Positions 1-51,014 of a stretch of 51,014 nucleotides of DNA are shown in pieces (position 1 is the stretch's first letter; the number at the start of each line of letters is the position of its first letter). Both the position numbers and the translations under genes were made by a program. The stretch covers positions 11,941,660 to 11,992,673 of the forward strand of contig NC_057755.1 of NCBI RefSeq assembly GCF_004010195.1. The letters are read 5' to 3'. The notes below the pieces were generated by a model. That model had not been told where the DNA came from. It saw nothing but the letters and a program-made list of their open reading frames with translations, and ran no database searches. Source of the stretch: Chiloscyllium plagiosum. Lineage: Eukaryota.

Positions 1-268
1 TATCGGGGGTGGTTGCACACCAACAACAGGCCACAGACAGATGTGGTAAGCCAATTAGATTAGCAGCTGCACAGAGCAATACACCTATCAGATATGAAGT
101 AAAAGGGGAGTGCTGAGAGACTCAACTGAACTGTATAAATTGTAATGTAACCGCCTGACCGAGGTGCCTACGTTGTGGTCACCCGGGCTTGCAAGAATGT
201 ACAAATAAAGACTGCTTCAGAATTTGACTCAGACTGAAATTATTGAACAGTGAGCTTCGTTTCTCACA
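1..268 (+). mobile_element. 3' part of a retroviral-type LTR (truncated by window edge)
   Basis: TATAAA at 134-139 and AATAAA at 204-209, then a U5-like stretch ending ...TTCTCACA (CA terminus) at 268, after which unrelated sequence begins. Confidence 0.55.
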
Positions 269-309
269 GTAGAGGTTACCTTATTTGTTAATGAATTATC
301 CCGAAGAGT

Positions 310-1350
310 TATTCAGCATGGAAACAGACCCTTTGATCCAACTCATCTGCTCCAACCGAACATCCCAATCTGACCTAGTCACATTTGCCAGCACGTGGCC
401 CATATCCCTCTAAACCCTTCCTATTTATATATCCACCTAGATGCCTTTCAAAAGTTGTAATTGTACCTACCTCCACCACTTCTTCTGAAAGCTTGTTCTG
501 CATGAAAAAAATACTCCCAGGTCCTTTCTTTTTTTATTTTATTTTGTTAATCCCCACACTACCGCCTAAGTGCGGTAGTGCTTATTTTATATCTCCTGTT
601 TATTTTTTTAATATATTATTTTTTTTAACCCCCACACTACCACCTAAGTGCGGTGGTGCTTATTTTCTCCCCAGCACCCATGGTGTGTGTGTGCAGGTGT
701 GAGACACAGTGAGAGACACAAAGTGCACAAATCTTTATTCAAATTCCACCACCAGGAAGATAGAAAAACACCTGGGTGGCCAGTGACAAACACTGCCCTT
801 CACATCAAAGGGCAGTGCTGTGTGATCAAAACAGTGAAGGGGAGGGTAGGGACTAAATCAAAATAGAGTTGGAGGGAGAAATGATGCACTCCATTCCCTG
901 CGGTGCCCACCTCTCCCTGAACAACTCCAGGGTGTTGGTCGACACCGTGCGCTCCTTCTCCAAGGACCCCAGGTCCTTTCTAACTCATTTGCCTCTTAAC
1001 TTAAATTGATGCCCACTCATTTGGACTGCCCCACCCTCGAAAAAAGACTTTGGCTATTCACCCTAGCCATGCCCCTCATGATTTTATGAATCTCTGTAAG
1101 GTCACCTCTCAGCCTCCGATGCTCCAGGAAAAAAGCTCCAGCCTATTCGGCCCCTCCCTATAACTCAAACCGTCCAATCCCAGCAACATTCTTCTAAGTC
1201 TTTTGTGCACCCTCTCAAGTTTAACGAATTGTTTCCTATAGAAGGGTAACCAGAATTGTACACTAAATTCCAAAAGTGGATTCACCGATGTCTTGTACAG
1301 CAGCAAAATGACATCCCAACTCAGTGTTCTGACTAATTAAGGCAAGACTG
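310..1350 (-). mobile_element. CR1-type LINE 3' fragment, split by a Tx1 insertion
   Basis: CR1 3' tail (CAGCATGGAAACAGACCC..) at ~315; minus ORF 1109-1306 LEFSVQFWLPFYRK..LERVHKRLRRML is CR1 ORF2 C-terminal. Confidence 0.85.
530..967 (-). mobile_element. 5'-truncated Tx1-clade LINE 3' end with 14-bp TSD
   Basis: TSD CCCAGGTCCTTTCT at 516-529 and 968-981. Minus strand reads SLEKERTVSTNTLELFRERWAPQGMECIISPSNSILI* (stop 853-855), resembling Tx1 ORF2 C-termini; AATAAA on minus at 734-739; A-rich tail at 530-550. Confidence 0.75.
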
Positions 1351-1409
1351 TTCAGTGTTTCGTTTGTACCTAATAGCTTTTGTATCTAGGGGTAATCTCC
1401 TTGTGTACA

Positions 1410-1560
1410 TTTAAGGCTGAAATAGATTTTCGATCAGTAAGTGTATCAAGGGTTACTGGGAAAGAGCAACGGAATGGACGTGAGGAAGATGGATCGGATC
1501 AGACATAATCCTATTGAATGGTGGAGTAGGCTCAAGACTTATCCTGTTCCTATTTCTTAT
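1410..1560 (+). mobile_element. LINE (CR1/L2-type) 3' tail fragment
   Basis: TTTAAGGCTGAAATAGATTTT...ATTGAATGGTGGAGTAGGCTCAAG...CCTGTTCCTATTTCTTAT; the same tail type recurs at 13690-13820 and 49020-49170. Confidence 0.6.
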
Positions 1561-1951
1561 AGTGATTTATTTTGTTTTGTGACTTATTTCAGCTAAGAAT
1601 ACAGTATTACATATGTTCTGTACAATGTTTAACTATACATGGCTTTTTTCAATCAAAAACAATCTAGAAAAACCCAATTCAGGCTATTCACCCCATTTAT
1701 TTATATGGGAAATAATGGTGCGCTTAATGTTGAAATTTTACGAATTGCAACCCCAACTATTAAAGCGAGGACTTAAATGGGCTGAGGGATTGGAGCGAGC
1801 CTGCAGTACTGGAGTAAGCAGGAGAGGCGCTGTCTCTGGAGGCCTCCGCCTCGACGCCATATGTTGACGCTGCCACCGCCGCCCCCTCTTTCCGGCCGGT
1901 GCCGCTCCGCACGGTCACTGGGAGCCGCGTGTCCTGTTGTAGGTTCGAGAA

Positions 1952-2041
1952 ATGCCGGCTCGACTCAGCCCTCAGCCCGAGGACCCGGAGCCCACGATGG
2001 AAGCCGAGTCTGTCAGCAGGAAATCACACAAGAAAAGCAAG
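1952..2041 (+). CDS. DDX21: DDX21 exon 1 (coding part) [30 protein letters not shown]
   Basis: ATG at 1952 in CpG island; donor AAG|GTGAGG at 2041/2042. Confidence 0.8.
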
Positions 2042-5000
2042 GTGAGGGCAGCGGCGGCCTCCACGATACACCCGGTCTCCTGTGTAGGCCTAAGCCTCGG
2101 ACTTGGAGTAGATTCTGTCCGGGAGAACCGCAGGCTCAGGGCCCTTTTTGTGTTCGGAAGCTGCTGGGGATGGAGGGACTGGGTGGGGTGGGGAAGTGAA
2201 GAGTGCGAACCGACTGGGCTCAGGGTCATCTTTCTGCTTCTCACCTCCTGTTGTTTAATTATAGAAAGAGAAGAGGAAACATTCCGAGAAAAGCGAGCAC
2301 AAAAAGGCCAAGAACCGGGAGAATGGCGAGTTCGACGAAGGAGAAAGTGAACTTAAGCCTCCGAAAGCAAAGAAGCACAAGAGCGAGGATCATGAGGACA
2401 GGGATGCCAGTAGGAGCCGAAAGTCTGAGAAAAATGGGGTGGTGAGAGAATCCAAGCAGGAAACGGCCCCGCGCTCCAGCGATGATTCCAGTCAGTATTC
2501 CGAGGGGGAGATCGAGGAGGTGAGAATACCCACCTTCAGGAGTTAGCTCCACATTGGCCGGTTTACTGGCGCTGAGCATTCAGGATGGTTAACGGCCGCC
2601 TGCTCATTCGCCATCGTGACATATTTCACATCGGCAACGGTTCCGAGTGAACGGGCATCGTTTCCCCTGGTCCTGGAGGAACGCTTCTTATTTTTCCAGT
2701 GAACCATGAACATGTGACGTATTTCTGGGAAAAAGGGGGAGAGACGTTTCTCGTCCCCCTGGGGAAATGCCTCCCTCGCGTTCCCAAGTAAAAGGGGAAA
2801 GCTTACCCACGTTCCTCGGTGAGGGCGGGGAATTTCCGCGTAATCCTGGGGAAGTGGGGCCTTCCCGGGGTAATTGGGGGCTTCCTCGCCTTCCCGGATA
2901 AAGGGGTGAGCCGTTTCCACATTCCAGGGGAAGGGTGGGGGCGTCTTTTCAGCGTGCCTGGTGTAAAGGGCATTGGTGACCGGAGTTTCAAAAGTTGAAT
3001 ACGAAATACATTGAAAACCCTGATGAAGGCGGAGCTCCATGATAATTGGCACGATGGGTCAAGAGTTTGGATGAGGTGCTATTGGTAGGGATGTGGTGAC
3101 ATCTCGTAGAATACATTCAGCAGAACGCAGAAGCCTGTGGGCTCTCAGTTATTGAAGATGGCACTTATAAGCAACAGACTTTGATTTCATTAACGTTTCG
3201 CCTCTATTTTTAAAAAAAACACTAGCCAAAGCTTTACTTGTCACAATATCCCAGCTGGAATCTTTGCTTTCACTCTACTCGTGCTAAGACCAGTCTCCAT
3301 TTAACAGCCTTGTTTATTTTCATTTAAAGATTGGGTTCTAATAGTTTCGGGTAGATTGTGAGTTTTAGATTAGCAAATGTATCTCAACTGTGGGAGGTTT
3401 TATTTTGTATCCAGAATAACAAGTCAGAAAGTACAGTTTTTCAGTGCAAAATTTGTTTGAACTTGCCATCCACCTTCCTGATTGTTACTTCACAACCGGG
3501 TGCCATCTGATGACTTCATCTCATACCTTTTTAAGTTGCTGTCAGTCTTTATCCATGATGTGGAGGTGCCAGTTTTTTTTTGTTGGATTCTTTTTGCTAC
3601 AAATTCTATATCTTATGATCCTGCTGCACAGCTACCTGACGAAGAAGCAGTGCTCCAAAAGCTACTGCTTCCAAATAAACCTGTTGAACTATAATCTGGT
3701 GTTGTGTGATTTTTAATCTCATCCATGTTGTGGAAGTGCTGGTTTTGAAATGGGTTGGACGAGGTCAAAAATCGCACAACACTAGGTTATGGTCCAACAG
3801 GTTTGTGTGAAAACACAAGCCTTCAGAGCTCACTTCTTCAAGAGCTTCATCTCTGGTCTGAATCCTTCATTCTGGTGAGAGGGATTTCTTTGCATTCAAG
3901 AATGTCACTGTTCAGTGAATTGGCGTCATTTCAATTCTTGGGGTGTCTTGTAGTAGCAAAGATTCTTCTTGGGGAAGTGCAGGGAAAGAGGTCTCTCACA
4001 GTAGATTCAATGCAGAGGACAGGCTAAAGATGAAGAGGAACTCTCAGGACATGGTGGGAGTTGAGGGATTTGAAATGAAACAAACTGCCCTGACCAAACC
4101 AGGGTACTCGGTCACCAATGTCCAGAATATCTTTTAACCTGCAATGGTGAAGTACTTGAAATAGTTTTGATGTTTTATAGGAACTGACTCCAGAACAGAA
4201 AGAAGGAGCCTTTTCAAACTTCAGGATTTCTCAAGAAACGATTGAACTACTAAAGGGTGTGTGAGATTTTTTTTCCTTTGGAGATCGCGACACATCCCCA
4301 TGGTGGTCTTTTGTAAGAGAGTTTCAGATTCAATGTTTTCCAACTGATGGGGGTATTTATATAGTCAACTGTTCAGTCTTTGTTTTTCAATAGATTTTTA
4401 CTGCCTGGAGTCCCTGTTCTTGATAGTTTCAGAGATGTTATTCAAAAGGCACGAGGATGTGAAATTTGGCCTTCTCTCTGTCCCATATTTGTGTGCTCAC
4501 TGAAGTTGGGTTTTTCACTGTCCACTATTTGACAGTGTCTCTGAAGCTTATTCATCAGCTGGGATTTGGTATCTGACCCCAATGTTGCTATTGCCAGATT
4601 TCTTTTTAATTGAGAACTCATGGGGTCCCTTGGTGATTTCTTTCTCTGCTGTATGGTCAACAGCACTTTCAAATGGCGGATGAAGCCTCTTGGTCAGGTT
4701 CAATTTGTTCTTTTTCCAGGTATTACTTTTTATTCACTAGTCTGATAATTTATTCCCAATTCCACTGATTCAGAGTTTTGGAACGAGTTGGTAGTACAGT
4801 ACGTAGGAACCTCGATTATCTGGCATTCGATTATCCGGCAAGATCGCAAGGCCTTGATGCTCGGCTAAACTATGTTATCTGTCATTCACTTATCCGGAAT
4901 TCACTTAACCAAACGAAATACTGCTTGTCAATGTCCTTCGGATAATCGAGGTTCCTTGGTAATTAGCTTTTATCAGTGCAGGATATCTATTGTGCCCAGA

Positions 5001-8000
5001 TCTTCTGAAGTTTCATGTGCATGCCTGGCGGTGACGGTTATAAAGAATTGCCCGTGCAGCAAGAACAGGGATTCCAGGCAGTAAAAATCTATTGAAAAAC
5101 AAAGACTGAACAGTTGACTATATAAATACCCCCATCAGCATGGGGTAAATGGCACTAGCAATGTTGGGATTTTACCTTTAAGCATTTCATGGGCACGTGC
5201 AGTTTTGACTGATCTGTTTGCATGCTTTGCTTAGGAAACACTGTTAAAATCAAGTAATGAATGATGCAAGGGTGGTGTTATAGTCTTGATGATTGCGAGA
5301 ATATAGTTTCAGGGCATTGTGCGTGTGTAATAGAGGGATTCAGCTGAGGCAATATTGCTGGAGTTGGGTATTTTAATTTTCTAGGAGAAAGTGAGGACTG
5401 CAGTTGCTGGAGTTCAGAGCTGAAAATGTGTTGCTGGAAAAGTGCAGCAGGTCAGGCAGCATCCAAGGAGCAGGAGAATCGGTGTTTCGGGCATGAGCCC
5501 TTCTTCAGGAAGAAGGGCTCATGCCCAAAATGTCGATTCTCCTGCTCCTTGGATGCTGCCTGACGTGCTGAGCTTTTCCAGCAACACATTTTCAGCTACT
5601 TTAATTTTCTATCGACTTGGAGAGGCCAAATAGCTCAAATAAAATCCTAGAGCTTTACAGCACAGAGGAGCCCATTGGCCAAAAGTGCCTGCATAAACAT
5701 TTTGATAGAAGTGCCATTTCAATCCTATTCCCTTTCTCTTTTCCTGGAGCTCTGCAGTCTTTTTCCACTTGGTGTAAGTGTCCATTCCCATTTAAAAGTC
5801 TCTATTTTAGCTACCTTCACCACTCTTTCAGGCAATGTATTCCAGATCATAGTTCATGAACATAATATTGTTAGACAAGATATAATGGTAATTTTACTGA
5901 ATGAGTTATCCAGAACTTCAGGCTGACTTTTTTTTTGTACCTTTTAATTTGTCTGAAGCTTCTTACTCAGGGTATTGCAAGAAGCTGTTTCTTCAGATGA
6001 AGGACTGCACAGCAACAGCAGTATAATGTGGAAACTGTTAGGGCTGTTTCGTGTGGTGGTAGTGTCCCTACCTTTGATGACAAGAGGCCCTGCTTGAAGT
6101 TCTACCGCTGCTGAGGTGTAATACCATCTCTGAACAGGCTAATTAGAAAATGCCTGTAACCTGGAAATTTGAGCTGGGCCAGTGAGTGTTGATGTCAAGG
6201 AGCACTTCTTTTCATATACGGGATCATGGAAAACAGAACCCGCGCTGCCCAGATGACTGAGGTTAAATTAACAACTTCAGAGCTTGAGGATGGCAGATGT
6301 CTATTAGGTAAGGGTGTAAAGGACATGGGGAAAAAGGCAAATAAAGACCATCAGAACCCAGATCTCCATTGATCTAATAAAGTGACCTCCTCCAGATATA
6401 AGGGGCTCAGGTTGTAAGTTAGCTCTCTGAGCTGGTAGGTTTGTTTTCAAACGTTTTGTCACCATGCTAAGTAACATCAGTGAGTCTCAGTGTAGCTGGT
6501 GTTCTGTTCCGATATCTATTTACCATATACTCTCAAGTAATAGTTGAATTTTTTTGACTACTTTTTTTAAGGTTGGATTTATGGGGTCAACTGTTACATG
6601 GATACTACTTTTGAGGGGCTGAAATTCATGTTCATCAAAATTCATGCTGTATCATTAGTAGAGTCTAAAGAAAGAAAACAAATTATGATAATTTTGAAAA
6701 CCCAGAGTGGAGCAAAGCAGCAAGCAAACTGGAAGACCAGGAGCAGAGCGGAACAACCAGCAGACTGGAAAGCTGGAGTGGGACGTGAAGGCCGGCACAC
6801 TGACTCAAACATTGATTCCTTTTCTGTGAAGAACTAGGGTCAACTTTTACGTGAAATATGAAAAATTCCAGGTTATTGGCAAAAGTAGGGTGTCAACTTT
6901 TATGAGATTGACTATTATCCATGTGTTTTCAGTTTGGGACTTGACCTGTTAAGGTGGGTGCCAAGGGGTTAGATAGTCTGGTAGTCATGGTAGCCCACAA
7001 ATCTACCAACACGCTGAAACAACTACTGATAAACCTAAAGGACCCTGTACCAACAACCAGCAAAACTAATGTCTTTTACGAAATACCCTGCAAGGACTTT
7101 AACAAACTACATCCGACAGACAGGCAGAAAACTAGCCATCAGGTTACATGAACACCAGCTAGCCACCAAAATGCAGGTCCCACCATCACTAGCATCCTTA
7201 CATACAGATGAAGGAGGACACCACTTCAGCTAGGACAACATATCCGTCCTAGGACAGGCTAAACATGCACGGGAATTCCTAGAGGCCTGCCATTCAAACT
7301 GGAACTCCATCAATAAATATGTCGATTTTTGACTCCATTCACCAACCTCTGAGGAAAAAAAAAACAGAAATGATATCACCCACCTTCAAAGACCAAGACA
7401 CATAAAGAGAAAACGGGACAGAACACCAGTGCTTCGCCGGAGGCTCACTGATGATGTTGGGGATGTGTAACCTAGCCTGGCGATGAAATATCTTGAGAAC
7501 AAACCTATTAGCTCAGCGAGCAAACGTACAACTTGAACCTCAACCTGAGCTGCACAGCTTCTCAAAAACCGCATTCAAGTTTCTGAATGAATTCCTGTTA
7601 CTAATGTATCTTCCCACCAGTGACATAATATTGTAAACAGTCAACTTTTTACATTGCCGGGGCTCTCTGACTTATAAGCATCTGACTTATGAATACTTAC
7701 AAATGTGATCCTTTATAGGGGTGTAATTTTAAAGTTACACAATATAAACATTTTGTATGCTTATAAAAGCTACCTTATATTGTATTGTGTTCTGACTTGT
7801 GTACAGATTGGCATGTGAACAGCCTGTTTGCAACCTGGGACTGCCTGTATCCAAAATTTCTTTGGTAAGCAACAGCCAGACTATAAAATAGATTTGCATG
7901 AGATATAACGTTAGGCTCAGGGTGAGGAAGAGTTAAGCGAGATTACTTCCTGCAGTGCAGGCGGTTTCCAAGCTAATTGGTTTTTGCACTATATGAGCAC

Positions 8001-11000
8001 TTGCAACCAGTATTTTTGGGAGAGGTGGGTCAGACTTTGTTGTGGAAGGCTAAGCCTGCTTTAAGCACAATGGAATCCCTTGTATCCTTTGTTTTGCCAA
8101 TTTTGAAATGTTTTGAATTTGTTGCATTCTTCTTGTTCACTCTGCAGAACGGGGAGTGACCTACTTGTTTCCAATACAAGCACGGACATTCAACTACATC
8201 TATGATGGGGATGACTGTGTGGCTCAGGCCAGGACTGGCACTGGCAAAACTTTCTCCTTTGCAATTCCTTTGGTGGAAAAGCTGCAGTCAGAGGCTGTTG
8301 ACCGGAGGAGAAATCGTCCTCCCAAGGTAAAGTAATCTGCAGTCAGTTGCTGGGGTGTAAGATTGAAAGGCAGCATTAGTTCCTCTGTGCACTGTACTGC
8401 TGTGCATGTGGTGAACACTGGGGTATAAACTCACTGGGCTCAGGTTTGGAAAGTGATGCTCAGCGTGAGGAATGTTGGCGCTATTCAGAGCCTCACTCAG
8501 CAGGTCACGCATCTGGGCTGAGAATTTCTTGCACGCCTTTTCAGTGAAGGGCAGTATGGTTTGATCTCCAGCACCCCCACCCCTGTTAAGTGTATTTTGT
8601 AACGATTTCTAGTGTTCACATCAACAAAGGTAAAAATCTAAGTGGTCTCCTGTGACTACAAAGGGATTTTTATCAAATGGATCAATGGGCTGAAAAATGG
8701 CAGATGGAGTTCAATAGACAATAGGCCATTCTGCCCTTCGAGCCAGAACCACCATTCATTATGATCATGGCTAATCGTCCTCAATCAGTATCCAGTTCCT
8801 GCCTTATCCCCATAACCCTTGATTCCACTATCCTTAAGGGCTCTATCCAACTCTTTCTTGAAAGTATCCAGACACCTGACCTCCACAGCCTTCTGGGGCA
8901 GAGCATTCCATACACCCACCACTCTCTGCATGAAGAAGTTTCTCCTCAACTCTGTTCTAAGTGGCCTACCCCTTATTTTTAAACTGTGTCCTCTGGTTCG
9001 GGACTCGCCCATCAGCAGAAAATGCTTCCTGTCTCCAGAGTGTCCAATCCTTTAATAATCTTATACATCTCAATCAGATCCCCTTCTAAACTCAAGCGTA
9101 TACAAGCCCAGCATGTATCAATCTGGATAAATGTGAGGTACTGCATTATGGTACAACAAAGAGGGGCTGGACTTGCACAATTAATGTTGGGGCCTTGGGT
9201 AGTAGAACAGAGGGACTGAGGCATTTAGGTACATTATTCTTTGAAGTTTGTGTCACAGATAAACAGGGTGGTTAAAAAGGCATTTAACATACTTGCCTTC
9301 ATTGCTAAATCGTTTGAGTATAGGAATTGAGAAGTCATGTTGAGATTGTGCAGGACATTGAGGCCTCTTCTGGAACACTCTGTCCAGTTCTGGTCACCCA
9401 ATTATAAGAAGGATATCGTTTAGCTAAAAAGGGTTCAGAAGAGATTTATCAAAATGTCAATTATGCAAGGTTTGATCATAAAGATAGGCTGGGACAATTT
9501 TTTCACTGGAGTTTAGAAGATTGATGATCTTATAGAAGTTTATAAAAACATGAGGATGTAGATAAGGTTAATGGTTGGTGTCTTTTCCCTCTGGTGGGGA
9601 TTTCAAGATTGGGGGCATATTTTTAAGGTGAGAGATTTTAAAAAATAAGCGAGAGGCATGTTTTTTGCACAGAGGGTGGTTTACATGTGGAATGAACTTC
9701 CTGAAGAAGTAGTGAATACAGGTACAGTTACAATATTTAAAATACATTTGGTTAAGTACATTAATACAAAAGTTTTGGAGGGATGTGGGCCAAATGCAGG
9801 TGGAATTAAATTAGTTTGGGATTATGTTCAGCATGGACTGGTTGGACTAAAGGGTCTGTTTTTATGCTGCATGACTCTGACTGTAAGGGCTCTTCAACTG
9901 GAGTGGCTGACTATACCACCATCACTGAGTGTGCTGATGTTTGAAGATTGACTACCTAGTCTGAAGTTTGAGGGTCTGCCAGTGGCTGTGGAATGCATCC
10001 CTCCTTAATCCCCTGCCAAATTTACCGACAGATTCTTAATGACTGGCTGGGATGCCCAATCTTGTATTATCAGACTGTGGTAGAGTTGCCACTTCAAATT
10101 GACTTATCAATGGGGATGGTGCACGAAGTTCTTCCTAACTAGTGAGTTGATCTTGCAAATTCATGATCTCTCTTACTGGTACAAATCATTCACTACAGTT
10201 TTTTAATTCTTTCTCCAATTTGTTGATTCCCACTTTTTGTTTGGGGTAGGGATGGGGTTCCTGAGTAGTCAGTTGAGATCCCTGTGGGGACTCTTCAGGT
10301 ATTGAAGTGGGTATTGAAGGCACTTTTTTGTTTCACTGCCGTTAGTTTTCACATAACACTTGGATACAGAACTGACTCAAAGGTAGAAAACAGAAGGTAG
10401 TGGTGGAGAGTTGGTTTTCAGACTGGAGGTCTGTGACCAGTGGTGTGCCACAAGAATTTAAAAGGGACCTGAGGGGCAACTTTTTCATGCAGGGGGTGGT
10501 GCGTGTATGGAACGAACTGCCAGAGGAAATGGTCAACGCTGGTACAATTATAATATTTAAAAGTCATCTGGATGGGTCTGTGAATCAGAAAAGTTTAGAT
10601 GGGACTATATCAATTTAGGAGAAAGTGAGGTCTGCAGATGCTGGAGATCAAAGTTGAAACTTTATTGCTGGAACAGCACAGCAGGTCAGGCAGCATCCAG
10701 GGAACAGGAGATTCGACGTTTCGGGCACAGGCCCTTCTTCAGGAAAGAAGAAGGGCCTGTGCCCGAAACGTCGAATCTCCTGTTCCCTGGATGCTGCCTG
10801 ACCTGCTGTGCTGTTCCAGCAATAAAGTTTCAACTATATCAATTTAGGATACCTGGTCAGCATGGACGAGTCAGATCGAAGAGTCTGTTTCTGTGCTGTA
10901 TAACTCTATTACTTTCTTTCCTAGGTCCTTGTGCTCACTCCAACAAGGGAACTGGCAATCCAAGTCGCGAAAGACTTCAAGGATGTAACCAAGAAGCTCA

Positions 11001-14000
11001 GCGTCTCTTGTTTTTATGGTGGAACAGCATACGCTGGGCAAAGTGAGTGTTTGGTATTCAAAGTATTGCTTCCGTTGTTTAACAATTGGTAAGATACATC
11101 TTGCTCTCCTGTGAGCTGTGTTGGTGTGCAGATTGTTAACATTGATGCTGGTGGGCAAATTTTCCATTTAAACCCTTCTGCAAAGCCAACCAGTGAAGGA
11201 ATAGAGCTGCAACAACTATAAGCTATTCTTGTGTTGTGCATTTAACAGGCTTTTTCATAAGAACATTCTCAAACAATTTAAAATCTATAAGCATGAAGGG
11301 CATTTTGACATAAGCAATAACTTCCAGGAAGGAAGTCTTTGGGAATTTTTTAAAGGAGAAAAGAGAGACAGAGAGGAACAAGAGAAAACCATTTAGCTTC
11401 TTGAGCCTGTCATATCATTCAGTGAGATCATGGCTGATCTGCTGTCATTATTTTTGTTTTTTTGCCTTATTTGCACCAGTTGCTATTTATAAGGTAGTGT
11501 CCCAAACTTCTGCAACTGTTTCTGTGCAAAAGGATTTCCTAATTTCACTTCGAGTTTGAGCGCTGATTTCTACTTTTGGCTCTAGAGTCCCTAAACTGCT
11601 AGAATATTTCAGGTCTGAAACTCAAAACTAAACACAGCAAGTCCAAGTGTGGTCTAACCAGGTCTTTGTATACATGAAGCACAATTTCTGTATCTTTTTA
11701 AATGTAAATGCTAGTAATACGTTCCACCCCTAAGTCACTTTCAACACCACTGTTTCTGGCATTTTTCCATTTCAAAACGCTCCCATTTTATTCTTTTAGT
11801 CCAAAGGTCTATTTTCAGACATTTCAATCCATTTACTACAGTTTTGTCCACTCCCTTAAGGGGCCAATGTTTCACAAAATGTTATGATTCTCTCTGCAAT
11901 GCTGTCTCTTTATATCATTGGCAAATTTGGATAGGATCTTCTATCCTGTCATTCAACCATTGCAAGTTTGATGGTCCCAATGGCCTTTAGCACTGTAGGT
12001 TTTCTGTGACCTAGGTAATAGGTGAATAATTGAAACCAAAAACACTGAAGGGAAGCTTGCCAGTTAGTGTCTCTGTCACTCACCCATTTTCCTGACCAGG
12101 CCATCTTCAATTTTGTTAGCTTCACCTTGAAGTCAGTCTCTTATGAGGGACTTCAGAAACTTCATCCTTAGTTGTTAGAGATATCCAACTTTTCACATCT
12201 ATCTGTGTTAATATATCCCTCCTGCAACACCAGTCATCTTTTATATGGAATTTTATCAAATGCTGTCTGGAAATCCAAATATACTATATGGGCAAGATGA
12301 ACTTGTAGAGGGCATGAGGGGAGATTGGAGAGAAACAAGAGAAAACTCTAAAGTTGAATGTGGCAGTGCAGTAGGGAAAAGATGCCAAGAAGTGTATTTC
12401 CATTCCACAATTATCCTGAAAATTGAATTGTTTTAAGATGGTTACAAGAATCAGTAATGCGGTCCAGCTGTTTGTGGTAGCCTGTTGCTGAGCTAGTTGT
12501 TCACTATAATGTGACCAAGTGGAAGAATGGATTGTGAGTTGGCTTCGTAAAAGAAAGCAGAGAGGGAGTAAAGGCCAGTGTTCAGAGTGACAGAAGATGG
12601 GAAGTGGTGTTTCACAGGGATCAGTGCTGAGATCACTGCTGTTCATAAATTCCAAATGGATGATATTTTGAAATTTGTGGATGACACCAAATCGTGGGGT
12701 AGGCAAGGAAGAATGGCCAACACTGAGATGGACTGCAAAATGTAGCAGAACACAAATGAGCTTGTCAATAAGCAAATAATTCGGATGTGAAATTTAATGT
12801 GTGCGGTTACACATTTTGGTAGGAGGAATAGGGAGGTCACTTACTACTTGAAAGTTACCAGTCTAAGTGGGATAGAGAAACCGAGGTAAAAATACATTAA
12901 TCTCTAAATAGTTTACCACATAGGATAACGAGGCAGAACTCATGCTGGGCTTTATTTCTAGAGGGGTATAATTTAAAAATAATCAAGTGATACTAAACCT
13001 GTAATGAAGATTACATGCTTACACTGTATTTTGGATTACACTGCACTGAGAACACTGTGTGCACTTCTGAGCACATTATTATTGAAAAGGTTATAGAGAA
13101 GGGGATGCAGAGATGATTTACAAAAATGATGCCCAAAATGTGTGGGTTTACACACAGGATTTTCAGACCAGGCCTCTTGCACATCTTTGGATTGTGAGAG
13201 GAAACAAAGGTTCGGGATGACCTAAGAGTGGTCTTTAAAATTCTGGAAAGTTTGGGTCGACATGACACAGAGAGAACGGTTATTCTTGTGGGAAAGAGCA
13301 TTGCTAGAGGCCCATCATAAGATAGCCATCAAGCAATTCAATTTGGAAACTCTGAAGAAACCTCTCTATCCAGGGATTGGTGAGAATGTGGAACTTACCA
13401 ACATGGAATTTTGATGGCATGAATGCTATCAATGTATTTAAACGGAAGTTAAATGAGCGCATCTAGCTGAGGTATGTAAGTTGCTAAATAGGACTGACAA
13501 GGTAGATGTAGAGCAGATGTTTTATCCTGTGTGGCAATCTAGAACAAGAGGTTTCAGGTTAAATAAGATGAGAAGAAGTCACTTCTCTCAAAGGGTCATC
13601 AATCTGTGGAATTCGTTGTCCTAGAATGTGACACTAGGGACACTCAGTAAATTTGGGGAGGAGAAACTTTTTTTAAATTTAGTGATGGGTTGAAGGGTTA
13701 CGGAGAGTGGGCAGGAAAGTGGAGTTGAGGCCGAGATGAGATCAGCCTTAATCATTAAATGGCAGAGCAGGATTGAGGGCTGAATTACCTATTCCTGTTC
13801 CTGTTCCTATTTCCTATGTATGTGAAAGAAATAGATGGTCATAATGGTAGAGTTATGTGAAAAATTAAGGGAAGAAACTTGAATGGAGTATCAGCATCAA
13901 CATGGATTGATGAGCTAGATGGCCTGTTACTGTGGTTTTTTAGTTTTTGTAAAATTTGGATGCCTTGAACTTAAAAGGAGTAAAGCTGAGGATTATATGG

Positions 14001-17000
14001 GATAACAGGTGAGACCAAGGAATTGTTTTATTGGTGACTAAGGTTTCAAGAGGAAAAATGAGGAGATAGTCATACACGAAACAGATCCTTTGGTCTAACT
14101 TGGCTGACCAGCCCTATTTGCCAGCATTTGGCCCATTTCACTCCAAACCCTTCCTATTTAAATACTCATCCAGATATCTTTTAAATGTTATAATTGTACC
14201 CAATTCTATCACTTCCTGTTGCAGCTCATTCCCCTCTGTGAAAAAGGTACCCCTTTGATCTTTCTTTATATCTTTCCCCTCTTAACTAGACCTATTCTCT
14301 CTAGTTTTGGACTCCCCCACCCCAGGAAAAAAGCCTTGCCTATTCACCCTATCCATGGCCCTCATGATATTATGAACCTCTAAGGCCACCCTCAGCCTTC
14401 AACTTTCCAGGAAAAATAGCCCCAGCCGGTTCAGCATCTTTCTGTGTCTCAAACCCGCCACCCCCCAGTTCCATCCTTGTTAATCTCTTGTGCATCTTCT
14501 CAAGTTTAACAATGTAATCCCTATAGAAGGACGATCATATGATTGATTAAGCAAGCCAGTTATTGCAAAACTCTTAAGTGGAAGACCTGTGGCTAGAATG
14601 CTGCAATGTTCTAAGTGTAAATGAATTGGGAGAGAGCTTTCTCCAAGCCAAATAGTGAAGGAAGTGGGATTGCGTCTGGTATGGAGAAGAGCTGGAAAAG
14701 AGCAAGATGGTGGCCCAAAAATGTGGGGAAGTTTACATGGAGAGAGAGATTGTATGTGCGGAGGAGGAGGATGAAGTCAAGTGAGAGAAGGGAATGAATT
14801 GAGATGCAGGTTCTAATCACTGTGATTACCTGTTTGCTGCAGAGCCTGAGGGAGGAAAACACTGACGATGTCTTGGTGATGCATGTTTCTGTACACTGGG
14901 AAAGGTCGGTCAAAAACAAGAATTCTGAATGAGAGTGGAGAGGGCTGCAAAAGAAAGGGAGGATCCTGAGAGGTAGAGAGAGAAATGAAATTGTGGCTTG
15001 ATGTTCAGGATCAAACCACTACCACAATGGTCTTCAGTGGCATACAGGATAACCATAATTTAGTGTGGAGCAGCTATTTCACCTCCAACCCCCTTGGGCA
15101 TGTGCCGTCACAACCAACTGACTTGCCAAGGGCAAGGGTGAATAGGCAATGAGAACTGACCCGCTGACAGAACCCACTGGGAGCAGTGGGAGCGCTGAGT
15201 TAATGGAGAGACAACTACTGCGGTTCAGCCCAAGTAGGCACGCTAGAAGGACAATTCATTTGGACAATTCATCAAATACATGGCAAGTGACAGTACAGCA
15301 CCTCTTTAAACCTCTGCTGTATGACTCTGATGAAAATTCTACTAGCTGTGCTAACATACCAACTGTAGCATGGGATGTATCCAAAGTAAAACATCCTGAA
15401 CACTGTCCCATCAAACATCCAGGGGCAGACACAGCACATGTTAGATATCAAGTTTCTCCCAGTCACCAAAACACAGTACTATGCTACTGGCCTGACCTAT
15501 TTATAGTAGTAACATTGATTCCTCAAAACAAGCAGGCAGGAGTTAGTGTCTCAAAAGCCAGGACTGGAAATTACTTCTGCCCTGGTAGAGACTGGCCATT
15601 TTGACTGTAATGGCTTATTCATTTTTTCATGGGATGTTGGTATCACTGGTGAGGCCAGTATTATTTACTGTCCCTAATTGCTCTTGAGAAGATAGTGAAG
15701 AGCAGCCACCTTGAATCACGGCACTCCATCTGGTGCAGGTAAACCCAGGTTGCTATTTGGAAGTCACTTTATGTAACTGAAAACCTCTCAACTTTCTTAG
15801 TCCATGTGAAATAATGGGTACTGTTTCATGATTAACCTGACTGTGAGAGGAATGTTTCTGGCCTAGTTATGGATGGGATGTGCAAACTGAGTTAAGGGTT
15901 GAATTATCTTTTAGTGGACAGCATTCGGAATGGCATTGATATTTTGGTGGGGACGCCTGGAAGGATCAGGGACCATCTACAGAACATGAAAATCGACCTG
16001 TCTAAACTGAAGCATGTGGTCCTGGATGAAGTGGACCAAATGTTGGACATGGGCTTTGCTGAACAGGTGGAAGACATTCTGAAAGTTGCATACAAAAAAG
16101 GTGAGTCTTTCTGTGTTTTGGCCTCTGATGATTGTGTTCATGTTTGCTTTTGAAGAGGTATGCTATCCTTAAACAACCTGAGCCTGAACCATTGATGAGA
16201 GAGAAAATGTTATGTAGCCAACTGTTATGGATCAGGCCAGACCCCCTCAAAACATTTCAAATAGCTCAGACCCTCACTTTGCCCATTGTTTTAGGCAGGT
16301 GTACAGTGGTTATTGCAGCTGTACAACCATTCTGCTTTAAACAAAACAATTTATTTGCCAGATTATCAAATGAAACACAAACAAAAGAGAACAGAATACA
16401 GAGTAACGTAGCTGAAAATGTGTCACTGGAAAAGCGCAGCAGGTCAGGCAGCATCCAAGGAGCAGGAGAATCGACGTTTCGGGCATGAGCCCTTCTTCAG
16501 GAACGGCTCTGAAGAAGGGCTAATGCCCGAAACGTCGATTCTCCTGCTCCTTAGATGCTGCCTGACCTGCTGCGCTTCTCCAGCAACAACATTTTCAGCT
16601 CTGATCTCCAGCATCTGCAGTCCTCACTTTCTCCTAGAGTAATGTAACCTATCCAACAACCCAACAGACTCTCCCAACTTTTAATGATGCTGATCCAAAT
16701 ATTTGCAACAATCCCCACAAACACCGCTTAGTAAAAAGGTAAAATCAAACACGGGGTCTTACAGGACAGTGATGTGGAGATGCTGGTGTTGGACAAATTT
16801 AAAAATCGCATGACACGTAATAGTCCAACAGGTTTATTTGGTAGTACAAGCTTTCGAAGCACTGCTCCTTTGTCAAGTAGCTAATGGAGTAGGATCATAG
16901 GACGCAGAATTTATCGCAAAAGATCAAAGTGTCATACGCTGATGCGATATATTGAACAAACTTAGATTGCTGTTAAGTCTTTCATTTTTTAGAATGGGTT

Positions 17001-20000
17001 GCAGGAGAGAGAGAGATGGCAGAGGGACTCAGTGAGGAACACTTTATTTCATGTAGCTGTTTCTTGGACCAGCAGCCTCAAACTAAACTTACTGCTAGTT
17101 TTCAGTGTAACAACCATACTGCTTAAACTAAACTAGAGAAAAGCTGAGCGGGGAGAACTGGCCATTTCCCTTGCAAGTGTTTTTAAAACAAAAACATGAA
17201 AGCATTCTCAAGTAGATCAACTCCATACATTTCGGAATCTGTATCTTTACGACCTCCTGAAAAAGAACCAAGGACAACCTAACCTCCTCAAAGGTGCAGC
17301 AGCATCATCACATAATCTCCTTTGGGAATGTAGACCAATAAATTACATTTATAGAGCATCTTCCACAGTATTAAGATTGGAGGGTTTTTAACTTAATTGA
17401 TTATTGGATGTGAATGTCTTTGACCATGCTAACACTTATGTCCACCCTTAATCACTCTGCTGATGGTGAGTGGCATCTTGAAATGCTTCAGCCTGCTATA
17501 CTGTTACCAAGGCAGTTCAAGGATTTTGATGCAGCAGCAGTGAAGGAACTACAATATTGACACACTGTGTGACTTAGGGGAAAAGTTGTATGGTGCTCCC
17601 ATACAGCTGCTACCTTTGTCCGTCTTGATGGTAGATATCCCAGATTGGAAGTTACTGCCTTCGTGCTACAAAATGGAGTGAGGAGACATTGGAAAGTTGA
17701 GAGGCTGGGGTTAAAGAGGTAAGGAGGGACCTGCTAGTTGGATGAATACAGGCAGCAAAATTTTGGATTAACTGAAATTTGTGGAGGGTGCAGATTGGAG
17801 CCTGGTCAGAAGAGCTTTCCATCAGTTGAGACTAGAAGGCAGGAAGTGCCCTGGATGAGGAAGGGGAAACATTATGCTGAATGTAACTGGTTTTCCAAGC
17901 ATCCTTCGAAATCTATGTTTGTCATTGTGGGGAAAGTTGTAGATATGCTGCTTGTCAGGAATTTTATTGGTTTGTGCGCGCACCTTCCTTACGAAACCTA
18001 ATGCAAACTTAACTGTCAATTCATTTGATGTATTTTTGAGGTCCCTGTGCAGCCAGTTTAGTTGATTTGAGCAGTCTGCCTAATAATCCAAAGCCTGTCC
18101 AGTTATATCAAGCAAGAAAATCCTTTCCAGTAGGATATCAGGTCTGAGTCCAGCAATTTGTAATCCATCTATAATTTTGACATTTTTTAATTGCTTTTTA
18201 TACCAGTGACTTTATTGATTAATATAATTTCTACTTTTGTCCTCCAATAAGATTCCAAAGACAATCCTCAAACACTCCTCTTCTCTGCAACTTGCCCTGC
18301 CTGGGTTTATCAAGTCGCAAAGAAATACATGAGAGCACAGTGCAAACAGGTTGATCTCATTGGAAAACGGACTCAGAGAGCTGCTACAACTGTTGAGGTG
18401 GGTTTGAGCATGGGAATGTTAGATTTCAGTTCCGAGATCGGTGATCGATTTGAATATATAACTTTTCAGTAGTTTGCAGAGCTATATCTTTGTCTCTCAG
18501 TTAAGAAGGTAGTATATGTAAACTCCAGCTAAACTTGGAGTGTTATAAGATTATTTAAGGTAATTACTGTTCTAAGCATAAGGCTAGTTATTGAGTGAGA
18601 GACAGAGTGAATATAACTAGAGAAGTACTGAAAATAACTTCAGAGGGAAGGAGACCCCAGCTCAGTAAGGCAAGAGGCCTGAGGATCTGGATTTTCAGGT
18701 TTACTCTATTGTTGCAATGATAAAATCTGTTTCATCTCTTAGAAGGAATGTTGAGATCAGTTGTAAATGGAACATTAAACACATAATAACATGTTTTTAC
18801 CTACATAATAAAATGCAACAAAGATAAAAGCCAAAACTAGACTTGACAGTCCTTTCCCCTCTGATCTCTAGTACGGTATCAGATACCCATTACTTAGACT
18901 GACCCAGTGTTTACAATAGTGTTGTCAGAGGATTATTTAGCTGATTTCAATCAGGTTACTATGATAAAACACATCCAAATCCAATGTGCTTCAGTTTTGT
19001 GATACATGTGCTTGATCTCTATTTTTATATCATCCAGTACATAATCTTAGTGACACAGTTCAGCCTGTGCTCTGCAGGAAGTGTGCTGCCTTGAATGGGC
19101 ATGCCCTACTAGTTGATCTAAGATGTATTTTAAGATACTAGATCAGACCACCCCAATTTGTTTTGGCCCCAAATTCAACCTGGAAATTTTGTTACCTTCC
19201 TTTTGTACCAGTAATATTTATTTGATTAAAGCGGGCACAATTTGAAATTCCAGTTATTAAGAGAATAAGCCACAAGATTCCAAGCAAATAAATACTTACT
19301 GTACTCTAGTTAAAGCAATCAGTCACGCCTATCTATCAAACTGTACAGTAAATGTAAGATACAACTATGGCAAAACTCCAACCATTTCTCGGCAAACCGT
19401 CCAGGCACCAGGAAATCTCAAAACAAAATTTGTCTTCCTCTTGAAGAATTTCAGCTCCTGTTTCACAGAGTTAATCTGATCCCCAGTAGTCAGGAGTTCT
19501 GCTGAAACAAAGTTGGATAGGTACCCAACCAAAGGATACACTATTCCACATTTCTGTTTCGTCTTCATCCAAATCAAGATTTTTGGTAGACACTACCAGT
19601 TGAGCTGACTTTTCAAGGCATATCCTGTATCGGCTAGGCAGTGCACGCTGTCGTATAAACACTGGCTCAATTCCAGATTCTCAGTTCTGCCAACAACTGC
19701 GTCGTGGTAGCACAAAGCTAACAATTGCATCTGGGGAACCCCAGCCCTCTCTGCACCACAGAACTTGAAGCAGCTACATGGAACCAACTCACTTCTCTGT
19801 CTGCTTCTACAGGCTGTCATTACCTCTCACCTATGCCTAGCAGGTTTCAGGCTCCCTTGACCTGAAGCAAATCAAATGAATCAGAATTATTCCATGCAAA
19901 AGGAGACCATTTGGCTCACCATGCCTGCACCATCAACATTGTGTGCATTAGATGTTACAATTTCTAGTCACTGTTGTGCAATGACTAGGTATTTACCCCT

Positions 20001-23000
20001 AAAGCATCAGTAAAGTACAAAATTTTATTATGATAGTATGAAAGTTTCAGGGTAGGTGTTAATAGGTTTGTTTATAAACCATGTGCACGTAAGACATTTC
20101 GGAGCAAGAGAAGGTCAGTGAGGCCGTTGAGCCTGCTCCACTACTTAATGAGATCATCGATAATCTTCTACCATGACTCACCATTTTGCCGTAACTTCAT
20201 ATTCCTTGGTGATTGTTAATATGTAGGAACCTATCAGTCTCATTTATTTTACCCTTTATAATATGATATTGATTCCTTTATCACTGGTTTCAGTATCCCT
20301 CAAGTTCTTGGGTTCAGATTGAGTTGCATAGAACCTGCAGCTAAAAGCCTTTCTTTTCTCGGCCAGCATTTGGCCATAGCATGTCACTGGACACAGCGAG
20401 CGGCAGTCATTGGTGATGTAATCCAGGTTTACAGTGGCAGTCATGGGCGGACTATTATCTTCTGTGAAACAAAGAAGGAAGTAAATGAGCTGGTGATGAA
20501 CAACTCAATAAAACAGGTATGGCGTTCTCCCAGTGCTCCTGCCCTGAGTAACACCGTGACACAACAGATTCCTCCCCACTAATAGTGTAACCCACTACCA
20601 TGACTGAAAGGTCCCCATCAATATGGTGTCCCAATGTTGGACAGTGACTTGACCCCACCAGTACTTTAAGCAGTGTGTACAGTGACAGACCTGTTCTCAT
20701 TAATACTGTACTCGAGTTTTCCACAGTGATAGTCAAGCCACATTTGGGCTTAACAAGGCACCCCATTGTTATACTGGAACAGGCCTGATCCCATTAGTAG
20801 TTACCCCTAATGTTATGCAGTGACAAACCTGGTCCCACCAGCACTGTACCTCAGTGTTATTGACAGACCAGTCCCCACTAGTACTGTGTCCTTGTGTTAT
20901 ATAGTGACAGACCTGACCCCATCAATACTGACTCCCAGTGTTATGCAATGACAGATCTGTCCTCAACTAGTACTGTACCCCTTAAACAGTGATAGATGAA
21001 TCCCTGTCAATAGTATCCCCAATCTTTTTATACGGGAATAGATCTACTAATATTATTTGCTTGGAGACTGCACAGTTCATTTTGTACAGAATCATAGAAT
21101 TCCACAATATGGAAGCAGGTCATTTGGCACATTAAGTCCACACCAACCCTCCAAAGAGCAGCCCACCCAGTGCAAAACAAGTGTTCCACACCCACAGGCT
21201 AGTTATTATACTAACCTGTGCAAATGCTATCTTTTGTTGGATTGCTGTACATCATCAGCTCATGATCCAAGATTTTGTTTATTTTGTTCTGCAGGATGCT
21301 CAGTGTCTTCATGGGGACATTCCACAGAAGCAGAGAGAGATCACCTTGAAGGGTTTCCGGGATGGCTCTTTTGAGGTCCTGGTTGCAACTGATGTGGCTG
21401 CTCGTGGCTTGGACATTCCAGAGGTAGACCTAGTAATACAGGGTTGCCCACCAAAGGTAAGTTAGCGTTACCATTCAGAGAGATGTCTACAGACCAGTCC
21501 CGTTGAAATCTGGTTGTGAATTCTCTGTAATTTATTTAAGTGCTGTTTAAATAGTGTCAATGTTTCAAACTCAGTATGTCTCCTCTTCCAAATAATGTTC
21601 CGAAGAAGTCATTGCACTTGAAACTTTAACTCTTTCTGTCCCTGCTAGACTAGCTGAGTTGCAATGGTATTTTTATTTTTAATTTCCAGCATCTGCAGTG
21701 TTTTCGTCAAAATGATTAGACATAAACTTGATGTCTAATATTTGAGCTAGTTTCTGATGTATTCCACACCCTGTAATGAGCTCAATAATGAGGGAGTTTT
21801 CCGGTATTCCATCTGCTCTGCATTCCCCAGAAAGGAGTGTGTTATGTTAATGTAACTTAGCGATTTGAGTTGATATGCTTTTCTTTACAGTAAAATTCTC
21901 AGATTTTCTAATATGATCAATCATTAATTTAGGATGTGGATTCCTACATTCACCGTTCTGGTCGAACGGGCAGAGCTGGGCGCACAGGGATTTGCATCTG
22001 TTTTTATCAGAAAATGGAGGAGGGCCATCTGAGATTTTTGGAACACAAAGCTGTAAGTGCATTTCAATGTTATGCGGATTGCTATTGAAAAGTGATGATA
22101 TCGATGAAACTGTTGTATTGAATATGCAGCTGTCATAGCCAGCAGTGGACAGAAGCAATGATTGATATTATTATAGCAGTTCAGTTAGAAGATTACAACA
22201 TGGTGGTTCAGTGGTTAGCACTGCTACCTCACAGAGACAGGGACCCAAGTTCAATTCCACCCTTGTGTGATTGTGTGGAGTTTGCACATTCCTCCCATGT
22301 CAACGTTTCTTCTGGGTGCTCTGGTTTCCTCCAACAATCCAAAGATGTGCATTGGTGGATTGACCATGCTAAATTGCCCATAGTGTCCAGGGATGTCTGG
22401 GTTAGGTAGATTAGCCATTGGAAGGTACAGAGTTGAATAGGGTGTGGGGATGTCTTCTGGGCGGTTAGTATGGACTTGATGGGCCAAATGGCCTGCTTCC
22501 AGGGATTCTGTGTACAAAACTAGAGAATGTTAGGAGACAAGAAGAAATCTTCTTGGATAAATAATTCATTCCTTAACAAAGAAGAGGTATTCTTGTCCCC
22601 TCTTGGAATTTGCAAAAGTTCCAACATCTTCTATTTCTGTTTAAATCTGAAATTCTGTAGATGTAGAGTTCTGACGCTTGTGTGCTTTGCCACTCAAGGT
22701 TAGTCATTGTCCATAGCTACATCCGCTGTGATGTGCAATGCACCTGTGTGCTTGTTCTGTTTTATCGGCTTAGCCATATGTCATTGTTCATTGACACCAA
22801 TCTGTTAAACTGTAAAGGGCAATCACAAACCTATTTTGTCCCATTCTCCGCAAAGCCCAAATTGTACTTTCCACGAGGGCAGTTCAGTCAGCTATGATTA
22901 TGTGGATCGGAGGCCAGACCGGGTAAAGACAGCAGATTTCCTTCTCTAAAGGAAAATGACAGTGATGAATTAAATGGGTTTTATGGCAATTGACGATGGT

Positions 23001-26000
23001 TACCATGATCTCTGTCAGGAAAGCATATTTTTAAATTAATTTTTTTATTTCAAATTTTGCTATTTGTCAAGGTGTGCATGTGAACCTGTCCCCAGACCAA
23101 AAACCTGGGCCTCTAGATTTCCAGTTGAGTGACACTTCACTACGCCACTACCTCCCTGATAAATTGTGTGCTGGTTTTGATCACTCTAAGCTTAGGGTAT
23201 TGGGTAAGTGAGGCACCTCTTCCCTGATAATGACTAGCTACATCTGCATTAACTAAGCATCAAACACTATGCCTGCCTTATTATTGAACTCAGCTGAAAA
23301 TGTGTTGCTGGAAAAGCGCAGCAGGTCAGGCAGCATCCAGGGAACAGGAGAATCAAAGTTTCGGGCATAAGCCCTTCTTCCTGAAGAAGGGCTTATGCCC
23401 GAAACATAGATTCTCCTGTTCCCTGAATGCTGCCTGACCTGCGCTTTTCCAGCAACACATTTTCAGATCTGATCTCCAGCATCTGCAGACCTCACTTTCT
23501 CCTTATTATTGAACTCAGCCTGTTTACAACAGACCTACTTGGCATGAACAAGTGAACCGATATTTTGTTTTACTTGGCTGTTGAGCAGGCTCTTGAAATG
23601 CAGATATTTTCCCACAACACCTGCCCACTCTTTCTACTTTGTCAAATGTGGGGCAACTACCTCGATATTTTTCAATATTTACAGCAGATGCATTTATCGT
23701 TTTCCCATTTATTGAAAGTAAACAAAGTGAGTAATAACTTCTGGCAAAAATTAAAATAAATCAGAAGGGAAACTGTAGCGTTTGAGATTTGTTGCTTTTT
23801 TATCCCCCCACAAAAACCTATTGTAATTTGTCTTTAAAGGGGTTGACATTCAAACGTGTTGGAGTTCCAACAGCCGCAGACGTTGTTGAAGCTTCCTGCA
23901 AGGACGCTATCCGGTACAGTGTGATTTCAGATTAACATCTGCTGAGAGAGGATTGTATTCAGTCAGAGTGGATTGGGGATGCGATCTTTTAAACAGAGGG
24001 AACCTATGAGCAATTTGACGAATAGTAATAGTCCCTAATAATGGGAAGGTGTCAGGGATAGAGCGTAGCACTGGTGGAGGTGTGACGGAGGTCAAAGAGA
24101 TGTTATTTAGAGATTGAGTGGCGCAAGACCGGGGCACAGCTGGCCTATTCCAGTTTGATGCAGTAAATGTTCAGAGTTTGTGATCTGTGTTGGCCTTCCC
24201 TCCATTCAGGATTGAAAATAAAGCTGAGTAACCTGTAGATGTTAATGGTTAATGACTGATTTCCAAAAATGCTGATAATTTGCTGCTTTGTACAACGGGT
24301 AGATGGGATGTTGGCTGAGAGGAGATAATTCGTGAATTCCACCAACTGAACCTTGCAATGTTTGTATTTGAAAGGTCTTTGGATTCCATCCCAGCAGCAG
24401 CCATTGAGCATTTCCGTCCAGCAGCTGAAAGCCTGATTGAGCAGCGAGGAGCATTGCAAGCTTTGGCTGCTGCTTTGGCACACATCTCAGGAGCAAGGAG
24501 CATAGAGCAGCGTTCTCTCCTGAACTCTGATGCAGTAAGCACGTCTGCATTTGCATGCAGTTTCTTCCTTCCAGTGGCATGAACTCTTCCAGTGCATGGT
24601 GACTGGTTTCATTTGTGACTCAGTATTAGATTGATCATAGTCATATGCGTTGTACTAGGAATCTCACTTGGACAGTGACACCACCCCTATCCCACCCACA
24701 AGACTGAGAAAGACACACATTAACCAGCTCTCATCTCCTGTCTCTCTCCCAGATATAGCAGTGGCTGGGCAGGAATAGGATCATCTTGTACTTTAATCTG
24801 TCCATTGGTGAGAAGTTTATCAGTCCTTACTGCTTGATTCAGACGAACAGTTGGGCAGTTGGTGAGATGCTGAAAAGTTATCTTGTGCTGGGGAACGGCA
24901 GTCTGCCAACAGTCAGTACCTGACCCCTCAGTTCATTCTTCATAGTGCACTATCTTAAAGGAAGTTACAGATGGTGTATCCTGTTACTGCTCTGCACAAC
25001 TATAAATCCTGCTGGGCAGTAATGCAGTCAGGTCTGTCACCACCTCTTGTCAGGCGTATTCCACGTAATTGAACTATTCAGCCCATTGTATCTGTGCCAG
25101 TTTTTTGTTACAATCATTCTAGTGAAACCAATTTCATTGTCTTTTGATCTCCCCGGGACCCTTTCTAAAAAGCCATCTAGTTCACTAATGTCCTTTTGGG
25201 AAGGAAATAGGCTGTCCTAGCCCAATTTGGCGTATATGTGGGTCCAGACCCAGTAATGTGTGTGATTCTTAACTGTCCTCTGGAATAGCCAAGCAAAACA
25301 TTCCCACAAAAAAAAGGTCCTGTATTGCTCCAATAATTAATCCCCATGTTGTTCCCACTCCCCCTCCTGTATTCATATACACCAATCCCCTATTGAACCC
25401 ATTCCTTCCATCTCTCCCAAATAAATTCTACTGGTCCTTGCCCGTAATTCCCAGCTCCCTCTCTCCCCACAATACAAATGTCACCCAAATCACCCCACTA
25501 TTAATCCGACAGCACCCTAGTATGTTAAACCACCCACCTCCTGTCACAGTTCCAATCTACAAATTACAAGTTGTACCCCTCTTCCCATGAACCAATTGCT
25601 GTACCATGTCCAATTTTCTATTCCAATTTTGTGTAAGGGTCTGGATTGATCAGACAAGCAATCAGGTTGAGCTCTGTCTGGCCCAGCTCTTAAAGCCAAC
25701 TTGCTGTAAGATGTCACAACTTGGAAACAATCTGTACTGAAACTTCTCCCCTCATCATATTTGACCTCACAATATTAGTATTTCCATCTATTCTCCCTTG
25801 TGCACTTGTCTAACTTACCCTTTCAGCATTGATGCTCTTCTCCTCCCCGACTGTGTTGGTAGTTCTGCATTATAACTTCATTCTTAAGTCAAGGAATTTT
25901 TGAATTTAGAATTTGTTGAATGAATTTGTGACAATCAAATTTTTCTGGTTTCTAGTTTTGATCTTTCCCAAACAGTATCTTTTCCAGGCCTTCCATATTT

Positions 26001-29000
26001 GACAGCTCCACTGTTCTTCAGTTTTCTCTCTCATAGAGAAGACCTCGTTTAATCCTGCTTGTTCAATTTTTCCTGTTAGGTATGACGAGATTCTAAATTC
26101 ATTCCTGGAAATGATCTTTGTTTTGATATACCTCAAATCTATATTGTCAAATTGGGGAAGGCTGATTTTAGTAAGATCAGATATGATTTGGCCAGAGTGC
26201 ACTGGGGGAAGATACTTCCAGGTAGATCTGTCTCAGAACAATGGGATGCATTCAAAAAGGAAATATGGAGAGAATAGGGCCAACATATTCCAAGAAAGAA
26301 GGGTAAGGCCATGAAATCCTGTGAACCCTGGATACTGGGGGATATATAGCATTGGATTAAGAGAAGAAGAGAGGGTCAAAACAGCAGAAGCCTTAGAACA
26401 GTATAGAATGTGCATAAGGGATCTTAAAGGGGAGATTGGGAGATCTAAGGGGGAAATGAAAGAATACCACCTGGTGAAATAAGGGAAAATCCTAAGTAAT
26501 TTTACGGGTGCATTAAAAGAATAATGGGGGAAAGAGCAGGGCCTGTTAAGGACCAAAGTTTTAATTTGTATGTGGAACCAGAAGAAAATGAATACTTTGA
26601 ATTAGTACTCAATAGTGAGAGATGATGTAGGTATAGCTATCAGGGAGAAGGTCTGAGATTGTTAAGGACTGGGCCAAGCCCTCTTCGTATCAAGGAGGTA
26701 GCCCTGCCTCTAAACGGGTTGGGGGGGGGGCCGAGATTTGAAAGACGGTTTGGAAGAGGTGTGAGGAAAATAGTTTTCACCCAGGTGAGAATCTGGAACT
26801 CACTGCCTCTAAGTGTGGTGGTGGCAGAAACCCTCAACATTTAAGAAGTATTTAGATGTACACTTGTGATGCCAAAGCATACAAGGCTATAGACTGAGTC
26901 CTGGAAAATGGGATTTAAAATAATTAAGTGGCTATTTTGACTTGTGGCAAGTGATGAGTCGAAGGCCCTTGTCTGTCGATCTCTTATGACTGATGTGACA
27001 AAACTCTAGAAATGAATCCCAGCTGATGTTCTTTTTTGTTCTGTCCTTTAGTAGCTTGCAACACTCATAGTTTTGTAGGTGTACCCCAAACCGTCGTCCT
27101 CCCATTTCCAGTTTAGACTGTAAGGAGTCTCTGGCCTTTGAATAAAATATCTCATTTCATTTGTATTAAAATGCATTTGCCATTTTATCTGTGTTCTGCA
27201 ATTTTGATAATTTCTTGCATTTTGTCATGATTTTTTCAATATTAATTGCACCCTATAACCCTATTCTGGTCAAATCGGCACTTCTGATTTCCAAGTATAA
27301 ATCATTTTATAGATATGGTGAACATTTGTCGTCCCAGTACTGGTCCTTAAATTACCACTTTGGATGTTTCCCAGATTCTGCAGATTATTTTTAATTCAAT
27401 TTGCTATGTATTACTTGCCCTGTGATTTCATGTGCTCTGATCTTTTGACTGCTTCATGGTCCCTTATCAAATGTCTTTTGAAGATTCAAAATGACAGGAT
27501 ATTTGGAATTATGTTTTCTGTATTTCCTGAGCATGCAATAACTAATACTTCCAAATCTTAATATGTTTGAACCAAAAATTATGGGTGGCACAGTGGTTAG
27601 CACTGCTGCCTCACAGCACCTGAGACCCGGTTCAATTCCCGCCTCAGGCGACTGACTATGTGGAGTTTGCACGTTCTCCCTGTGTCTGCGTGGGTTTCCT
27701 TCGGGTGCTCCGGTTTCCTCCCACAGTCCAAAGATGTGCAGGTCAGGTGAATTGGCCATGCTAAATTGCCCATAGTGTTAGGTAAGGGGTGAATGTAGGG
27801 GTATGGGTGAGTTGCGTTTCGGCGGGTCGGTGTGGACTTGTTGGGCGGAAGGGCCTGTTTCCACACTGTAATGTAATGTAATCTTAAAAAAAATTGTTAT
27901 TTTGATATGTGTGGGTATGTTTGTTTGCCTTAATTGGAGATTAGCAATGGGGCAGCATGATGGCTTAGTGGTTAGCACTGCTGCCTCACAGCACCACAAA
28001 CCTAGGTTCCACCCTCACTGAACTGTCTGTGTGGAGTTTGCACATTTTCCCCATATTTGCATAGGTCTCCTCCCACAGTCCAAAGATGTGCAGATTGGGT
28101 GGATTCGTCATGAGAAATGCAGGGTTATGTGATAGGTTAGGGGGTGGATCTGGATGGGATGCTGTTTGGAGGGTGGGTGTCGTCTTGATGGGCTGAATGG
28201 CCTGCTTGCACATTGTAGAGATTCTATAATTAACATACTGCTTCTGTCTCAGGGATATACAACAATGGTATTGGCCTGTTCAATAGAAGTACACAGTTTG
28301 AGCTACGCAGTGAGAGGGCTGAAGGAACAACTCGGAGAGAATGTGGAAAACAAAGTGAAAAGGATGCAGTTCCTAAAGGGTAAAATGGTATGTTGACAAT
28401 CGGACACTTATTTTTTTACTGCATCATCGAAAGTCTCTGTGGTCACTGCATTGAGTATAGTTGTTGGTAAGGTCATGTTGAAGTTGTACAGGACAATAGT
28501 TTAGCCACTTTTGGAACACTGCATGCAATTCTGGTCTCCTTGCTATTGGAAGGATGTTGGTGAAACTTGAAAGGATTCAGAAAAGATTTACAAGGATGTT
28601 GCCAGGGATGGAGGATTTGAGCTTTCAGGAAAAGCTGAATAGAACATGGAACATTAGTGCAGTACAGGCCCTTCGGCCCTCGATGTTGCGCCGCCCTGTG
28701 AAGCCAATCCAAAGCCCATTCAATCTACGCTACTCCATTCTCGTCCATATGCCTATCCAATGACCATTTAAATGCCCATAAAGTTGGCGACTCTACAACT
28801 GTTCCACACCTCTACTACTCTGAGCAAAGAAACTACCTCTGACATTTGTCCTATATCTATCACCCCTCAATTTGAAGCTATGATCCCTCGCGCTATCCAT
28901 CACCATCCTAGGTAAAAGACTGTCACAGATCACCTGATCTAACCCTCTGATCATCTTATATCTCAATTAAGGCACCTTTCCGCCACCTTCTCTCTAAGAA

Positions 29001-32000
29001 AAACAGCTTCAAGTCATAGAGATGCACAGCATGGAAACAGACCCTTCGGTCCAACCTGTCCATGACTACCAGAAATCCCAGCCCAATCAAGTCCCACTTG
29101 TCAGCACCCGGCCCATATCCTTCGAAATACCCATACCCATCCAAATGCCTCTTAGATGTTGCAATTGTACCAGCCTCCAACACTTCCTCTGGCAGCTCAT
29201 TCCATACCTGTACCACTCTGTGTGAAAATGTTGCCCCGTAGGTCTCTTTTATATCTTTCCCCCCTCACCCTAAACCTATGCCCTCTAGTTCTGGACTCCC
29301 CGACCCCAGGGAAAATACTTTGTCTATTTACCTCATCCATGTCCCTCATAATTTTGTAAACCTCTGTAAGGTCACCCCTCAGCTTCTGACGCCCTAGGGA
29401 AAACAGCCCCCGCCTATTCAGCTCTTCCTATAGCTCAAATCCTCCAACCCTGGTAAATCTTTTCTGAACCCTTTCAAGTTTCACAACATCTTTCCAATAG
29501 GAAGGAGATCAGAATTGCACGCAATATTCCAACAGTGGCCTAACCAATTCCTGTACAGCCGCAACATGACCTCCCAACTCCTGTACTCAGTACTCTGACC
29601 AATAAAGGAAAGCATACCAAACGCCGCCTTCACTATCCTATTTACCTGCGACTCCACTTTCAAGGAGCTGTGAGCCTGCACTCCAAGGTCTCTTTGTTCA
29701 GCAACACTCCCTAGGACCTTGCCATTAAGTGTATAAGTCCTCCTAAGATTTGCTTTCCCAGAAGTGCAGCACCTCGCATTTATCTGAATTAAATTCCCAT
29801 CTGCCACTTCTCAGCCCACTGGCCTATCTGGTCAAAGTCCTGTTGTAATCTGAGGTAACCCTCTTTGCTGTCCACTACACCTCCAATTTTGGTGTCATCT
29901 GCAAACCTACTAACTGTACCTCTTATTCTTGCATCTAAATCATTTATATAAATGTCAAAATGAAGTTGTGGCACTCCATTGGTCACAGGCCTCCAGTCTG
30001 AAAAACAACCCTCCACCTTTCTTCTACCTTTCCCTCAACCTTTCCTCATAAGACCTTCCCTCCATACCAGGCAACATCCTAATAAATCTCCTCTGAACCC
30101 TTTCCAAATCTTCCACATCCTTCCAGTAATGCGGTGACCAGAACTGCACACAATACTCCCAAGTGCAGCCGCACCAGAGTTTTGCACAGCTGCAGCATGG
30201 TTCTGAAACTCGATCCCTCTACGGACAAAGGCTAACACAGCATATGCCTTTAACAGCCCTATCAACCAGTTTGGCAACTTTGAGTGATCTATGTACATGG
30301 ACACTCTCTGCTCAGCTACACTACCAAGAATCTTGCCATTCACCCAGTACTCTGCATTCCTGTTACTCCTTCCAAACTGAATCACACTTTTCTGCATTAA
30401 ACTGCATTTGCTACCCCTCAGCCCAGTTCTGCAGCTTACCTATGTTCCTCTGTAACCTACAACTTTGTTCGGCACTATCCTCAACTGTACCGACCTTAGT
30501 GTCGTCTGCGAAGTTACTAACCCATCCTTCTATGCTCTCATCCACGTAGTTTATAAAAGTGACAAACAGCAGTGGTCCCAAAACAGATCCTTACAGTACA
30601 CCACTAGTAACTGAACTCCAGGATGAACATTTCCCTCTGTCTTTTTTCAGCTCGCCAAGTTCTGATCCAAACTGCTAAATTGCTCTCAATCCCATGCTTC
30701 CGTATTTTGTGCAGTAGCCTACCATGGGGAACCTTATCAAGCGCCTTGCTGAATTCCATATACATCATATCGGTGGCTTTACCCTCACCTTCCTATGTGG
30801 TCACCTTCTCAAAGAACTCAATAAGGTTTGTGAATCTACCCTTCACAAAACCGTGCTGACAATCCTTAATCAACTTATTCCTATTGAGATGATTATAAAT
30901 CCTATCTCTTAGAATCTTTTCCAACACTTTACCCACAAGTGAAGTAAGGCTCACTGGTCTATAATTACCAGGGTTGTCTCTACTCCCTTCTTGAACAAGG
31001 CAATAATATTTCCTATTCTCCGTCCTGGCTTCCCAGAGAATCCTAGGATAAATCCCATCCAGCCGAGGGGATTTATCTATTTTTACACTTTGCAGAATTT
31101 CTAGACCACCTCTTTGTGAACACCAATCTCATCTCGTTTTGTAACCTGTATCTCAGTATTCTCCTCTACAACATTAACTTTTTTCGAGTGCAAGTAGTGA
31201 CGAAAAATATTCATTTAGCGCTTCCCCTATCTCCTCTTACTCCATGCACAGTTTTCCACTAATGTCCCTGATTGGCCCTAATCTTACTCTAGTTATTCAT
31301 ATATCCCTTATATACGTATAGAAAGCTTTATGGTTTTCCCTGTCCCCTCCTCGCTCATTTTAGCTTTCTTTTTAGGTCTTTTCTGACTCCCTTAGTAACT
31401 CTCAATCACTCTAACTGAGCCTTTACATATCATCCTAACATAAGCCTTCTTCCTCCTCTTGACAAGAGATTCAACCTCCTTAGAAAATCACGGCTCCTGT
31501 ACTTGACAACTCCTTCCCTTTCTGACAGATGCATACTTATCAAGGACATAGTACCTGTTCATTGAATAAGCTCCATTTTTCTGTTGTGCCCATCCTCTGC
31601 GGTTTCCTTCCACATCCTGTGCATCTTGCCTAATTGCATCGTAATTGCCTTTCCCCCAGCTGTAGCTCTTGCCCTCCGAAGTATGCCTATCCCTTTCCAT
31701 CACTAAAGTAAGCATAACTAAATTGTGGTCACTATCACCAAAGTGCTCACCTACTTCCAAATTTAACACCTGACCGGATACATTACTCAGTACCAAATCT
31801 AATGTGGGCTCGGCCCTTGTTGACTTATCTACATACTGTGTCATCTAACCTACTCGAACTATAGTATTCCCAGTCAAGGTTTGGGAATTTGAAGTCCTCC
31901 ATAACAACTACTCTGTCACTCTCACTCCTTTGTGAATCGTCCTTGCTAGTATTTCCTCTATAACTCTCTGGAACTATTTGGAGAGGGTGACCTCTCCTTT

Positions 32001-35000
32001 CCTGTTTCTAATCTCAGTCCAGGCCGAGGGATATTTTTCTCTGAAGCTTTGGACACCAAAGGTCAACCTTATAGAGGTTTATAAAATCATGGGGAGCATG
32101 CATCCGGTGAATAGCCAAGGTCTTTTCCCTGGCGTGAGGGAGTCCAGAACTAAAGCGTATAGGTTTAGAGTGAGAGGGGAAAGATGTAAAAGACTCCTAT
32201 GGCACAACTATTTCACACATAGGGTGGTGCATGTATGGAATGAGCTGCCAGAAGAAATGATGGAGGCTAGTACAATCAGAACATTTAAAAGGCATCTGAA
32301 TGGGTATATGAATAGGAAGGGTTGGAGGGATGTTGGCCGAATGCAGGCAGTGGGACTAGATTAGATTTGGTCGGCTTGAACAAGTTGGGCTGAAGAGTCT
32401 TTCCATGCTGTTCTACGACTCATTAAATCTACAACTACAAGCAGGAGTTGCACACAATCTCCGTGCCTGATATCAAACCATCCCTGTTTGAATTTTAAGG
32501 GCCTATGCATTTGGAAAAATGTTTCATGAATGGATAATCCCTGAACCGAGGTCTATTGGTGGGGAATATTATACAGACGTCAAAGATGGATGCTGCTTTA
32601 TTATTATCAAGGATTTCAGGGTAAATCTTGGACATGAGTCATTGGTCAGCTGACTGCTTGTGATACTCTTTCCAAACCAGGATCTTTCTGGGTGCAAGTG
32701 CTGTCTGCTAACTGTACACACGAGTTCCTGCTGCTTTCCCTGACAGTGTAGCAGGTTTATCAGGATGTCTGACTTGGAGGATATTTTCTATGATCAAAAA
32801 TTTGATAAACTTGGTTTGCTTTCACTGGAATGTCGAATGATGAGGTGCAGTCTGATAGGTCTTCAGCAAAGCCTTTGACAAGCGCTCTCATGGAAGGCTG
32901 ACATAAAAGTTGAACTCACACTGCATCAGGTCATTGCAGATCCTATGAATACAGACTGGCTTAATCATAATAGACAGTAGCTGAAGAAGGGTGATTTTTC
33001 TGACTGGAGATCTATGACCAATGATGTTTCACTTGGATCAGTGCTGGGATCCCTGTTTGTAATGTACAAATGTTCTGGAGGAAAATGTAAGTGGTCCGAT
33101 TAGTAAGTTTACAAATGATACAAAGATTGGGGGAGCTACGGATAGGAAGGATTACCAGTGGATACACCCAGGCTAGAGACTTAAACAGAAAAATGGCAGA
33201 TGGCATTTGATCTGGACAAATGTGAGGTGATGTATTTTGGATGACCTAATGCAGGAGGGAATTAGACAATAAATGGCCGAATCTTAGTAGCATCAACATA
33301 TAGAGGGATCTAGTGTATAAGCCTACAGTTCTCTGAATGTGGCAACACAAGTGGATAAGACGGTCAGGAAGGCACTTGATGTCCTTGGCTTCGTCAGTTG
33401 GGGTGTAGAGGATAAGAATTAGCAAGTCATGTTGCAGCTATATGGAACTTCAGTTAGATCACATTTGAAATATTATGTCCAGTTCTGGTCACCATGCTAC
33501 AAAGCTTTGGAGAGGGTACACAAACTGTTTACCAGGATGTTGCCTGGTTAGGAGTGTATTTGTCATAATTTGACAAATTTGGTTCGCTTTCACTGGAATG
33601 TCAAAGGATAAGTTGCAATCTGATAGAAATTTATAAAGTTTTGAGAGGTGTGGATAGAATGGCTACTCAGTCTTTTTCCTAGGGTAGAAATTTCAGTTGC
33701 TAGGGGACATAGGTTTAAGGTAAAATGGGGTAAGTTGAAACAAGACGTGAGAGGCAAATTTTTTGCACAAAGATGCCTGGAATGTACTGCCAGAGGAGAT
33801 GATGGAGGTGGATACAATAGCAACTTTTAAGAGGTGTTTTCACAGATATTTGAATAGCCAGGGATACAAACCATGTAGAGGTGAGAGGTTTTTAGTTTAG
33901 AAAAGCAGCATGTGCCAGTGCAGTCTTGGTGGGCCAAAGGGACTGTTCCTGTGCTGTACTGTCTTTGTTCAGACTTGAATGTAGTTGGTTTGATCACTAA
34001 GCTCACAGATGACCCCAACGTTGGTGGTGTGATAAATAATGAGAAGGAAAGCCTTAGATAAAATAATAAGGATGTGTCAATCACGTAAGCTGAACAGTGG
34101 CAAATGAAATATAATCCTGAAAGGTGTGAGATGATGGATTTTGGGAGGATTAACAAAACAAGGGAGTACACATTGAATCCTTGGAAGTAAAATGGTTAAA
34201 ACAGCATATGAGATGTTTTCCTTTATTAATTAAAACATTGAATACAAGAGCAGAGAGGTTTTAATGGAACTATATACAACTTCACTTAAGGCCACAGCTG
34301 GAGTTCTGGTCACCACACTGTAAGAAGGATGTGAATGCACTGGAAAGGGTGCAGCAGAGATTTACCAGGATGTTGTCTGGGCTGGAGTAAGTCAACTATG
34401 AAGAGACCTAGGGTTATTTTCTTTAGAACAGAGAAGACTGAGGGGAACCTAATTAACATGTACAAAGTTTTGAGGGGAGTGCACAGAGTTGCTAGAGAGA
34501 AACATAGAGGAATCAGTAACCATGGGGCACAGTCTGAAAGTAAGGCGCAGAAGGCTGAGAGAGGAATTGGAGGAAATATTTTTTTACCCAAAGGTTATAG
34601 ATATCTAGAAAGCATTGCCTTGAAAGATGGTAGGGCCAGAGCATGCAAGGCTATGGGCCGAATGCTGGAAAATGGATTTGAATAGATAGATGTTGATGAC
34701 TGGCTTGATATCATGGGTCAAAGGACCTCTTTCCATGCTATGACTTCCTGGAATCTGATGTTTCTGAATGATCTTTGCTGGAATCAACTAACTCACTGCC
34801 TATCTCTTTGTTTAGGGTGTTTGTTTCGATATTCCTGAAGACTGTCTGGAAGCCTTGAAGGTACGGAAGCCTTTCTGTATGGAGCTGTGTTATTGCTTGA
34901 TAACATGTAAACTTTCTGTAGCTGCTACTATTGTTAATGACATTTGTGCTAAAAAAATGTTTAAGCAATGTATCTTAATTTTCTTCTCTTCTGAAAGCTT

Positions 35001-35410
35001 CTTTTGCAACAACATAAGAGGAAAAGACCATTTCTCCAGTCAAAATTGATTACTCTCTAACCTTAACCATTGAAGCAAGTCCTTCCAGTACCATAACTGT
35101 CCCAAGTTTAGGGTGTGCATTGCAATTGTTTGTTATCCATTGTGATTTGCTGGCCTTTGGCCCGCGCTGAGTGTTTCCTATACACTGCACGTTAACTGAG
35201 CTGTGTTGTCTCTTACAGGGAAGCTGGCAGGACACTCGGCGCTGGCAGCTCACCGTAGCAACCAAGTTACCAGAGCTGGAGGAGGACAGACATGATGGAG
35301 GGTCCAGATACAGAAATCGCTCCTTCAACAGAGGAGGAGGGAGAGGATTCAGCAGGAATCAGAATGGCAGAAGCATGAAGAGAAATTTCAACCGAGCCTT
35401 CAACTGGTAG
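1952..35410 (+). CDS. DDX21: Nucleolar RNA helicase 2 (DExD-box helicase 21), 15 coding exons, ~695 aa; join(1952-2041,2265-2519,4181-4256,8148-8326,10925-11042,15915-16100,18252-18397,20367-20516,21295-21456,21933-22052,23840-23913,24375-24534,28253-28387,34816-34860,35219-35410)
   Basis: Spliced ORF of 2088 nt with consistent phases and GT-AG introns. Motifs Q (FPIQ), I ([10 protein letters not shown]), Ia (PTRELA), Ib (TPGRI), II (DEVD), III (SAT), IV (IIFCETK), V ([10 protein letters not shown]), VI ([10 protein letters not shown]), then GUCT domain; C-terminus [10 protein letters not shown] resembles DDX21 rather than RS-tailed DDX50. Confidence 0.95.
2265..2519 (+). CDS. DDX21: DDX21 exon 2, K/E/S-rich N-terminal region KEKRKHSEK...SEGEIEE
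   Basis: Acceptor TTATAG| at 2264; 85 open codons; donor GAG|GTGAGA. Confidence 0.85.
3615..3842. mobile_element. Inverted pair of Penelope-type terminal fragments with decayed hammerhead core
   Basis: + strand CTGACGA-AGAAGCAGTGCTCC-AAAAGCTA (3636-3664) then AATAAACCTGTTG..GTGTTGTGTGATTTTT; reverse-complement copy at ~3765-3842; same family at 16770-17005. Confidence 0.6.
4181..4256 (+). CDS. DDX21: DDX21 exon 3 [25 protein letters not shown]
   Basis: Matches the DDX21 [10 protein letters not shown] motif; TTTTATAG acceptor, G|GTGTGT donor. Confidence 0.92.
4796..4960. mobile_element. Tigger/pogo-like MITE
   Basis: Perfect 16-bp inverted repeats AGGAACCTCGATTATC (4805-4820) / GATAATCGAGGTTCCT (4941-4956); internal TTATC(C/T)G repeats; related left end at 50669-50691. 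Confidence 0.7.
5384..5597. mobile_element. Palindromic Penelope-related element copy A (intron 3)
   Basis: ~90-bp inverted arms centred near 5508; TSD ATTTTAATTTTCTA 5370-5383 / ACTTTAATTTTCTA 5598-5611. Confidence 0.85.
6400..7572 (+). mobile_element. Degenerate Penelope-like element: inverted terminal fragment (6400-6510), GIY-YIG endonuclease remnant (~6980-7330), 3' repeat with hammerhead-like core (7448-7492)
   Basis: Frameshifted translation [54 protein letters not shown] matches the GIY-YIG pattern; 6400-6510 is the reverse complement of 7415-7550. Confidence 0.8.
6521..6925. mobile_element. Decayed Tc1/pogo-type MITE nested in the Penelope element
   Basis: Starts TACCATATACTCTCAAGTAATAGTTGA, resembling TA-CCGTATATACTCGAGTATAAGTCGA TIRs; repeated G(G/T)GTCAACT(T/G)TTA subterminal motifs. 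Confidence 0.4.
7666..7849. mobile_element. Tigger-like DNA transposon fragment (right TIR)
   Basis: Ends GCAACCTGGGACTGCCTG-TA; internal CTGACTT(A/G)T repeats. Confidence 0.5.
8148..8326 (+). CDS. DDX21: DDX21 exon 4 (Q motif, Walker A)
   Basis: [14 protein letters not shown]...[27 protein letters not shown] acceptor, AAG|GTAAAG donor. Confidence 0.95.
8655..9880 (+). mobile_element. CR1-type LINE 3' portion with nested opposite-strand LINE
   Basis: [10 protein letters not shown] start; ORF 9658 [20 protein letters not shown]1 tail at ~9850-9880. Confidence 0.85.
8716..9117 (-). mobile_element. Young CR1-type LINE 3' end inserted in host CR1
   Basis: Minus [41 protein letters not shown]; 5-bp duplication TCAAT 8711-8715 / 9118-9122; same family as 38045-39045. 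Confidence 0.85.
10345..10909 (+). mobile_element. Internally deleted CR1 fragment whose tail abuts the exon 5 acceptor
   Basis: [13 protein letters not shown] fused to [19 protein letters not shown]; tail GTCTGTTTCTGTGCTGTATAACTCTAT ends ~10909. Confidence 0.85.
10618..10835. mobile_element. Palindromic Penelope-related element copy B (intron 4), perfect 89-bp arms
   Basis: 10652-10740 is the exact reverse complement of 10747-10835 (loop AGGAAA); TSD (ACT)ATATCAATTTA 10604-10617 / 10833-10846. Confidence 0.9.
10925..11042 (+). CDS. DDX21: DDX21 exon 5 (motif Ia, GG)
   Basis: [44 protein letters not shown] acceptor, A|GTGAGT donor. Confidence 0.95.
12490..13930 (+). mobile_element. Old CR1/L2-type LINE fragments
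   Basis: Decayed [14 protein letters not shown]-like and RVVRMWNL-like segments; LINE tails at ~13820 and ~13930. Confidence 0.65.
14070..14530 (-). mobile_element. CR1-type LINE 3' fragment
   Basis: Homologous to the 310-1350 and 29013-29480 tails. Confidence 0.8.
15915..16100 (+). CDS. DDX21: DDX21 exon 6 (motifs Ib, II DEVD)
   Basis: [40 protein letters not shown] donor. Confidence 0.95.
16410..16634. mobile_element. Palindromic Penelope-related element copy C (intron 6), hammerhead cores intact on both strands
   Basis: Inverted arms around 16500-16509; TSD CAGAGTAACGTA 16399-16410 / TAGAGTAATGTA 16635-16646. Confidence 0.88.
16770..17005 (-). mobile_element. Penelope-type terminal fragment with decayed hammerhead core
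   Basis: Reverse complement of the 3600-3720 family (..AAGGAGCAGTGCTTCGAAAGCTTG.. on minus). Confidence 0.6.
18252..18397 (+). CDS. DDX21: DDX21 exon 7 (motif III SAT)
   Basis: [51 protein letters not shown] donor. Confidence 0.95.
20367..20516 (+). CDS. DDX21: DDX21 exon 8 (motif IV)
   Basis: [47 protein letters not shown] donor. Confidence 0.95.
20545..21020. repeat. Degenerate ~44-bp minisatellite (about 11 units), consensus CCCCAGTGTTATACAGTGACAGACCTGTCCCCACCAGTACTGTA
   Basis: CAGTGACAGACC / CCCCAC(T/C)AGTACTGT motifs recur at ~40-44 bp spacing. Confidence 0.75.
21295..21456 (+). CDS. DDX21: DDX21 exon 9 (motif V)
   Basis: [50 protein letters not shown] donor. Confidence 0.95.
21597..21705 (+). 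mobile_element. Decayed Penelope-related terminal fragment
   Basis: TTCCGAAGAAGTCATTGCACTTGAAACTTTAACTC...TTCCAGCATCTGCAGT; shares the CCAGCATCTGCAG end with copies A-D. Confidence 0.45.
21933..22052 (+). CDS. DDX21: DDX21 exon 10 (motif VI)
   Basis: [35 protein letters not shown] donor. Confidence 0.95.
22198..22510 (+). mobile_element. HE1-type tRNA-derived SINE
   Basis: A-box TGGTTCAGTGGTTAG, B-box-like AGTTCAATTCC, core GTGTGGAGTTTGCACATTC, LINE-like tail. Confidence 0.85.
22870..23156 (-). mobile_element. tRNA-headed Deu-domain SINE (SacSINE1-like)
   Basis: Minus strand begins GGGAGGTAGTGGCGTAGTG; Deu-like core (CAGATTTCCTTCTCTAAAGG on +). Confidence 0.65.
23292..23502. mobile_element. 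Palindromic Penelope-related element copy D (intron 10)
   Basis: Inverted arms centred at ~23381; perfect TSD TTATTATTGAACTC 23278-23291 / 23503-23516. Confidence 0.88.
23840..23913 (+). CDS. DDX21: DDX21 exon 11
   Basis: [32 protein letters not shown] acceptor, CG|GTACAG donor. Confidence 0.92.
24375..24534 (+). CDS. DDX21: DDX21 exon 12
   Basis: [47 protein letters not shown] donor. Confidence 0.95.
25168..25305 (+). mobile_element. Deu-domain SINE fragment
   Basis: CCATCTAGTTCACTAATGTCCTTTTGGGAAGGAAAT..CCAGACCCAG..TCTTAACTGTCCTCTGG; reverse-complement homolog of 22870-22980. Confidence 0.65.
26120..26990 (+). mobile_element. CR1-type LINE fragments
   Basis: Decayed ORF2 pieces; ORF 26659 [23 protein letters not shown]; tail at ~26990. 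Confidence 0.65.
27583..27885 (+). mobile_element. HE1-type SINE, well preserved
   Basis: GGGTGGCACAGTGGTTAGCACTGCTGCCTCACAG, B-box GGTTCAATTCC, CpGs retained, (TGTAA)n tail. Confidence 0.92.
27949..28228 (+). mobile_element. HE1-type SINE ending ~25 nt upstream of exon 13
   Basis: TGGCTTAGTGGTTAGCACTGCTGCCTCACAG head and core. Confidence 0.85.
28253..28387 (+). CDS. DDX21: DDX21 exon 13 (GUCT domain)
   Basis: [54 protein letters not shown] donor. Confidence 0.93.
28430..31960 (-). mobile_element. Nested CR1-type LINEs: + fragment 28430-28640; minus element 28640-29012 continuing 30035-31960, interrupted by a second minus CR1 29013-30020
   Basis: Minus ORFs FADDTKIGG (29789-30016), EN-region [21 protein letters not shown] (31488-31844); two distinct 3' tails at 28640 and 29013. 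Confidence 0.85.
32060..34745 (+). mobile_element. Mosaic of CR1-type LINE fragments in intron 13
   Basis: [21 protein letters not shown] (31978 ORF) and several further copies; tails at ~32420, ~33965, ~34745. Confidence 0.8.
34816..34860 (+). CDS. DDX21: DDX21 exon 14 (45 nt)
   Basis: [23 protein letters not shown] acceptor, AAG|GTACGG donor. Confidence 0.92.
35219..35410 (+). CDS. DDX21: DDX21 exon 15 (coding part; end of GUCT and RGG tail)
   Basis: [21 protein letters not shown]...[30 protein letters not shown] at 35408-35410. Confidence 0.93.
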   Translation, partial: GSWQDTRRWQLTVATKLPELEEDRHDGGSRYRNRSFNRGGGRGFSRNQNGRSMKRNFNRAFNW

Positions 35411-35634
35411 TGGGGCATGACCAGGCACCTGCCACACCTCAGATGAGGATACTTTTACATAACTCACCTGACTGTCCAGTTACTGATTTACAGGCTGCCC
35501 AGGCCGTGCGTGACAGTTTTATATATTTATCACGCAGCAATTTTGAATGCAGAGGATGTTGGCTGGTATTAATTGGGCAACAGCGAGGTGTTGGAATCAA
35601 GAGATCATTTACTTGGATGGATGGTTACAGAGAA

Positions 35635-35640
35635 ATTAAA
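35635..35640 (+). terminator. Candidate polyadenylation signal ATTAAA of DDX21
   Basis: First A(A/T)TAAA hexamer I find after the stop (about 225 nt downstream); next AATAAA at ~36659. Confidence 0.45.
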
Positions 35641-36282
35641 AAGTATTCCTTTAGCTGTGAAAATTGTGAACATTTGTTAACCAGCACAAGCACAAGTACT
35701 ATATCTTCTGTGCAGACATCAGGAGGGTGTTACTGGAGACTAGCTTTGGCATGATCCCTCAGAGATCTTGCTCTCTGTTTGATGCATGGCTTCTTGGACT
35801 GAGAGCAGGGTGTTCTATCAAGGAACACTGCAATTGAACTTGGTCCTCAAGTCACCAAATGGCTGCATATCACTTCCCTAGCAGTGATTGAGTAGGAGTG
35901 CTGGATGGTTCTTTCTTCATTTCTGCTAAGGCCACTTGTGGCTTAGAGATCAGTTATCTCACTAGAACTGTAGGCATAATGTGAAATGTTTGTGCGTTGG
36001 TTGCCCTCTGTGCATGGTGTATTTGGCAGCTTTCCTGCCAGAGGCAGCATCTTTTCTCTTTGTAATGCTTGCAGCAACTTGGTACTGATAGTTATTATCA
36101 ACCAAATAGCAGCTCAATTCAACCACTTTCCTTTTATGTTGAGTTGTAGGCAGAAACTACTTAACTTTTGGAGCAGGCTATCTTTATTATGCTGTGTTTA
36201 TGATATTGGTCATTACTTAACAAAAACACTTTTGAATTGATTGGATCACAAGATGTTTGCGAAGAGTGGTTGGCCAATCTTT

Positions 36283-36572
36283 CATAGAAGTCATAGAATC
36301 CAAACAGTGTAAAAACAGGCCATTTGGCCGAATGGGTCCTTACCAAACAGCATCCCACCCAGACCCATCCCTCTACCCTGATACTTCCTATGGCTAACTT
36401 ATCTAGCCTGCACATCCCTGAACACTACGGGCAGTTTAGCAAGATCAATCTGCCTAACTTGCACACCTTTGGGCTGTGGGAGAAAACTCCACACAGACAA
36501 TTGCCTGAGGTTGGAATCGAACCCAGGTCCCAGGTGCTGTGAGGCAGCAGTGCTAACCGCTGTGCCACCCAT
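36283..36572 (-). mobile_element. HE1-type SINE
   Basis: Reverse complement of the 27583 family (GTGAGGCAGCAGTGCTAACCGCTGTGCCACCC). Confidence 0.85.
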
Positions 36573-37319
36573 GAATGAATCTTCTCTGAATTGCTTTGAG
36601 TGCAATTATATTCTTTCTGAAACAGCTGGAGCAAAATGTCCCTAATCCATTCCTTTGCAATAAACAACATTCCATTGGCCTTCCTAATTCTTTCTTGTAC
36701 CTGTGTGCTAAATCCTTCTTTGACTACAAGCTCTCATTAATATTCAGATAACATTCTACATTCTGCCCTTTCGTCCAAGTCATTGATGTTGATTATAAAT
36801 CGTTTAAGCCCCAGTGTTGATTCCTGGAGCACTCTACTTGTTGCAAACTTGAAAATAACCAATTTCAGTGGACTGTCTGATTTCTTATAGCTGTCCAGTA
36901 ATCTATACAAACATTACCTGCCACGATAGATCTTATTTTGTCTAGTAATCTTTGATGTGACACAGATCTTTTGGAAATTGAGTGCCCCGCATCTACATGT
37001 TCCCCTTTATCCATATTGCTTGTTATTTTCTTAAAGAGCTGTAATAAATTGACCAAGCATGAATTCCCTTTCGCAAACTACATTGACTGCCTGATTGCAC
37101 TGAAAGCTTGTTAGTATTCTGCTATTACCTTTGGGAGAACAATTCCAGTATTTTTTCTATGATAGAACTTAAGCTAACTAGCCTTTAGCTTTCCTGCTTT
37201 TCTGTCTCCCTGCCTTGAATGAAGGAGTCGCGTTTATTCTAATCTGATGGTAATTTTTCATAGTTTCATATGTCTACCATCTCTGCAGCTAATTCATAGT
37301 CATGCAGCATGGAAATCAT

Positions 37320-37657
37320 AAAAGAAACAGAATCCCTGCAGGCCATTCGACCCAAAGATCACACTGACTTCGAAGAACATCCCACCCTGACTCACCACCT
37401 TACCTTATCCCTGTAACCCTGCATTTCCCATGGCTTATCAACCTAATCTACAAATCCATGGATATTATGAGCAATTTAGCATTGCCAATTCACCTAACCT
37501 TCACATCTTTGGATTGTGAGAAGAACCGGAACACCCGGAGGAAACCAAAGGAGAGAATGTACAAACTCCACACAGACAATTGCCCAAAACTGGAATTGAA
37601 CCCAGGTCCCTGGTGCTGTGAGGCAGCAGTGCTAACCACTAAGCCACCGTGCTACCC
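37320..37657 (-). mobile_element. HE1-type SINE
   Basis: GAGGCAGCAGTGCTAACCACTAAGCCACCGTGCTACCC head on minus. Confidence 0.85.
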
Positions 37658-38044
37658 TAACAAAGGAAACTACACCCTTGGTCCAACTCGTCCAGGCTGG
37701 CCAATTTTCTCAAACTAAACGTGCTTGTGTTTAGCCCGTATCCCTTTCCTATTTAAGTACCTACCCAAATTTTAAGTGTTCTAACTACTGTACCTGCATT
37801 TACCACTTCCTTTGGCAGTTCACTTCAAATACAAATCACCCTCTGTTTGAAAAACTTACCCCTCAGGTCTCTTAAATCTTTCTCCTTTCATTTTAAAAAT
37901 ATGGCCCCTAGTTTTGAACTCCCCAGTGAAAAAACTTTTTCTATTCACCTTATCTATTACCCCTCATGATTTTACAAATCTTTATAAAAGTCGCCCCTCT
38001 CAGTCCAATGAAAAAGTTCCAGGCCTATCCAGCCTCTCTTTATG

Positions 38045-39540
38045 ACAATAGACAATAGGTGCAGGAGTAGGCCATTCAGCCCTTCGAGCCTGCACCGCCA
38101 TTCAATATAATCATGGCTGATCATTCCTAATCAGTATCCTGTTCCTGCCTTATCTCCGTAACCCTTGATTCCACTATCTTTGAGAGCTCTATCCAACTCC
38201 TTAAATGAATCCAGAGAGTGGGCCTCCTCCACTGCCCTCTGGGGCAGAGCATTCCACACAGCCACCACTCTCTGGGTGAAGAAGTTTCTCCTCAGCTCTG
38301 TCCTAAATGGTCTACCCCATACTTTTAAGCTGTGTCCTCTGGTTCGGCACTCACACATCAGTGAAATATGTTTCCTACTGCCAGAGTGTCCAATCCTTTC
38401 ATAATCTTACACGTCTCAATCAGATCCCCTCTCAATCTTCGAAACTCAAGGGTATAAAAGCCCATTCGCTTCAGTCTTTCAGTGTAAGGTAATCCAGCCA
38501 TTCCAGGAATTGACCTCGTGAACCTACACTGCACTCCCTCAATAGCCAGAATGTATTTTCTCAAATTTGGAGACCAGAACTGCACACAATACTCCAGGTG
38601 TGGTCTCACCAGGGCCCTGTACAGCTGCAGAAGCACCTCTTTGCTTATATATTCAATTCCTCTTGTTATGAAGGCCAGCATGCTATTAGCCTTCTTCACT
38701 ACCTGCATGCTTACCTTCATTGACTGGTGTACAAGAACACCAATATCTCTCTGTACTGCCCCTTTACATAAATGATTCCATTGAGGTAGTAGTCTGCCTT
38801 CCAGTTCTTGCTACCAAAGTGGATAACCATACATTTATCCACATTAAACTGCATCTGCCATGCATCTGACCACTCACCTAACATGTCCAGGTCACCCCGT
38901 AATCTCCTAACATCCTCATCACTTTTCACCCTGCCACCCAGCTTAGTATCATCAGCAAATTTGCTAATGTTATTACTAATACCATCTTCTATATCATTAA
39001 CATACATTGTAAAAAGCTGCGGTCCCAGCAAGGATCCCTGCGGTANNNNNNNNNNNNNNNNNNNNNNNNNNNNNNNNNNNNNNNNNNNNNNNNNNNNNNN
39101 NNNNNNNNNNNNNNNNNNNNNNNNNNNNNNNNNNNNNNNNNNNNNNNNNNNNNNNNNNNNNNNNNNNNNNNNNNNNNNNNNNNNNNNNNNNNNNNNNNNN
39201 NNNNNNNNNNNNNNNNNNNNNNNNNNNNNNNNNNNNNNNNNNNNNNNNNNNNNNNNNNNNNNNNNNNNNNNNNNNNNNNNNNGGTCCTTCAGCCACTGTT
39301 ATCTCAGGGAGATTGCTTGTGTCTTCCCCAGTGGACACAGATCTGAAGTACCCATTTAATTCCTCTGTCATTTCTTTGTTCCTAGTAATATATTCCCCTG
39401 TTTCTGTCTTCAAGGGCCCAATTTTTGTCCTAACCATTTTTTTGCCTTGCACATACCTAAAAAAGCTTTTACTATCCTCCTTAATATTCTTGGCCAGTTT
39501 ACCTTCGTACCTCATTTTTCCTCTGCGTGTTTCCTTCTTA
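38045..39540 (-). mobile_element. Relatively young CR1-type LINE (ORF2 RT) spanning the assembly gap
   Basis: [58 protein letters not shown] tail repeats at 38044-38057; ORF2 linker KSFFRYVQGK..IGPLK beyond the gap. Confidence 0.92.
39046..39282. other. Assembly gap (237 N)
   Basis: Run of N. Confidence 1.
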
Positions 39541-39728
39541 GTAATCCTAACTTTATAACTCAAACCCTCCAGTCCTGGCAATCTCCTGGTAAATCTTTCC
39601 GGAACCCTGTCCAATTTAATATCCTCTTGTTCCTTCTTAGTAATCCTAACTTTATAACTCAAACCCTCCAGTCCTGGCAATCTCCTGGTAAATCTTTCCG
39701 GAACCCTGTCCAATTTAATATCCTCTTG
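39531..39728. repeat. Perfect 99-bp tandem duplication
   Basis: 39531-39629 identical to 39630-39728. Confidence 0.92.
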
Positions 39729-42700
39729 CTACCTCAACATTCCCTTTGAGGAAGGACGAATGTTTTCAATGTGAGGTCAAAGGGTTCTCAAAGAATTCTT
39801 CCCTTCTGGAAATTATTTATTTCAGGGTGGCCAGAACTATACGCAGTACTCTAAAAGTGGCCTCACCAACATTCGTACAACCTTAACATGGCGTGCCAAC
39901 TCATGTACTCAATGGTCTAGGCAATGAAAGCATGAATGACAAACACCACCTTAACCAACCAACAAATCTATCTGTGACACAATTTGCAGACTGATATAAG
40001 TGAGTGCAAAAATCTAGCAGATGAAGTATATAATGTGAGAAAATGTGAAGTCTTCACCTCAGCAGAAAGTATTTAAAAAGAGTATTATTTAAATGTAAAA
40101 TGACCTGAAGAATTCTAAGGTGAAATGAGATCTGTGTTCTAGTGCCAAAGTCATACTCAGTATGTACAGAAAGTGATTAAATTGGCTATTGGAATACTAT
40201 TCATTACTACAAGGGAATGTTACTATAAAAGGTTTGGAGGTTATGTTTCAGCTACAGTGCATTGGTGAGACAATATCTCAAGCCAATTAATCAGCACTTT
40301 TCCTCTTAGGCAGTATCTATCTTCGTTTTCCCCTTGATATTGTGAAATGTCTTTAGTATAAAATGGAAAGCTTTGACAAAATCAGTCTTTTTAGCAATTT
40401 TTTTTTAAGGAAGGATGTAAATACGTTGGAGAGGGTTCAAAGGAGATTTACTAGATTGATACCTGGAACGACTAAGTTGGTTCTAGAAGAACAGGCTGGG
40501 CTCGTTTTTACTGAGTTTAGAAACGTGAGGGGTGACTTGAATGTTTTTTTTATAGAATCCCTGCAGTGTGAAAACAGGCCATTTGGCCCAACAAGTTCAC
40601 ATGCTGACCCTCCAAAGAGGACCCTACCCAGACCCATTTCCCTGCCCTATTACTCTACGTTTCACTTGACTAATACCCCAAACTTGCACGTCCCTGAACA
40701 CTGGGCAATTTAGAATGGCCAAGTTTAAAAGTTCATGAATGGTCTTGACCAGGTGGATGTGGAAAGAATGTTTCCTTTCGTAAGTGAGGAACAAGAAAAC
40801 ATGTTTTGAACTTACAGGGTTGCCCTTTTAGGACAGAGATCAACATTTTTCTTTCAGAGGGTTGAAAGACTTTGGGACTCTCCCATCTGCAGATCCCCAC
40901 TATCTTTCTTAGAACATTCCAGTATATATATTTTAAGTTACACTTTATAGAAATTACAAACAAGATGTTAAGTTTCTCTACAGAAGAAGAATGTGAAATA
41001 CTGACTAAAAACAGGCAGAACAGCAGAATCCTTAACTTATAAAGGCAATGCATAAATAATTGAAAAACACTTTTTAAAAAGTTGATGTAAAAAATGCCAT
41101 TAGAACTAGGCAGATAACATTGTAGGTGCAAATGGTCTCCTCAACTATAAAGTTCTGTGATTTTTAAATTATTGCTTTGTCAAGATCCTTGGGTTTACTG
41201 GTCCCAACACGATTCTACTGTTTCCACCTCCTAATATGAATCTTGGTGGTATCAGCACTCTGTTGTTGCCTTTGGTTCCCATATGAGCCCAGTCTCACCT
41301 GACTCCCCTGTGAGCTAATGCTATTGTGCTGTCCTCTGTTCTAGACTTACAGCCTATATACATCACTTAACATGCTCTTAAGTTTTAGCTGCAGCTTTTT
41401 GAGACTAGGGCTTTTTTGTCCTATCCTCTTGCTACCTCAACAATTGAAATTCCCTTTGAGGAAGGACGAATGTTTTCAATGTGAGGTCAAAGGGTTCTCA
41501 AAGAATTCTTCCCTTCTGGAAATTATTAAACATTCAATCAAAATGTCCAAGTCAGCAAAATTTAACCTATCTGTTCCTTCATCCTGCCCTCCATGTTTGT
41601 TGCCTTCTGACTAAGATATCAAACTCAGCAGAGTGGGTGACCTATAATTTTAGGGGAAAAAATCTATACCTTTAGGTGGATGGCATTGTTGGGACATTAC
41701 TAGTAAGATGGCTGTGACTCAGTTAAAGAAAAAGAAATTATCAGACATGGTGGGCATTGTAGCTTCGGTGCATACAAGCAGGATTGACAGTTATTCACGA
41801 ACTTGAGTATAAAATAATCAGTTACCCTGAACACCAAATAAAAATCTCAAAATAGCAGCAAATAATGCTTATTTTCTTAATCTCCAAATGTTTCATTATT
41901 TCAAATCATGGATTAAAATCAAGCTTATGAAACAAGTTATAAATTTTTACATGCCAGTGGAAAAAAGCATAGTCAACTGTACCTTTTCTCTCCGGATCGA
42001 CTAAAGACTTGAGAATGAAAGCTATCCGGATCTAAGGGTTTGTTGTCTTTTCATTGTAATTTGTTTTAGCATCCTGAATTGTTTTTGATATTCCATCCAT
42101 TTCATTTTGAGATTGGAATTATTATGTTAGTCATAAGCAAAATAACTGTTCAAATATCTGTCATTTTCTGATGATTATTTCCAGACACACCAGAGGGCTA
42201 CTGCTTGCTTGCTTACTCTTTTCCTTTTTTAAATATCTGTCCAAACTGTGTTGATATTTCCAGCTAGTTTAATCATGTACTGTAATTTCTCCCTTCTTTA
42301 GTCATTCTTTGCTTTTAGTATTCTGTCCAATCTTATCTGTCCATGATCTTCACAGAACTGTATTTTCTACAAATATGCACACCTTTGGAGTAATTGGCAC
42401 TTAAACCCAAGCCTCCTAGGGCTCTACCACTGCACCAGAACAACCCATCCTCATAGGTATTTTTTCTTTTAATTTTTATATGATCTTTAACTTCTTTGGT
42501 TAGTCAAGGTTGGTTTTTGTTTGCCTTGCATTTTTCTCGCTGGAATGACTTTTGAATATTATGTCTGTTATTTCATCTCTATTTATCTCTTTAATCTAAT
42601 TTTTCTTTTTTTTGCCAGCCCTGTCTTCATCCCCTGATTATTGCCTGATTTAAATTGAAAACACCCTAGTCTTGGATACATTTTGCTCTCCCTCAAAACC

Positions 42701-44511
42701 AGTCCAAAATTAAATCATTATCATCGCCGCTAGAGGTATTTTTCTACTGAGATTATAAATTCATCCTGTCCCATTACACATCTGATCTAATACAGTCTGC
42801 TTTGTGGTTAGCTGATATAAATGTTGATGAAAATCACCTACAATTACTGACATTACCTTTCCAGCATTTGACCCATATCCCTTTAAACTATTCATATACC
42901 CATCCAGATGTCTTTTAAATGTTGTAATTGTACCAGCCTTCACCACTTCCTCTGGCAGCTCATTCCATACAAGGACCACCCTCTCCTTGAAAATGTTGCC
43001 CCTTAGAGTCCTTTTAAATCTTTCTCCTCTCGCCTTCAACCAGTGCCCTCTAGTTTTAGTTCTCCTTACCTGAGGGAAAAGACCTTGACTATTCACCCTA
43101 TCTGTCGTCCTCTATTAGATCATCCCTCAGGTTCAAATCCTCCAACCCTGGCAAATCCTTGTAAACTTTTTCTGAGCCCTTTTAAGTTTCCCATCATCCT
43201 TTCTATATCAAGGAGACCAGAACTGAACGTAGTATTCCTAAAGTGGCCTAACCAGTATCCTGTACAGCCTAAACATAACCTCCCACCTCCTCTACTCAAT
43301 GCACTGACCAATAAAGATGTGTACCAAATACCGCCTTCACTACTCTGTTCATCTGTGACTGCACTTTCAAGAAACTATGAACCTACAGTTCAAGGTAATT
43401 TTGTTCAACAACACTCCCCAAGTATTTTTACCATGAAGTGTAAAAGTCCCGCCCTAATTTGCTCGATCAAAATGTGGCACCTCACGTTTGTCTAGATTAA
43501 ATCTCAATAAGGCTGATGGAAAAAGTAGTCACATGGAGTCCAGGGAGTACTAGCTAGATGGATTAAGAAATGGCTGGGCAACAGGAGACAGTAGTAGTGG
43601 AAGGGAGTTTCTCAAAATGGAGAACTGTGACTAGTGGTGTTCCACAGAGGTCTGTGCTGGGACCACTTGTTTGTTATATACATAAATGATCTGGAGGAAG
43701 GTATAGGTAATTTGATTAGCAAGTTTGCAGATGGCACAAAGATTGGTGGAGTAGCAGATGGTGAAGGGAATGATCAGAGAATACAGCAGAAGACTGGAGA
43801 GTTGGTCAGAGAAATAGGTGGAGTTCAATCCAGGCAAATGCAAGGTGATGAATTTTGGAAGATCCAGTTCAAGCGAGCTATTTGGTAAATGGAAAAGCTC
43901 TCGGGAAGAAATCTGGGTGTTCAGGTCTGTTATACCCTGAAGATAGCAACATAGGTCAACAGAGTGGTCAAGAAGGCATATTACATACATCATCGGATGG
44001 GGTATTGAATACAAGAGTTTGCAAGTCGTGTTACACTTGTATAAGACTTTGGTTCAACCACATTTGAAATACTGCATACAGTTCTAGATGCCACATTACC
44101 AAAAGGATGTGGATGATTTGGAGAAGGTGTAGAGGAGGTTCACCAGGATGTTGCCTGGTACGGTGGGTGCTAACTATGAAGAGGTTGAGTAAATTAGGAT
44201 TATTTTCATTCGAAAGATGGAGGTTGAGGGGGGGATCTGATTGAGGTCTACAAAATCATGAGAGGTATAGACAGGCTGGATAGCAAGAAGCTTTTTCCCC
44301 AGAGTGGGGGGCTTCATTACTAAGGGTCATGAATGAAAAATGAGAGTTTAAGGGAGATATGCAAGGAAAGTTCTTTATGCAGAGGATGGTGACTGCCTGG
44401 AACATATTGCCAGCGGAGGTGATAAAGGCGGGCAGGATAACGTCATTTAAGATGTATCTAGACAGATACATGAATGGGAAGGGAACAGAGGGCTACAGAT
44501 CCTTAGAAAAG

Positions 44512-51014: not shown

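Follow-up and report, generated by a model that had tools for sequence, protein, structure and literature searches.

Four palindromic elements (E1 to E4) in the introns of a shark RNA-helicase gene are, with a probability of roughly 0.8, minimal-length insertions of an endonuclease-bearing Penelope-like retrotransposon (PLE), in which the 3' end of the pseudo-LTR is joined head to head to an inverted, tail-less second copy. The retained pseudo-LTR end most likely consists of a minimal hammerhead, approximately 60 nt and a 34-nt tail. The elements are real but most likely mostly ordinary: their layout has already been described for PLEs, and occurs here at minimal length. A sequence-only reading of the window (the whole stretch of DNA analysed, 51,014 nt) had placed all four elements correctly, and they are made up as follows.

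5370..5383, unstranded: E1 TSD copy on the tail side, 14 bp, 1 mismatch to 5598-5611
5384..5417, minus strand: E1 34-nt tail
5418..5511, minus strand: E1 tail-bearing arm; core from 5508 (C3), stem III box decayed
5509..5597, plus strand: E1 inverted arm; first base is G5 of the core, G12 mutated, no tail
5598..5611, unstranded: E1 second TSD copy
10607..10617, unstranded: E2 TSD copy, 11 bp (17 bp counting end microhomologies)
10618..10651, minus strand: E2 34-nt tail
10652..10745, minus strand: E2 tail-bearing arm; intact minimal hammerhead core from 10742
After 10715, minus strand: predicted cut in the E2 tail-bearing arm; 3 bp of stem I kept
10747..10835, plus strand: E2 inverted arm; equals its partner across 89 nt, lacks C3-U4
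10836..10846, unstranded: E2 second TSD copy
16399..16409, unstranded: E3 TSD copy, 11 bp, 2 mismatches
16410..16503, minus strand: E3 inverted arm; intact core from 16500
16501..16508, unstranded: E3 unpaired centre, 8 nt, of which 3 nt match the parent's upstream TTC
16509..16600, plus strand: E3 tail-bearing arm; intact core from 16509
After 16536, plus strand: predicted cut in the E3 tail-bearing arm; 5' strand of stem I lost
16601..16634, plus strand: E3 34-nt tail
16635..16645, unstranded: E3 second TSD copy
23278..23291, unstranded: E4 TSD copy, 14 bp (19 bp counting end microhomologies)
23292..23380, minus strand: E4 inverted arm; lacks C3-U4, stem III box decayed
23378..23468, plus strand: E4 tail-bearing arm; core from 23381, stem III box decayed
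23469..23502, plus strand: E4 34-nt tail
23503..23516, unstranded: E4 second TSD copy
45375..45407, minus strand: 33-nt remnant of the same family's hammerhead, with a fourth loop II variant and neither arm nor tail (E=1e-5)

Compared over their whole length, the four copies are 82.2-89.3% identical pairwise. They measure 211-225 nt and share both outer boundaries. Each contains head-to-head inverted arms of 86-90 nt (paired segments 5418-5506/5509-5597 in E1, 10652-10740/10747-10835 in E2, 16410-16500/16509-16600 in E3 and 23292-23380/23383-23468 in E4), with no differences in 89 nt in E2. The one-sided extension previously put at about 33 nt is present on one arm of every copy, but is 34 nt long. 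The inverted arm is always tail-less and in all four copies stops exactly at the arm/tail boundary; in E1, E2 and E4 it begins at G5 of the core. The central junctions do differ between copies, as had been claimed, but the unpaired centre measures 2, 6, 8 and 2 nt in E1 to E4, not 0-8 nt. A single TSD pair brackets both arms in every copy. The anchored TSDs of E1 to E4, 14 bp (1 mismatch), 11 bp (0), 11 bp (2) and 14 bp (0), agree with the AT-rich duplications of 11-14 bp that had been proposed. Their length thus varies between 11 and 14 bp, at AT-rich sites (TSD AT content 73-93%), and an anchored repeat of this kind has a chance probability of 6e-4 per site. The base following the tail is T in all four copies, and a recount again gave TA in three.

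Much of this layout is familiar from endonuclease-bearing PLE insertions (Arkhipova et al. 2013, PMC3846280; Craig et al. 2021, PMC8557442), which share with E1 to E4 an inverted copy, a one-end tail of 30-40 bp, variable short TSDs, AT-rich targets and a junction palindrome. The latter source describes an inverted 5'-truncated copy with the 30-40-bp tail on one end (PMC8557442), and the former a 31-bp tail, TSDs of 8-10 bp and head-to-head junctions that contain palindromes (PMC3846280); a 34-bp repeat is given for Penelope of D. virilis (PMC2377424). Unlike these insertions, E1 to E4 have no ORF between their ends, and both copies are truncated within approximately 8 nt of the hammerhead's 5' edge. 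Their TSDs are 11-14 bp, as against 8-10 bp in the rotifer examples.

The Poseidon element of Anolis carolinensis, PAc (Frangieh et al. 2024, PMC11167929), is similar by description in that the tail lies between two fixed points approximately 90-145 nt downstream of the hammerhead, the target is AT-rich and the ribozyme is uncut in the inserted DNA. For PAc, reverse transcription starts 111-118 nt into the ORF, AT-rich DNA is nicked on both strands, and cleavage is not needed (PMC11167929). However, the PAc ORF begins at stem II, where E1 to E4 have no ATG. Non-LTR retrozymes (bioRxiv 10.64898/2026.07.22.740005), reported in one chondrichthyan genome, are likewise short, non-coding, PLE-derived and equipped with a type I hammerhead, but their units are arrayed head to tail in tandem and each has a working core, whereas E1 to E4 are solitary pairs, joined head to head and furnished with a tail and TSD. 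A tandem retrozyme was rejected as a candidate on this arrangement.

In L1 twin priming, an inversion with junction microhomology also arises inside one TSD, as in E1 to E4, and the two L1 arms cover different parts of one RNA. In E1 to E4, by contrast, the two arms represent one and the same stretch, which requires either two copies of the template or a fold-back. Literature searches listed no description of this shark family.

The central motif was scored by core descriptors against 200 dinucleotide shuffles of the window. The descriptor for core plus stem II matches five times, always within E1 to E4 (shuffles: mean 0.13, maximum 2), and the full core with palindromic ACGU three times, against 0.04 in shuffles. 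The minimal core with stem II is kept in 5/8 arms and the CGTC box is intact in 4/8. The whole core is present only in the E2 tail arm and both E3 arms (3/8), and E1 and E4 therefore lack an intact core. The claim of hammerhead cores at every centre thus stands as regards a motif far above chance, but not as an intact core in E1 or E4. Stem II is invariant in all eight arms and loop II takes four forms; stem I of E1, E3 and E4 has a U-U mismatch at 1.3 relative to the upstream consensus. In its hammerhead fold the dimer has a less favourable energy than the MFE dimer (-12.5 vs -17.9 and -14.1 vs -24.1 kcal/mol). The Rfam hammerhead scan that had been suggested returned no hammerhead at the gathering threshold; at E<=10 there were 29 sub-threshold matches, mostly miRNA hairpins, the best of them to miRNA models and none to a hammerhead.

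Identification of the motif as a minimal type I hammerhead of PLE type is nonetheless supported and bears out the original assignment: the extra nucleotide, G10.1-C11.1, palindromic 15.2-16.2 and short stem I all fit, as do an upstream stem I partner and the variation at N7 in the reads. The corresponding PLE motifs (Cervera and de la Pena 2014, PMC4209133) have CUGANGA, an extra nucleotide between 9 and 10.1, G10.1-C11.1, palindromic 15.2-16.2 without loop 3, and a short stem I, in common with E1 to E4. Stem II differs, with 4 bp here and 7-8 bp in the Schistosoma motifs. The source also notes opposite-strand pairs of such hammerheads 100-700 bp apart, and the parts of it consulted name no shark motif (PMC4209133).

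Sequencing reads and contigs, numbered here by E3 coordinates, show that the family is large and dispersed, with a 3' end that is fixed and a 5' extent that varies. They come from DNA contig runs, including X2, and an RNA run, X21, from a single-cell library. Thousands of contigs in two DNA runs end sharply at the tail; in X2, 1003, 1238 and 923 contigs diverge at 16634-16636, where the sequence passes into flanks that are AT-rich and unrelated (agreement 0.33-0.34). In the part of the tables listed, loose ends fall at 16634-16637 and before 16509, in keeping with a constant 3' end and varying 5' truncation. Where loose ends precede C3, they terminate in CCTCATTC in each of the three runs that gave data (584 reads, 1210 and 1113 contigs); this upstream sequence supplies the ATTC that pairs with GAAT of E2. 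Other contigs contain tail tandems (16633>16601, 10 contigs), an inverted tail joined at C3 (16509>16599) or joints from the tail back to the arm, i.e. partial tandems. Fold-back joints near 16501-16515 were absent among the 15 of 170 joints listed, as were empty alleles among the rows listed.

The sequence-only reading had proposed a separate non-autonomous "retro-MITE" family. In such a model, master palindromes would be transcribed and copied whole by PLE proteins, and the arms kept alike by gene conversion. The common outer boundaries and narrow length range would suit this, as would the shared G5 start of three inverted arms and the identical E1 and E4 junction, which could be that of a copied palindrome; non-autonomous PLE derivatives also exist (PMC8557442; bioRxiv 10.64898/2026.07.22.740005). 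It is nevertheless distinctly unlikely. More than 1000 contigs per DNA run have non-inverted sequence upstream of the core, and since contigs also end at the tail, the palindromes are a subset of a large 5'-truncated family. Given these copies, the tail and partial tandems, and the inverted-copy-plus-tail layout already published (PMC3846280; PMC8557442), a separate family is not supported. A 90-bp hairpin would, moreover, be a poor template, with no signal for a precise 5' end at its base.

Junction type also fails to follow sequence type. By sequence, E1 and E3 form one type while E2 and E4 share three sites of another; by junction, E1 and E4 are identical and E1 and E3 differ. Arms agree within a copy at diagnostic sites and match best within their own copy in E2 and E4 (in E2, 0 differences inside and 11-15 to others). 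This disagreement between sequence and junction types (n=4) favours an inversion that arises at each insertion, in line with the earlier suggestion, and a 3-nt TTC/GAA template microhomology accounts for the common E1/E4 junction. Microhomology at the eight outer junctions sums to 13 nt, against 2.6 expected (P=7e-4); with the boundary shifted inward by one it is 9 nt (P=0.006). The flanking TA is probably template continuation or priming-site microhomology; a mariner-type TA target was rejected.

It is very unlikely that the RNA is processed, and the centre of the element set, by self-cleavage of a hammerhead dimer. The motif's enrichment speaks for it, as does its variation in reads: among the 10 arm differences listed, with a further 214 rows beyond this listing, the only core position is N7, the free one (A>T in 270/775 RNA reads). 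One X2 joint (1 of 12 listed of 113) also runs from the tail end to 16537, the first base past the predicted cut. However, the axis lies 27-32 nt upstream of the predicted cut with the core retained, and a cleavage-defined axis was rejected for this reason. Five of the eight arms lack a whole core, the hairpin (-153 to -199 kcal/mol) buries it, and cleavage is dispensable for PAc insertion in vitro (PMC11167929). Sharp read starts were absent from X21, a weak test in a single-cell library. The description "ribozyme-processed" is thus unsupported: the axis is off the cut, each arm has all or almost all of the core, and whichever strand is transcribed, the complement is made first and buries the core.

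A DNA-transposon MITE with long TIRs and a chance or captured hammerhead-like centre would explain the size, the near-perfect inverted arms and the TA beside the tail in three copies. DNA-transposon MITEs have symmetric TIR termini and a fixed, superfamily-specific TSD length. The TSDs of 11 and 14 bp are not fixed, nor of the 2, 8 or 9 bp that had been associated with DNA transposons, and this variability and the one-sided tail already largely refute the model; single-arm, tandem-tail and partial-tandem copies and the motif enrichment also count against it. There is next to no chance that single-arm copies were inserted first and became palindromes later through local fold-back duplication of the DNA: the best within-copy arm matches in E2 and E4 would fit, but in all four copies both arms lie within a single TSD pair and the inverted arm reaches just to the arm/tail boundary.

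The host gene has DEAD, Helicase_C and GUCT exons on the plus strand, K/E-rich N-terminal frames at 1943-2543 and nucleolar RNA helicase 2 as its best PDB match. All four elements are intronic in this DDX21/DDX50-type gene; the earlier placement in DDX21 introns holds to the level of this gene type, which covers DDX21 and its paralogue DDX50. The tail end resembles a splice acceptor but was rejected as one. The window also contains a second family, which combines the same core with a different stem II and the palindrome AGCU. Pfam searches of the 146 ORFs of at least 75 aa in the window gave three RVT_1 fragments, presumably CR1-like (FADD motif), and no GIY-YIG match.

Mobilisation by Penelope RT/GIY-YIG had been proposed. 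PLE-like mobilisation is supported indirectly, but no link to an RT/GIY-YIG ORF was found. The 41-aa frame of the E2 arm matched no longer protein, which is a weak test. The family pattern gave no matches in metagenomes, viral sequences (0 and 0 in two scans) or prokaryote genomes, collections with little or no such DNA. A shorter pattern found 120 metagenome loci, of which 28 pass nhmmer at E<=0.01 on the pattern itself and none extends into the family. Six metagenome loci of one assembly share a different repeat.

How PLEs make their inverted ends and tails is stated as open in PMC8557442 and PMC11167929. For E1 to E4 as PLE insertions, the PLE protein would nick both strands of AT-rich DNA 11-14 nt apart. 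The first nick would prime cDNA at the outer end of the tail and the second at its inner boundary, which may be the pair of start sites reported for the anole PAc element; each priming would be aided by 0-3 nt of target/template match. Both cDNAs would halt within a few nucleotides of the hammerhead's 5' edge, where template TTC and GAA could let their 3' ends anneal (E1, E4) or the ends could be joined with filler (E2, E3). Alternatively, a single cDNA might snap back on TTC/GAA and be resolved at the tail boundary, with the same product. The ribozyme would be an inherited passenger that made no axis cut and could not fold inside the palindrome. A more active role is doubtful, although it may be that the hammerhead serves as a structural coupling and stop signal rather than as a cutter: two template copies, paired through ACGU in a dimeric RNP, would be reverse-transcribed from both nicks at the two start sites, and the cDNAs would halt and be joined at the hammerhead's 5' edge. 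If so, this would explain why minimal hammerheads are conserved despite dispensable cleavage, and the thousands of stumps would preserve naturally formed traces of the unresolved second-end step in PLE integration.

Repeat pipelines could mistake this family, a probable and abundant PLE stump, for a MITE or a microRNA hairpin. Dense long intronic hairpins of this kind hint at a possible source of dsRNA and A-to-I editing. As a dataset, thousands of minimal two-ended insertions make it possible to catalogue the two priming sites along with the central join.

The four palindromic elements E1–E4 that the sequence-only reading described lie where it placed them, within a gene of DDX21/DDX50 type on the + strand (exons for DEAD, Helicase_C and GUCT domains; top PDB match, nucleolar RNA helicase 2) whose N-terminal frames sit upstream of E1. 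Their full-length identity is 82–89%, and each is an inverted pair of arms of 86–90 nt.

E1, 5384-5597: tail arm antisense to the gene; target site duplication (TSD) 14 bp, 1 mismatch; unpaired centre 2 nt
E2, 10618-10835: tail arm antisense; TSD 11 bp, 0 mismatches; unpaired centre 6 nt
E3, 16410-16634: tail arm sense; TSD 11 bp, 2 mismatches; unpaired centre 8 nt
E4, 23292-23502: tail arm sense; TSD 14 bp, 0 mismatches; unpaired centre 2 nt

One arm alone bears an extension, as proposed, although this tail measures 34 nt and not about 33. The claimed AT-rich TSDs of 11–14 bp were recovered (73–93% AT, read from the flanks with family boundaries held fixed); 6e-4 of random sites have an anchored repeat as good. 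The central spacer does vary between copies, with lengths of 2, 6 or 8 nt rather than 0–8 nt. E2 (10618-10846), a hairpin perfect over 89 bp, looks the youngest of the copies; a helicase exon frame starts near 10925, ~80 nt downstream of its end, where E2 might bear on splicing.

A descriptor of CUGANGA, stem II and GAAA finds five sites in the window, every one inside E1–E4, while 200 shuffles give 0.13; extended by stem III and the cleavage triplet, it matches three times, versus 0.04 in shuffles. All have an extra nucleotide after core position A9, G10.1–C11.1 and a loopless palindromic ACGU, features in common with the minimal hammerheads of Penelope-like elements (PLEs) as listed in PMC4209133. 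Stem II does not vary across the eight arms, loop II comes in four forms, and E1 and E4 have a decayed stem III CpG. Rfam models do not score the motif. In an RNA run from a single-cell library (X21) and two DNA runs (X2, X11), all aligned to 16501-16960 in and around E3, loose ends before C3 finish in CCTCATTC, whose ATTC makes a 4-bp stem I with GAAT of E2 and 3/4 pairs with GATT of E1, E3 and E4. N7 is the sole core position among the 10 arm differences listed from these runs (214 further rows fall outside that list), being A>T in 270/775 X21 reads. PMC4209133 places an intron end beside the hammerhead in D. virilis Penelope; at 16601-16637 the tail end and following TAG look, by sequence, like a pyrimidine tract and splice acceptor.

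The sequence-only reading also had these elements processed by the ribozyme, which is not supported: the predicted cut lies 27–32 nt downstream of the axis and each palindrome keeps the core, so cleavage did not create the centre. Because the antisense arm comes first in transcription from either strand, and the predicted hairpins are strong (-171, -199, -169 and -153 kcal/mol for E1–E4), the ribozyme should not form within a palindrome transcript. For isolated arms, too, a dimer other than the hammerhead one has the lowest predicted energy. No sharp read starts occur in X21, whose single-cell library makes this a weak test.

The inverted arm stops at the arm/tail boundary in all four copies. 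Matches between target and element at the outer junctions, both ends counted, total 13 nt versus 2.6 expected (P=7e-4), or 9 nt with the boundary shifted one base (P=0.006), as expected if ends were target-primed on both sides. For the anole element (Poseidon of Anolis carolinensis, PAc), PMC11167929 reports that two reverse transcriptase (RT) start sites bound the tail, that AT-rich DNA is nicked on both strands, that the protein is predicted to dimerise and that ribozyme cleavage is dispensable. On these grounds we favour a model in which cDNA would be primed from both target nicks, one at each of two RT start sites, and the two cDNAs would be joined at the 5' edge of the hammerhead. Snap-back of one cDNA gives the same product, and a similar self-priming has been proposed (PMC3846280). 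Two points count against the favoured reading: target homology is absent at the RT starts described for the anole element (PMC11167929), and a fold-back joint at the E3 centre is absent from the 15 of 170 joints listed.

The arms agree within a copy: those of E2 are identical and differ at 11–15 sites from all other arms, and those of E4 are 4 sites and a 3-nt gap apart, with 7–10 differences from E1/E3. By sequence, E1 and E3 are one type, and E2 and E4 have three sites of another in common; the junction is identical in E1 and E4 and different between E1 and E3. TTC lies directly before C3 and GAA at G5–N7, and the E1/E4 junction is the product expected from this 3-nt overlap. The E2 junction has both E1/E4 breakpoints and one extra base; in E3 each arm retains the core, and 5 bases of the join are unexplained. 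Since junction types cut across sequence types and the overlap accounts for the E1/E4 junction, the simplest reading, and one already suggested, is that every insertion makes the join anew at a hot spot (n=4). An ancestral junction inherited by the four copies is a possible alternative. Non-LTR retrozymes are tandem arrays (bioRxiv 10.64898/2026.07.22.740005), unlike E1–E4.

Aligned to 16501-16960 were 94,913 X2 and 105,693 X11 contigs, totals that take in other repeats there, and 4,711 X21 reads; a fourth run, X22, gave none. X2 contigs depart from the reference at 16634, 16635 and 16636 (1003, 1238 and 923) into unrelated AT-rich sequence (agreement 0.33–0.34), so the insertion sites number thousands or more and share a fixed 3' end. 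From how the exits are spread, the template seems to continue as T, A, G past the tail; if so, the TA beside it would reflect template or microhomology rather than a rule of target choice. Non-inverted upstream sequence, weakening with distance, occurs on >1000 contigs in each DNA run. In the joints listed the tail is repeated in tandem (16633 back to 16601), is inverted and attached at C3 (16509 to 16599), or leads from its end back into the arm. The family behaves as a 5'-truncated PLE. Against the PLE reading, window ORFs, a protein search and metagenome, viral and prokaryote scans (collections with little or no such DNA) did not connect the family to an RT/GIY-YIG ORF, and no empty allele was seen among the aligned-run rows listed. 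A>G/T>C differences occupy 62/206 places in X21, 28/142 in X2 (P=0.03 versus X21) and 36/164 in X11 (P=0.10). The excess in X21 hints at A-to-I editing, with the runs coming from different individuals and the places not being independent.

Several other features occur in the window.

16757-16965 (-), 3592-3725 (+) and 3754-3845 (-): second minimal-hammerhead family
21601-21699 (+): old single-arm relative of the E1–E4 family (nhmmer E=4e-4)
45375-45407 (-): 33-nt hammerhead remnant of the E1–E4 family, between two opposed LINE-like fragments
4344-5138: 795-bp element, 79-bp terminal inverted repeats of 99% identity
39046-39282: assembly gap (237 nt of N) within a LINE-like RT fragment

The second family has the E1–E4 core, a different 5-bp stem II, AGCU as palindrome instead of ACGU, its own tail-like end and many copies in X21, X2 and X11; its 3592-3845 pair is convergent, tail to tail. 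The single-arm relative has a similar tail start and a decayed, different hammerhead region, and the remnant ends 2 nt past the predicted cut, which may be coincidence. The 795-bp element, with a smaller inverted-repeat piece within, is probably a young non-autonomous DNA transposon. Six sequences of one metagenome assembly (L004, L008, L011, L017, L028, L062) have a common dispersed repeat holding the searched 19-mer, and no similarity to the family beyond it.

A literature search, with repeat databases and several supplements outside its reach, found no published account of the family. Its layout is familiar: according to PMC8557442 and PMC8969392 an inverted copy with a one-sided 30–40-bp tail is typical of PLE insertions, as in E1–E4. 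Other papers describe PLE insertions with 8–10-bp TSDs and junction palindromes (PMC3846280), a 34-bp repeat in Penelope (PMC2377424) and minimal hammerhead pairs on opposite strands (PMC4209133). E1–E4 are real and most likely belong to an already known type, PLE insertions, and the family would offer a large set of natural cases for studying how PLE ends are joined.
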